Assembly (NCBI GenBank): GCA_024278695.1
Contig: JAJRSR010000029.1
Span: 1 to 54,324, forward strand
Length of the DNA stretch: 54,324 nt
Origin: Planctomycetota bacterium
Lineage (GTDB): Bacteria > Planctomycetota > Phycisphaerae > UBA1845
Direction: 5' to 3'
Shown here piece after piece: positions 1-54,324 of the stretch (position 1 is its first letter; each line of letters opens with the position of its first letter). The notes under the pieces were generated by a model. It ran no database searches and was not told the origin of the DNA. It saw nothing but the letters and a program-made list of their open reading frames with translations. A program made the translations under genes and the position numbers.

Positions 1-64
1 TATCGGAAGCCCGTGCCGAACGTTATGCGTCTGACAGCGCCGTTGAAGGGATGAATGGTAAGCA

Positions 65-1483
65 ATGAGTTCCGACTTGATTCGATTCATCGACTCGATT
101 AGCCGTGACAAGGCCATCGACAAAGAGAGCGTCTTTGTTGACTTGGAGACGGCCATCGTTTCGGCCATTCGCAAGGCATATCCGGAGGTCGAGGACGTGG
201 TCTGCACGATCGATCGGTTGATTGGCGAGATCAGCGCGACAGCAGACGGCGAACCCATCGACATGAAAACGCTGGGGCGCATTGCCGCGCAGACTGCCAA
301 GCAGGTGATGATCCAAAAGATTCGCGAGGACGAACGCGACTCAATTTTCGAAGAGTATTCCAAGCGCGTGGGTACCGTGGTGACAGGTACGGTGTCTCGT
401 TACGATGGCGGCGGGATTGTGGTCAACCTGGGCCGGGCGGAGGCTTTCATGCCTCGCAGCGAGCAGATTCCCGGTGGCTCGCACAGTGCTGGTGAGCGAA
501 TTCGCGGTATGATTCTTGACGTGCGTGAAGATCTCAGTCAGGTACGCATCGTCTTGACGCAAACCCATCCGGACTACATTCGCAAGTTGTTTGAATTGGA
601 AGTCCCGGAGGTGAGCGAGCGCATTATCGAGATTCGAGCACTCGCCCGTGAGGCCGGCTACCGGACCAAGCTCGCGGTGACGTCCATTGATGCCAAGGTT
701 GACCCCGTCGGCGCTTGCGTTGGCGTGCGCGGCAGCCGTATCCGAAATATCGTTGATGAACTCGGCGGCGAGAAGATTGATATTGTTCGATGGAACGAGT
801 CGTCTCAGGTTCTGATTACCAACGCACTCAAGCCGGCCGAGGTGAAGGAGACGTTTCTTTGCTTTGAGTTGGGTCGCGCTACGGTTATCGTCGATGAGGA
901 GCAGTTGTCCCTGGCCATCGGCAAACGCGGGCAGAACGTTCGTCTGGGCGCTCGGCTGACCGGATGGGACATCGATATCATGACGCCATCCGAATACGAC
1001 AAACATGTTGACGCGATGGATAAGGCGATGAAAACGATCGAAGGCGTGGACGACATGTTGCTTGATAAAATGCTGGCGATCGGTGTGGTCCGGCTCGATG
1101 ATCTGGTCGAGGTGGGCGTTGAGCCGGTGGTGAAAGAACTGGAGCTCGATGAAGAACTAGCGGCCAAGATTGTCGAGGTCGCGAGCGTGGAAGCCCAACG
1201 GCTTGCTGAGGAGGCAAAGGTTGCCAAGGCGGCTGAGGCTGCTGCCAGGGCGGCTGGCGAGCTGGACGCATCCGAAACAGAATCGGTTGCCGATGCTGGT
1301 ACTGGTGTAGGTTCTGACGAGGCCTCTGACGCTGCTAGCGGGAACGACGCAGCACCGGATGGTACTTCGAGCGAGGTCGCTGGTGATGTCGTCGATGCGC
1401 CGGTTTCGGAAGTTTCAGTTGATTCAGGCGTTGCGGATGCCGCATTGGACAGCGGTGCGGTCGAGGTTGACGGGGCGTCGTAG
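65..1483 (+). CDS. nusA: Transcription termination/antitermination factor NusA
   Basis: 472-aa ORF. It has a NusA N-terminal domain (MSSDLIRFIDSISRDKAID), an S1-like segment (GTVVTGTVSRYDGGGIVVNLG) and two KH motifs (PVGACVGVRGSRIRNIV; LAIGKRGQNVRLGARLTGWDIDI). A helical region and an acidic Asp/Ser/Ala tail follow. It lies directly upstream of infB, as in the canonical operon. Confidence 0.95.
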   Translation: MSSDLIRFIDSISRDKAIDKESVFVDLETAIVSAIRKAYPEVEDVVCTIDRLIGEISATADGEPIDMKTLGRIAAQTAKQVMIQKIREDERDSIFEEYSKRVGTVVTGTVSRYDGGGIVVNLGRAEAFMPRSEQIPGGSHSAGERIRGMILDVREDLSQVRIVLTQTHPDYIRKLFELEVPEVSERIIEIRALAREAGYRTKLAVTSIDAKVDPVGACVGVRGSRIRNIVDELGGEKIDIVRWNESSQVLITNALKPAEVKETFLCFELGRATVIVDEEQLSLAIGKRGQNVRLGARLTGWDIDIMTPSEYDKHVDAMDKAMKTIEGVDDMLLDKMLAIGVVRLDDLVEVGVEPVVKELELDEELAAKIVEVASVEAQRLAEEAKVAKAAEAAARAAGELDASETESVADAGTGVGSDEASDAASGNDAAPDGTSSEVAGDVVDAPVSEVSVDSGVADAALDSGAVEVDGAS

Positions 1484-1565
1484 CGTTGGTGCTGCGATAT
1501 GGATATAGACCCGGTTTGTCTTTTGATGATCCGGGTGGTCGATTCACTTTGTATGGAGATCGGAC

Positions 1566-4271
1566 TTGGCTGAGAAGATGCGCGTTCATGTTCTAGCGAA
1601 GGAACTGAACGTTCCCAGCAAGACGATCATCGAGAAGTGCAAGGCCGAAGGTGTAGACGTGGTCAAGAACCACATGTCTACCCTGAGTGCCGGTTTGCAC
1701 GCGACGATCCTGGAGTGGTTTAGCGACGGTAGTCACAACACGACGATCGAAACGGCTAAGCGCATCGATATTGAAAAGGTGCGTGTCACGAGTACGCCGA
1801 AGGAGGCTGCCCCGCCGGAAGACGTTGGTGGCGTTGCCGTGACGGCAACCGCCGAAGCGCCGGTCGCGCCTGTTCCGGATGTTGTTCCTGTTGGTGACGC
1901 TGTAGAGGTTGCTGACGCGCCGGTGGATCTACCCGTTGAACAGCCCACGGATGCGCCTGCTGAACCAACGGAGGTTGTCGGGGAACCTGCCGCACCGTCA
2001 AAGCCTGATGCGGGCGATGCGGTTCCGGGTGACCCTGCAGTGGTGGTTGGTGACGTAGCGCCGGTCGCGCCGGAAGCACCGGTAGAAGAACCTGCGGCAC
2101 CGCCCAAGCCGGTGATTCCGGCCGGTCCTCAAAACGTGCCCCAAGCTGCGAAGCTTCAGGGGCCGCGCGTCGTGCGCTATGAAGCCCCGGATTACGATAC
2201 GTTTACGCCGCGCCGCAGCAGCCCGACTCCTGGTGGTAGTACCGGTATGGGTGGTTCCGGCGGTCCGATGCCGGCTTCTCCTCCGGGTGCCGGTGCGGGT
2301 GATGCCGCGAAGAAGCGTGGTCGTGCAGGCGGCGCGCGGCGGAGCGGCGGCAAGGCTACGGCCGGTGAGAAGCTGGCCGAGTGGCGCGATCGCGATCTTG
2401 CGGAGCGGCGTCAGCGTCTTGCTGGTGCAACGGGGCGTCGCATTCACCGTCGGCGTTCGACACGAGGCGGTGGCGGTGGTCCTTCGGCAGATGTTGGGCC
2501 AAAGACCGAAGCGACGGTTCATGAACCTGTCCGTCTCAAGGAGTTTTGTTCTGAGACGGGGGTGAACTTTATTCAGTTGTTTAAGGTTCTCCAGAGCGAG
2601 CACGATATTGTGGCCAACATCAATATGGCTATCCCCACTGAGACTGCCCAACTGCTCGCGTTGAACTTTGGTATTGAACTCACGGTGGTTCCGGCGCGGA
2701 CCAAGCTGGACGAACTCAAGGATGAATGTGAGGCGCGTGAGCGCAAGCACCTCAAGCCCCGTCCGCCGGTGGTGGCGATGCTTGGTCATGTGGATCATGG
2801 CAAGACAAGTTTGCTTGATGCGATTCGCAGTGCGCACGTGGCCGCCGGCGAAGATGGCGGTATCACGCAGCACATCAGTTCGTACCACATTGAAACCGCG
2901 CACGGTTCGGTGACGTTTATCGACACACCGGGTCATGAGGCATTTACGGCTATGCGCGCTCGCGGTGCCCAGATTACGGACGTTGTTGTGTTGGTGGTCG
3001 CTGCGGATGACGGTCTGATGCCGCAGACGATTGAGGCGATCCGCCACGCGCAGGCTGCTGAGGTGCCGATCGTGGTCGCGCTGAATAAAATTGACTTGGG
3101 CGATCAGAACGTCGTCAAGATTTATGGTCAGCTTGCGGAGCACCAGCTCACGCCGAGTGGCGACTGGGGCGGCGATACCGACGTGATTCAGACCTCGGCG
3201 ACGACGAACATCGGCGTGACGGAGTTGGTCGAGCATTTGGCCGACCTGAGTGGGCTTTTGGAATTGAAGGCTGACGCGACGTTGCCGGCCGTGGGTACGG
3301 TGATCGAGGCGGAGACGAAGCCGGGCGTGGGTTCTGTGGTGCGTCTGCTGGTTCAAGAGGGGACGCTCAAGGAAGGCAACTTCATCGTGTGTGGTGGTGC
3401 GTTTGGTAAGGTGCGTGCGATCCTGGACGATCGCGGCAACCGAATCAAGTCGGCTGGTCCGTCGATGCCGGTAGAAGTGTGGGGGCTGGATGATGTTCCG
3501 ATGTCTGGCGACAAGCTCTACGCGGTTTCCGCGCAGCAGATAGCCAAAGAGATCGCTACTGAAACCAAACAGAAGCGTACCGAATCGGCGCGGCTACAAT
3601 CGCGCAAGGTGAAATCACTCGAGGAGATGTTCAAACGCGTCGATACCGGCGTCGTGCCCGAGTTGAACGTCATTATCAAGGCCGACGTCGATGGCTCGCT
3701 CGTGGCGCTCAAGCATTCGCTCATGGAGATTCCGTCGGAAGAGGTCAATCTGACGATCCGGCATGCGGCCGTCGGTCCGGTGAACGATAGCGATGTTTTG
3801 CTTGCGGCGACCAGTAATGGAATTGTTCTCGCCTTTCGCGTCGAGGTGCCGGTTGGCACGCGGCGTTTGGCCGAGAATCAGGGCGTGGATGTTCGTAACT
3901 ACCGCGTGATTTACGAGTGTTGTGATGACGTTCGTAAGGCGCTTTCCGGTCTGTTGACGCCGGACAAACATGTGGAGTCACGGGCGACGATCGACGTGCG
4001 GCAGGTCTTTAGGATTACCAAGGCGGGCATGGTGGCTGGTTCGTACGTGACTGACGGTGTGGTGAATCGAAATCATTTTGTGAAGATTCTGCGCGATGGT
4101 GCTGTGGTTCGTGAGGGCTGCCGGTTTGCGTCGCTCAAGCACTTCAAGGATGACGTCAAAGAGGTGCGTGCGGGTCTTGAGTGTGGCCTCCGGTTGGAGG
4201 GTTACGACGACATTCATGTCGGCGACACGCTCGAAACTTATGAGATTATTGAGGTCGCTCGTTCGCTCTAA
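1566..4271 (+). CDS. infB: Translation initiation factor IF-2
   Basis: 901-aa ORF starting at TTG 1566, with an alternative ATG at 1578. The N-terminal IF2 domain ([24 protein letters not shown]) is followed by a Pro/Ala-rich linker. GTPase motifs are [20 protein letters not shown] and NKID, followed by the conserved C-terminal domains. Confidence 0.97.
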
Positions 4272-4286
4272 TACGTCGGGCGTGCC

Positions 4287-5486
4287 GTGGGCTTGTGCCG
4301 CTTCACCGTGGCGGATACCGCGATCGAAGATATGATCGAGTTCAAGGCTGAATGTGGGCACACGGTTCGTGCGCGGGACGAAGACGCCGGCGGTAGGGTT
4401 CGGTGTTCGTACTGCGGGCGCGATGCCGACGTGCCGGATCAAAATGATGCCGGCGATCTCGACTTTCTGTTTCAGGATGTTGAGCAGCAAGACGCGCCGG
4501 CGAAGCGCCGAAGAAAAAAGCGCAAGCCCAAAGCGCTGCGCGGAGGCGACCTGAAACCCGGCGGTATTGATCCTTTTTCCATCGTTCTCAAGGTTTGCTA
4601 TGTGACGGGTTTGATCGTGGTTTGCGTGGTCATCGCGCGTCAGTGGGTGATGCCTTTGTTTGAAGATGGTGCGCTCGCCAACCGCAGCAAGTCCCGGCAG
4701 GTGAACCGCACGCCCAAAGAGAAGCCGACGGTGAGAGCGTCGAAGTCAACCCGTGCTCCCGCGCCGGGGCTGATCGGGCGAACCGGGGCGAACGGGTTGT
4801 ATGTGGCCTCTACGCCGCCGGGGGCGACGGTGTTTGTCCTGGAGTTGTCGAAAGCTCCGAAGGTGGGACGGATTAACGAAGTCCAGGGTGCCCAGAAGCT
4901 CGCTCCGGGTTCTGGGACGATGAGGCTTTCGGACGGGTCGTATGTGGTTGAGGTCGCGTTCCCGTGGAACCATTCCGGCTTCACGGATGAGTCGCTACGT
5001 GATGCGGCCAACTATGTGGCGTTTCGCAAGAGCGTGGAAAATGCGTCTTTTGAACGCGGCGTCGAGTTGATGAAAGGGTATTTTCTTCCCGACGAGGCGA
5101 CAAATGTCTTTGTCGATCGGGCGGCCGGACAGATATACCTGGTGCGGCAATACCGTGATGTCGTGGTGCGTCGGGGGCGGTCGAAAGGTGTTCGTTCGAT
5201 TTTCCTACCGAAGCTGAAGGCTGAGGGATTGTCGACGTTCTTGTTAGAGCCGTTGCTGCAAGGCTACATTCCGTCCAAGAAGAACTATTCGTTTGATGAG
5301 GCACTTGTTCGGCGTGAATTGAAATACCATGACGTTGCGTCGTCAGACATTCGGCTTGTGGTCGAGGCATTGTCTCGTATCGGCGAGATTCCGTATGTCA
5401 CGGCCGACGGGCGTATGCGCTTGTTTCAGATTGGTATCTACGACGGCGAGTTTCGGGCTCCGTCGATCGAAGAGTTGGGCGAATGA
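4287..5486 (+). CDS. Hypothetical membrane protein with an N-terminal zinc ribbon, one TM helix and a PEGA-like segment
   Basis: 399-aa ORF starting at GTG 4287, with an alternative ATG at 4332. It has a zinc-ribbon-like motif (ECGHTV...RVRCSYCG), a basic patch (KRRRKKRKPK), a TM helix (VCYVTGLIVVCVVIA) and a PEGA-like beta segment (LYVASTPPGATVFVLE). It starts 15 nt after the infB stop. Its TGA overlaps the ATG of the next gene (ATGA at 5483-5486). Confidence 0.6.
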   Translation: MGLCRFTVADTAIEDMIEFKAECGHTVRARDEDAGGRVRCSYCGRDADVPDQNDAGDLDFLFQDVEQQDAPAKRRRKKRKPKALRGGDLKPGGIDPFSIVLKVCYVTGLIVVCVVIARQWVMPLFEDGALANRSKSRQVNRTPKEKPTVRASKSTRAPAPGLIGRTGANGLYVASTPPGATVFVLELSKAPKVGRINEVQGAQKLAPGSGTMRLSDGSYVVEVAFPWNHSGFTDESLRDAANYVAFRKSVENASFERGVELMKGYFLPDEATNVFVDRAAGQIYLVRQYRDVVVRRGRSKGVRSIFLPKLKAEGLSTFLLEPLLQGYIPSKKNYSFDEALVRRELKYHDVASSDIRLVVEALSRIGEIPYVTADGRMRLFQIGIYDGEFRAPSIEELGE

Positions 5487-5764
5487 TCGTCGGGGTGTTG
5501 CGTGTTGATGTGGCCGTCCTTGACGCGAGGAGCCTCAAGGACAAACGCCGCGTGCTGAAGAGTTTGAAGGATCGGGTGCGTCGTAAGTTCAACGTGTCGG
5601 TATCTGAGGTGGCGGATCATGATCTGATCAAACGGGGTCGGTTGGGTGTGGCGATGGTGGCGGTCGAGTCTCGACCGATTCATTCTCAGTTCGACCAGAT
5701 TGTCGATCTGATTCGGGCGACGCCTTATGCCACATTGGTCAACTATGAGCGGGAAATGCTGTAG
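5483..5764 (+). CDS. DUF503 (YlxP-like) protein
   Basis: 93-aa ORF (MIVGVLRVDVAVLDARSLKDKRRVLKSLKDRVRRKFNVSVSEV...) with the typical DUF503 sequence. It sits in the conserved position between infB and rbfA. Confidence 0.85.
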   Translation: MIVGVLRVDVAVLDARSLKDKRRVLKSLKDRVRRKFNVSVSEVADHDLIKRGRLGVAMVAVESRPIHSQFDQIVDLIRATPYATLVNYEREML

Positions 5765-5852
5765 GGGCGGTAAAGGCCTGGTGTTGAGAAGGTCGGAGAT
5801 TGATCGGCACCCGGCGGGTGTCGTTAACGAGCCAGTGGGCAAGTGAGCACGA

Positions 5853-6323
5853 ATGGGACAATACCGTAAGGAAAGATTGGCCAACCTGATCCGCACCGTC
5901 GTCAGCACGGCGGTCGCTCATCGCCTGCACGATCCGCGGCTGGAGCCGCTAACGACCGTGACGCGCGTGGAGATGTCGGCCGACATGTATTTTGCACGCG
6001 TGTACGTGTCGGTTCCAGGTGGTGAAGTCGCGGAACGGCGTACTGAGAAGGCGCTTCAGAAGGCGTCTGGTTTCATACGAAAGATGCTGGCGCAGGAGCT
6101 AACGATACGGTACTGTCCGGAGCTGACATTCGAGGTTGATAGAACCATCAAGAAGGTTCAGCGGACGATGGAGCTTCTCGACGAGATCAACCCGGTGTCT
6201 GGTTCGCCGTCAGGGCTCGATGATGGTGGCGGCTACGATGAAGAAGAATACGACGAAGACGCGGAGGTCGGTGATGCGACCCACGCGGAGCATGACGAAG
6301 CAACGCCCGAGTCGAAGGATTGA
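5853..6323 (+). CDS. rbfA: Ribosome-binding factor A
   Basis: 156-aa ORF. The RbfA-like core is RLANLIRTVVSTAVAHRLHDPRL..VTRVEMSADMYFARVYVSV...IRYCPELTFEVD. It also has an acidic C-terminal extension. Confidence 0.9.
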   Translation: MGQYRKERLANLIRTVVSTAVAHRLHDPRLEPLTTVTRVEMSADMYFARVYVSVPGGEVAERRTEKALQKASGFIRKMLAQELTIRYCPELTFEVDRTIKKVQRTMELLDEINPVSGSPSGLDDGGGYDEEEYDEDAEVGDATHAEHDEATPESKD

Positions 6324-6389
6324 CCGGCAGTGGCGGGCCGCATGGGAGGGTGACGAACACAACGTACGCGATAAGAGAGATGTTGGCAC

Positions 6390-7061
6390 ATGAAGAATGG
6401 CACGGCATACGCCGCGAAACTTAAGAAAGTCTATGCGAAGCAAAAGCAGTCGGTTGGCGCGGTTGAGGTTCCCGAACCTGACGACGCGATGAACCGCTTG
6501 GCCATCGGTGTGCTTGGTGTCGTCAATGGCGACGACTTCGCCCGCCGTCTTGTGGCCCGCATGTTGACGAACGTCGTCGGTTGGAACGAAGTTCGCGTGT
6601 CAAACGTGGTGGAATTGCAGCGGGCGGCCGGAGATACCGTGGAAAGCCATGCGCCTTACTACGAGCGTCTGCTGCGCGCATTGCAATCCGTCTATGACCA
6701 CGAAAACGCGCTGTCGCTGGAGCGGCTGCGGACCATCGGTCGGCGTGAAGGGCGTAGTTTTCTGGAGGCGTTGGACGGCGTCGATGAGTACGCGGTGGCT
6801 TCCGTGATTTTGTGGAGCTTCGGCGGTCATGCCATCCCGGTGTGTGATCGTTTGCTCGATACGCTCAGGGCGGCCGACGTTGTACACCCGGATGCCCCCC
6901 GCGCCGATGTGCAGGCGTTTTTGGAGCGGCATGTTCCCGCTGCGGAAGCCAAGCAGTTTTGCGTATCGATGAAGTCCTTCGTCGCACCGAAACGCACCGC
7001 GAAAAGCTCGGCGAAGAAAACGGTCAAGAAATCGACCCGTTCGACGTCGGCGAAGAAGTAG
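6390..7061 (+). CDS. Hypothetical protein, possibly an HhH/EndoIII-like fold, with a Lys-rich C-terminal tail
   Basis: 223-aa ORF with coding-like composition. The helical body resembles HhH-type DNA-binding folds only weakly. The C-terminus APKRTAKSSAKKTVKKSTRSTSAKK is histone-H1-like. Confidence 0.55.
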   Translation: MKNGTAYAAKLKKVYAKQKQSVGAVEVPEPDDAMNRLAIGVLGVVNGDDFARRLVARMLTNVVGWNEVRVSNVVELQRAAGDTVESHAPYYERLLRALQSVYDHENALSLERLRTIGRREGRSFLEALDGVDEYAVASVILWSFGGHAIPVCDRLLDTLRAADVVHPDAPRADVQAFLERHVPAAEAKQFCVSMKSFVAPKRTAKSSAKKTVKKSTRSTSAKK

Positions 7062-7159
7062 CCGTTGCCATTGCGGTCGCGCACTTGCCGGGTGTCGTAT
7101 AACAACAGATGCCTGAAGGATGGGCTGTGCTGAAGATATTGTCGCACGGAGGGTTGGCT

Positions 7160-10100
7160 ATGATTTGTGCCGTTTGCCAGCGTGTTCGATTGGGTTCGGT
7201 GCGCGAGACCGTAACCGGTTTCATGATCTTGTTCCTTCTTGGGTGCGCGGCGACCGAACCCGCGTCGATCACGACGACCACGACGAGCGCGGCCCCCACG
7301 CAGCCTGCACCCGGTGATCCCAAAACCACGATGGCCCTCGCGGATATCGAGCCGGTGGTGACAGCCCCGGTGCCTCCTGAAACGGTAGCGCCGTTGTCGG
7401 AGCGTGCGGTCAAGCGGCTCAATAAGGCGGATGCCTTTGTCGCCCAAGACCGTTTCACGGAGGCGTCGATCGAGCTCGAACGTGCGATGCGTTACGAGCC
7501 GAACCATCCGCAGATTCACGCGGCGCTGGCCGTGCTGCATTGGAAGGCTCGCAACATCGAGCGGGCCAAGGATCACGCGGGGCGTGCCATGACGGCGAAC
7601 CCCGCCGCCGCGGCACCGCACTATGTTCTCGGGCGGTGTCATCTCGAACGGGGTGATCGGATCAACGCGATCACATCGTTTCGTCGGGTGCTGCTTTGCC
7701 CGGATTTCTCGGCCAACTTTGAAATCGCGGCTTTGACGCGATACCACCTAGCTGCCGCGCTATCCCATGAGGGGTATGCGGCCGCCGCGCTCGAGCAGCT
7801 TGATGCGTTTGAGGGTTTGGTTGAAAACGTTGTTGACGCTGCAGAGGGTTCGGAACTGCGTCCGCTGCTTCAGCGCGGCTCTTCCTCGCCGGCGCGCATG
7901 CGGGCCGATCTTCTTGAGCAACTCGGACGCTACGCCGATGCGGCCGATGCGCTTCGAGGGCTCGCAGGGGATCAAGCCGACGTGGAGATGGCCATCCGGT
8001 TGACGCGGTTACTGCTGCGCGCGGGTGACACAGAGGGTGCGCTGGCGACGGTTCGGCAGATTCAATCCGACGAGCCTGAGGTGATCGACCTGCTTTTTGA
8101 GGTTCACGAGCAGCGCGGCAGACCGGAGGATGCGTTGGACGATTTGCAGTCGCGCATGGCGCTTCGTCCGGAAAGCGCCGCGCTATCCGAATCGCTGGTG
8201 GAAGTGCAGTTGCGGCTCGGTCGCGTTGATGAAGCGCAGGCGGTGTTACGCAGGCATCTTGGTCGTGACGCCGGCGATCAGGCCGCGTCCGACCAACTGG
8301 TGGATCTGCTGATGACGCACGGGCAGTCATCCGAGGCGATGGATATTTGTGCCGCTGCGATCCAAAAGTCTACCGATTGGCTACCAAAATGCGTGGAGCG
8401 CATTGTGGCGCAGGCGGCTGCCGGTGGGGGCTCGTTTGAAGCGCCTGCGGCCACGGCACCCGGAGCGACAGATACGGATTACGCGCAGTGTTACTTGCGG
8501 GCTAGGGTGGCGTCGGCTTCGGGTGATGAAGACGCGGCGATCCCGTGGCTGGAGCGGAGCCTTGAGCTTTCGGCGAAGTTTGTTCCGACGCGTGTGGCGC
8601 TGGCGCGGGCTTACATGGAACGTTTTCGTTATGATGCGGCGCTCGCGGTGGCCAAGCGCGTCGATGAGACCACCCCGGAAGATGCCCGGCTTGAATACCT
8701 GCTTGGTGTGGTCTACGAACGGCTGGATGATCTGCCCAATGCAGAGGTCCATCTTCGTGCGGCCACCCAGTTGGACCGAAGTGACGTCGCTTCCATGTTC
8801 GCGCTGGCCCGGGCGTACCGCCGGAGCGGCAAGACCAACTTGGCGCAGCGGCAGCTTCGGGTCTTGTTGACCACGGAGCGCGGGCACGAGGGTGGTCGAG
8901 AATTGTTGGCCGTCATGTACATGCGTGAGGGTAAGGGGAGACAGGCGTTCGAGCAGATCGAAGCGCTGAAGCAGTACTCGTCCAAGCCGACGACGATCGC
9001 CCGGTGCGAGACGCTTCTGGATAGTGATCTTCGACAGGATGTCGAGGCCGTGCGCGGTCATCTGCTCAAGGCGATGGAGATCGGCACACCGGATGCTGCG
9101 ACCTGGATTGCCATTGCGGAGACGTATACGGCTTACGATGCGGTCGCGCAGCGCAAGGCGTACGCGGCGGCGCTGGCGCTCGACCCTAATCATGACGAAG
9201 CGAGTACGTCTTTAGTTCGGGCGATGCAGCTTGATCTTGATTTTGAAGCAGCGGAGGTGCAGTTGCGAAAGATGCTCCGACGCCGCCCCAATCGGGTGCG
9301 TTGGCACAAAGAGCTCATCGACGTGCTGAACACGGTGCAGGATTATGATCGCGCGATCGCCCATGCCGAAGCGCAGGCGCAGCGCGAGGGTATCGATGCC
9401 GACGCACGCCGCGACTACCGGCTACGGCTGATGCAATCGCTCCGTGACGCCGGACGTGGCTCGGAGCTTCTTGATCGGCTCAAGGCATGGGCCGCAGCAG
9501 ATCCGGACGATCCGCAGTGGCGGCGTTGGTTGGCTGATGAGTATATGGAACAAGACCAAGCGGGTTTGGCCGTAGCGATCCGCAAGACACTGTTCGAAAA
9601 GACCCCGGACGACTGGTCCGCGCTTGGTGGGCTTGTGGCTGCGCTGGCGGATTCAGGGCGAAACGACCGGGCGATGCAGTATGTGCTTGACCGGCTTGAC
9701 GTAGATCCGGAAAGCGACAACGCGGTATGGATGTTGGCTTCGCTGCTGGCCGATGCGGAGCGACTGGATGAGGCGATCGAGTTGGTCCAGACGCGACTTT
9801 ATGATACCTACCAGCGGCAGTTCTTTCAGGATTTTCTGATCGGGCAGTTGCAGCGTGCCGAACGCTATGAAGAGGTGATCGACTACGTCGAGTCGCTTCA
9901 CGACGAGGCGCTGTTGCTGCTGGCTGATGCGGGTGCCGGTCGCCGACCGGCGCGTGGTGACGATGCCGCTCGACAGGTCTTGCAGCCGAACGAAGCTCGG
10001 AGTCCGCAGGCGCTGGAGTCGCGCATTCAGGCGTTGCGCGAGCGACTGGCCTTAGCCATGATCGGAGCTAAACGCTATGCCGCAGCCCGGCAGCGTACGA

Positions 10101-10699
10101 ACGATTGGCTCGAAAGCGCAGGAGACCCGGCCATCAAGGGGGCGTTCCTGCGGCTGTTAGCCTTTTGCTATCGTGCGGAGGGCAACGAGCTACGGGCGAC
10201 GGAGTTCATGGCGCAAGCCCTGGCCGATTCACCCGACGATGTGCTGCTCAACAATGACGTGGCCTACGCGTGGATCGATCGGGGGGTGCGAATGGCGGAG
10301 GCGGAGCGCATGTCCCGGTTCGCGCTGGGGTCTCGCCCGCAGCAGGGGGCTTACCTCGACACGTACGGCTGGTTGTTGTACAAAAAGGGTGATTTTTCGG
10401 GAGCTGTGAAGTGGCTCAATCGCTCGCGGAACTCGGCCACCGGTGATGATCCGGTCGTTCACGACCACCTGGGAGATGCCTACTGGCGATCGGGAAACAA
10501 GGCTAAGGCCGTCGAGATGTGGACCAAGGCTTCCGAGTTGGGAGAGGCCAAGGCCGGTGGCGCTGTGACCAGCGCTGATGAAAAACGGGTAAGGGAAACC
10601 GTGCAGCAGAAAATCGATGCGGCCGGCGCTGGCGCGGAACCGGCGATTGCGCCGTTGGCGCTGCCGGAGCGCGAGACAGAAAACGACGCGGAAAACTAA
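7160..10699 (+). CDS. Large TPR-repeat lipoprotein
   Basis: The frame is open from 7109. I prefer ATG 7160, which is preceded by GGAGGG at 7148-7153. That start gives a signal peptide with an LLGC lipobox (MICAVCQRVRLGSVRETVTGFMILFLLGC). About 1150 aa of degenerate TPR-like Ala/Leu/Arg-rich helical repeats follow (for example AxxxxxRALxxxPNHxxAxxxLA). Confidence 0.85.
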   Translation: MICAVCQRVRLGSVRETVTGFMILFLLGCAATEPASITTTTTSAAPTQPAPGDPKTTMALADIEPVVTAPVPPETVAPLSERAVKRLNKADAFVAQDRFTEASIELERAMRYEPNHPQIHAALAVLHWKARNIERAKDHAGRAMTANPAAAAPHYVLGRCHLERGDRINAITSFRRVLLCPDFSANFEIAALTRYHLAAALSHEGYAAAALEQLDAFEGLVENVVDAAEGSELRPLLQRGSSSPARMRADLLEQLGRYADAADALRGLAGDQADVEMAIRLTRLLLRAGDTEGALATVRQIQSDEPEVIDLLFEVHEQRGRPEDALDDLQSRMALRPESAALSESLVEVQLRLGRVDEAQAVLRRHLGRDAGDQAASDQLVDLLMTHGQSSEAMDICAAAIQKSTDWLPKCVERIVAQAAAGGGSFEAPAATAPGATDTDYAQCYLRARVASASGDEDAAIPWLERSLELSAKFVPTRVALARAYMERFRYDAALAVAKRVDETTPEDARLEYLLGVVYERLDDLPNAEVHLRAATQLDRSDVASMFALARAYRRSGKTNLAQRQLRVLLTTERGHEGGRELLAVMYMREGKGRQAFEQIEALKQYSSKPTTIARCETLLDSDLRQDVEAVRGHLLKAMEIGTPDAATWIAIAETYTAYDAVAQRKAYAAALALDPNHDEASTSLVRAMQLDLDFEAAEVQLRKMLRRRPNRVRWHKELIDVLNTVQDYDRAIAHAEAQAQREGIDADARRDYRLRLMQSLRDAGRGSELLDRLKAWAAADPDDPQWRRWLADEYMEQDQAGLAVAIRKTLFEKTPDDWSALGGLVAALADSGRNDRAMQYVLDRLDVDPESDNAVWMLASLLADAERLDEAIELVQTRLYDTYQRQFFQDFLIGQLQRAERYEEVIDYVESLHDEALLLLADAGAGRRPARGDDAARQVLQPNEARSPQALESRIQALRERLALAMIGAKRYAAARQRTNDWLESAGDPAIKGAFLRLLAFCYRAEGNELRATEFMAQALADSPDDVLLNNDVAYAWIDRGVRMAEAERMSRFALGSRPQQGAYLDTYGWLLYKKGDFSGAVKWLNRSRNSATGDDPVVHDHLGDAYWRSGNKAKAVEMWTKASELGEAKAGGAVTSADEKRVRETVQQKIDAAGAGAEPAIAPLALPERETENDAEN

Positions 10700-10752
10700 C
10701 GAGCGCTAAGCGATAAGCAAACGTGACAAGCGAACGAGATAGGAGTTAGGCG

Positions 10753-11505
10753 GTGTCTGGACACTCTAAATGGTCGACCATAAAACACAAGAAGGCCGCG
10801 CTGGATGCGAAGCGCGGTAAGTCGTGGAGCAAGCTCGGCCGTGCGATCATGATGGCCGCGAAGACGGGCGGCGGCAACGTGAACGACAACCCCCGGTTGC
10901 GCCTGGCGATCGACAAGGCGAAGTCTGACAACATGCCCAAGGATACGATCGCCAAGGCGATCAAAAAGGGCACCGGTGAGCTCGAAGGTGGGAACTACGA
11001 AGACGTGTTGTATGAAGGGTACGGTCCCGGCGGCGTGGCGATGATGTGCCAGGCCGTGACGGATAACCGCAACCGCACTGGTGCGGAAATCAAGAAGATC
11101 TTCGAGCTTCGCGGTGGCAATTTGGGTTCTAGCAACTGCGTTGCGTTCCAGTTCCACCAGAAGGGCGTGATCGTGGTTGCGAGCGACACGGCCACCGAAG
11201 ATCAGATGATGGAGATCGCCCTGGAAGCGGGGGCCGATGATGTGACGTCATCAGAGACGATCCATGAAGTCGTTACCGCGCCGGACGCCTTTCAGGGCGT
11301 CAAAGATGCGATCGTCGCGGCCGGGATCGAGCCGGTCTCGGCAGAGCTCTCGATGATCGCCGAAAACGAGATCACGCTGGACCTCTCCGCGGCGCGCAAG
11401 GCGCTTAAGCTGGTCGATGCTCTCGAAGACCAGGACGACGTGGACGCAGTCTACTCCAACTTCGACATCCCCGACGACGTGATGGCCGTGCTGGCGAAAG
11501 AATAG
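10753..11505 (+). CDS. yebC: YebC/PmpR-family DNA-binding transcriptional regulator
   Basis: 250-aa ORF with a GTG start preceded by AGGAG. The N-terminus MSGHSKWSTIKHKKAALDAKRGK and the motif NPRLRLAIDKAKSDNMPKDTI are hallmarks of the family. Confidence 0.95.
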   Translation: MSGHSKWSTIKHKKAALDAKRGKSWSKLGRAIMMAAKTGGGNVNDNPRLRLAIDKAKSDNMPKDTIAKAIKKGTGELEGGNYEDVLYEGYGPGGVAMMCQAVTDNRNRTGAEIKKIFELRGGNLGSSNCVAFQFHQKGVIVVASDTATEDQMMEIALEAGADDVTSSETIHEVVTAPDAFQGVKDAIVAAGIEPVSAELSMIAENEITLDLSAARKALKLVDALEDQDDVDAVYSNFDIPDDVMAVLAKE

Positions 11506-11578
11506 CCGCGCCGCCTCCGTGTTGTTGGCCCGCTTCTTGTTCGGATTCACACTGCGCATGCCGCATGCCGCGTGTCGG

Positions 11579-14500
11579 TCAGATTCCCGGTCCGGTGTAC
11601 GCGTTTTGGAATACGGCCGCGTCGCGCAGGTTTAGCTGCATGTCGTCGTTCGTGTCGAAGCGCTCCATGCACGCCTCGAACGGCGCGGGCAACCCGGGTA
11701 GACCACCCTCGAAACAATTCCAAAAACGCCAGTAGTCACGAAAGTCAATATAGCAATCACCGGTGGTATCTGGTCGTGGTCGACCGTCGGCCAGCACTCC
11801 CACGTCGAGCGGTGTCCAAGGACAAGGATCGAGTAGATTCGGAAAGCCGTCATTGTCCGCGTCTGAGTCACAGGCGTCGATGATCCCGTCGCGATCAAAG
11901 TCACGCTGGCAGATGTCGAGCCAGCCATTTCCCTTCGAGTATGGGCTGCACACGTCGGGGATGCCGCTTTCACCACAATCGAACGCGGGAATACGCAGGA
12001 AGTAAACGTCCTGCTCTCCGTTGAAGGTTGCCGCGTAGGCAATGTTGACGCTGTCATCTTCTGAAACCATATCGTAGTAGTCACCGAGCTTGTTTTGGCT
12101 TGGCCAGCCGATGTGGCTGTCGAAGACCGGGCTGACGGGAATGTTCTTGGACCAAGTACGGCCGCCGTCCGTAGAGAAGGCATAATACAGCTCAGATAAA
12201 TTGTCTTGCCCGGTGTTGCGTGTGTCGTTCCAAACTGCGTCGATGCGTCCATTCGGCGCTACGTCCATCGTCCCAAACCACTGCCATGCGCCGTTGTTAA
12301 TTGGATCATCATTCACACGGACCGGTTCACTCCAGTCGTAGGCTCCGTTTTCACTGCGGGAAAACATGACGTCGAGCGGATCGGTTTCACCTTGCGTGAC
12401 CGAAGCCAAGACGTACAGGTCGCCTACTGTAGGACCAGTGCCGCGATCGCTTCGGATCCACATTTGACCAAGCAGTCCGCCAGGATTGGGTGCCCTCCGG
12501 CTACGAATACCACCGCCGAGTTCAACCAGTTCATATCGATCGAAACTTGGAGGATCGTCAGGGAATTGAGCGTTGTCCGAGATTGCGATCCAGGCACCGT
12601 TGGTGTAATCACCTGCGGCGTACAGAACACCATTGAGGTCTACGGTGAGTGTGCCCCATGAGGGCGTTCCGACAGGGGAGGCACGAAAAGATTCTCCGCG
12701 GTCCGTTGATCTGCTGAAACTCGTGCCTGGTTCGCAGGCGGCACTGGACCACGTTTGATAGAGGTGATTGCGGCCTGGTCCACCGGTCGTGTCTGCGGTG
12801 ATCCAGGCCTTGTCGCCGCCGAAGGCGTAGACCGGGTCGCCCCATGTGATGCCGCCGTCGGTTGAGGTAAACAGGTCGCAATTGATATGGCATCCAGGGT
12901 AATCTACGCCGAGACTCAGGTAGTGGAAATACCCGTCCGCGTCTGCTACCAACACCGGGTCGCTGCGAAAAACCTCGGGTGTCAATACGCCTGGGAAGGT
13001 CCACGTGGCACCAGAATCATGGCTGTAGCCGACGCCGGCTTGGCGGAAGTTGGATTGTATCGTATCAAACTGTCGCCAGCCGATCACCATTCGGTTGGGG
13101 CTTGTCGGATCAACGGCGATGGAGGGTTCGTTGGCCGCATCGCCGGGGATGTTGTCGCCGAACTCATCGACGTTGACCTGGACGCTGACGAAGCCGTCCC
13201 GCTCGACCACGGTTCGACCGGCCACGATGCCGGGGGGCGGTGCATGCGGACGCGGCATGTGCGGGTCGTCGAGTTGTTCGAGATGACCGATGGGGTCGTT
13301 CGTGTCAGGCCAAACGCCAGTTGCTGCAGCAGCGGTCATGGTGACCAGAGCAGCCATAGGTGCCACTTCGTCTTTCTCGTCTTCCTCGGTTTCGAGTGCG
13401 CGCACTTCGTCGGAGGGGTCGTAGTCATCCGGAATACTGGGTAGGCAAGGAGACGTGACGTTGAAGACAATCGGACCGCGGCCTTGATCCGAAGCTGACG
13501 AAACGGCTATATAATAGGTGTCGCCCACCACGAGGTCGTCCATGCAAATGCGTGAACCAATACCCCCTGCGCAACCGGGCGCATTGTCTGCGCAGGCGAT
13601 CGGCACCAGCGCCTCGCACGGGTCAACGGGGCTACCATCGACCCGATAGCCCTGGATGACTGTGTCTGTCCCATCACTGGCCGTAGCGCATGTGTTGGCG
13701 ATGGCAGAAGTGTCATCAGCAACGAACGAAAACCAGATCGAACCTACCGCACCCACGCCGTCCTGTAGGCAGGTATACTCTGGCTCGTAGAGATCATTCC
13801 ACTCGGTGATGTTGCTAACGATGGTGTTCGTGTTCATGGTTACCGGCGTGGCAGCGTCACATTGGCCGTTTTCCGGTTCGTTACGGCATTCCCTGGGGGC
13901 GTCGCCCGCCTCCCTAATGCATACCAGATCCCACTCTTGTTGGCAGCACCAGGAATCATCGGTACAAATGTCGACGCAACAGAAAATGTCATCGCAGCCG
14001 GGGGCCTCATGGGAAGCAAAACAGTCGCCCGCCGGAGACTGTAAGCAGGCGTGCGGCAGGCATGGTTCCGACAGCGACTCACAATACTCCCCTAAGGTCC
14101 ACTCCCGTCTGTTTTCAGTCGGGGGAAGTGCTAAGCATTCGTTGATGGATAGGTTTTCGCAGGTGTCATCGGGTGTGCAGCAAGCCGCCTGACCACAGGT
14201 GTGCGGGAATGGCTCGTCTGCGCAGTTCATCCCCTCGACCCAACCAGGCTGAAACTCCGGATCCGCAAAGCTGACACCGCAGTTGATCTCCGGCACGTCG
14301 CGGCAGACGGATTCCCGGGCTTCGTCCAGGATGAACATGTCGCAGCATGCGCCTACCGGCGGTGGCCCGTCGCAAGTGATCGTCACATGGAATCCAGCGT
14401 GAGCGTAGTTGATCGTATTATTCAAGGCCCAGGATCCGGCGGACGCATTGCCGGTAAAGACGTAGAAGGTGGCGTCCGTCGAACCGATCGAGGCATCGTT

Positions 14501-15736
14501 GCGCGTCAGTACCCACTTCGCGTTCGAATTGTTGCCCATAAACACTACGTGCAGATTCTCATCCGGCAGTGGCACCGGCGGATCAAAAACCTTGCGAAAC
14601 ACGTTCAACCCTTCTTCCATATTGACGAACACGAATTTACTGCCCTCGATGGCGTTTGAGCCGAACGCGGTAAAGTCATTACAAAAACCCTCAGGTGATC
14701 CATCGACGGTGCGTTGCCGAAGCTCAAAATCGTACCGTCCGCGCCCGCGGACGGCGACCTCCATCTGTACCATGTTGCAGGTTCTATTGAGCGTGATGTC
14801 TTCAGCGATGCAGGTGAACGCCCCGTCAGTGTAGCCTGAATTGCCAGCTCTAATATTCTGGTAGGTCAAGGATGCATCGCTGCAAGTCTCATCACCATAG
14901 ATCGAGGCATTGAAGCTCGAATGCGGCCAAGTCGGGAAGCCACCGACGGTCGAATTACAGGGGAAACTGAAGGAATCCAAGACGTCACTGGAGAACCCGA
15001 GAAGTGCCGGCGCACCAACGATTACGCCGGCATCGGTACGACTCATCGTAACAGCCAGCCACACCCGCGATGGCAGCGCGACGGGTACACTCGGTACGAA
15101 CTCGATCTCGGTCAACGCGTCGGCATCGGGAAGAAAGATGCAGGGGACGCCTTGTGGTGTGGTGTCTCCGGCTTCTGTCGAGGCGCAGCCCGCGGTTCCT
15201 TCGATCGACGTACTGCTGGTGCCGTCAACACCATTTGCGTTGGGGCACCCATCCCACAGAGAAAAATCAACCCGAAGCGGCCCGCATGTCATCCCCGCGC
15301 CACCGCAAGCGTCCGGGTTGGCTTTGCCGATCACCTGAAAGCGATACCGCGTCAACGGGCAATCGGGCTTGACGGACAACGTCAGGTCATCGGCTAAGCG
15401 TTGACCGTCCGGTAGCTCGAGCGCGGACTGACCGAGGGGGTTGTCGTAGACCAGCTTCTCGGCAACCCCAGAGACGCCGTCGGCCGAGGTGTCCGTCGAA
15501 ACCGAGTACATTACGTCTGACGTGATGGGGTAGACGTCGAATTCATCAGAAGCGGCGTCTCCGGTTGCGGTGCCCGGTGCCGGGTTGATGGCGATGGACC
15601 GGTCGCCGTCCCCCTCGATCAAGGGGAGGGCTTGCGCAACAGCGGCTTGCGGAAAACCGACTCCCAATAGCGATAGTACTAGCAGGATACTAAGGCGGAC
15701 TGATCTTAGTGACGCGGCTGCATTTGTCTTCTTCAT
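11579..15736 (-). CDS. Giant secreted mosaic protein with Cys-rich modules, a BNR/sialidase-like beta-propeller, TSP type-3-like repeats and a dockerin/EF-hand-like C-terminus
   Basis: The frame is open to 15844. I prefer ATG 15736, which is preceded by GGAGG. That start gives the signal peptide MKKTNAAASLRSVRLSILLVLSLLGVGFPQAAVAQA. BNR Asp-box motifs are SHDSGATW, STDGGITW, SRSTDRGESF and STDGGRTW (about nt 11990-13192). The Cys-rich block CCDM...CCTPDDTC...FCCVDICTDDSWCCQQEWDLVC lies at about nt 13850-14377. The C-terminus has DSDADNDGFPNLLDPC (TSP3-like) and DTNDDMQLNLRDAAVF (dockerin-like). Confidence 0.85.
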   Translation of the reverse strand: MKKTNAAASLRSVRLSILLVLSLLGVGFPQAAVAQALPLIEGDGDRSIAINPAPGTATGDAASDEFDVYPITSDVMYSVSTDTSADGVSGVAEKLVYDNPLGQSALELPDGQRLADDLTLSVKPDCPLTRYRFQVIGKANPDACGGAGMTCGPLRVDFSLWDGCPNANGVDGTSSTSIEGTAGCASTEAGDTTPQGVPCIFLPDADALTEIEFVPSVPVALPSRVWLAVTMSRTDAGVIVGAPALLGFSSDVLDSFSFPCNSTVGGFPTWPHSSFNASIYGDETCSDASLTYQNIRAGNSGYTDGAFTCIAEDITLNRTCNMVQMEVAVRGRGRYDFELRQRTVDGSPEGFCNDFTAFGSNAIEGSKFVFVNMEEGLNVFRKVFDPPVPLPDENLHVVFMGNNSNAKWVLTRNDASIGSTDATFYVFTGNASAGSWALNNTINYAHAGFHVTITCDGPPPVGACCDMFILDEARESVCRDVPEINCGVSFADPEFQPGWVEGMNCADEPFPHTCGQAACCTPDDTCENLSINECLALPPTENRREWTLGEYCESLSEPCLPHACLQSPAGDCFASHEAPGCDDIFCCVDICTDDSWCCQQEWDLVCIREAGDAPRECRNEPENGQCDAATPVTMNTNTIVSNITEWNDLYEPEYTCLQDGVGAVGSIWFSFVADDTSAIANTCATASDGTDTVIQGYRVDGSPVDPCEALVPIACADNAPGCAGGIGSRICMDDLVVGDTYYIAVSSASDQGRGPIVFNVTSPCLPSIPDDYDPSDEVRALETEEDEKDEVAPMAALVTMTAAAATGVWPDTNDPIGHLEQLDDPHMPRPHAPPPGIVAGRTVVERDGFVSVQVNVDEFGDNIPGDAANEPSIAVDPTSPNRMVIGWRQFDTIQSNFRQAGVGYSHDSGATWTFPGVLTPEVFRSDPVLVADADGYFHYLSLGVDYPGCHINCDLFTSTDGGITWGDPVYAFGGDKAWITADTTGGPGRNHLYQTWSSAACEPGTSFSRSTDRGESFRASPVGTPSWGTLTVDLNGVLYAAGDYTNGAWIAISDNAQFPDDPPSFDRYELVELGGGIRSRRAPNPGGLLGQMWIRSDRGTGPTVGDLYVLASVTQGETDPLDVMFSRSENGAYDWSEPVRVNDDPINNGAWQWFGTMDVAPNGRIDAVWNDTRNTGQDNLSELYYAFSTDGGRTWSKNIPVSPVFDSHIGWPSQNKLGDYYDMVSEDDSVNIAYAATFNGEQDVYFLRIPAFDCGESGIPDVCSPYSKGNGWLDICQRDFDRDGIIDACDSDADNDGFPNLLDPCPWTPLDVGVLADGRPRPDTTGDCYIDFRDYWRFWNCFEGGLPGLPAPFEACMERFDTNDDMQLNLRDAAVFQNAYTGPGI

Positions 15737-15815
15737 CCCTACCTCCAAGCTCTTGCACCAATCTGAATTGCGAACGTGTGCCGGCCACTTGAAACGACCC
15801 GTGCCAGCTCCGTAC

Positions 15816-15844
15816 AAAATAGCAGCCCGCCAGGAGGAATGCAA
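15816..15844 (-). promoter_or_regulatory. Candidate sigma70-like promoter for the giant exoprotein gene
   Basis: The minus strand reads TTGCAT-17 nt-TATTTT, about 75 nt upstream of ATG 15736. Phased A-tracts lie immediately upstream at 15848-15882. This is pattern-based only. Confidence 0.3.
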
Positions 15845-15921
15845 CTATTTTTTGGCGTGCGATAGTTTTTTTGGGGTTTTTTGTGATACGCAGGGGGTGG
15901 GGGCTTGTTGGGCGGCTTCCT

Positions 15922-15958
15922 GGTTCGTGTCCCCCACGGCTGAAGCCATGGGCCACCC
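15922..15958 (-). repeat. REP-like palindromic unit, family 1, single copy
   Basis: The reverse complement reads GGGTGGCCCAT-GGCTTCAGCC-GTGGGGGACACGAACC. It has the same scaffold as the units at 33130, 33728, 33771, 38958 and 39041. A G-rich remnant (GGGGGTGGGGGC, 15893-15904) may be a truncated inverted partner. Confidence 0.65.
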
Positions 15959-15992
15959 AGCCATTTGACGCTGCGCGACGACTTGACGCTTG

Positions 15993-16439
15993 TTACCGGT
16001 TGATGAAGCGTTTCATCGCGTCGAGTGTGGCCGGGCTCAGGTGGTGCTCGATGCCTTCGGCATCTGTTTCCGCGTGTTTCTTGGGGACGCCGAGTGCGCG
16101 AAGAAAATCAAGAACGAGCTGGTGGCGCTTGCGAACTTTGTCGGCCAGGCGCTTGCCGGCCGGTGTGAGAAAAATGGACCGGTAGCGCTCTGACGTCACG
16201 AGCCCGTCGCGTTTGAGCCGCGTGATCGAGTTGGTGACGGTGACGTGCGTGACGCCGAGATGCTGGGCGATGTCCACGGCCCGCGCCTCGCCGTTGTCGC
16301 GGATGAGATCGTCGATCAGCTCGACATAGTCCTCGGCCAACTCGTTGGCGTGGTCGTCACGCGTGCGTTGGAACCGTTGCGCCGTGGGGGTGGGTTTCGG
16401 CTTGGTCCCGGTGGCCCGGCTGGTTGTCGATTTTGCCAT
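15993..16439 (-). CDS. mntR: DtxR/MntR-family metal-dependent transcriptional repressor
   Basis: 148-aa ORF. The wHTH is EDYVELIDDLIRDNGEARAVDIAQHLGVTHVTVTNSITRLKRDGLV. The dimerisation and metal-binding region is LTPAGKRLADKVRKRHQLVLDFL...AETDAEGIEHHLS. It is divergent from a metal ABC uptake operon. Confidence 0.88.
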   Translation of the reverse strand: MAKSTTSRATGTKPKPTPTAQRFQRTRDDHANELAEDYVELIDDLIRDNGEARAVDIAQHLGVTHVTVTNSITRLKRDGLVTSERYRSIFLTPAGKRLADKVRKRHQLVLDFLRALGVPKKHAETDAEGIEHHLSPATLDAMKRFINR

Positions 16440-16540
16440 ATACGGTCCACTCTCGCTTACGCTGCCCCAGCGTCAAACGCTCGCTAGGGGCTTTCCGGGG
16501 TCATTTTGTCGCAAATCGTCCATGAGGTCAATCGGCGGGC

Positions 16541-16569
16541 TTGACGTTAGAGTGTAGCATATGCTAAAT
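16541..16569 (+). promoter_or_regulatory. Candidate promoter with an overlapping palindromic operator for the metal-uptake operon
   Basis: TTGACG (16541-16546) and TAAATT/CTAAAT (about 16564-16570) flank a perfect 12-bp palindrome, TAGCATATGCTA (16555-16566). They lie in an unusually AT-rich patch of the mntR/ABC divergent intergenic region. Confidence 0.4.
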
Positions 16570-16693
16570 TGTGTAATTAGCAGTTGATTCTGGGCCGTGG
16601 GATGGCCGATGGATATCCCTACGGGCGGGTGTGGGCGGGTGCGGGCGGTCGTACCCGTTCGTTGGTGACGCTATGTTTCTGTAGGAGTATGCC

Positions 16694-17689
16694 GTGCGGT
16701 GTGTCGATCGAAGCGGGATGGGTTTGGCGTGCGTGGTGACGGCGGCTGTTCTGGTCGGACCGGGCGTCTTGACTGCGGCTACGGCACCTGGTGCTGCGGG
16801 TCGGCACAAGATTGTATGTACCGTGGGCATGGTGACGGACATCGTGAAGCGCGTGGCCGGTGACAAAGCCGACGTGGTGGGCATCATCGGAGAGGGTGTT
16901 GATCCGCACATGTATCAGGTTACGCGCCGCGACATTGTTAGGCTACTTAAGGCTGACCTCGTGTTCTACGTCGGGCTCAAGCTCGAAGGGAAGATGGCGG
17001 ACGCGCTGAAGAACATCGGAAGAAAGAAATCAGGCGCGGTGGTGGCGGTCACGTCGATCATTGATCCGGCGCATTTGCGATCACCGGCGGCGTTCGGCGG
17101 GCATCACGATCCACACGTCTGGATGGACCCGCTTCTGTGGAAGCAATGTGCGAAGCGGGTAGCCGACACGCTAGCGGCGTATGACGAGGCGAATGCCGCA
17201 TCTTTTCAGGCCAACTATCAGCGGTACGCGGTCGAGCTCGATCGGCTTCATCAGTACGCCAAGGGTGTGCTCGCGACCATTCCCGAGCGGGGACGCGTGA
17301 TCGTGACGGCGCACGACGCCTTCGGTTACTTAGCCGACCGGTACGGGCTTACCGTGCGCGGGATTCAGGGTATCAGCACGGAGTCCGAGGCCGGTATCGA
17401 TGACATCAACGAGCTTGTTGCGTTGTTGGTGTCGCGAAAGATTCAAGCCGTGTTCGTGGAGACGTCGGTATCGAGCAAGAACGTTCGTTCGCTGATCGAG
17501 GGCACGGGGGCTCGCGGGCACACGGTGGTCATCGGCGGAAGCCTTTTTTCCGATGCGATGGGGAAGGCGGGGACGTATGAAGGTACCTACATCGGCATGA
17601 TCGACCACAACGTCACGACGATCACCAGGGCGCTTGGCGGCATGGCACCGGCCAAGGGTATGCAGGGCGCATTAGCTCCGCTGCCGTAG
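16694..17689 (+). CDS. Metal (Mn/Fe/Zn) ABC transporter substrate-binding protein, TroA/MntC/ZnuA family
   Basis: 331-aa ORF with a GTG start preceded by AGGAG, and a signal peptide. Family motifs are DPHMYQ, HHDPHVWMDP, AHDAFGYLADRYGL and AVFVETSVSSK. There is no His-rich ZnuA loop, which favours Mn/Fe specificity (inference). Confidence 0.9.
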   Translation: MRCVDRSGMGLACVVTAAVLVGPGVLTAATAPGAAGRHKIVCTVGMVTDIVKRVAGDKADVVGIIGEGVDPHMYQVTRRDIVRLLKADLVFYVGLKLEGKMADALKNIGRKKSGAVVAVTSIIDPAHLRSPAAFGGHHDPHVWMDPLLWKQCAKRVADTLAAYDEANAASFQANYQRYAVELDRLHQYAKGVLATIPERGRVIVTAHDAFGYLADRYGLTVRGIQGISTESEAGIDDINELVALLVSRKIQAVFVETSVSSKNVRSLIEGTGARGHTVVIGGSLFSDAMGKAGTYEGTYIGMIDHNVTTITRALGGMAPAKGMQGALAPLP

Positions 17690-17728
17690 GGGACAATCTG
17701 GAGCGAAGCGTATCTCGGGAGGGGCCAC

Positions 17729-18547
17729 ATGCCGCGTCCTTTATTAAGAACATCCGTGCCACCATCGGGCAGCGATCATGACGCGGCCTGTCCCGTGTCG
17801 ATCCACGATATGACCGTGGCCTACCACCGCAAGCCGGTGCTGTGGGATATCGACTACGCCGCGCCGCAGGGGTCGCTCGTGGGGATCGTTGGTCCCAACG
17901 GTGCAGGCAAGAGCACGCTCATCAAGGCGTGTTTGGACCTTGTGCCGCGGGCTTCGGGTAGCGTTCGTTTTTACGGCAAGCCGTACAAGCGGGTTCGGCG
18001 GCAGGTGGGTTATGTGCCGCAGCGCGAGAGTGTGGATTGGGACTTCCCGGCCAGTGCGTTGGATGTCGTGACAATGGGGCGGTATGGTCGTCTTCCGTGG
18101 TGCCTGCCGCCGGGTCGGAAAGACCGCGAGTTCGCGCGCACTTGTCTCGATCGCGTCGGTATGATCGACTACGCCGGTCGTCAGATCAGTAAGCTATCCG
18201 GCGGTCAGCAGCAGCGGGTGTTTCTCGCGAGGGCACTCGCCCAGGATGCGGACGTCTATTTTATGGATGAGCCGTTCGCCGGTGTCGATGCGACGACGGA
18301 GGCGGCCATTGTGGTGTTGCTGCGCGATCTAAAAGCGCAGGGCAAGACGGTGATCGTTGTTCATCATGACTTGCAGACGGTGCCGGCGTATTTCGATCAT
18401 GTCTTGCTGTTGAACATGCGCGTGGTGGCCGCTGGTCCCACGAAAGAGGTGTTCACGCCCGACGCCTTGCAGAAAACCTATGGTGGTCGCCTCACGCTCC
18501 TCGACAAGGCCGCAGACGCCGTAGCCCAGGGGCGCAGCCGTCCATGA
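17729..18547 (+). CDS. Metal ABC transporter ATP-binding protein
   Basis: 272-aa ORF with Walker A GPNGAGKST, signature LSGGQQQR and Walker B VYFMDEPFAGVD. Its stop overlaps the next start (ATGA). Confidence 0.92.
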   Translation: MPRPLLRTSVPPSGSDHDAACPVSIHDMTVAYHRKPVLWDIDYAAPQGSLVGIVGPNGAGKSTLIKACLDLVPRASGSVRFYGKPYKRVRRQVGYVPQRESVDWDFPASALDVVTMGRYGRLPWCLPPGRKDREFARTCLDRVGMIDYAGRQISKLSGGQQQRVFLARALAQDADVYFMDEPFAGVDATTEAAIVVLLRDLKAQGKTVIVVHHDLQTVPAYFDHVLLLNMRVVAAGPTKEVFTPDALQKTYGGRLTLLDKAADAVAQGRSRP

Positions 18548-20010
18548 TCGCGATATGGCAACAACGCGTGCGAGCATCCCGATGCCAGAGCACGGTACTG
18601 GCCCTCTTTTGGCTCAGCGCGCCGGTTTTTGCCAGTACGATCACTACGCAGGAGACCCCGGCCGCACGGGTAAATGTTTCACGCGAAGGCGCTGATCGAG
18701 TGCCGCCGTCTACTGCGGAAAAACTTTGGCATGCCCTGTCGCTGCGAGATTACAATACGAGAGTCGTCGTGCTTGGTGTGACGTGTCTGGGGATGGCCGC
18801 GGGCGTCATCGGCTCGTTCGCCTACCTGCGCAAGCGGGCCATGTTGGGTGACGCGCTGAGCCACGCAACGCTCCCCGGCATCGCATTCGTGTTTATCTTA
18901 ACCGGTGATAAAAACCTCACGTGGCTGCTTCTCGGAGCCACGGTGACCGGCGTGCTCGGTGTTTTTGCGGTGCTCATGCTGCGCCGTGTGCCGCGCATTC
19001 GCGAGGACGCGGCCATCGGAATTGTGCTGAGCGTTTTTTTTGGTGCGGGCATGGTGCTCTTTAGCATTGTGCAGGAGATGAACACGGGGAATCAGGCCGG
19101 CTTGCAGAGTTTCATTTACGGCAAGGCGGCGTCGATGGTGCGCCGCGACGCGATGCTGCTAGCCGCCGTTGGCGGTGCCGTCATCCTCGGTGCGGTGCTG
19201 TTCTACAAAGAGTTTCGTCTCGTTTGTTTCGACCAAGACTTTGCGTCGGTACAGGGTTGGCCTGTGCTGCTGATTGATCTGGTGATGATGGGGCTCGTTG
19301 TTGCGACGACGGTTATCGGGTTGCAGGCCGTCGGGTTGATCTTGGTCGTTGCGCTGCTGATTATACCGGCCGCCGCCGCGCGGTTTTGGACGGACAAACT
19401 CACGACGATGATCGTGCTGTCCGGTGTGTTTGGTGCGATCAGCGGTTGGATCGGCGCGACGTGCAGCGCCGTGGCCAGCCGCATGCCGGCCGGGGCGATC
19501 ATCGTCATCTGCACGGGGGTGTTGTTTCTGTTCAGCATGATGTTTTCTCCGCACCGCGGTGTCTTGGCCGGGCTGTTGCGCCGATGGACGCTGCGGCGGC
19601 GCGTGGCGTTTCAGCACTTGCTACGCGCGCTGGCCGAGTTCGAGGAGGATCGCGGGGAGGGCTGTGCGGTAACGACCATTGAGCTATCGCGCGTCAGAAG
19701 CTGGACCCGGGCGGTACTGATTCCACTGCTCGCGCGGGCGGGTCGTGCGGGGTTGATCGCACGCGGTGCGGAGCGTCGGTTCAAGCTGACGGAACAGGGG
19801 CGCATCGAGGCCCAGCGCATCTTGCGGAATCACCGGTTGTGGGAACTCTACCTGATTCGATACGCCGACATTGCGCCGTCGCATGTGGATCGAGATGCGG
19901 ACGAGATCGAGCACGTACTACCCGACGCGGTTGTGCGGGAGCTTGAGTATGCCCTGGCGGCGGCGTCTGCGATTCCGTCATCGCCGCACCCGACAGGCGG
20001 TGTGGCATGA
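18544..20010 (+). CDS. Metal ABC transporter permease (ABC-3 family) fused to a C-terminal DtxR-like wHTH/dimerisation domain
   Basis: 488-aa ORF. The polytopic ABC-3 core contains GDALSHATLPGIA. The C-terminal part, aa 350-475 (nt 19591-19968), reads LTEQGRIEAQRILRNHRLWELYLIRYADIAPSHVDRDADEIEHVLPDAVVRELE. This matches the DtxR-family pattern seen in the adjacent MntR. Confidence 0.9.
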   Translation: MIAIWQQRVRASRCQSTVLALFWLSAPVFASTITTQETPAARVNVSREGADRVPPSTAEKLWHALSLRDYNTRVVVLGVTCLGMAAGVIGSFAYLRKRAMLGDALSHATLPGIAFVFILTGDKNLTWLLLGATVTGVLGVFAVLMLRRVPRIREDAAIGIVLSVFFGAGMVLFSIVQEMNTGNQAGLQSFIYGKAASMVRRDAMLLAAVGGAVILGAVLFYKEFRLVCFDQDFASVQGWPVLLIDLVMMGLVVATTVIGLQAVGLILVVALLIIPAAAARFWTDKLTTMIVLSGVFGAISGWIGATCSAVASRMPAGAIIVICTGVLFLFSMMFSPHRGVLAGLLRRWTLRRRVAFQHLLRALAEFEEDRGEGCAVTTIELSRVRSWTRAVLIPLLARAGRAGLIARGAERRFKLTEQGRIEAQRILRNHRLWELYLIRYADIAPSHVDRDADEIEHVLPDAVVRELEYALAAASAIPSSPHPTGGVA

Positions 20011-21350
20011 TGTCCTGGGAATGGTCCATCGACGGTTGGATTGTGCTGGCCGGCGTGCTCAGCGCGTGCTCGTGTGCGTTGTTGGGTAACTTCCTCGTGC
20101 TTCGCCGGATGAGTCTCATGGGCGATGCCATTTCTCACGCGGTGCTTCCGGGTTTGGCGGCGGCGTTCTTGATTTCCTCCAGCCGCAGTGCGGTTCCGAT
20201 GTTCATCGGTGCGGTGGTCGTGGGGTTGCTGACGGCGTTGCTCACCCAGCTCATTACGCGGTTCGGTAAGGTCGAACAAGGTGCGGCGATGGGCGTTGTG
20301 TTTAGTATGCTTTTTGCGGTCGGGCTGGTGATGATTCGTCAGGCGGCCGACGCGGTCGATCTTGATCCGGGTTGTGTGCTGTACGGTGCGGTGGAGCAGA
20401 TACCGCTCGACGCGCTGGGCGGGGAAATCCCTTCGGCCATCATCAACCTGGCCATCGTTTTCGTTGCGAACGTGCTGTTTGTGGTTGTCTTTTTCAAGGA
20501 ACTGAAAATATCCGCATTTGATCCCGACCTAGCGACGACGCTCGGTTTTAATGCCAACCTGATGCACTATCTTCTTATGGTGATGGTGGCCGTCACGACT
20601 GTAGCGAACTTTGAAGCCGTCGGGTCCATACTTGTGATCGCGATGTTGATCGTGCCGGCCGTGACGGCGTACCTGTTGGCCGACCGGCTTGGCGTGATGA
20701 TTCTGCTGAGCGTGGTGGCGGCTGCGGTGGCTGCGGTCGTGGGGCATGTGTTGGCCGCGTTTGGACCGGGCTGGGTCGGGTCAGATATTTCGCTAAAGAC
20801 GGCTGCGATGATGGCGGTGGTTTCAGGTGCGATACTGGTGATCGTGATCTTCATCTCGCCGCAGTACGGTATGTTCTCGCGTGCGTACCACCGGTCTTTG
20901 CTCTCGGCGCAGATCGTTCGGCAGGACATACTCGGCTTGCTGTTTCGGTGGCAGGAACTCAAGCCTTTGGACGGCGCGCCCATGCACCGGAGTGAAGTGC
21001 TGGCGGCCGTGGGGAATACGTTTCTTGCGCGTCACGGGCTGCGAACCTTGGAACGGCGGCGAGCGATATCGGAGACGCCGTTTGGCTCCGGCCGTTTCGG
21101 GATCGAACTGACAGATGCGGGTCAGCGCGAGGCGCAGACGCTGGTCGGCGCACACCGCCTGTGGGAGTCGTACCTGGCAAAGCATTTCCAGCTAGCGGAC
21201 GATCACCTGCACGCGCCAGCCGAGCGGATGGAACATTATATCTCGGGTGAAATGCGAGACGCGCTGCGCGAGGATCTCACGGCCCCGACCCACGACCCAC
21301 ACGGGCGACCGATCCCGGAGATGCCCGACGAGCCCCAACGCCCATCATAA
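20007..21350 (+). CDS. Second metal ABC transporter permease (ABC-3 family), also fused to a C-terminal DtxR-like domain
   Basis: 447-aa ORF whose start overlaps the previous stop (ATGA). The core contains GDAISHAVLPGLA. The C-terminal part, aa 300-425 (nt 20904-21281), reads LTDAGQREAQTLVGAHRLWESYLAKHFQLADDHLHAPAERMEHYISGEMRDALRE. Confidence 0.9.
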   Translation: MMSWEWSIDGWIVLAGVLSACSCALLGNFLVLRRMSLMGDAISHAVLPGLAAAFLISSSRSAVPMFIGAVVVGLLTALLTQLITRFGKVEQGAAMGVVFSMLFAVGLVMIRQAADAVDLDPGCVLYGAVEQIPLDALGGEIPSAIINLAIVFVANVLFVVVFFKELKISAFDPDLATTLGFNANLMHYLLMVMVAVTTVANFEAVGSILVIAMLIVPAVTAYLLADRLGVMILLSVVAAAVAAVVGHVLAAFGPGWVGSDISLKTAAMMAVVSGAILVIVIFISPQYGMFSRAYHRSLLSAQIVRQDILGLLFRWQELKPLDGAPMHRSEVLAAVGNTFLARHGLRTLERRRAISETPFGSGRFGIELTDAGQREAQTLVGAHRLWESYLAKHFQLADDHLHAPAERMEHYISGEMRDALREDLTAPTHDPHGRPIPEMPDEPQRPS

Positions 21351-21398
21351 GCGGCGCGTGGCAGCTAGCACTCCGGCGATACGCAGACGCCGTGTGCG

Positions 21399-22805
21399 TT
21401 AGATCAGCGTGAAGTAGTTTTCGCAGGCGATGTCGAAACCCTCTGCGGACATGATGGGTTCAATGTCGAGGAATCGCGCCCGGTCGATGATTTGCAGGAG
21501 CAAATCTCGCGGCTGGCACGAGCGGAACGGCCGCTGCTTCACCCGATAGTGATGCTCGATGAGGTGGTCCAACGCTTGGTCGTTCATCTCCATGCCGAAC
21601 TGGTCGCTCATGATCTGAAAGAGCTTTCGGAACTCAAGCTCTGTGGGGTTGATGACGTTGATTTTATACGGAATGCGCCTAAGAAACGCGTCATCGACGA
21701 GCTCTTTGGGTTCAAGGTTGGTCGAAAAAACGATTAACTGATCGAACGGCACCTGGATTTTTTTTCCTGAGTTGAGCGCCAGGTAGTCATACCTTTTTTC
21801 AAGCGGTACGATCCAACGGTTGAGTAACTCGTCGGGGTTCATCGTCTGTCGACCAAAGTCGTCGATGACCAGCGTGCCGCAGTTGCTCTTGAGTTGTAGC
21901 GGTGCCTCGGTGATTTTCGTATGTGGGTCGTGGCGAAGCTCCAGCGATGTCATTTTCAGTTCACCACCGACCATGATGGTCGGTCTGAGAATCTTGATCC
22001 ACCGCGGATCATACGCCTCGCCTTTGACGATCGACATACCGGGTGCGCCGACAGCCTCATGGCTCTGCGGGTCGTACAGTTGGATGATTTCACCGTCGAC
22101 GAGGATCGTATAGGGAATCCAAATGGGTGTGCCGAAGGACCTGGTGATGCGCTCGGCGATACTCGTCTTGCCGTTGCCCGGAAAGCCGAAAAGAAACAAG
22201 CCCTTGCCGGAGTTGATCGCCGGGCCGAGTCGTTCGAGCATCGCGTCATTGATGAGCAGATCAGAAAAGGCATCACGAAGTTTATCCGCGCTCGGGTTCT
22301 CGTGTTTGATCGTTTGGGCGTGAACGGAATCAATATAGGTTTTGAGCGGCACGGGTGCCGGTCCGCAATAGGCGCACTCCTTGATATACCGGTTGGCCAG
22401 CGCACGACCATTGTCCGTGAGCGTGTACTCGAAGTCACCCATGGCCGCCTGGTTCTTGTAGACCACGAGCTGTCGCCCCTTGGCATCTGCGAGCAATTCC
22501 ATCGTGGACTTGCCCGGCAGACAAAGCGTGCGTGCGATGCCCCGTCCGGTGTCAACGCCGACGGCGAGCAGGTGCTTGAGCACGAGCGCCTCCGCCAGGG
22601 TGTCCGGGATACCCGCTTCACCATAGGTTTCAAAGATGAGCGGGTGGAACGGGAGCGGGTCGACCGGCATGTGAATCGCCGCTCCTTCCGGCATGGTTTC
22701 AGTGGACTCGCCGTTGTCAGGGGCATCGGCAGGACATGCCTCGGCCCGTTGGGCACCCGGCGGACGGCTCGCGGCGAAGGACGGTTTCGTTTGAATCGTA
22801 GTCAT
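21399..22805 (-). CDS. AAA+ ATPase with an N-terminal wHTH-like domain, function unknown
   Basis: The frame is open to 22865. I prefer ATG 22805 (MTTIQTK), which is preceded by GAGGAG. Motifs are Walker A GFPGNGKTS, Walker B LVIDDFG, sensor-1-like IVFSTN and the Arg region DDAFLRRIPY. The N-terminal 200 aa look like a winged helix (LVLKHLLAVGVDTGRGIARTLCLPGKSTMELL). Confidence 0.75.
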   Translation of the reverse strand: MTTIQTKPSFAASRPPGAQRAEACPADAPDNGESTETMPEGAAIHMPVDPLPFHPLIFETYGEAGIPDTLAEALVLKHLLAVGVDTGRGIARTLCLPGKSTMELLADAKGRQLVVYKNQAAMGDFEYTLTDNGRALANRYIKECAYCGPAPVPLKTYIDSVHAQTIKHENPSADKLRDAFSDLLINDAMLERLGPAINSGKGLFLFGFPGNGKTSIAERITRSFGTPIWIPYTILVDGEIIQLYDPQSHEAVGAPGMSIVKGEAYDPRWIKILRPTIMVGGELKMTSLELRHDPHTKITEAPLQLKSNCGTLVIDDFGRQTMNPDELLNRWIVPLEKRYDYLALNSGKKIQVPFDQLIVFSTNLEPKELVDDAFLRRIPYKINVINPTELEFRKLFQIMSDQFGMEMNDQALDHLIEHHYRVKQRPFRSCQPRDLLLQIIDRARFLDIEPIMSAEGFDIACENYFTLI

Positions 22806-22988
22806 CGTCGTCGTGCTCCTCGTGGCGTTGTGGCGAATCGGATGCGCACCTTGGGGGTGCAGCAAGCTAAGTATCGAATATGAAACCGGGAATGGCGTAG
22901 CGTGGCTGGTTGGTGGTCCGGCCGAAAAAACGCCGTATGATCCGAAAGCATCTTTGGGGTTGTGTGGTGTGGTCCGAGTGGGGCGAGG

Positions 22989-25190
22989 TTATTCGGACGG
23001 CGTTGATTGCGATGGGGTGGTGCGGGTGTGGTCCTGCTCGCTAGCGAATTGTGTGTCACACAATGAGCGGTATAGGACGCACCGTTCGTACAATTCTTGG
23101 TGCGTGCCGGTGTCGATCAAGCCGCCGCTTTCGAGCACAACGATACGATCGGCGAACTGAATCGTACTGAGGCGGTGGGCGATCATGATCGTTGTGCGGT
23201 CTTTCGAGAACTCCCGAAGCACGTTCTGGATGTTCTTTTCGGACTCCGAATCAATCTGACTGGTGGCTTCGTCAAAGATGAGAATGGGAGCGTCGCGGTA
23301 GATGGCCCGGGCTATGGCGATCCGCTGACGCTGACCGCCGGAGAGTGTGGAGCCACGTTCACCGAGGTTACCGTCGTATGTTCCAGGTAACGCTTCGATA
23401 AACTCATCGGCGTGAGCACGCCGGGCTGACTCGATGGCGCGGTCACGATCGGGTGACTCCGCGCCGTAGGCAATGTTCTCGAGCGGTGTGCACGCGAAGA
23501 TGATCGCGTCCTGGCTCACCAGGGCGATGGCACGGCGCAACGAGGCGAGTGCCACATGGGACAGCTCGACGCCATCAATCAAGATGCGACCCGCACTCGG
23601 ATCAAACATACGCGGGAGCAGCCCCACGAGCGTTGTCTTGCCGGACCCGTTGGGACCGACCAGAGCGACGGTCTCGCCGGCCTCAATCTTCAAATCAATT
23701 CCACGAAGCGCCGGCTGTTCGGCACCGGGATAGGTAAATGACACGTTGTCGAACGTGATCCCCTCTCGAACGTCGTTGATCTTCGCATCGGCGTGGCTGG
23801 TTTCTATGGGGGCATCCAAGACTTCAAACACGCGCTCCGCACCGGCGCTGGCGCGAATCAGACGTACATAGACTTCCGTGAGCTTACGCATCGGGTCGAA
23901 CAGCATCGAGATTGTCATACCGAGCATCACGAATTTCGACATCCCCAGGTGATGGTCAACGACTTGGCTCGCGAGCCAAACCGTGACCAAGCTGCCGCCC
24001 AAAGCCGCAAGCGACTCCATCAATGGACCGCCCAGTGCCTGCAACTTTGCCAACTTGAGTTGTTGCCGGTAGATGCGAAAGTCCACCCCCTTGAGCTTGC
24101 GGCGTTCGTGAGCCTCGGCCGTGTACGCCTTCACGACGCGGAGGTTTTGCAGGCTCGCGGTCAGAGCATCGATCATCGAGCAGTAGGCGACAAGCAGCTT
24201 GCGGTTCGCGTTTTTCACGCGTTTACCGATCCGCCAGAAGATGGCCAGTGCGATCGGACCCGCGATGATAATGGTCAGTGTCAGCCGCCAATCCAACGCC
24301 AACGCGAGCGACAAGATGAGCGCCGCACGAAGCGGTTCGCGAATGAACTTCGCAAACAGGCTCAACATGCCGCGCTGGACTTCCTGCATGTCTTGGACAA
24401 ACCGCCCGACGATGTCGGCCGTGGGTCGGCCGGAATAATACGCGAGCGGCAGCAGTAGCGACCGCTCGTAGAGTTGGCCCCGTAGATCCATCATGGCCAG
24501 CAGCACGCCCTTGGCGATGAACACCTCGCCGATATAGCGAAACGTGTTGGAAAGAACCACCGCAGCAATCAACGCGAGTAGAATGATCTTGAGTGTGCCG
24601 ATTTTGTCATCATCGATCCCAGGTGGAATCATTCGAGCCGCACGAAGCCAAAGGGTATCCAGCTTGCCGAGCGTGCGAACGTGCAGTGTAATCGTTTGCG
24701 GTGTGAGTGGTTGCACCGGGTTGGTCTTCGTGCTTGCGTCCGTGCGGTAAATAACTTCAAACTTAGTGCCATCTGCCGCAAAGGCGACTTCGTGTAGCCA
24801 GGCGGTGGCTGGTGCATCGCCCGGTGGCAGGAGCAACGCCCCCGGCGTCAGGTTGGCATCCCCAAGTACACCATCCGAACCCACCTTGACCAACAGCAGT
24901 TGCCGACCGTCACCCGGTGGTGCAAAGACCGCATCGAGACGCTTTCCTGCAAAGGATCGATCAATCCATCCTTGCAGTCCCTCTTGTTCCAGGAGGATTT
25001 TGAATACGGGGAATGCGGCACCGATGCTGGCCGTGTGCATGCAGGCGTAGGCCACTGTCGCCAGCAGCCCGATGATAAGCACACGCTTAAACTGCCACGT
25101 CAGCATCACGACGCGTTTGAACGGGCCGACGCGAAAACGCTCGCCGCTGCGTCCGGCTCTCTGTTCGATGGCGACTTGCGTCTTGCTCAT
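22989..25190 (-). CDS. ABC exporter (fused TMD-NBD, MsbA/lipid A flippase-like) with a large periplasmic insertion
   Basis: 733-aa ORF with Walker A GPNGSGKTT, signature LSGGQRQR, Walker B ILIFDEATS and H-loop IAHRLST. A non-TM segment of about 135 aa lies between TM1 and TM2 (aa 63-198, nt 24597-25004). The start lies 1 nt after the stop of the upstream GT1 gene. Confidence 0.9.
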   Translation of the reverse strand: MSKTQVAIEQRAGRSGERFRVGPFKRVVMLTWQFKRVLIIGLLATVAYACMHTASIGAAFPVFKILLEQEGLQGWIDRSFAGKRLDAVFAPPGDGRQLLLVKVGSDGVLGDANLTPGALLLPPGDAPATAWLHEVAFAADGTKFEVIYRTDASTKTNPVQPLTPQTITLHVRTLGKLDTLWLRAARMIPPGIDDDKIGTLKIILLALIAAVVLSNTFRYIGEVFIAKGVLLAMMDLRGQLYERSLLLPLAYYSGRPTADIVGRFVQDMQEVQRGMLSLFAKFIREPLRAALILSLALALDWRLTLTIIIAGPIALAIFWRIGKRVKNANRKLLVAYCSMIDALTASLQNLRVVKAYTAEAHERRKLKGVDFRIYRQQLKLAKLQALGGPLMESLAALGGSLVTVWLASQVVDHHLGMSKFVMLGMTISMLFDPMRKLTEVYVRLIRASAGAERVFEVLDAPIETSHADAKINDVREGITFDNVSFTYPGAEQPALRGIDLKIEAGETVALVGPNGSGKTTLVGLLPRMFDPSAGRILIDGVELSHVALASLRRAIALVSQDAIIFACTPLENIAYGAESPDRDRAIESARRAHADEFIEALPGTYDGNLGERGSTLSGGQRQRIAIARAIYRDAPILIFDEATSQIDSESEKNIQNVLREFSKDRTTIMIAHRLSTIQFADRIVVLESGGLIDTGTHQELYERCVLYRSLCDTQFASEQDHTRTTPSQSTPSE

Positions 25191-25191
25191 G

Positions 25192-26283
25192 CTATTTCGC
25201 TGCGGTGACCTGTCGGTAAAGTTCAGCGTATCGCGGTGCCAACACGCTCCAGTCGAGCCGGGCGTTGAAGCAATCCCGAGCCCCGGCCGCTTTCGCTAGC
25301 CGCGTCTGGTCGTCCATTTCCAATGCCTCGCGAAGCCCCATGCGGAGCGCCGCGCGCGTTGGTCCGCACACGGACACATGCTCGATGAGTTCATCGGGTA
25401 CCACATAATTCGTTGAGAGCACCGGCACGCCCATCGCGACGGCCTGCATGATCGACACTGCGGGGCGAATCCGCAAGCCGCCAGCCACCAAGAGCGACGC
25501 CTGCTTCAGCCAAGCGTGTTGCGCGGCAAGATCGGGTGCTGAGCTGAACACCACCCGATCCTCGCTGCCTTTTCGGCGAATGCCCGCCTCCAACATGGCC
25601 CGCCATTCGCCGTGCGTGGGTCCAGCGAGCACGAACCGCCAGCCGTTGGCCGCCTTGCCGATCTCGGCGAGGGACATGAGCACGGCCACCACACCCTCGA
25701 CGGGGTCAATCGGACCGAGCATCAGCAGGCAAGGGCCTTCTGCATCAGCATCGATCGTCGCGGGGGTAGTGTCATTGGCAAGGTCTGCGCTGTAGGGCAG
25801 TTGAACGACCAACCCGGTTGACGGGTGGTGGCTCAGTTCCTGCGCCTCGACCGTGTGAAGCGCCTGAACCGCCGCGGCCGAACGGAGCAGCGCCCGATCA
25901 CCAAACCCGCCGACGAGCCGCTGCTTGAGTGATCGACGGCTCCTGACCGCAGCGGAAAACGCGCCGAGCGGTGCGAGAATAAACGGCGTCCGTCGTTTTT
26001 GGGCGGCGCGAGCAAAGGCGGCGGATCCACGTTCGCTGAGCCCGTGAATGTGGACGACATCGGCGTTATCGATCAAACCTGCAGTCGCGTTTCTATCCCA
26101 GGGGTGGACGTTCCAGTTTTCGTTGTCGAAGGCGGTATCGACATCCGTGCGACCGTCCAAGACCGCTACGGTACCCGCGCAGTCCGAGTCGCCAAGAACG
26201 CGCAGCAGCCCAGGGAGCGCCACACCAACGGAGTCCGCCTGCGGCACAAGCGAATCGACAACATGCAATACTTGTAACGACAT
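25192..26283 (-). CDS. Glycosyltransferase, GT-B fold (family 1/4-like)
   Basis: The frame is open to GTG 26313. I prefer ATG 26283 (MSLQVLHVVDSL), which is typical of GT1 N-termini. The C-terminal half (LLVAGGLRIRPAVSIMQAVAMGVPVLSTN) resembles the GT1 nucleotide-sugar binding region. It lies in an operon with an LPS-type kinase and the exporter. Confidence 0.75.
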   Translation of the reverse strand: MSLQVLHVVDSLVPQADSVGVALPGLLRVLGDSDCAGTVAVLDGRTDVDTAFDNENWNVHPWDRNATAGLIDNADVVHIHGLSERGSAAFARAAQKRRTPFILAPLGAFSAAVRSRRSLKQRLVGGFGDRALLRSAAAVQALHTVEAQELSHHPSTGLVVQLPYSADLANDTTPATIDADAEGPCLLMLGPIDPVEGVVAVLMSLAEIGKAANGWRFVLAGPTHGEWRAMLEAGIRRKGSEDRVVFSSAPDLAAQHAWLKQASLLVAGGLRIRPAVSIMQAVAMGVPVLSTNYVVPDELIEHVSVCGPTRAALRMGLREALEMDDQTRLAKAAGARDCFNARLDWSVLAPRYAELYRQVTAAK

Positions 26284-26333
26284 CGTTAGGGTAGATTGTA
26301 TGCCGGAGTCCACTGACGCGGAAGAGACGCTTG

Positions 26334-27299
26334 CTAATCCCCCGCGTAGCCGTCTATCTTGTGTGACTTGCGTAGTGTCGATTTTTCGGCATAGCGTTCG
26401 GCCGCCCGCGCGAGCAAGCGAAACTCATGCCGCCAATCAGCAGTGGGTCGGTTTGGAGTTGTGCTGTCAGCATGGCGGTACGCCTTGAGAAAACGGACAT
26501 AATCGGTCCGCGTCATCGAGGCGTAGCTTCGTAAGCTGGCACCCAGGCGGACCAGCCGCTGCGTTTCACTTCGTGAACTGGCACCGCTTCGAGATAGCCC
26601 GTCCAGGTCGACGATCCACGCCTCCGGCTTGTGACCGGGTGTGTCCCAGTGCCGCAGAAGCACGTTGGACGCCTTAAGATCACGGTGGTGCCACCCGCCG
26701 CTTGTCAGACCAAGAAACAACTCCGCGACCGCGTGGATGATGTCGCGCTTGATGGAATGGGCGTGGTCCGGGTCCACCTGCGGCAGCAAACTAAGGGCGA
26801 TATGATCGAGATCGACAAGGTCCGGAGCGAACATCGTCATCCACCACGATTCGCGTTTGGGTTTGCTGCGCGCTATCCATGCGAGCGGTACCGCTGTCGA
26901 AACGCCCGAGGCCAGCAGTTCCGCCGCGCGGTCAAAGTTCCGTTGCGCACGCGATCCGGTCAGCATGGCCGATATCCGAGCCCCAGCGCTGAAAGGGGTG
27001 TGGTGCTTGGCGACCACTTCAAGCCGGCCACCTTCACACGCGAGCGCGCCGTGCAAGACCTCGGCACCGCGTGAGTATTTTAGCGTGACGGCTTGATCGA
27101 TCGAAAATGGGTCATTCACGAATGTTTGCAGGGCAGCCTGCCACGCTGGCAATGTGGGTAGGGAGTGTTCGGTGGTTTCGCCCTGTATTCGCAAAGCCAC
27201 GCGCCCATGCCACCCGCCGGGAAGATCAATCGCTTCCATGTCGATTCGCGTGGCGCGTTGTGGCGGCGCGGGTTTCGACGGGGGTGGTACGCTTGCCAT
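26334..27299 (-). CDS. Lipopolysaccharide kinase (Kdo/WaaP/InaA) family protein
   Basis: The frame is open to 27374, but that start would overlap the upstream gene. ATG 27299 (MASVPPP) avoids the overlap. It has the catalytic loop HRDLKASNVLL and the motif IVDLDG, with an overall eukaryotic-like kinase fold pattern. Confidence 0.75.
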   Translation of the reverse strand: MASVPPPSKPAPPQRATRIDMEAIDLPGGWHGRVALRIQGETTEHSLPTLPAWQAALQTFVNDPFSIDQAVTLKYSRGAEVLHGALACEGGRLEVVAKHHTPFSAGARISAMLTGSRAQRNFDRAAELLASGVSTAVPLAWIARSKPKRESWWMTMFAPDLVDLDHIALSLLPQVDPDHAHSIKRDIIHAVAELFLGLTSGGWHHRDLKASNVLLRHWDTPGHKPEAWIVDLDGLSRSGASSRSETQRLVRLGASLRSYASMTRTDYVRFLKAYRHADSTTPNRPTADWRHEFRLLARAAERYAEKSTLRKSHKIDGYAGD

Positions 27300-27315
27300 G
27301 AATCTCTCGTTCCGG

Positions 27316-29241
27316 CTATTGGCTTTCGGCTCGCTCCTGCCAGACTTTGTCAAGTTCTGCGAGCGTGCGTTCAATTTCGGAAGCCGCTTCTTTTAGTTCG
27401 CTAAGGGTGTCGGGATCTCGGTAGACCTCCGGCTCGTTGAAACGCTCGTGCAATGCCGCCAGCTTTCCTTCGTGTTCGATGACCAATGCCTCAATGGCCT
27501 CGATCGAGCGGTGGTCGTGCTCGTTTGATCTTACCTTCTTCGTGGTGGTGTTGCGTTTTTGCTGCTGCCTTTTCTTTTTTGCGGTTTTGGTCTCGGTGTC
27601 TGTGGCACGCGTTTTCTTCGCTTCGAGCCACTCAAGATACGACGTGTAGTTTCCGGTGTGTCGCGTCACGCCTTCCGGTCGAATCACGAGCATCCGCGTG
27701 GCCATCTGGTCCAGGAAGTAGCGATCATGGCTCACGGCGATGACCGTGCCGGGGAAATCGGCGAGCGCCCGCTCGAGCGCCTCACGCGAGGGAATGTCCA
27801 GATGGTTGGTCGGTTCATCGAGCACCAGCACGTCAGGAGCTTTGCGGATCAGCGTGGCCAACCGTACGCGTGACTGCTCGCCGCCGGAAAGCTTGGAGAC
27901 CAGCTTGAACGCGTCGTTTCCAGTGAACAGAAACCGTCCAAGGTAGGCGCGGGCTTGCTCCTCGGTAAGCGTCGGGTCGTTGGCCCGAAACTCCTCGACC
28001 ACGGTGCGAGTTGGGTCCATTTCGTTATGATCTTGGGAGTAATAGCCGATGGTGGGTGACCCTTCGATCTCGACGGTTCCGGATAACGGCTCCTGCTGCC
28101 CGAGAATAATTTTCAGCAGCGTGGTTTTTCCCGTGCCGTTAGGGCCGGTGATCCCGAGTCGCTCACCGATGGGCAGTTGAAAGCTCAGGTCCGTGAAAAG
28201 CGTTTTGTCACCAAATCCCATCGCCAGATCGTCGCCGCGCACGGCCGTGGGTCCGGTCGATCGGTTCTTGTCCGTGCCGTCAAAGCTGATGCCGGCCGTT
28301 CGCTGGCCCTTCGTTGCCTCTGTGACAAACTCACCGGCTTTAAGTCGCCTTTCGAGTCGCGTTCGCCGGCCTTTGGCCTCGGCGGTGCGTTGTCCGGACA
28401 TGTGCTTGGCGATGAACGCGCGTTCTTTCTTGATGAACGCGTCATCTTTTTCCAACTGCCGCTTTTCAGTCAGCAGGCGACGCTCCTTCGTCTCGGCGAA
28501 GTTGCTGTAGTTGCCGGGGTAGCTGTAGACGTTTTTGTTGGAGACCTCGATGATGCGTGAGCAGATCAGGTCGAGCAAGTAGCGATCGTGAGAGATCACC
28601 ACCGCGCCGCCTCGGTGTCCGCCCAGGAATCGTTCCAGCCAGCGCACCGCATCAATATCTAAATGATTGGTAGGCTCATCCATAAGAAGCATGGGTCTGT
28701 CTTCGAGCAGCAACTTGGCCAGCGCCGCGCGGCACTTTTGTCCGCCTGACATGGTGGATAACGTCTGGGAACCGTCGGTCTCGCTGAACCCGAGCCCGCT
28801 AAGGATCTCGCTGAGACGCGTCTCAAACCCGTGGCCGCCGGCCGCGATGAACTCGGAGTTGACGCGGTCATACCGATCAAGCAGCTTCGTGAGTTCTTCC
28901 CCAGGCTCGGCATGGGCCATTTGATCCGACAGCTCATGCATGCGATCTTCCAACGCCAGAAGTTCCGTAAACACGCTGCCGACTTCATCGTGCAACGTCT
29001 TATCGCCATCAAGCTCCGGCTCCTGCTTCAGATGGCCGATGGATGACCGCTTGGCGCGCGTGATCTCGCCCAAATCCTGCTTCAGCTCACCGGTGATCAG
29101 GCGAAACAGCGTGGTTTTTCCGGCACCATTCACCCCCACAAGCCCGACCGTTTCACCCTCGCGAATCTCCAAGGAGGCCCCGCTGAGCACGACGTTGGTG
29201 CCAAATTGCTTGGTGACATTATTTAAGCGAACCACAGCCAT
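27316..29241 (-). CDS. ABC-F family ATPase (translation-associated; Uup/YheS/EttA-like)
   Basis: It has two NBDs: GVNGAGKTTL/MSGGQKCR/LLMDEPTNHLD and GPNGTGKTTL/LSGGEQSR/LVLDEPTNHLD. They are joined by a linker, and there is a Lys-rich C-terminal coiled coil. I prefer ATG 29241 (MAVVRLNNV) over TTG 29262, because a TTGTAA-16-TATGAT promoter ends 9 nt upstream of it. Confidence 0.92.
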   Translation of the reverse strand: MAVVRLNNVTKQFGTNVVLSGASLEIREGETVGLVGVNGAGKTTLFRLITGELKQDLGEITRAKRSSIGHLKQEPELDGDKTLHDEVGSVFTELLALEDRMHELSDQMAHAEPGEELTKLLDRYDRVNSEFIAAGGHGFETRLSEILSGLGFSETDGSQTLSTMSGGQKCRAALAKLLLEDRPMLLMDEPTNHLDIDAVRWLERFLGGHRGGAVVISHDRYLLDLICSRIIEVSNKNVYSYPGNYSNFAETKERRLLTEKRQLEKDDAFIKKERAFIAKHMSGQRTAEAKGRRTRLERRLKAGEFVTEATKGQRTAGISFDGTDKNRSTGPTAVRGDDLAMGFGDKTLFTDLSFQLPIGERLGITGPNGTGKTTLLKIILGQQEPLSGTVEIEGSPTIGYYSQDHNEMDPTRTVVEEFRANDPTLTEEQARAYLGRFLFTGNDAFKLVSKLSGGEQSRVRLATLIRKAPDVLVLDEPTNHLDIPSREALERALADFPGTVIAVSHDRYFLDQMATRMLVIRPEGVTRHTGNYTSYLEWLEAKKTRATDTETKTAKKKRQQQKRNTTTKKVRSNEHDHRSIEAIEALVIEHEGKLAALHERFNEPEVYRDPDTLSELKEAASEIERTLAELDKVWQERAESQ

Positions 29242-29250
29242 AGTGCTGTC

Positions 29251-29278
29251 ATCATAGGGCAAAGAGGGATGGTTACAA
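29251..29278 (-). promoter_or_regulatory. Candidate promoter of the ABC-F operon, implying a leaderless mRNA
   Basis: The minus strand reads TTGTAA (29278-29273), a 16-nt spacer and TATGAT (29256-29251). ATG 29241 lies 9 nt downstream of the -10 box. Confidence 0.4.
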
Positions 29279-29383
29279 TCTGCCGAGCGCGTCTGCGGCT
29301 TGGACTGATCGTCACCGGGGCTTACGCCGCAGAGGTTTCACGGTTAACGATCATGGTTGAGATTACAGCTCAGGCGTGGGGTT

Positions 29384-30379
29384 CTAAGGGTACGACCTGG
29401 GCGGCACAGAGGGGATCGTGGTTGCGCGCGCCGCGCGAATGTATAGGGTGCGCCGGGGTGTTCCGGAATCATCGACCTCGGCCGTCATCAGCCGATCCAA
29501 CGTCTCGTAGGACGCTTCCCCGGAGAGGTGCCCGAAGATCGTATACTGCCCGTCCCAATCCTTCAGTCGGGTGTAACCAATGAAGAATTGGCTGCTGCCG
29601 GAGTCCGGGTCATCACCAAGCAGTGCCATAGCGACGGAGCCTTTATCAAGGTGCCGTTCGTTATGCTCAAAGGCGATTCGCTTGCCGTCAGGCCTTACGC
29701 CCGTGCCATCACCGCGCGGGCAACCACCCTGGAGCATGAAGCCCGGTTCCAAGCGGTGGAACGTCTGACCCGTGTAGAAACCCGATTCCACCAAGTCAAG
29801 GAAGTTAGCCACATGGGCCGGAGCGTCCTCGTAAAAGAGGTCGATCGTGAGCGTGCCATCGTCCGTGATGAGTTGGACGCGTTTTTGCGGTGCCACGATA
29901 ATGCGGACCGGCTCACTCACGGCACCGCCACCGTAGGGTCGCCACGTGATACGGTATTCCCCGGCCGTTCGAAGCGCGGGGAAATACTCTCGCAGATCAA
30001 TCATGGTGCCCACGGTGCTTCGGGGAGCGAGCAGCAGAATGGGGGCCTCTTTCGGCTTGCGGTAGCCCACGGGCCGCTCCCAACTCCGGCCCGATCCGGT
30101 GGTTACCTCGACCCCGGAGGTCTCACCGCCGCTGAAAACATGCGACAGCGGCAATCCGATCTCCGGGTCGGGGATCGACGGTTCCGCACCCGGTACGGTC
30201 AGGGTGACCGATTCATCCAGGGCATTCTCGATCGTCATGGTGGCCCAGACTGGCTGACCGACGGGTACATGGTACATCATCGGCTTGATTTTAGCGCGAA
30301 GGCCTACGATCGGATCAGCGGCGGAATCGCTATAAGCTACTGCTAAGAATAGAGTTGAGAGTAGAATACGGTACCGCAT
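29384..30379 (-). CDS. Secreted cyclophilin-type peptidyl-prolyl cis-trans isomerase with an N-terminal beta domain
   Basis: The frame is open to 30448. ATG 30379 gives the signal peptide MRYRILLSTLFLAVAYS. Cyclophilin motifs are FHRLEPGFMLQGGCPRGDGTG, GSVAMA, SGSSQFFI and YTIFGHL. Confidence 0.88.
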   Translation of the reverse strand: MRYRILLSTLFLAVAYSDSAADPIVGLRAKIKPMMYHVPVGQPVWATMTIENALDESVTLTVPGAEPSIPDPEIGLPLSHVFSGGETSGVEVTTGSGRSWERPVGYRKPKEAPILLLAPRSTVGTMIDLREYFPALRTAGEYRITWRPYGGGAVSEPVRIIVAPQKRVQLITDDGTLTIDLFYEDAPAHVANFLDLVESGFYTGQTFHRLEPGFMLQGGCPRGDGTGVRPDGKRIAFEHNERHLDKGSVAMALLGDDPDSGSSQFFIGYTRLKDWDGQYTIFGHLSGEASYETLDRLMTAEVDDSGTPRRTLYIRAARATTIPSVPPRSYP

Positions 30380-30607
30380 CAGCCGATCAACATCCCATAA
30401 AAACCTTGCAACTCCCGGGCCACCAGAAAGCGGCACAGCCAGCGACAACCCACCGCCACCGCGTCGAACGACCGTTGCCGCTCTTGGAGAGTCGCCTGTT
30501 CAGTCATTCATACCGCACGCTTGGTACAAAGTTGCGGCCTCAGACTTCGTTAGACTCATCGGTCACAGACGGGGCGATCCTGGACGCCGAATCGACGTTC
30601 GGACGCG

Positions 30608-30636
30608 CTGACACCGGCTCGACGATGGTGTAGAGT
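30608..30636 (+). promoter_or_regulatory. Candidate selD promoter, implying a leaderless mRNA
   Basis: CTGACA (30608-30613), a 17-nt spacer and TAGAGT (30631-30636). ATG 30645 lies 8 nt downstream. Confidence 0.35.
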
Positions 30637-30644
30637 CCGATTCT

Positions 30645-31691
30645 ATGACACCTTCACGAAAGAGTCGACTCACGAACTACGCCAGTTGTGCTGGCTGAGC
30701 GGGCAAGCTCCCTATGGGAGCCCTCGCGCAGGTGCTGCGCAGCCTTCCCAGCTTCGACGATCCCAACCTCCTCGTCGGCACGGATCACTTTGACGATGCC
30801 GGCGTGTACCGCCTGACGGATACGCTGGCCATCGTCACCACGGTGGATTTTTTCCCGCCCCTGGTGGATGATCCGTACGTTTTTGGCCAGATCGCGGCCG
30901 CCAACAGCCTGTCGGACGTTTATGCGATGGGGGGGCGTGCGGTCACGGTTTTGAACATCGTGGGCTTTCCCGACAAGGATCTGCCGGTAGAGATTCTCGG
31001 TGATATCCTTCGCGGCGGCGCGGAGCGGGTTTTGGCGGCTGGTGCCGTCGTCGCGGGTGGGCATAGTGTTCGTGATGCGGAGATCAAATTCGGTCTCAGC
31101 GTCACCGGCGTGGTCGATCCATCGCGGATGTTTACCAACGGCGGGGCTAAGGCGGGTGATGTACTCGTGCTGAGCAAGCCGATCGGGAGCGGTGTGCTGA
31201 CGTCTGCTGCGAAGGCTGGAGACATTGATGAGGGCGGGTTGGCCGAGGCGGTTGCAGTGATGATCGACCTGAACGCCGCCGCGTCGGAAGCAGCCATCGA
31301 AGTAGGGGCTCGCGGCGTGACGGACATCACCGGATTCGGTCTCATCGGGCACGCGTTTGAGTTGGCCGAAGCGAGTGGTGTGACTATCGAGTTGGAGGCG
31401 GGTAAGGTGCCGCTGCTGGACCAGACGATCTCACTGGCCAAACGGAAGATGCTGACGCGTGCGCACAAGACAAACCTGGCGCATCTGGGTGATCGTGTGG
31501 TGGCCAGCGGTGTGGACGAGACGACGTTGGCCGTGTTGGCTGACGCGCAGACGTCCGGTGGCTTGCTGATCGCCGTGGGTGAGGATCGCGCGGATGAACT
31601 CGTGGCCGGGCTCAAGAAACGTGGTACAAAGTCGGCCGCGGTCGTGGGTCGGGCCGTGCCCAAGGGCGCGAGCGTGTTGACCGTACAGTAG
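30645..31691 (+). CDS. selD: Selenide, water dikinase (selenophosphate synthetase) with in-frame UGA = selenocysteine at codon 18
   Basis: The ORF track starts this gene at 30714. The same frame upstream reads ATG(30645) MTPSRKSRLTNYASCAG-TGA(30696-30698)-AGKLPMGALAQVL. This aligns to E. coli SelD [25 protein letters not shown], with the TGA at catalytic Cys17. The rest of the protein is classical SelD (DDAGVY, VDFFPPLVDDPYVFGQIAAANSLSDVYAMGG, GGHS, DITGFGL, DAQTSGGLL). Confidence 0.9.
30699..30740 (+). promoter_or_regulatory. Candidate bacterial SECIS region downstream of the selD UGA
   Basis: Two short hairpins follow the UGA: GCTCCC-TAT-GGGAGC (30707-30721) and GCGCAG-GTG-CTGCGC (30726-30740). 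I cannot tell by eye which, if either, is the SelB-binding element. Confidence 0.3.
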
Positions 31692-31764
31692 AGCCGCGAA
31701 GTAGTGCCGCGTCAGGTTAGCGCACCAGAGAAATCAGTCATGTTTCTGTCGTGGTGCGTATGAC

Positions 31765-31810
31765 GGGTGCCCCATGCTTCGGGTACGCCCGAAGGGCGGG
31801 GGAAGGACCG
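31765..31810 (+). repeat. REP-like palindromic unit, family 2
   Basis: GGGTGCCCCAT-GCTTCGGG-TACG-CCCGAAG-GGCGGGGGAAGGACCG, 74 nt downstream of the selD stop. Related units lie at 43030, 46480 (minus strand) and 53762. Confidence 0.6.
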
Positions 31811-31896
31811 AGGCATGACGGGAGGCAATAGGCAAGCTGTAGTTTGCCCGTGTCGGATCCGACGCCATTTCCCCCTGTTTTTTAAAAGGAATCACT

Positions 31897-33093
31897 ATGC
31901 GACGTGCAGTCGTTATCGATGCCGTGCGAACCCCCGTCGGACGTTACGGCGGCTCACTCTCGAAAATCCGTCCGGATGACTTGGCCGCCGCCGTCATCAA
32001 GGCGCTCATCGCGCGCACCGGTATCGACCCGGTGTTGATCGACGACGTCTACTGCGGTGCGGCCAATCAAGCGGGTGAGGACAACCGCAACGTCGCGCGC
32101 ATGGCCGCACTGCTCGCAGGGCTGCCCGATTCCGTTCCCGGATCGACGATCAACCGCCTTTGCGCTTCGAGCCTCGACGCGATCAACATTAGCGCCCGCA
32201 TGATCGAGGCGAACCACGGTGATGTGATGATCGCGTGCGGCGTCGAGAGCATGTCGCGGGCACCGATGGTGCTGGCGAAGGCGGACAGCGCGTTTTCCCG
32301 AAACGCTGAAATCTACGACACGACGATCGGTTGGCGATTCACGAACCCGAGGCTCGCCGCGATGTACCACCCGTATTCCATGGGAGAGACGGCCGAGAAC
32401 GTCGCGAAGCGGTACGAGCTATCGCGTGCGGAGCAGGACCGTTTCGCGTACGACTCGCAGATGAAATGCAAACGTGCGATGGAAGACGGTCGGTTCGCCG
32501 GGGAGATCATCGCGGTTGAGGTGCCGCAGCGTAAGGGGGATCCGATCGTCGTAGACACCGACGAGCACCCCCGGCACAGCACCACCCTCGAAGCGCTGGC
32601 GAAACTTAGACCCGCCTTCGCCAAGGAGGGTACGGTGACGGCCGGCAACGCATCCGGCATCAACGACGGAGCGGCCGCGTTGCTGTTGGTGGAGGAAAAA
32701 CTAGCGGAGAAGCTCAAACTCACGCCGTTCGCTGCGGTGGGGTGCTCGGCGACGGCTGGCGTGGATCCGTCCTGCATGGGGCTCGGTCCGATCCCTGCGA
32801 CGAATAAAGCACTGCAACGCGCGGGGTGGACGATGGGCGACGTTGACGTCGTGGAGCTGAACGAAGCCTTCGCCGCGCAGTCCATCGCGTGTCTGCGCGA
32901 TCTCGATCTGAACCCAGAACATGTGAACCCTTGCGGCGGCGCGATCGCACTGGGGCACCCGCTTGGGGCCAGTGGCGCGCGCATCACCACGACGTTGCTG
33001 CACGAAATGAAACGCCAAAACGCCAAGCGCGGCCTCGCCACGATGTGCGTCGGCGTAGGTCAAGGCGTCGCCACACTCTTCGAACGCGCGTAG
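31897..33093 (+). CDS. Acetyl-CoA C-acetyltransferase (thiolase II)
   Basis: 398-aa ORF with RBS AAGGAA. Thiolase motifs are VVIDAVRTPVGRYGGSL, the active-site Cys in INRLCASSLDAI, NEAFAAQ, NPCGGAIALGHPLGASGARI and MCVGVGQGVA. Confidence 0.93.
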   Translation: MRRAVVIDAVRTPVGRYGGSLSKIRPDDLAAAVIKALIARTGIDPVLIDDVYCGAANQAGEDNRNVARMAALLAGLPDSVPGSTINRLCASSLDAINISARMIEANHGDVMIACGVESMSRAPMVLAKADSAFSRNAEIYDTTIGWRFTNPRLAAMYHPYSMGETAENVAKRYELSRAEQDRFAYDSQMKCKRAMEDGRFAGEIIAVEVPQRKGDPIVVDTDEHPRHSTTLEALAKLRPAFAKEGTVTAGNASGINDGAAALLLVEEKLAEKLKLTPFAAVGCSATAGVDPSCMGLGPIPATNKALQRAGWTMGDVDVVELNEAFAAQSIACLRDLDLNPEHVNPCGGAIALGHPLGASGARITTTLLHEMKRQNAKRGLATMCVGVGQGVATLFERA

Positions 33094-33129
33094 CATGTGG
33101 TGATTCTCCGAGAACGCGCGCACACGACC

Positions 33130-33166
33130 GGGTGGCCCATAGCTTTAGCTGTGGGGAACGCGGATC
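33130..33166 (+). repeat. REP-like palindromic unit, family 1, single copy
   Basis: GGGTGGCCCAT-AGCTTTAGCT-GTGGGGAACGCGGATC, 37 nt after the thiolase stop. Confidence 0.65.
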
Positions 33167-33329
33167 GAAGGCCGTTCGTATTTCCCATCGGTATGGAGGC
33201 GAACCATCCAACGCATATCTTCGTCACACTTGGTCTCAGGGGAAAGACAGAGGACGCTCGCGATCGACAAAGGGTACGTTTGCCGGCGCTGGCTTGGCGA
33301 GATTTCCGCTGCAACGTAACGTATGCGTT

Positions 33330-33671
33330 ATGGCCGAACGTACCACATGCCCCAAGTGCGAATCAATCGAGAACCGCGTTGTTTTCTATGACTTACGCAA
33401 CTGGGGCAGAATTGGTCTTGAAATATTTCTCATGTTTTGGAGCATCGGCTCGATGATGAGCCGCCCGGCTGGGGGGCTGCCACTGCACCGAAAGTGCTGT
33501 GATTGTGGAGCTAGGTTCCTCGGCCACCGCAAGTTCCTTCGTGGGCTCGATGAATGTCGCATGTGCGGCTACAACCTCACCGGCAACACCTCCGGTCGAT
33601 GTTCCGAGTGCGGGTGGAAACTCACGCTGCGGCACCGGGCTCATCGAAAAAAGATCGACCGGCAACCCTAA
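33330..33671 (+). CDS. Small membrane-associated multi-zinc-ribbon protein
   Basis: This is the last 113 codons of track ORF 32889..33671, beginning at MAERTT. It has four CxxC pairs (CPKC, CCDC, CRMCGYNLTGNTSGRCSECG) and a hydrophobic segment (GRIGLEIFLMFWSIGSMM). The 5' part of the long ORF overlaps the thiolase gene out of frame and is rejected. Confidence 0.55.
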   Translation: MAERTTCPKCESIENRVVFYDLRNWGRIGLEIFLMFWSIGSMMSRPAGGLPLHRKCCDCGARFLGHRKFLRGLDECRMCGYNLTGNTSGRCSECGWKLTLRHRAHRKKIDRQP

Positions 33672-33727
33672 ACCTGTCGAATCAGACGAACGTGCGGCAT
33701 GGCATCGACGTACGACATGCAGTAGCC

Positions 33728-33806
33728 GGGTGGCTCACCTCCTTAGAGGCGGGGGACGCGAATGGTCTTCGATTCGTGCCCCCACAGCTAAAGCTATGGG
33801 CCACCC
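33728..33806. repeat. REPIN-like inverted pair of family-1 REP units
   Basis: The plus-strand unit at 33728-33765 reads GGGTGGCTCAC-CTCCTTAGAG-GCGGGGGACGCGAATGG. The minus-strand unit at 33771-33806 has the reverse complement GGGTGGCCCAT-AGCTTTAGCT-GTGGGGGCACGAATC. A 5-nt spacer separates them, so together they form a long imperfect hairpin. Confidence 0.7.
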
Positions 33807-33915
33807 ATTGCGAGAGCGAACGGTTCGCGGTGCGTGACAAAACGCCCCGAGCCGCAGGCTCTTAGCCTGCGTCATGCACCGGGTATCGATAATAGTCGGG
33901 GACTCAAAAATAGAC

Positions 33916-35793
33916 ATGGATCAACAAGCCACGAGCAAGCGAACCACGGTCATCGCACTGGCATTGATCTGTACGCTTTTCGTCGCGCTGTCTGCGTATG
34001 GCATCACCTGGGGTTTGCCGGACCGAAGTGTAGACCGTGTGCTTTTTGGAGAAGGCGAACCGTGGTCCGGTGAAAAGATTTATCGCCTCGCCAACGCCGC
34101 AGAAAAGTTCGACAAAACCCGTGGTGCCGACGTCGATGCCAACCCGCTCGATAAAAGCCAGGGTGATAACGGTCCGCATGCCCCCATCCTGATCACTGGC
34201 TCGAAAGAAGACATCGCGAAGATCTACCTGCGGTACCGGCTCTATACCTACCAGCCCGATGAGATGATCACCATGATGGCGCTGGCGGGCATGAGTCCGG
34301 GTGCGTTCGACTTCGATCCGAGGCTCTACCAATACGGCGGGCTGTTCATCTACCCCGTCGGCGCGCTTATCAAAGTCTGCGACCTGCTCGGCGTCATCGA
34401 CGTACGTAGTGACGTGACGTTTTACCTCGACCATCCCGGTGAGTTTGGAAAGTTCTACGTCGTCGCCAGAGCCTACGCGGCCGCCTGGGGCGTGCTCGGT
34501 ATTTTCACCGTCTTCGCCATCGCCAGAAGAATCGCCGGTTCGATGGCTCAGCCTCCGGGTACGTCGGATGGCACTGGGGATGGCACTGGCGCAGGTCTGC
34601 TTGCCGCGCTGCTCTTTACACTCATGCCGGTTGTGGTCTGCATGACGCACGAGGGCAAGCCGCACCTGCCCGGGGCCGTGCTCATGCTTGCGGCGGTGTT
34701 GTTCGCCATGCGCCGCGTCGAATCGCGTTTGCACTACGATTGGCTTCTGATGTGCGGTTGCTGTGGTGCGGCGTTGGGCATGGTGCTTTCCTCCTGGCCC
34801 ATCTTCGCCCTCATCCCACTCGTCGCGTGGCTTTCACGCGGGTCAGTCGTCGAAGGTTCATCCTCGCTTTGGCGCACCGCAATCCAAGCCGCCGCAGGCC
34901 TGGGTATCGCCGGCGCGACGTACTTCATCACGAATCCATACGTGGTCATCAACGCAATTTTTCATCCGGGCATTCTTCAAAGCAACCTCGGCAACTCGCT
35001 CGGCATGTACCAGATCGACCGCGTGGGTCAGGGGCTGTTGCGCGTGCTCGAACTCACGATCGAAGGGGTCACGCTGCCCGTGTTGGTCCTCGGTGTGATC
35101 GCCGTTGTCGGCGCATGGCGCTGGTGCAGGATGTCTGCGATGCCGCTCGGTATTGCGGCCGGCATCTTCTTCATTCAGTTCGTGTCGATCGGCGCGGACA
35201 AGCCGGGTGAGTATGGTCGTTTCGGCATCTTCCCGAACACGGCGTTCGTGATCGCGGCCTCTTGTTTGTTGATGCGTGTTTTCCGCCAACGGCGTGCCGC
35301 TGGGTGGGTGGCGATAGTTGCCGTGACGGCGTGGATGGGGTTCGCAGGCTACGGGTACCTGCACAACTTCCGAGCTGATGCCGTGAACGGTGGGTCGCGC
35401 CGTGCCTTCCATCAGCAGGTGATCCAACAAGCAAATGCCGCCGAAGAAAGCACGACCGCTCCCTGGTTGGGTAAGAAGACCCACGTCGGCCTCATCGCGG
35501 AGCCAGCGCCGTATAGCTGTCCACCGTTGCCGTTTGATACCACACCGGTGTACCTGTTTGCCAACCGTGAGGCCGCGATCGCCGCCCAACAGCGCGAGCC
35601 CACGCGCTGGACTCTGCTCTGGACGACCGATCAGGCTCAGCCTACGCCGCAACGTCCGATGATAGCGACGGCCACGGATCCTCAACCCGTGACACCTTTC
35701 CGGTCAGGCCCGATAACCCCGGTTACGCCGATCAGTTGGGCCAACAAGCCGATAGAACGCCACGAGGCGTCTACGCCGGTAGCGCCGAAGTGA
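33916..35793 (+). CDS. Polytopic membrane protein, putative GT-C fold glycosyltransferase (ArnT/PMT-like)
   Basis: The frame is open from 33874. ATG 33916 gives MDQQATSKRTTVIALALICTLFVALSAYGITWGLPD. There are at least 10 predicted TM segments and a soluble Pro-rich C-terminus. The functional assignment is by architecture only. Confidence 0.6.
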   Translation: MDQQATSKRTTVIALALICTLFVALSAYGITWGLPDRSVDRVLFGEGEPWSGEKIYRLANAAEKFDKTRGADVDANPLDKSQGDNGPHAPILITGSKEDIAKIYLRYRLYTYQPDEMITMMALAGMSPGAFDFDPRLYQYGGLFIYPVGALIKVCDLLGVIDVRSDVTFYLDHPGEFGKFYVVARAYAAAWGVLGIFTVFAIARRIAGSMAQPPGTSDGTGDGTGAGLLAALLFTLMPVVVCMTHEGKPHLPGAVLMLAAVLFAMRRVESRLHYDWLLMCGCCGAALGMVLSSWPIFALIPLVAWLSRGSVVEGSSSLWRTAIQAAAGLGIAGATYFITNPYVVINAIFHPGILQSNLGNSLGMYQIDRVGQGLLRVLELTIEGVTLPVLVLGVIAVVGAWRWCRMSAMPLGIAAGIFFIQFVSIGADKPGEYGRFGIFPNTAFVIAASCLLMRVFRQRRAAGWVAIVAVTAWMGFAGYGYLHNFRADAVNGGSRRAFHQQVIQQANAAEESTTAPWLGKKTHVGLIAEPAPYSCPPLPFDTTPVYLFANREAAIAAQQREPTRWTLLWTTDQAQPTPQRPMIATATDPQPVTPFRSGPITPVTPISWANKPIERHEASTPVAPK

Positions 35794-35854
35794 ACAACCG
35801 CCGTTCCCTGCGAAAGCAGAACTGTTGAAGCGTTGCGTACGAGGATGACCCACG

Positions 35855-36211
35855 ATGCCGAATCCACTATGTCACTTTGAAATCATGACGGGCGACCCGG
35901 AGAAGTGTAAGGCTTTCTATGGGTCGGTCTTCGAATGGGGTTACGACAACGACACGCTGCCCGGTTACTCACTCGTCGATGCGGGAAGCGAGCCCACGGG
36001 CGGCATCTTCCGAAAGCCCGACGCGGCTCCCGGTCCGTGTACGAACATCTACTTCCAAGTGGACGACATCGACAGCACGCTTAAGAAGGTTGAAGAAGCC
36101 GGCGGTACCATTCTCGTGCCCAATACCGAAATCCCGGGCGTGGGGCATTTCGGCATGTTTACTGACCCAGAGGGCATTGCCGTGGGCGTCATGCAGCCGA
36201 GCGGGTCGTAA
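35855..36211 (+). CDS. VOC (glyoxalase/bleomycin-resistance/dioxygenase) family protein
   Basis: 118-aa ORF: HFEIMTGDPEKCKAFYGSVFEW...GGIF....IYFQVDDIDSTLKKVEEAGGTILVP...PGVGHFGMFTDPEGIAVGVMQ. This is the typical single-domain VOC pattern. Confidence 0.88.
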   Translation: MPNPLCHFEIMTGDPEKCKAFYGSVFEWGYDNDTLPGYSLVDAGSEPTGGIFRKPDAAPGPCTNIYFQVDDIDSTLKKVEEAGGTILVPNTEIPGVGHFGMFTDPEGIAVGVMQPSGS

Positions 36212-36246
36212 ACGCTAATGTCTCGTGAAGCGCCAGCAGCAGAGCG

Positions 36247-37590
36247 CTATCCGCAGCCAAGCAGCCTGAGTGTGATACCCTTGATGTCTGTATCACGGTA
36301 GCCTTTTCCGGGAACGATGGACCCGTCGGTTGCGGAACAGATCAGCGCCGTCCGGTGTTTCGCTTCCGTCGCCGGAGCGCCGTGCGATCCCTTCACGAGA
36401 TTCGCGTCCAGCGGAATCGACCGCGTGGCCGGGTCGAAGAAAAGCTCCACCGGGTCGTAGCCCGGCTTGCGGTGAATATCCACGGTTCGAGCGAAGCCGG
36501 GAGCTTTCGCGTCGTCCAGCCACCAATAGTACGCGAACCAGTGGTCGTCTTTCGCTACAGCCACCACCTCGCCGGATCGGTTGTGGCACAGGCCCAGCTC
36601 GCGCCGCTCATCGCCGCAAACCACGCGTGCCACACCCGGCAGCTTTGCGATCAACGCCGCAGTTTTGTCGATTTGCTTCGGATCGCTCACGAACACGTGC
36701 GCAAGCTGGTGGTCCACCATCGCAAACGAAGTTGATCCGGCAAGGTCTAGCGTCTCGGCCCCGTCACACTCGCCAACCGACAGCAGCCCGGCCTCTCGCA
36801 GCGCCTTGTTGGGATAGATTGCGCCCGACACCGCCGTCAGTGCATATTCACCGGCCACCAGATACGTGACGTCTTGCCCCGATTCACTCGCAGCGATGCG
36901 CTCTGCAAACACGGCCAGCTCCGCGTCCAAATCCCGCAAAGCCTGGCTCGCCTGGTCGCTGTTCGGTCCGAATTTCTGCGACGCGTAGTCCAGGTGTGGT
37001 AGGTAGACCCAATGCAGCGTTGGCGCGTGCCTTTCATGAAGCCAGGCGGCTGCGTTCAAGATCCATCGCGTGGATTCGATATTCGCGAGCGGCCCCCAGT
37101 AGTGTTGTAGCGGAAAATGCCCGATCGTATCGAGCAATTCTTGATACAGCCCCTCCGGCTTGGAATAGCACCAGAGTTTCATCGTGCCGTCGGGCCCGTG
37201 GATCGGCTCCGGTGTGACGATGAAGTCCGCCCCGCAATCCTTGATGTTCTGCGCATGCCAGACGGCCGAGGTCGCATCGGGTCGGGCCGCGCGTAGTGCA
37301 TCCCAAACCTGCGCGCCGTCGCCGCCGACCACGCCGTTTCTCGCGACCCAAAACTCAACCGCTTTCTTGGTACGGTCATAGAAACCGTTGGCGATCACGC
37401 CGTGGGATTCGGCATTGCCTCCGGTCCAGAAGCCGGCCTGCACCGGTGAAGTCACGCACGGAAATGTCGGCGTCAGCTCCGCCATCGCTCCGGCGTTCGC
37501 CCAGCCATGCAGCGTGGGTGTCTGCGCTTTGGTGACATCGCCAGGGCGAAGCCCCGGTACGGAAAGAAAAAACAAGTTCGTTTTCGCCAT
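36247..37590 (-). CDS. Alkaline-phosphatase-superfamily nucleotide pyrophosphatase/phosphodiesterase
   Basis: The frame is open to 37797. I prefer ATG 37590 (MAKTNLFFLSVPGLRPGD). It has an NPP-type nucleophile region (TPTFPCVTSPVQAGFWTG) and metal-ligand-like motifs (YLPHLDYASQKFGP, GSHG). Confidence 0.8.
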   Translation of the reverse strand: MAKTNLFFLSVPGLRPGDVTKAQTPTLHGWANAGAMAELTPTFPCVTSPVQAGFWTGGNAESHGVIANGFYDRTKKAVEFWVARNGVVGGDGAQVWDALRAARPDATSAVWHAQNIKDCGADFIVTPEPIHGPDGTMKLWCYSKPEGLYQELLDTIGHFPLQHYWGPLANIESTRWILNAAAWLHERHAPTLHWVYLPHLDYASQKFGPNSDQASQALRDLDAELAVFAERIAASESGQDVTYLVAGEYALTAVSGAIYPNKALREAGLLSVGECDGAETLDLAGSTSFAMVDHQLAHVFVSDPKQIDKTAALIAKLPGVARVVCGDERRELGLCHNRSGEVVAVAKDDHWFAYYWWLDDAKAPGFARTVDIHRKPGYDPVELFFDPATRSIPLDANLVKGSHGAPATEAKHRTALICSATDGSIVPGKGYRDTDIKGITLRLLGCG

Positions 37591-37684
37591 GATGGATCTC
37601 TGCGTTACTGTTCTAGCTCGTAGCCGGTTCGCGTGCGTCGGTCGCACCGTCGCCCGGCCGCATATCGTAGTCCAATCGGCCCGC

Positions 37685-37713
37685 GTGTCACACCTCGGGC
37701 GGCTCGCTATGAT
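37685..37713 (+). promoter_or_regulatory. Candidate promoter of the methyltransferase gene, implying a leaderless mRNA
   Basis: GTGTCA (37685-37690), a 17-nt spacer and TATGAT (37708-37713). ATG 37720 lies 6 nt downstream. Confidence 0.35.
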
Positions 37714-37719
37714 GGTGTC

Positions 37720-38940
37720 ATGGGCGAGTGCCTTCAGTGCGAACATTTTCCGGCGTGCAGCGGGTGTGCGCTGATCGGAACGCCGTATGACGATCAACTT
37801 CGGAGCAAGCTCGACGCTTTTCGCAGGCAGTTTGAACGTGCCGGGCTGCCTGGCTTTGACGCAAGCCGCATTACAAGCATCACGCCCAGCCCGGCGAAGG
37901 GTGCCTACCGCAACCGCGTCCGGTTGGCCGTCGCAGAGCTGTCTGGGGCCAGCGTGGCTGGTTCGTCACGCATCGCGCTGGGCCTGTACCGAGCCGGCAC
38001 GCACGATGTTGTCGATATTCCCCACTGCCCCGTGCAGCCGAAGTCGATCAACGACGCCGTGGAAGTCATCCGCGAAAGCATTCGACTGAGCGGCGTGACG
38101 CTCTACGACGAGCGCACGCTCACGGGTGACCTGCGGTACGTCAGCGTTCGCGTGGGGATCCATACGGGGGAGGTTTTGGTTGGGTTGGTCGCCACGCGCC
38201 GGGATTTTCCTGGTAAGGATGAACTGGTGTCGCGGTTATCGGCGTACTGCCCCGGTCGTGTGGGTGTGGTGCTTAACATTAACCCGAAGCCGGGGAACGT
38301 GATCTTCGGCGCGACGAGCGAGACGCTTACAGGCAGCGGTTGTCTTGAGGAAACCGTGTGTGGTGTTCGCGTTCGCCTCGGTTTGCAGAGTTTTTTTCAG
38401 ATCAACACCGGCATCGCCGAGCTCGCGTATGCTGCGATCGTCCATCAACTGACCGAGGGCGTCGAGGATCCCAAGTCGCGGCTAACCCTGCTCGATCTCT
38501 ACTGCGGCGTGGGTACGATCGGGTTGGTGGCCGCCGGGCGCGTGGCGAAGGTCGTTGGCGTGGAGCGAGACAGGGAAGCCATCGACCACGCCAGATACGC
38601 GGCGCGAACCAACAACCTCGACAACGCAGCGTTTTTCGCGGGCGATGTGGAACAGGAGCTACCGGTCATCGCCGGGCAGCACACGTGCCGCGCCACATCG
38701 ACCGACCGGCTGGCCGTTGTGGTCAACCCGCCGCGCAAGGGGCTGGCTAAGGCGTCGCTTGAACAACTCATCACCATCGCCCCGAACCGAATCGCGTATC
38801 TATCCTGCGCGCCGGACACAATCTTGCGCGACTTGGCTGTCCTCATGAGCCAGGCGTTCACACTGCGCCATGTCGAGCTGTTCGACATGTTCCCCCAAAC
38901 CAACCAAGTCGAGACCCTAGCGATACTCGACCGCCGGTAA
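37720..38940 (+). CDS. Class I SAM-dependent RNA (uracil-5)-methyltransferase, TrmA/RlmD (RumA) family
   Basis: The frame is open from 37633. ATG 37720 gives MGECLQCEHFPACSGCALIG, a Cys cluster. Other motifs are SFFQIN, SAM motif I LDLYCGVGTIGL, motif IV VVNPPRKG and the catalytic-Cys motif YLSCAPDT. No TRAM domain is present. Confidence 0.85.
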   Translation: MGECLQCEHFPACSGCALIGTPYDDQLRSKLDAFRRQFERAGLPGFDASRITSITPSPAKGAYRNRVRLAVAELSGASVAGSSRIALGLYRAGTHDVVDIPHCPVQPKSINDAVEVIRESIRLSGVTLYDERTLTGDLRYVSVRVGIHTGEVLVGLVATRRDFPGKDELVSRLSAYCPGRVGVVLNINPKPGNVIFGATSETLTGSGCLEETVCGVRVRLGLQSFFQINTGIAELAYAAIVHQLTEGVEDPKSRLTLLDLYCGVGTIGLVAAGRVAKVVGVERDREAIDHARYAARTNNLDNAAFFAGDVEQELPVIAGQHTCRATSTDRLAVVVNPPRKGLAKASLEQLITIAPNRIAYLSCAPDTILRDLAVLMSQAFTLRHVELFDMFPQTNQVETLAILDRR

Positions 38941-38957
38941 GGCGATTTCCAGGTGTT

Positions 38958-39077
38958 GGGTGGCCCATCTCTTCAGAGGTGGGGGACGCGAATCGGTTCC
39001 GGGTTGGTCAACGGACGAGGGGGCCATGCTGCGACTCGGAGATTCGTGTCCCCCACAGCTAAAGCTATGGGCCACCC
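38958..39077. repeat. REPIN-like inverted pair of family-1 REP units with a 44-nt spacer
   Basis: The plus-strand unit at 38958-38996 reads GGGTGGCCCAT-CTCTTCAGAG-GTGGGGGACGCGAATCGG. The minus-strand unit at 39041-39077 has the reverse complement GGGTGGCCCAT-AGCTTTAGCT-GTGGGGGACACGAATC. The pair starts 18 nt after the methyltransferase stop. Confidence 0.7.
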
Positions 39078-39132
39078 GTCGCAACAAGCTCTACGCTAGC
39101 CGCAGCACGGCCGCACGGTTACGATACCATCC

Positions 39133-39468
39133 ATGCCCGAACTCATCAGCGAATCGATTACGCCGCACGCCGGTACTTTTGACGCAACCGCGATGGGTAC
39201 CGGTCGGCCGGGCTTGCCCACGGGGTTCTCGTGGCGCGACGAATCTTTTGAGATCACAGAAGTACGATCGGAGTGGAAGGAATCATCACGCGAAGGCAGC
39301 CAAGCGCAAGGCGAGCTCTACTTGCGTCGGCATTATTTCGTGCTGCTGATGAGCGACGGCAGCTTGTGGACCGTCTACTTTATCCGACAAGCCTTTCGCG
39401 CGAGTAGCCCGAAGAAACGCTGGTTTCTCTACACGCGCGAGGCTACGTCCGATGAAACTGCCGGTTGA
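39133..39468 (+). CDS. Small conserved-looking hypothetical protein
   Basis: 111-aa ORF with coding-like composition (PTGFSWRDESFEITEVRSEWKESSREG...LYLRRHYFVLLMSDGSLWTVYF). Its 3' end overlaps the convergent mutL 3' end by 26 nt. No family was recognised with confidence. Confidence 0.55.
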   Translation: MPELISESITPHAGTFDATAMGTGRPGLPTGFSWRDESFEITEVRSEWKESSREGSQAQGELYLRRHYFVLLMSDGSLWTVYFIRQAFRASSPKKRWFLYTREATSDETAG

Positions 39469-41383
39469 GGTCCGCCTTGCTGAGGCTGAGCATGGTGGGG
39501 CGTCCGTGTGGGCAGCTTGTGGATTTGTCGATCAGGTGGCGCTGCTTCATCAACGCATCGATCTCTTCCTGCGTGAGTGAGTCGCCGGCTTTGACGGCCG
39601 CCTTGCACGCCATCATGCTGAGCATGTCGTCCAGTACGACGTCGGTGGTGGTGTCACCGGATCGCTGCGCGAGTTTGTCGAGCAGGTCGCGCATGAACCT
39701 GCCCACGTCGGTATCTTTGAGCACCGTGGGGAATGATTGCACGGCAACCGTGTCGGTGCCAAAAGGTACCGCCTCGATCCCGAGCCTGTCGAACAGCTCG
39801 GCGTGCGCCTCGATCCGCGCCATTTCGTCGGCCGTCACGGAGAACGTCTCGGGCAGGAGCAGCCGCTGCGATTCTAGCTTGCCGCTGGCGATGCGCTCCT
39901 TGAATAGCTCATACATCACACGTTCGTGCAGGGCGTGCTGATCGACGATAAGAATGCCGTCATCCGTTTCGATCACAAGGTAGAGGTTGTGCATCTGCAT
40001 GGCCCGAACGCTGCTCAGACCTGCGGCTGAGCCCGCCAGTTGATCCACGCGATCGAATCCGCCGTTCGGTGCGAAGGCTTCTGAAGCAAGATCGCCAGAC
40101 GCTGCGTTTTCCTGGCCGGGGCGACCATACAGCGCCTGCCACGTGGCCATCGGATCGCCACCCACCGGTGAACCAGCCAACCGCGACGGCATGCCAGAAC
40201 CGCTGCCGCCAGAACTACCGTTGCCAAAGCTGTCGTTACCCGTGCTGTCACCAAAGGCTGGCGCATCGGACGGACCACGAGGCTGTTGTGTTTTGAGCCA
40301 CTCGGCCATCTCCTGTCGCACACGCGACTGTTCCTGCGGATCAACCGGCTGCGAAGCCCGATCGGTATTGAGCCGCGGCGTGAGGTCATGGCTGAGCAAC
40401 GTCTCACGAAGCGCACTAAGCACCTGGGAGTGAATCAGGTTGCGGTCGGCCCAACGCACCTCGATCTTGGTCGGGTGAACATTCACATCCACATCTTCCG
40501 GTGCGAGGTCAATAAACAGAAAGACTACGGCAAACCGGTTGGGCTCGGTCAGCCCGCGGTAGGCCTCCCGCATCGCATGCATCAGGCTTTTGTCGCGGAT
40601 GAACCGCCCGTTGACGAAGGCATACTGCCACTGCGACGTTGCGCGCGACTGCGTGGGCGGCGCGAGAAACGCTTCGAGGCGGACGCCGCGCTCTTCACGC
40701 GTGACATGCATCAGCGCCTCGGATAGCTCCGGCCCGTAGTATTTTTGGATGCGCTGCAAACGCGAGTCACACCGGGGTAGGTTTTGCGTGACGCGCCCAT
40801 TGTTGGTGAGCTCAAAGCCGATCTGCGGGTTCGGTAACGCCATGCGGATCAACTGCTCGTTGATGTGGCCCACTTCCGTCGGGGCGGCCCGTAGGAACTT
40901 TCGACGGGCCGGTACGTTGAAGAAAAGATCGCGCACTTCCACGGTGGTCCCCGGCGGCGCGCCGGCCGCCTGCGATGATTCCACCGTGTCGGCCACCATC
41001 CGCAGTTCATGAGCCTCCACCGCGTCGGGTCGGCGCGAGACGATCCGAAGTTTGCTCACGGAGGAGATACTCGCGAGCGCCTCCCCGCGAAAACCCATCG
41101 TGCCGATGTGGTAGAGGTCATCCTCCTGCGTCACCTTGCTCGTGGCGTGTTGGATGATGGCCAGGCTAAGCTCTTCGGGCGTCATGCCGCAGCCGTCGTC
41201 CGTCACGCGGATGAGCTGCCTGCCGCCATCCTCGATCGTGAGTGCCACGCGGGTGGCACCGGCATCGATGGCGTTTTCGACCAATTCCTTCACCACGCTT
41301 GCAGGGCGCTCAACGACTTCACCGGCCGCGATCTTCTTGATGAGAAGATCGGGGAGGATTTGTATACGACTCACCTGATTCAT
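39443..41383 (-). CDS. mutL: DNA mismatch repair protein MutL
   Basis: The frame is open to 41617. I prefer ATG 41383 (MNQVSRIQILPDLLIKKIAAGEVVERPASVVKELVENAIDAGA). GHKL motifs are DDGCGM and GFRGEAL. It has a Pro/Gly/Ser-rich linker and a C-terminal dimerisation domain (VDQHALHERVMYE...CPHGRPT). Confidence 0.95.
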   Translation of the reverse strand: MNQVSRIQILPDLLIKKIAAGEVVERPASVVKELVENAIDAGATRVALTIEDGGRQLIRVTDDGCGMTPEELSLAIIQHATSKVTQEDDLYHIGTMGFRGEALASISSVSKLRIVSRRPDAVEAHELRMVADTVESSQAAGAPPGTTVEVRDLFFNVPARRKFLRAAPTEVGHINEQLIRMALPNPQIGFELTNNGRVTQNLPRCDSRLQRIQKYYGPELSEALMHVTREERGVRLEAFLAPPTQSRATSQWQYAFVNGRFIRDKSLMHAMREAYRGLTEPNRFAVVFLFIDLAPEDVDVNVHPTKIEVRWADRNLIHSQVLSALRETLLSHDLTPRLNTDRASQPVDPQEQSRVRQEMAEWLKTQQPRGPSDAPAFGDSTGNDSFGNGSSGGSGSGMPSRLAGSPVGGDPMATWQALYGRPGQENAASGDLASEAFAPNGGFDRVDQLAGSAAGLSSVRAMQMHNLYLVIETDDGILIVDQHALHERVMYELFKERIASGKLESQRLLLPETFSVTADEMARIEAHAELFDRLGIEAVPFGTDTVAVQSFPTVLKDTDVGRFMRDLLDKLAQRSGDTTTDVVLDDMLSMMACKAAVKAGDSLTQEEIDALMKQRHLIDKSTSCPHGRPTMLSLSKADLNRQFHRT

Positions 41384-41489
41384 AGCGGTTTTCTGTAATC
41401 TCGCCCGATCGATCCATAGCAGACGCCGCTGGCACTCGCGAGCGGGGGGACGACGAACGCCATCCGTCGCGGTTCGCGTCCGGGGCGAG

Positions 41490-41495
41490 TATAAT
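41490..41495 (+). promoter_or_regulatory. Perfect TATAAT -10 box, 8 nt upstream of ATG 41504
   Basis: TATAAT at 41490-41495 is followed by CGCCGACT and then ATG. No good -35 box was seen. This supports 41504 as the start and a leaderless transcript. Confidence 0.35.
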
Positions 41496-41503
41496 CGCCG
41501 ACT

Positions 41504-42325
41504 ATGAGTGAGGCAAAAGAAACCCCCGACGATCCTGGTTACGAACCGCCGGGCTGTGAATTGTGGGCCGGTCCACGCGCGGTGCTTGCGCCGCTTCAGC
41601 TTGGCCCGAACCCGCAAGCGCTCCCGCCATCCTACGATGAGATCATCGAGGCCGGTTTCGACGGCGTAGCCTGGGATCTTCGCGAGGTACCGGGTGCGGC
41701 TATTGAGGTGCTGGCCGCCATTGCGGCGCTGCTGGGTGGGGTGGTGTCTCGGCCCTGCGCGGTGGTCTGCCGTTGTGACGCCACGAGCGTCGGTGAGGCG
41801 GTAGATGAGATCACTGCGGTGATCGAAGCCTGTGCGCGGCTCGGTGCCATCTGCCTGAGCCTCACGCTACCGCCGATCATCGGTGTTGCGGGTTGCGATG
41901 ACGCTGCTGGCTCGCGAACCGGTTTCCGCAGCTACCAAGAACACCTCAACTTTACTGGTGCGTTGTTGCATGAGGCACGACTGGAGGCCGGAAGCGCCGG
42001 GTTGGCATTGGCGATTGAGCCGGCCGTGGGCGGGGGGTTGCTTTCACCGGTGGAGCTTCGGGAGCTCATCGACGGAGCCTACGCGGCTTCAGTTGGCGTG
42101 TGCCTTGATGTCGCGCGGCTGGGGCAATGGGGATCAGCGGCCGACTGGATCGAGACGCTTTGTCACCGGGTGTGCCTGGTGCGGCTGCCGTTTGATATGA
42201 TGACGCCCGAAGACGTTGATACGATTTTCGCGGCGCTGATCCGATTCCGATACGATCGTACGATCATCTGTCCCGATGCCGGGCTCATCGTGCGGTGTCG
42301 GGAAGCCATGCCGAAGCCGTCTTAA
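41504..42325 (+). CDS. Hypothetical protein, possibly a xylose-isomerase-like TIM barrel (sugar phosphate isomerase/epimerase family)
   Basis: 273-aa ORF with weak pattern similarity only (EAGFDGVAWDL..., ACARLGAICLSLTLPP, LALAIEP, VGVCLDVARL). Confidence 0.5.
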   Translation: MSEAKETPDDPGYEPPGCELWAGPRAVLAPLQLGPNPQALPPSYDEIIEAGFDGVAWDLREVPGAAIEVLAAIAALLGGVVSRPCAVVCRCDATSVGEAVDEITAVIEACARLGAICLSLTLPPIIGVAGCDDAAGSRTGFRSYQEHLNFTGALLHEARLEAGSAGLALAIEPAVGGGLLSPVELRELIDGAYAASVGVCLDVARLGQWGSAADWIETLCHRVCLVRLPFDMMTPEDVDTIFAALIRFRYDRTIICPDAGLIVRCREAMPKPS

Positions 42326-42625
42326 CGCCGTGATCTTATAGCCGTTTCCAAAAAGGTTGGCTCTCTTTCTATAGCGATCGGGTTCTTTAGTGGTCGGGCT
42401 TTTAAGATCGGGATTTCTTCTTCCCCTCTTACCAAGGGGGGGGCTTCGAACAAGAAAGAACCTCCCCTCAGCCCCTCCTTGAAAAAGGAGGGGCGCAAGA
42501 GGCCAAGCGGCAACGACCACGAACGAAAGCGACGTTGCCACAGGACGGCCGAGCCCATAGAGTACCCCCGGTTCTTGCGACGCGTTGATGAACACCTTTA
42601 GCTATTGGTACGGAGATGATCGATC
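42326..42625 (+). repeat. Low-GC noncoding element, copy 1 (related to 52055-52280)
   Basis: This 300-nt gap has no credible ORF. It shares colinear blocks with 52055-52280: CCGTTTCC(C)AAA(AA)GG, (C)TTCCC(C)TC(Y)TT(A)CCAAGG(S)GGGG, TCGAACA and GGCC..CCATAG. It contains a perfect hairpin CCCCTCCTT-GAAA-AAGGAGGGG (42472-42493) and T-rich runs about every 17-20 nt. Confidence 0.4.
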
Positions 42626-43015
42626 ATGCCCGCTTGTATTCGAACGAAACGTGATATGGTGCTGTGGGCTTGTCTTGGTGCGTGTCTTGCGGCGCTTCCA
42701 GGTTGCAAGCAGAGAGATTCCGGCGTTACCACCAGAACCTTGGAAGGCAAGATCGAGACCGTCGAACGAACCTCCGACAACACGGGCAAGATCAGCGTCT
42801 TGTATTACAACGAGAAGCAGGGGCAGGACATGCTCGGCGAGGGACTCATCACGAAAGAGACTGAGATCATGATTAACGGCGTGGTCTCCACCCTGAAAGA
42901 CCTTCGCGAGGGCGACCGCGTTCGCGGAGAGGTCCGCATCGAAAAGGTGGGTGACACCCGCGTCCAGACGGCCCTCAAAATCACCGTCGATCGTCCGAAA
43001 CCCGTCGGTGGCTAA
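42626..43015 (+). CDS. Small lipoprotein, function unknown
   Basis: 129-aa ORF with GGAG 11 nt upstream. It has a signal peptide with a lipobox (MVLWACLGACLAALPGC). The mature part is beta-rich (KISVLYYNEKQGQDMLGEGLITKETEIMINGV). Confidence 0.7.
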   Translation: MPACIRTKRDMVLWACLGACLAALPGCKQRDSGVTTRTLEGKIETVERTSDNTGKISVLYYNEKQGQDMLGEGLITKETEIMINGVVSTLKDLREGDRVRGEVRIEKVGDTRVQTALKITVDRPKPVGG

Positions 43016-43029
43016 CCCAAGGCGCTTGC

Positions 43030-43073
43030 GGGTGCTCCTTCTTCGGGTACGCCCGAAGGCGGGGGGCGGACTG
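43030..43073 (+). repeat. REP-like palindromic unit, family 2
   Basis: GGGTGCTCCT-TCTTCGGG-TACG-CCCGAAG-GCGGGGGGCGGACTG. It lies between the convergent 3' ends of the lipoprotein and POT genes. The hairpin at 43041-43058 could act as a bidirectional terminator. Confidence 0.6.
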
Positions 43074-43119
43074 AGTGATGGAACCGCCGTGTGACGGAAA
43101 CCGGCACGCAACCCGAATG

Positions 43120-44661
43120 TTACACGTTCATATCCGCCCAGCGGCGCGACATCTCGTTGAAGATGTAGAGCGCGATCGCTGACATGACCCCGATAGCCGC
43201 AAAGGGGATCCAGATATAATGCGGATTGTAGGTATCCCAAAGAAGCTGCGTCACCTGGATCGCGTCTTGACCGAGCACTTCCTGTAATCGCGCAAACGAC
43301 GCGCTGCGCGTCACGCCGAGCGTCGCCTCCAAGGAACCAACGGTGCCGTCCCACCCCTTGGCAATGCCGACCTCCGTATGCTGCGCCAGGTATTTGAGCG
43401 CCAACACGGCTTTCTCGCCCCAGTTGCCATAGAGGTATCCGCCCATGAGAGAACCGAACCCCTGCCCAATGGCAATCGGGATGTTGACGTAGCCCAAGTA
43501 CAACCCCTTCTTGTCCGGCGGTGCGATGAGCGCGAAGTATTCGTTCTTCTTTGGTCCGGTGAACATCTCACCCAGTGAAAAAAACATGATGCCGACAAGA
43601 AAAACGTATCCAGAAGTGGTCCAGCCTGCCACCAAGACGCCGGTCGTTGCCAGGCAAATACCCACAATCATGCACGAGAGCCGCCGACGGTCTGCAAGAA
43701 TAAATCCGATGACCGACACAAACAACATCACGAGCAGAGAGTTCAGGTTGAGCATATGCTCCTGTGCCACCTGTACGCCGCGATCTGTTTCGTCGATCAT
43801 TCGATTGCGAATGATATCAGGCAGCACGCGCAGATCTTCGGCCACGACCCTACTGTCCACCCAATCCTTGACGAAGTTCGGATGGAGATCCCAAATTTGG
43901 AACATCATCAGCCAAAAACCACCTAAGATGAGCATTAACGTGATGAGCCGAGCATTCAGAATGTTGACGATCGTAACCCGGAACACCTTAAGGAAACCGT
44001 CAGTCGTTGGTGCTCCCGATGCGATCGGTTTGTAGGTGAACAGCATCAGATAGTTGAGTGCTACGATCCCTGCGCAGCCGTAGAACACCATGTCCCAACC
44101 GATACCCTTGAGGTAATGTGCCAAGAATGGCCCGAGCCATGCTCCAACGTTGACGCATTGGTAAAACAGGCTCCAACCAAAAGATGAGTTTTTGCGCGTG
44201 AGCTGCTTCGCGATTGATCCCTGGATACCCGGCTTGAAGACGGCCGTACCTGCCGCTAAGGTCAAACAGCCAATCGTGAAGCCGAAGTACGAACGCTGTG
44301 TGGCCATCAGCACATAACCGACAATTTTGACCGTGATCGATACGGCGATCGTCTTCTTGTAGCCGTACCGATCGGCGTAGCCGCCGACGAACATCGGCAG
44401 CAGCGATTGCATCAACGCCCAGAGGAAGTAGATCGTGCCTTTCTGGCTCGCCGTGAAGTGTAACCCGCCCGGTTCGTCGGCCTGCATAATGTAGATGGGG
44501 ACCACCACGCGCATCCCGTAATACGCCAGACGCTCCCACATCTCCATGATGTTGAGCATCCAAAACGCGTAGCCAAGCCCCGGTTTGGAGGAATCGGGTT
44601 GAGGTGCTGGCATTGTCGGTGCGTCGCCCATAAGTACTTCCATTCCTGTGTGAATCAGCAA
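43120..44661 (-). CDS. Proton-dependent oligopeptide transporter (POT/PTR2) family MFS permease
   Basis: 513-aa maximal ORF. The true start may be ATG 44643 or 44631. The POT signature-like motif MEMWERLAYYGMRVV matches the ExxERFxYYG pattern, and there are about 14 TM segments. Confidence 0.85.
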   Translation of the reverse strand: MLIHTGMEVLMGDAPTMPAPQPDSSKPGLGYAFWMLNIMEMWERLAYYGMRVVVPIYIMQADEPGGLHFTASQKGTIYFLWALMQSLLPMFVGGYADRYGYKKTIAVSITVKIVGYVLMATQRSYFGFTIGCLTLAAGTAVFKPGIQGSIAKQLTRKNSSFGWSLFYQCVNVGAWLGPFLAHYLKGIGWDMVFYGCAGIVALNYLMLFTYKPIASGAPTTDGFLKVFRVTIVNILNARLITLMLILGGFWLMMFQIWDLHPNFVKDWVDSRVVAEDLRVLPDIIRNRMIDETDRGVQVAQEHMLNLNSLLVMLFVSVIGFILADRRRLSCMIVGICLATTGVLVAGWTTSGYVFLVGIMFFSLGEMFTGPKKNEYFALIAPPDKKGLYLGYVNIPIAIGQGFGSLMGGYLYGNWGEKAVLALKYLAQHTEVGIAKGWDGTVGSLEATLGVTRSASFARLQEVLGQDAIQVTQLLWDTYNPHYIWIPFAAIGVMSAIALYIFNEMSRRWADMNV

Positions 44662-44814
44662 GCCGCCAAGCCGGAGCCCGATCAGTCAACGATCATCCCA
44701 AGAACAACCGATAACTCTTTAGCAGGCGAGCCCCCGGCTGTCGAGCGCGAACGACGGGGTTCGAGGGAAGAGGCGTACAAAAGAACGCGAAATGCTCCAC
44801 AAGGACCATCTGTC

Positions 44815-45291
44815 ATGTCAAACCATATCAAGCTGATGGAGCAGGCTATCGAGGCGTGTCGAACCGGGATTGCGACCGGTCAGAGTCCCTTCGGTGCGGT
44901 CATCGCCACACGCGAAGGCGAAGTCATCTGCGCGGCTCATAACTCCGTCCGATCCGACACCGATCCCACCGCCCACGCCGAGATCAACGCGATCCGTGAA
45001 GCCTCACGCACGTTGGGTACGATGAACCTGATCGGGCACTATCTGGTGTCCACATGCGAACCCTGCCCGATGTGCGCCTCGGCCATCCATTGGGCGCGGC
45101 TCGATGCGGTCGTGTTCGGTGCCACCATCGACGACGCTCGCGAGGCCATGTTCAACGAGCTAACCCTTCCCGCGCAGCAGCTCTACGACACCGGCGGCAG
45201 CCACGTCAAGATCTACCCGCTTGTGCTTCGAGATAAATGCCAGGAACTGTTCAACGAATGGCGAAACGGTCCCAACGCAAAACCCTACTAA
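44815..45291 (+). CDS. Nucleoside/nucleotide deaminase (CMP/dCMP-type zinc-binding; TadA/guanine-deaminase-like)
   Basis: The frame is open from 44599. ATG 44815 gives MSNHIKLMEQAIEACR. Zinc motifs are HAEINAI and PCPMCASAIHWARL. Confidence 0.88.
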   Translation: MSNHIKLMEQAIEACRTGIATGQSPFGAVIATREGEVICAAHNSVRSDTDPTAHAEINAIREASRTLGTMNLIGHYLVSTCEPCPMCASAIHWARLDAVVFGATIDDAREAMFNELTLPAQQLYDTGGSHVKIYPLVLRDKCQELFNEWRNGPNAKPY

Positions 45292-45344
45292 CCTGTCCGT
45301 CGATCCTGCCATGCGCCCGATTTGGGGTCTTTATAAGATTTTCG

Positions 45345-45374
45345 TTGACGCGGCGTACCGTGGTTGGTTAGAAT
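45345..45374 (+). promoter_or_regulatory. Candidate sigma70-like promoter with a roughly 130-nt leader
   Basis: TTGACG (45345-45350), an 18-nt spacer and TAGAAT (45369-45374), upstream of ATG 45511. Confidence 0.4.
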
Positions 45375-45510
45375 CAATCCGTCGTCTTTGGGGCTTAGCC
45401 GACTTATAAAATCAGAACAGTGTTCACCAGGGTGGAGTTGTTCCGCGCGGGGTGAAGCTGCTCTGGTGTTTCGCGGTTTAACCGCAGTTATCGAACAGGG
45501 GGGAAAGCAC

Positions 45511-46338
45511 ATGACCACACCACTACAAACCATGTTCCTGCTCTTGGCGTTACCCGGTAGCATTCCTGAGCCAGCTAATGCGGCCAATCGCACCGCAGGC
45601 GCGTTATCGATCGGCGTGGGGGTGGCTCTCACGATTAGCAATCCTGGTTTTGAAACGGACTTCGCGGACCCCGGTTGCTTTGCATTGTTCACGCCGACCG
45701 GTTGGGATGCGTTTGACCCGAACGGCATCCTGGGCGGCGGTGACTTTCTCGGCGCGCTCGATCCAACCGGTTCCACCTTTTTTCCCAGCGGCGCTCCCGA
45801 AGGCATTAACGTTGCGCTTGTGTTCCTGGACGGCGATATCGGCGGTGGACCGGTTGGCGTGACGCAGGTTCTTGGTGATACGCTTCAGCCCAACACGGCC
45901 TACACGCTCACGGTTCAAGTGGGGGACATTGCTTCCGGTCAAGGTCCGCCGCCGTGCGACACGGCCGGGTTCTTCAACCTCGCCGGGTTTCCGGGTTATC
46001 AGGTACAATTGCTGGCCGGCGGCGTTGTTCTCGCGCAAGACAACAACACGCTGGCGGCCACGCTAACAGATGGCGCGTTTGATTTGAGCACGGTATCGGT
46101 CACGATCGGCAGCGCCCACCCGCAACTCGGGCAGGCGTTGGAGGTCCGGTTGATCAACCTGAACACGGTCGGAACCTTGGCGGAGCCGGGCATTGAGGTG
46201 GACTTCGATGACGTCATGCTCTTCGCCGAGCCCGTGGCTGATATTCCGGCAACATCGCAATGGGGGTTGCTGGTGATGGTGTTAATCATCATGACGGCCG
46301 GAACCGTGGTGCTACGAAAACCTTACCCCTCTCAGTAA
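45511..46338 (+). CDS. Secreted protein with an IPTL-CTERM-like C-terminal sorting tail
   Basis: The frame is open from 45364. ATG 45511 is preceded by GGGGGAAAG and gives the signal peptide MTTPLQTMFLLLALPGSIPEPANA. The body is Gly/Thr-rich and beta-rich. The C-terminus IPATSQWGLLVMVLIIMTAGTVVLRK (nt 46243-46335) has a motif, a TM helix and a basic end, as in IPTL-CTERM/PEP-CTERM-type signals. Confidence 0.75.
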   Translation: MTTPLQTMFLLLALPGSIPEPANAANRTAGALSIGVGVALTISNPGFETDFADPGCFALFTPTGWDAFDPNGILGGGDFLGALDPTGSTFFPSGAPEGINVALVFLDGDIGGGPVGVTQVLGDTLQPNTAYTLTVQVGDIASGQGPPPCDTAGFFNLAGFPGYQVQLLAGGVVLAQDNNTLAATLTDGAFDLSTVSVTIGSAHPQLGQALEVRLINLNTVGTLAEPGIEVDFDDVMLFAEPVADIPATSQWGLLVMVLIIMTAGTVVLRKPYPSQ

Positions 46339-46370
46339 GTGGCGTATCGCGATCGAGAAGGGTGTCGCGT

Positions 46371-46410
46371 AGGGTAGGTCGTTCTTTCGCCCCAAGGCGA
46401 AAGGTTGACC
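46371..46410 (+). repeat. Degenerate family-2 REP-like unit
   Basis: AGGGTAGGTCGTTCTTTCGCC-CCAA-GGCGAAAGGTTGACC. It has the same TTCGCC-CCAA-GGCGAA hairpin as 53762-53808, but the flanks are eroded. Confidence 0.4.
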
Positions 46411-46479
46411 TGCCTCGATCATAGATGTTGGCACTATCGACGTTCGCCGGTGTGGTGAGGCGGAACGAATTTGCGCGAT

Positions 46480-46519
46480 CCATCCCCCACCCGATGCCTC
46501 CGGCGAAGGATGGGGCACC
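46480..46519 (-). repeat. Degenerate family-2 REP-like unit, inverted relative to 46371-46410
   Basis: The reverse complement reads GGTGCCCCATCCTTCGCCGGAGGCATCGGGTGGGGGATGG. The flanks are conserved and the central hairpin has decayed. Confidence 0.45.
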
Positions 46520-46546
46520 AGCCGCTCGATTTTCTGGCCCGCATCA

Positions 46547-48685
46547 TTACCCACCGTTTTGCTTGCGTGTAGACTTTCTTTTCGGGCGGTAGCCTGTGGT
46601 GCGTTCACCTGTGCCGTGGCGGCTTCTTCGGTTCTTTGGCGTCCGGTTCGTGGAGTGGACGTGGTCGCCGCTCTTGTCGAATCCTTGTGCTGATTTTCGG
46701 GCAGCCTTCTGTGCGGCTTGCTGTCGTGCGTCGATGGCGGCTTTGGGCGCTTGTGAGGGGATCAGGCAATCGCACCCCTCCCCGATCAGATCACCTCGGC
46801 CTCGTTGGATTAGCGCGCGACGCACCACGAAATAGTTCTCCGGTATGAAGAACTGCATCAGCGCGCGTTGCACCTTGCGGTCGCGGAGGAACTTGGCCAC
46901 ATGAACCGGCTTTTTGGTAAACGGGTCGAGGCCGGTGTGGTACATGCACGCGGCGATATCGAACGGCGCTGGAATAAAATCTTGCACCTGCTCAGGCTTG
47001 TAGCCGTTTTGCTTGAGAAAGATCGCGAGTGCGATCATCGCGTCCAGGTCGGTGCCGGGGTGCGCGCTGATGAAGTACGGCACCAGGTACTGCTCTTTGC
47101 CGGCTTTCTCTGATTCCTCGCGAAACCGCTCGGCAAACGACTCGAAGTTTGTTAGCTTCGGGCGTTTCATGATGTCGAGCGTTTTCGCGTCGGTGTTTTC
47201 CGGAGCGACTTTTAGGTGCCCGCCGACGTGATGTGTGGTCAGCTCTTTGATGTACTCCGGGGAGAGTTGGGCGAGGTCCATCCGCACGCCGCTGGCGATG
47301 AGCACCTTCTTCACTCCGGGCAGCTCACGCGATTCCTTCATCACCTGGATCAAAGAACTGTGGTCTGTGCCGAGCAGTGAGCAGACGGTGGGGTGAACGC
47401 ACGACAGCCGCCGGCAGATCGCCTCGATCTCCGGTTTGACACACCGCATCTCGTACATGTTAGCCGTCGGTCCGCCGAGATCGCTCACGGTACCCTTGAA
47501 GCTCTCGTCGTCGCCCATCTTGGCGACTTCACGCACGATAGACGCCTTGCTACGTGATTGGATGATACGCCCCTGGTGCGTCGTGATCGAGCAGTAGGTG
47601 CAGCCGCCGAAGCAGCCGCGCATGATCGTGACGGAGTCTTTCACGACCTGAAACGCCGGGATGGGTTTCGTGTAACTCGGATGCGGCTTGCGCGTGTAGG
47701 GCAAGTCGTAGAAGTAGTCCATCGCGTCTTGTGATTCCGGCAGTGCCGGTGGTTGGCACACGACGGCCTGTCGATCGTGGTATTGCACGAGCGTCCGTGC
47801 GTTGTAGGGGTTGGTTTCGTTGTGGATGATGCGCGTCGCCTCGGCGAAGGCGTGGACGTCTTCTTTGACTTCTTCAAACGTCGGCAGCGTAACGACATCA
47901 TCCCCGGTCGGTGGCGTTTCGCTAGCACCCATCGCGTAGGCCACCCCACGCATCCGGCGGAGGTCTGGCACGGTCGCACCGCCCTGGAGTTGGCGGGCGA
48001 TCTCCACAATCGTTGATTCACCCATCCCGAACGCGACGAGGTCAGGTTTGGCATTGAGCAGAATGGAACGCTTGACGGTGTCGCTCCAGTAGTCGTAGTG
48101 AGCCAGCCGGCGCAGGCTCGCCTCGACGCCGCCGGCGATGATCGGCACGCCGCGGTAGGCCTCGCGTGCTCTTTGGCAATAGGCGAGCGTCGCGCGGTCC
48201 GGTCTCATACCGATCTTCCCACCGGGAGAATAGGCGTCGTCGTTGCGGACCTTCTTGTTGGCCGTGTAATGGTTAATCATCGAGTCCATGTTGCCTGCAG
48301 ACACGGCGAAGAACAGCTTGGGGCGGCCAAACGTCTTCCACGCGTCGCAGTGCTGCCAGTTGGGCTGGGCCAGGATGCCGACGCGAAAGCCGTTTGCTTC
48401 CAAAACACGACCGAGGATGGCCATCGCAAAGCTCGGGTGGTCGATGTAGGCGTCACCGGTGACGAACACGATGTCGAGTTCGTCCCAGCCGCGTTTCTGA
48501 GCCTCGGCCATCGTCATCGGCAGCGGGGCGTGGGCTACCGGTGTCTTGGGCACAGGGTCACTTTGCGCGGAGACGATGTTGAGTGGGATGAACTTTGTGG
48601 ACGCGGGCGCACCCGGCGTTATGTGGGCGGTGCTTCGTACCATGGGTTGGCCTCGATACCGGTTCATCCGCGCGTTTCGACGCAC
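46547..48685 (-). CDS. ygiQ: YgiQ-family (UPF0313) radical SAM protein
   Basis: 712-aa maximal ORF with a GTG start. ATG 48667, 48643 or 48517 are possible alternatives. Conserved N-terminal block: LPMTMAEAQKRGWDELDIVFVTGDAYIDHPSFAMAILGRVLEANGFRVGILAQPNW. The radical SAM CxxxCxxC motif is CFGGCTYC. There is a basic C-terminal tail. Confidence 0.92.
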   Translation of the reverse strand: MRRNARMNRYRGQPMVRSTAHITPGAPASTKFIPLNIVSAQSDPVPKTPVAHAPLPMTMAEAQKRGWDELDIVFVTGDAYIDHPSFAMAILGRVLEANGFRVGILAQPNWQHCDAWKTFGRPKLFFAVSAGNMDSMINHYTANKKVRNDDAYSPGGKIGMRPDRATLAYCQRAREAYRGVPIIAGGVEASLRRLAHYDYWSDTVKRSILLNAKPDLVAFGMGESTIVEIARQLQGGATVPDLRRMRGVAYAMGASETPPTGDDVVTLPTFEEVKEDVHAFAEATRIIHNETNPYNARTLVQYHDRQAVVCQPPALPESQDAMDYFYDLPYTRKPHPSYTKPIPAFQVVKDSVTIMRGCFGGCTYCSITTHQGRIIQSRSKASIVREVAKMGDDESFKGTVSDLGGPTANMYEMRCVKPEIEAICRRLSCVHPTVCSLLGTDHSSLIQVMKESRELPGVKKVLIASGVRMDLAQLSPEYIKELTTHHVGGHLKVAPENTDAKTLDIMKRPKLTNFESFAERFREESEKAGKEQYLVPYFISAHPGTDLDAMIALAIFLKQNGYKPEQVQDFIPAPFDIAACMYHTGLDPFTKKPVHVAKFLRDRKVQRALMQFFIPENYFVVRRALIQRGRGDLIGEGCDCLIPSQAPKAAIDARQQAAQKAARKSAQGFDKSGDHVHSTNRTPKNRRSRHGTGERTTGYRPKRKSTRKQNGG

Positions 48686-48754
48686 TCGCGAAGCGGCTCT
48701 GTGGTGTACCGAACGAGCGGGACGGTGTCCCGGTCAACCTCGGCTATGGCGGGC

Positions 48755-48783
48755 AGTATAACAAATCACACGCTCCGGTTCAA
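48755..48783 (-). promoter_or_regulatory. Candidate near-consensus promoter for ygiQ
   Basis: The minus strand reads TTGAAC (48783-48778), a 17-nt spacer and TATACT (48760-48755). Confidence 0.45.
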
Positions 48784-48809
48784 CGGCTGCCGGAGCTTGT
48801 CAGGTAGCG

Positions 48810-48852
48810 CAAAGAACGAGCCCGCAGATCGCGTGAACGACCGGCGGGCTCG
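48810..48852 (-). terminator. Candidate intrinsic terminator of the small Cys/Lys-rich lipoprotein gene
   Basis: On the minus strand, the 9-bp stem CGAGCCCGC/GCGGGCTCG (48852-48844 and 48825-48817) has an 18-nt loop and is followed by TTCTTTG. It starts 26 nt after the stop codon. The loop is larger than in a textbook terminator. Confidence 0.4.
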
Positions 48853-48877
48853 ATTCGGAGCAATAATTGTGAAGGAA

Positions 48878-49120
48878 CTAGCTCTTCTTGGTCTTGCTAC
48901 AGCAGGGCTTGTTGCCCTTGCTGGTCTTACCGCTCTTGCTGCACTTGGGCTTATCACAGCAGGGCTTGTCGCAGTCCTTTCCGCACTTGCTGGCCGACGC
49001 ATTCGGGCACTTGCCCTTCTTGCCGGTTGACTTGCAGCCAGGCAGCGTGGCCGACATCAGGAAAGCGCACGCCAAAACCAGAGTCACCTTCGCAAACTTG
49101 TTGAACATTCGGTTAGCCAT
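48878..49120 (-). CDS. Small Cys/Lys-rich lipoprotein, function unknown
   Basis: 80-aa ORF from ATG 49120, with GGAGA 8 nt upstream. It has a signal peptide with a lipobox (KVTLVLACAFLMSATLPGC). The mature 51 aa are KSTGKKGKCPNASASKCGKDCDKPCCDKPKCSKSGKTSKGNKPCCSKTKKS. That gives 7 Cys after the lipobox Cys, about one third Lys, and a repeated KPCC(D/S)K motif. Confidence 0.65.
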   Translation of the reverse strand: MANRMFNKFAKVTLVLACAFLMSATLPGCKSTGKKGKCPNASASKCGKDCDKPCCDKPKCSKSGKTSKGNKPCCSKTKKS

Positions 49121-49400
49121 CAAAGAATCTCCGTGAGTGAATCACAAGAGGCCACGCCCGATTTGTGATCGGGTGCCCCCGCTAGAATGCCGTGCGCGTC
49201 TGCACGGTCGTCAGTGACGTCGCGGAAACACCCACGACACAGCCCCCTACCTTACCATGACCGTCCCAGCCGTGGAAGTGCCGTACGGGCACAGTCGGCG
49301 TTGTTACATGTCGGAAACAGTCAGATTCCTGGAGTTTTTCTGTGGGGTCGATTCCATCGGATTCGGGGTGTTGACCGATTCCGCTCCCTGCCCGGCGTTG

Positions 49401-50132
49401 TCAGAGGGCTGAATCGTGGCGTAGCGACTCCAGCGGGCAGCCATCACAGCGCGCCAGGGTTCGGCAATGGTCCTTGCCTAGTTTGACAAGAAGCGCGTGG
49501 AACTCATTGAACAGCCTCGAACTGGGGGCAAGCTCTTGGTGGAACAGCCCGCGGACGGTCCCGTAGTCTGCATCTTCGGTGACAAGAAAGTGCCGACGCA
49601 GGACACGTTTTGTGTAGGCGTCTACTACGAAGGTGGGGCGATTTCCGGCATACAGCAGAATCGCATCGGCCGTTTCAGGGCCGAGACCGTGGATCGCGTT
49701 CAGCCGGCGTCGTGCTCCATCGAGGTCACCACTGAGCATGTCGGAGAGTGACCCGTTGTGGTCGCGAAAAAGCACGTCCACAAACGCGGACAACCGCTTC
49801 GCCTTGACCCGGAATGTCCCGGAAGGTCGGATCAAATCCTCCAGCGTTGGTCGGGGAAGGTCTCGCAGAGCCGAGAACGAGAGGGCGTCTGCCTGTTTCA
49901 ACCGTGCGATCGCCTGCTCGACGTTGCTCCATGAGGTGTTTTGCGTGAGGATCGCACCGATGACGATCTCCGTGTTCGTGTCGCCCGGCCACCAATGCTG
50001 AGGGCCATACGCCGTGAGCAGACGGTCGAAGATATCGCTGAGCGGATTGGCTATTGGTTTGTGGGGCACTGTTGTTTCCGTGGTGCTTGCGTCGATAGTC
50101 CGTGCGGCTTTCCCGGATTTTCGGAAAAGCAC
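49401..50132 (-). CDS. Endonuclease III-related HhH-GPD protein
   Basis: 243-aa ORF with a GTG start. The HhH motif is LNAIHGLGPETADAILLYA. The conserved N-terminus is GPQHWWPGDTNTEIVIGAILTQNTSWSNVEQA. The C-terminal Cys cluster CRTLARCDGC lacks the expected fourth Cys; Arg occupies that position. Confidence 0.8.
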   Translation of the reverse strand: MLFRKSGKAARTIDASTTETTVPHKPIANPLSDIFDRLLTAYGPQHWWPGDTNTEIVIGAILTQNTSWSNVEQAIARLKQADALSFSALRDLPRPTLEDLIRPSGTFRVKAKRLSAFVDVLFRDHNGSLSDMLSGDLDGARRRLNAIHGLGPETADAILLYAGNRPTFVVDAYTKRVLRRHFLVTEDADYGTVRGLFHQELAPSSRLFNEFHALLVKLGKDHCRTLARCDGCPLESLRHDSAL

Positions 50133-50170
50133 TTGTCGTCGACGCGATTCGTCGGCACGATAGGCAGACT

Positions 50171-50875
50171 ATGGCAGACGCACAAGCAACAAAAAAACCC
50201 GGACCCTCGCGGGGGATCCTGGCGCGCCCGCTGGATGCGTTGGTATTCTTGCTGCCGCTGATTCTTTGTTACGAGGTGTCTTCGTTCACGCAGCGTGATC
50301 GGGTGATCGCCTCGGACCTGTTGCAGCGGTTCGTGGAACTGTTTGGTCCCGCCGGGATGTGGGCACCGGGGATTGTCGTCGTGGTGATCCTGTTGGCCAC
50401 GCACATGGCGTCGGGGGAGCGTTGGCGGATTCACTGGCGGCACGTGGGGTTGATGTATATCGAGGTCGTACTGTTGGCCGCGCCGCTGCTGGTGCTCAAC
50501 TGGACGCTGCCTATGATCGGCGGCTCGTTATTCGAGATGGAGACGTTTCATCGGATCGCGATGGGGCTCGGTGCCGGCGTGTATGAGGAGATGGTGTTCC
50601 GGCTGATTCTGATTTCCGTGCTGGTGATGGTCGGAAGTGACCTGTTTCACCTGGATCGTATGCCGGTGGCGGTGGTCGCCGTGTTGGTGTCGGCGCTGCT
50701 TTTTGCGGGGCACCACCACAAGCCATTCGGTGCCGAAGATTTCGCGATCTCGCCTTTCTTGTTTCGATCGTTGGCGGGGGTGTATCTTTCCGTCATTTTT
50801 TGGTATCGCGGTTACGGTTCCGCGGCCGGCTGTCACGCGGCGTACAACGTGGCGATCGTGCTGATGGTGGATTGA
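50171..50875 (+). CDS. CPBP-family intramembrane glutamic endopeptidase (CAAX protease-like)
   Basis: The frame is open from 50102. ATG 50171 gives MADAQATKKPG. Motifs are EEMVFRLIL, LLFAGHHH and HAAYN, across 6-7 TM segments. Confidence 0.82.
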   Translation: MADAQATKKPGPSRGILARPLDALVFLLPLILCYEVSSFTQRDRVIASDLLQRFVELFGPAGMWAPGIVVVVILLATHMASGERWRIHWRHVGLMYIEVVLLAAPLLVLNWTLPMIGGSLFEMETFHRIAMGLGAGVYEEMVFRLILISVLVMVGSDLFHLDRMPVAVVAVLVSALLFAGHHHKPFGAEDFAISPFLFRSLAGVYLSVIFWYRGYGSAAGCHAAYNVAIVLMVD

Positions 50876-50887
50876 TCGAGTGGCACC

Positions 50888-52054
50888 ATGTTGATCGGTG
50901 AAAAGACGGCGCTTGGCGATATTGTCGCGGCTTATTGGCCGGTGCTGGCGGCGTCGTTTCTGGTGTCGCTACTGGCGACGCCTGCGTGCCGGCGTGTGGC
51001 ACTATCGCGAAAGCTTGTGGATCGTCCGGACGATTTTCTCAAACCGCACGAAAAACCCATCCCGTACTTGGGTGGCGTGGCCATTTTCTTGGGGTGGGCG
51101 GTTGGTGTGGGGTTGTCCTTGGTCCTGTTTGATTCGGCCAACGGTCACACGACCGGCGGTCGTGAGCCACACGCGGCACCCACGATTGATCGCACGATGA
51201 TGATCGGGATTCTGATTGCCGGTGCGGCCACGATGTTGCTCGGGCTGTTTGACGATCTGCGTATGGCGTCGCCCAAGGCCAAGCTGATTGGTGTGGCGGT
51301 TGTCACGGCGCTGCTGATGTACGTGGGGCTTGGGGATGACACGATTGTCGTGCTGCTGCGATCGACGGCGACGCAGCCGGAGAGTTTTCCAGGTTGGTTG
51401 ATATTGGTTTACTCCGTGCCGATCACGCTGTTCATCACGCTCGGTGCGTGCAACGCGACGAACCTCATTGACGGCGTCGATGGGTTGTGCAGTGGTGTTT
51501 TGGGCATCATCTCGGCCGGGTTTCTGGCGCTGGCGATTCATCTGCACACCTGGGGTGAGTGGTACGTCTGGGACGCGCAGCGCGTCACGCTCTGCCTCGC
51601 CATGCTCGGGGCGGCGCTGGGTTTCTTGCCCTACAACCGCAACCCCGCCAAGATTTTCATGGGAGACGCCGGTTCCATGCTGCTCGGGCTCAACGCGGCT
51701 ATCCTGCTGTTGCTGTTCGCGAAGTCCGGTGCCATCAAATGGATCATGGGCTCGGTGATGGTGTTTGGGTTGCCCATCGCGGACATGGCGCTGTCGCTCG
51801 TGCGGCGCTGGCGCAACCAAAGACCGCTCATGGAAGGGGACCGCAGTCATTTTTATGACCAACTGCTGGATCGCGGTTGGCCGGTGAAGCGCGTCGTGCG
51901 CGTGAGCTATGCGCTCGCGGCGATGTTCGCGATCGTCGGCTGCTCGCCGGCTTGGCTGCGCACGCGCTACATGATGCCGCTGTTCCTGTTCGTCATGCTG
52001 CTCGTGGCATTGGCCGTGAAGAAGTTCAAAATGGTCCGCCTGGATCGCGACTGA
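50888..52054 (+). CDS. Glycosyltransferase family 4 polyprenyl-phosphate sugar-1-phosphate transferase (WecA/MraY family)
   Basis: 388-aa polytopic ORF with motifs FDDLR, NATNLIDGVDGL and FMGDAGSMLLG. Confidence 0.88.
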   Translation: MLIGEKTALGDIVAAYWPVLAASFLVSLLATPACRRVALSRKLVDRPDDFLKPHEKPIPYLGGVAIFLGWAVGVGLSLVLFDSANGHTTGGREPHAAPTIDRTMMIGILIAGAATMLLGLFDDLRMASPKAKLIGVAVVTALLMYVGLGDDTIVVLLRSTATQPESFPGWLILVYSVPITLFITLGACNATNLIDGVDGLCSGVLGIISAGFLALAIHLHTWGEWYVWDAQRVTLCLAMLGAALGFLPYNRNPAKIFMGDAGSMLLGLNAAILLLLFAKSGAIKWIMGSVMVFGLPIADMALSLVRRWRNQRPLMEGDRSHFYDQLLDRGWPVKRVVRVSYALAAMFAIVGCSPAWLRTRYMMPLFLFVMLLVALAVKKFKMVRLDRD

Positions 52055-52280
52055 CACCGTTTCCCAAAGGATACCCTGCCCAAGCTGACGCCCATCCCAA
52101 TAAGGACGCCTTTCCCAACAAGTACCCCTTTCCCGAAACGAATACCTTTTCCGAAAAATCAGCCGTTCCCGCTTGCTTCCCTCCTTCCAAGGCGGGGAGC
52201 AAGAAGTCGAACAGCTTTCGTGGCAACGACACAAGGGCCACATAGCCGCCTCTCCCGTAGGTAGGGCACTGCCCGCCGTT
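52055..52280 (+). repeat. Low-GC noncoding element, copy 2 (related to 42326-42625)
   Basis: This is the convergent intergenic gap between the GT4 gene and serS. It has five roughly 19-nt spaced (C)CTTTCCC(R)AAA-like motifs (52066-52180), then the hairpin CTTGCTTCCCTCC-TTCCAA-GGCGGGGAGCAAG (52172-52203), then TCGAACA and GGCCACATAG blocks colinear with copy 1. Confidence 0.4.
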
Positions 52281-53612
52281 TTACTGCTTTTCGATTCTCT
52301 CTCGGTGGCCCATGTAGGGGCGGAGTGCTTCGGGGATGGTGATGGTGCCGTCGGCGTTTTGGTTGAGCTCCAGGAGCGGAATCAGCACGCGCGGTGAGGC
52401 GATGACGGTGTTGTTGAGCGTATGGCAGTGTCGTACCTTCTTCGCGCCGTCGCGGTAGCGCAGCTTCAGCCGCCTTGCCTGGAACTCATAAAACCTGGAG
52501 GCCGAGTGCGTCTCACCCCAGCCGTTGCGCGAGGGCATCCACGCCTCGATGTCGAACTTCTGCACCTGCCCCATGCCGAGATCACCCGTGCAGACCTCGA
52601 CCACGCGGTAGGGCAGCCCGATGCGCTGCATCATGTCTTCCGAGTTTTGCAGAATCTCATGATGAAACTTGATGCTCTCGGCCTCATCATTTTTGCAGAC
52701 GATCACCTGCTCGACCTTCTCGAACAAGTGAATGCGGTACAAGCCGTGCGTGTCCTTACCCGCAGCACCGGCCTCTCGGCGAAAGCAGAGGCTGGTCGCG
52801 CAGGTTTTCTTGGGCAGGTCGGCTTAGCTGAGGATTTCGTCGGAGTGGTAAGCCGTCAGCGGCACCTCGGCCGTACCGACCAGCGATTTCTCGTCCCGTT
52901 CGCAGAGGTACGCCTGATCGCGGCCGCCGGGGAAGTAGCCGGTGCCGTACATCACCTCTTCACGCACCAGCACCGGCACCGTCATCGGCACGAAGCCGCG
53001 CTCGACCATCATGTCCTGCGCCAGCCGCAGCACGGCCTGATGCAACAGGGCACCGTCGCCGCGTAGGATGTAGTTGCGCGAGCCGGACAGCTTCACGCCG
53101 CGTTCAATGTCGATAATCCCAAGCGCCTCACCGAGTGCCACGTGGTCCTTCGGCTCGAAGTCAAACTTCCGCACCGTGCCGACTTGGCGCAGCTCCACGT
53201 TTTCGCTGTCGTCCTTGCCGCGCGGGGCCGAGTCCATTGGCGGCTGCGGGATGGTTAGCATAAGCCGCTCGAACTCTTCGAGGACCGGTCCCTCCTCCGC
53301 TTCGAGCTCTTTGAGTTTTGGTTTGATTTCCGATAGCCGCTCCTGAATCTTGCCGGCCTCGGCTTTGATGTCGTCGGCGGTCTTGCCGGACTCGATCGCC
53401 TTGACGTAGCCGGCCGATTTCGGATTACGCAGCAGCCCGACCAGTTGTCCGCTTTCTTTGACCTCGCCGCGCAGGGCTTCGAGCTCAAGCTGCAGGGCCC
53501 GGCGGCGCTGATCCACCTCCAGCAGACGCGGCACGTCGCATTTGATGTGTTTATCGACTGCGCCATGCGTCACAAGAGACGCGTTCTCACGAATAAACTT
53601 GATATCGAGCAT
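52281..53612 (-). pseudogene. serS: Seryl-tRNA synthetase interrupted by one in-frame TAA (nonsense mutation, sequencing error or recoding)
   Basis: Track ORFs 52824..53612 and 52281..52742 are in the same frame. The full reading is ...LVGTAEVPLTAYHSDEILS-TAA(52826-52824)-ADLPKKTCATSLCFRREAGAAGKDTHGLYRIHLFEKVEQV... The N-terminal coiled coil and class II motifs 2 and 3 are all intact. Confidence 0.9.
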
Positions 53613-53725
53613 AACGCGTTAGCGCTCCATCACAGTCGAGTCAGTCGTACAGCCGGGCAGAACCGTGCCCACACAGGCACCCTCACGCGGGTTGTCTCGC
53701 CCGAAGATGTTGCGGCGTCGGGTCG

Positions 53726-53755
53726 GGAAGCCCCGTTCGCCACGGGGGGACCCAT
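53726..53755 (+). repeat. Degenerate family-2-like unit in tandem with 53762-53808
   Basis: GGGAAGCCCC-GTTCGCCA-CGGGGGGACCCATG. It has a CCCCG/CGGGG hairpin with G-rich flanks. Confidence 0.35.
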
Positions 53756-53761
53756 GCCGCC

Positions 53762-53808
53762 GGGGTGCCCCATTCTTCGCCCCAAGGCGAAGGGTGGGGG
53801 ACGGACCG
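53762..53808 (+). repeat. REP-like palindromic unit, family 2 (best-preserved copy)
   Basis: GGGGTGCCCCAT-TCTTCGCC-CCAA-GGCGAAG-GGTGGGGGACGGACCG. The arms CATTCTTCGCC and GGCGAAGGGTG pair over 11 positions, including G-T pairs. Confidence 0.6.
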
Positions 53809-53923
53809 CACGACCACAATCACAATCCCGTTATGTCCCGCATGTGGCGCGGACTGTCAAGCAGTATGGCGTGGCGTTAGCTGATGGGGTGTCAGACAGA
53901 AACGGCGTTTGCTCGTGCGGACG

Positions 53924-54322
53924 CTACGGCGCGTTCGGGGTCTGTTGTTGGGCGGTGGTTAATAGGCTGTTCAACCGCGATTTGAATCCTTCAAACAGAT
54001 CGTTGAGGTCGAGGTGGTAGACCTCGCGTCGGCGACGTGCCTCGTCTTGGAGGCCCTCGGCTTGATAACGCGCGACCTCGTCCTGCATGGAGCGGGCAAG
54101 TCGGTCGGCTTGGGTTCTGACTTCCTGAAGAACGGACGCTGTAGCGTCGGACTGTGCCTCGGTGAGTTGGTATCGTTTCGAAAATGCCGCAACGTACGCT
54201 TGCCATCGGTCTGTCGTGCTCGCACCGCCACGGGCATCGACGCCAGCCGCGGCTTTGTCAGCCTTGTTGGTAATCAGGCTTTCACCGTGCCGCTTCGATA
54301 CGGAGAACGGAAACCGCTCGGC
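53924..54322 (-). CDS. 3' part of a hypothetical protein gene running off the window end (absent from the ORF track because it has no Met)
   Basis: The minus strand has a 132-codon open frame from the window edge to TAG (53926-53924): AERFPFSVSKRHGESLITNKADKAAAGVDARGG...RYQLTEAQSDATASVLQEVRTQADRLARSMQDEVARYQAEGLQDEARRRREVYHLDLNDLFEGFKSRLNSLL. Its composition is coding-like, helical and coiled-coil. The track ORF 53971..54237 is in another frame and Arg-rich. Confidence 0.5.
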   Translation of the reverse strand, partial: AERFPFSVSKRHGESLITNKADKAAAGVDARGGASTTDRWQAYVAAFSKRYQLTEAQSDATASVLQEVRTQADRLARSMQDEVARYQAEGLQDEARRRREVYHLDLNDLFEGFKSRLNSLLTTAQQQTPNAP

Positions 54323-54324
54323 CA

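Follow-up and report, generated by a model that had tools for sequence, protein, structure and literature searches.

A planctomycete selD gene predicted to encode a selenocysteine-containing selenophosphate synthetase, with a candidate SECIS hairpin inside its reading frame

Selenophosphate synthetase (SelD) that itself contains selenocysteine (Sec) is a textbook case, and the hairpin of E. coli fdhF is the prototype of the bacterial SECIS elements that are read by SelB. In the fdhF element, the apical loop lies about 18 nt from the UGA and the structure carries a bulged U. Among bacterial selenoproteins, SelD and FdhA have the widest distribution (PMC1794560), and both the Sec form of SelD and bacterial SECIS (bSECIS) elements located within open reading frames have been described (PMC4561486, PMC13188914). 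One of these studies mentions Planctomycetes a single time, as a phylum represented by too few genomes (PMC1794560), and we found no discussion of a Sec-form SelD from this group in PMC1794560, PMC4561486 or PMC13188914.

We analyzed a stretch of DNA of 54,324 nucleotides (hereafter the window) from an uncultured, Phycisphaerae-like member of the Planctomycetota. We place at about 0.9 the probability that the selD gene in this window encodes a Sec-containing selenophosphate synthetase and reads UGA 30696-30698 as Sec. The predicted protein belongs to the same enzyme family (TIGR00476) as the Sec-containing SelDs of Pasteurellales (Haemophilus influenzae) and Aquifex aeolicus. It shares with them the UxxK motif, the location of Sec at the E. 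coli Cys17 position and of a Lys three residues on, the presence of a stem-loop within the open reading frame after the UGA (PMC4561486, PMC13188914), and the truncation that ORF callers impose on the gene. Unlike those proteins, it comes from an uncultured planctomycete and has the loop CAG-U-AGK, which includes the Cys of a CxxU motif and has no equivalent of Cys19. Moreover, its putative SECIS loop lies at 33 nt, close to the upper limit of the allowed 16-37 nt, and another small hairpin comes before it.

E. coli SelD (PDB 3u0o) is collinear with the window protein over residues 6-340 and has the same RLT.Y...G-[C/U]-..K loop. In contrast, the E. coli enzyme carries Cys17 (TGC/TGT) and needs no SECIS, and its downstream peptide KVLETIL encodes no hairpin. 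With the fdhF element, the candidate SECIS of the window (hairpin 2 below) shares a stem-loop within the ORF right after the UGA and an apical loop that starts with G and then U, as in the consensus of PMC13188914. It differs in that its 6-bp helix is perfect and closes a 3-nt loop at 33 nt, and its binding by SelB is a prediction.

The selD ORF that was called on the plus strand (30714-31691) corresponds to a protein of 325 aa. An ATG at 30645-30647, located 69 bases 5′ of the called start, opens the same frame upstream and gives MTPSRKSRLTNYASCAG, then TGA 30696-30698, then AGKLPMGALAQVL, from which the frame runs uninterrupted into the called ORF. An earlier note on this DNA had described such an in-frame ATG and UGA, and all of the sequence facts that it gave hold. 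Features of the locus are collected in Table 1.

Table 1. Features at the 5′ end of selD and their positions in the window
Feature	Positions	Strand	Remarks
-35-like hexamer CTGACA	30608..30613	+	From promoter scan; TGAC core invariant in 6 aligned loci and most of 11
-10-like hexamer TAGAGT	30631..30636	+	8 nt before ATG; TAnAnT conserved in the clade
Proposed full-length selD CDS	30645..31691	+	348 codons plus stop TAG; predicted Sec at codon 18
Proposed true selD start codon, ATG	30645..30647	+	Invariant in 11/11 aligned clade members, including the Cys form
17 codons missed by the ORF call	30645..30695	+	RLTNYASCAG is part of the glycine-rich catalytic loop
Predicted Sec-coding UGA, codon 18	30696..30698	+	Equivalent to E. 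coli SelD Cys17 by alignment to 3u0o
Lys21 codon, AAG	30705..30707	+	Counterpart of E. coli Lys20; last residue of the UxxK motif
Hairpin 1, GCUCCC-UAU-GGGAGC	30707..30721	+	-9.1 kcal/mol; starts 9 nt after UGA
Called start ATG (Met24), probably miscalled	30714..30716	+	Overlaps the loop of hairpin 1 and its closing pair
Hairpin 2, GCGCAG-GUG-CUGCGC, putative SECIS core	30726..30740	+	-8.0 kcal/mol; starts 28 nt after UGA

For protein searches the TGA was entered as Cys, which gives a read-through protein of 348 residues. This protein scores 366.2 bits against TIGR00476, the NCBIfam SelD equivalog (cut-off 125), with residues 8-315 aligned to positions 1-310 of the 311 in the profile, and 320.9 bits against NF002098 (cut-off 299). 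Because the SelD profile is matched from its position 1, and the match begins at residue 8 counted from ATG 30645, the stretch 5′ of the TGA belongs to the family match. The best match among solved structures is E. coli SelD (3u0o, E = 1e-62, residues 6-340). In the phmmer alignment to this structure, codon 18 (TGA) falls on Cys17 and Lys21 falls on Lys20, and alignment columns 10-11 (AA) in the Lys21 region are invariant in 69 Sec forms. The UxxK motif that results is the one listed for experimentally verified selenoprotein SelD (PMC13188914). Thus the assignment of the UGA to catalytic Cys17 in the earlier note is confirmed against both the E. coli structure and the SelD family alignment, as is its statement that the ORF call at 30714 trims the catalytic N-terminal loop, since the residues removed include the equivalents of Cys17 and Lys20. 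These matches support the identification of the gene as selD, with a predicted activity that depends on selenide and ATP.

A further cysteine lies three residues before the Sec position (30687-30698, Cys15-Sec18; CAG-U, or CxxU) and falls within the missed codons. Most SelDs of the Sec form from Planctomycetota and Chloroflexota have it, and it is missing in deltaproteobacterial forms (RAAG-U) and in E. coli (GAG-C-G-C). One possible role for Cys15 is that of a resolving cysteine in a selenenylsulfide.

A scan of species-representative genomes yielded 80 loci (L001-L080), 79 of which include the TGA region; the closest are metagenome-assembled genomes (MAGs) of Phycisphaerae/Planctomycetota. 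At the Sec column, 66 of the 79 have TGA and the remaining 13 have TGC or TGT. The Sec forms are spread over Planctomycetota, Chloroflexota, Desulfobacterota and other phyla. Exact protein look-up contributed six closer relatives, at 76-86% identity plus the Cys form. In the resulting clade alignment of 11 sequences, TGA is kept in all ten Sec forms, which come from assemblies whose proteins are 60-86% identical, and is replaced by TGC in the Cys form. A divergent arrangement of a cyclophilin gene and selD is common to the relatives.

The codons upstream of the TGA change in a manner expected of coding sequence. Over the ten codons that precede it, comparison with an 85%-identical relative (L081) reveals seven synonymous and no nonsynonymous changes, and comparison with eight other relatives reveals 4-7 synonymous and 1-4 nonsynonymous changes. 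This predominance of synonymous change is the signature of a translated sequence under purifying selection. Nevertheless, nearly all of the best 120 matches in the protein collection have calls of about 325 aa and share the truncated length seen in the window. The single longer call among the best matches is the nearest Cys form (P0035, on locus L082; 67% identity). It reads RLTDYASCAGCAGKL and otherwise has the same loop, with YASCAG-C-AGKL where the window has YASCAG-TGA-AGKL. The call for this protein, at 360 aa, is probably over-extended at its N-terminus, which reads through the conserved promoter region (L082 4269-4310); the ATG aligned with window position 30645 lies 12 codons 3′ of the called start.

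A promoter scan detects CTGACA-17-TAGAGT at 30608-30636, and in the clade the TAnAnT element sits 6-8 nt 5′ of the invariant ATG. No Shine-Dalgarno sequence is found before ATG 30645. Because the promoter-like sequence ends 8 nt before the ATG and no Shine-Dalgarno sequence is present, the selD mRNA is probably leaderless or nearly so. The conserved position of the promoter-like sequence also supports ATG 30645 as the start. Together with the codon conservation described above, it favors a model in which translation of selD begins at ATG 30645 rather than at the called Met24. On the minus strand, the same scan picks out TCGACT-17-TAGAAT at 30640-30668, which lies within the first selD codons and faces the divergent cyclophilin gene (29384-30448).

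Two hairpins follow the UGA within the coding sequence, the second of them formed by codons for the peptide AQVLR. When folded as single sequences, hairpin 1 has a z-score of -3.2, with 5 of 200 shuffles as good, and hairpin 2 has a z-score of -2.25, with 4 of 200 shuffles as good. For the 81-nt region as a whole, shuffled GC-rich sequence is just as stable (z = -0.58). The hairpins by themselves are therefore only mildly unusual, and the case rests on comparison with relatives.

According to published rules, a bSECIS element has an apical loop of 3-9 nt with a G in the first two loop positions, an upper stem of 4-16 bp, a UGA-to-loop distance of 16-37 nt, and a minimum free energy (MFE) of -7.5 kcal/mol or lower (PMC13188914). 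Hairpin 2 agrees with all of these rules (3-nt loop GUG, 6 bp, 33 nt spacing and -8.0 kcal/mol). Hairpin 1 departs from two of them, in that its loop, UAU, lacks a G and is only 14 nt from the UGA; for the same reasons, and because only 43% of its cells are paired across the 69 Sec forms, we rejected it as a SECIS. Members of the Phycisphaerae-like clade keep this stem, in which a loop base varies freely and a U-A pair has changed to U-G. Given its loop sequence and position, we conjecture that it is at most an auxiliary stem specific to this clade. The earlier note had offered both hairpins as SECIS candidates. Both indeed exist, but only the second agrees with the bSECIS rules and is conserved across phyla.

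From the UGA onward the 69 Sec-form sequences align without gaps and in codon register. A 9-bp version of hairpin 2 is paired in 69% of cells across this alignment, and eight of its nine pairs show changes on both sides. In Cys forms, only 41% of cells are paired in the same columns. Covariation for hairpins 1 and 2 together is 0.201, compared with a mean of 0.154 for shuffled alignments, and none of 500 shuffles reaches this value; every register obtained by sliding the hairpins scores below the one tested. Some of the compensation is visible within codons. A change of Gln CAG to CAA is accompanied by a change of Leu CUG to UUG, both of them synonymous. Likewise, the third base of an Ala codon covaries with the codon that it pairs with, giving GCG with CGC (Arg), GCA with UGC (Cys), and GCU with AGC or AGU (Ser). 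Judged from the aligned codons, these two kinds of compensation cannot be explained by selection at the level of the protein.

The position of the loop differs among groups. In 27 of the 67 Sec forms that were scored, the loop of the best hairpin starts exactly 33 nt after the UGA, and all 27 have the sequence GUN. A second group of Sec forms has its loop one base earlier, with the sequence GGU. The loop is 6 nt earlier in some Dehalococcoidia, about 27 nt after the UGA, and deltaproteobacterial Sec forms carry it at 16-20 nt. Across phyla, then, SelD genes display at least three SECIS registers, and the encoded peptide changes along with them (AQVLR, DLVQVL and GPGDL).

A covariance model built from 66 relatives, with the window left out, has a single match in the window, at 30696-30758, which scores 56.1 bits (E about 1e-18) against 10 bits for the runner-up. 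This sole match covers hairpin 2 and bears out the proposal that a SECIS lies just downstream of the UGA. A sequence-only model of the same alignment scores 43.9 bits, 12 below the structured model, although part of this gap may reflect alignment mode rather than structure. Rfam 15 gives no match over the window at gathering thresholds, nor on 30600-30850 at E values up to 10. The hairpin is thus outside the curated Rfam families, which does not mean that it is no SECIS. Overall, the comparative data support hairpin 2 as a SECIS element, to which SelB would be expected to bind.

Within the 54-kb window there is no tRNA gene, and no selA, selB or tRNA-Sec. A 901-aa GTPase (1566-4271) was considered as SelB and rejected, as it is IF-2 and adjoins NusA. 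Two related loci, one from Phycisphaerales (L005) and a second one (L006), hold clusters of selD(TGA), selB, selA and tRNA-Sec, whose SelB (361-363 bits) and SelA (512-523 bits) both exceed their cut-offs by a wide margin. On two other loci (L070 and L076), tRNA-Sec and sel genes lie beside a TGA-form selD. In the window itself, TGA is the ordinary stop codon of 7 of the 31 genes. From this use of TGA and from the sel genes beside selD in these four relatives, we strongly infer that selA, selB and selC are located elsewhere in the source genome. On a locus from a Pirellulales MAG (L066, 8-1994), a Cys-form SelD adjoins selA and selB; thus planctomycetes with a SelD that is itself no selenoprotein can also have the Sec trait.

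A scan of the window for other genes interrupted by TGA found none and returned mainly off-frame noise. The only plausible candidate with a TGA in the same frame, on the minus strand at 15996-16670, was rejected because the sequence 5′ of its TGA is non-coding and the remainder is a DtxR/MntR-type regulator with its own Met. Two adjacent genes on the plus strand (18544-20010 and 20007-21350) encode ABC-3 permeases of the Mn/Zn type, both with a C-terminal Fe_dep_repr_C domain (DtxR metal-binding and dimerisation), and the same fusion is present on a related locus (L083). Apart from these fusions, a DtxR/MntR-type repressor occupies 15993-16439 on the minus strand. The seryl-tRNA synthetase (SerRS) gene (52281-53612, minus strand) has an in-frame TAA at 52824-52826 (…HSDEILS-stop-ADLPKK…) in a frame that is otherwise continuous and full-length. 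It was rejected as a second recoding site, since its stop is TAA rather than TGA and is therefore unrelated to Sec. An assembly error, strain variation or decay of an essential gene into a pseudogene may account for this TAA.

Three other explanations for the TGA in selD were weighed against Sec insertion. The existing ORF call could be right, in which case the gene would encode a truncated SelD-like protein started at Met24, or would be a pseudogene cut by a nonsense mutation. We regard this as highly improbable. Gene callers do pick the 325-aa ORF in nearly all close relatives, but what these relatives conserve is the upstream frame: the 17 codons before the TGA change almost only synonymously and ATG 30645 is invariant in the clade, while Met24, although the six nearest relatives keep it, is found in no more than 4 of the 69 Sec forms. 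The relatives therefore speak against a downstream start. A protein begun at Met24 would also lose the equivalents of Cys17 and Lys20, and the promoter-like elements lie 5′ of ATG 30645. As for a pseudogene, the in-frame stop in SerRS means that assembly errors or pseudogenes are possible in principle in this assembly, yet 66 of 79 genomes, drawn from many phyla, share the TGA. The same distribution bears on the suggestion that a TGC or TGT was turned into TGA by faulty sequencing or assembly in what is really a Cys-form SelD. Only one base separates these codons, and the contig does contain one other suspicious in-frame stop; however, the TGA is present in ten independent assemblies of the clade as well as in the 66 species-level genomes, and an error is the least probable explanation of all, with next to no chance of being correct.

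Alternatively, the UGA might be decoded as an amino acid other than Sec, through near-cognate read-through as Cys or Trp or through a lineage-specific reassignment of the codon. Cys is functional at this site in many SelDs, including those of 13 of the 79 relatives, and the Sec machinery is not found within the 54-kb window. Global reassignment was rejected because a codon that ends 7 of 31 ordinary genes is not globally recoded, and no other gene in the window needs read-through. Moreover, a covarying hairpin with a GU loop is present at a SECIS-compatible distance in the TGA forms and not in the Cys forms, and relatives with a like arrangement have selB, selA and tRNA-Sec adjoining selD. We consider non-Sec decoding very unlikely.

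With Sec insertion as the preferred reading, expression of the gene would proceed as follows. Translation would start at ATG 30645 of an mRNA that is transcribed from the conserved promoter-like sequence and is probably leaderless or nearly so. SelB, carrying Sec-tRNA(Sec) and GTP, would bind hairpin 2 with its apical loop GUG and deliver selenocysteine to the UGA, where release factor 2 would otherwise act. Sec18 and Lys21, in the glycine-rich N-terminal loop, would then occupy the catalytic positions of E. coli Cys17 and Lys20. The resulting SelD is predicted to make selenophosphate from selenide and ATP for the synthesis of Sec, and possibly for selenouridine.

A more speculative idea, which we view as a long shot, is that in the planctomycete clade the 5′ end of selD is a selenium-sensing switch that goes beyond a plain SECIS. 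Its elements would be the leaderless mRNA, the UGA at codon 18, the two-hairpin element with AUG24 in the loop of the first hairpin, and a SelB-type loop at the unusually large distance of 33 nt from the UGA. When selenium is present, the cell would make full-length Sec-SelD. Without selenium, ribosomes that stop at the UGA could re-initiate at AUG24 and yield a truncated, catalytically dead protein. If such a switch were to operate, synthesis of SelD would be autocatalytic and gated by selenium.

The gene displays every testable defining feature of a Sec-SelD, a correct assignment that is unsurprising to a specialist and leaves the current understanding of Sec decoding unchanged. The main value of the finding is a corrected annotation, as the called 325-aa SelD lacks the catalytic loop, and the same truncation affects essentially every close homologue among the best 120 matches in a large protein collection. 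The locus also shows cleanly how a conserved peptide, here AQVLR, can be dictated by an RNA hairpin, and in it a third base that is synonymous for Ala covaries with the amino acid that the pairing codon specifies. For the organism, the corrected selD is a mark of a selenocysteine user, and UGA-interrupted genes elsewhere in its genome are therefore worth a deliberate search. With this gene, Phycisphaerae-like Planctomycetota would join the lineages that have a Sec-form SelD.
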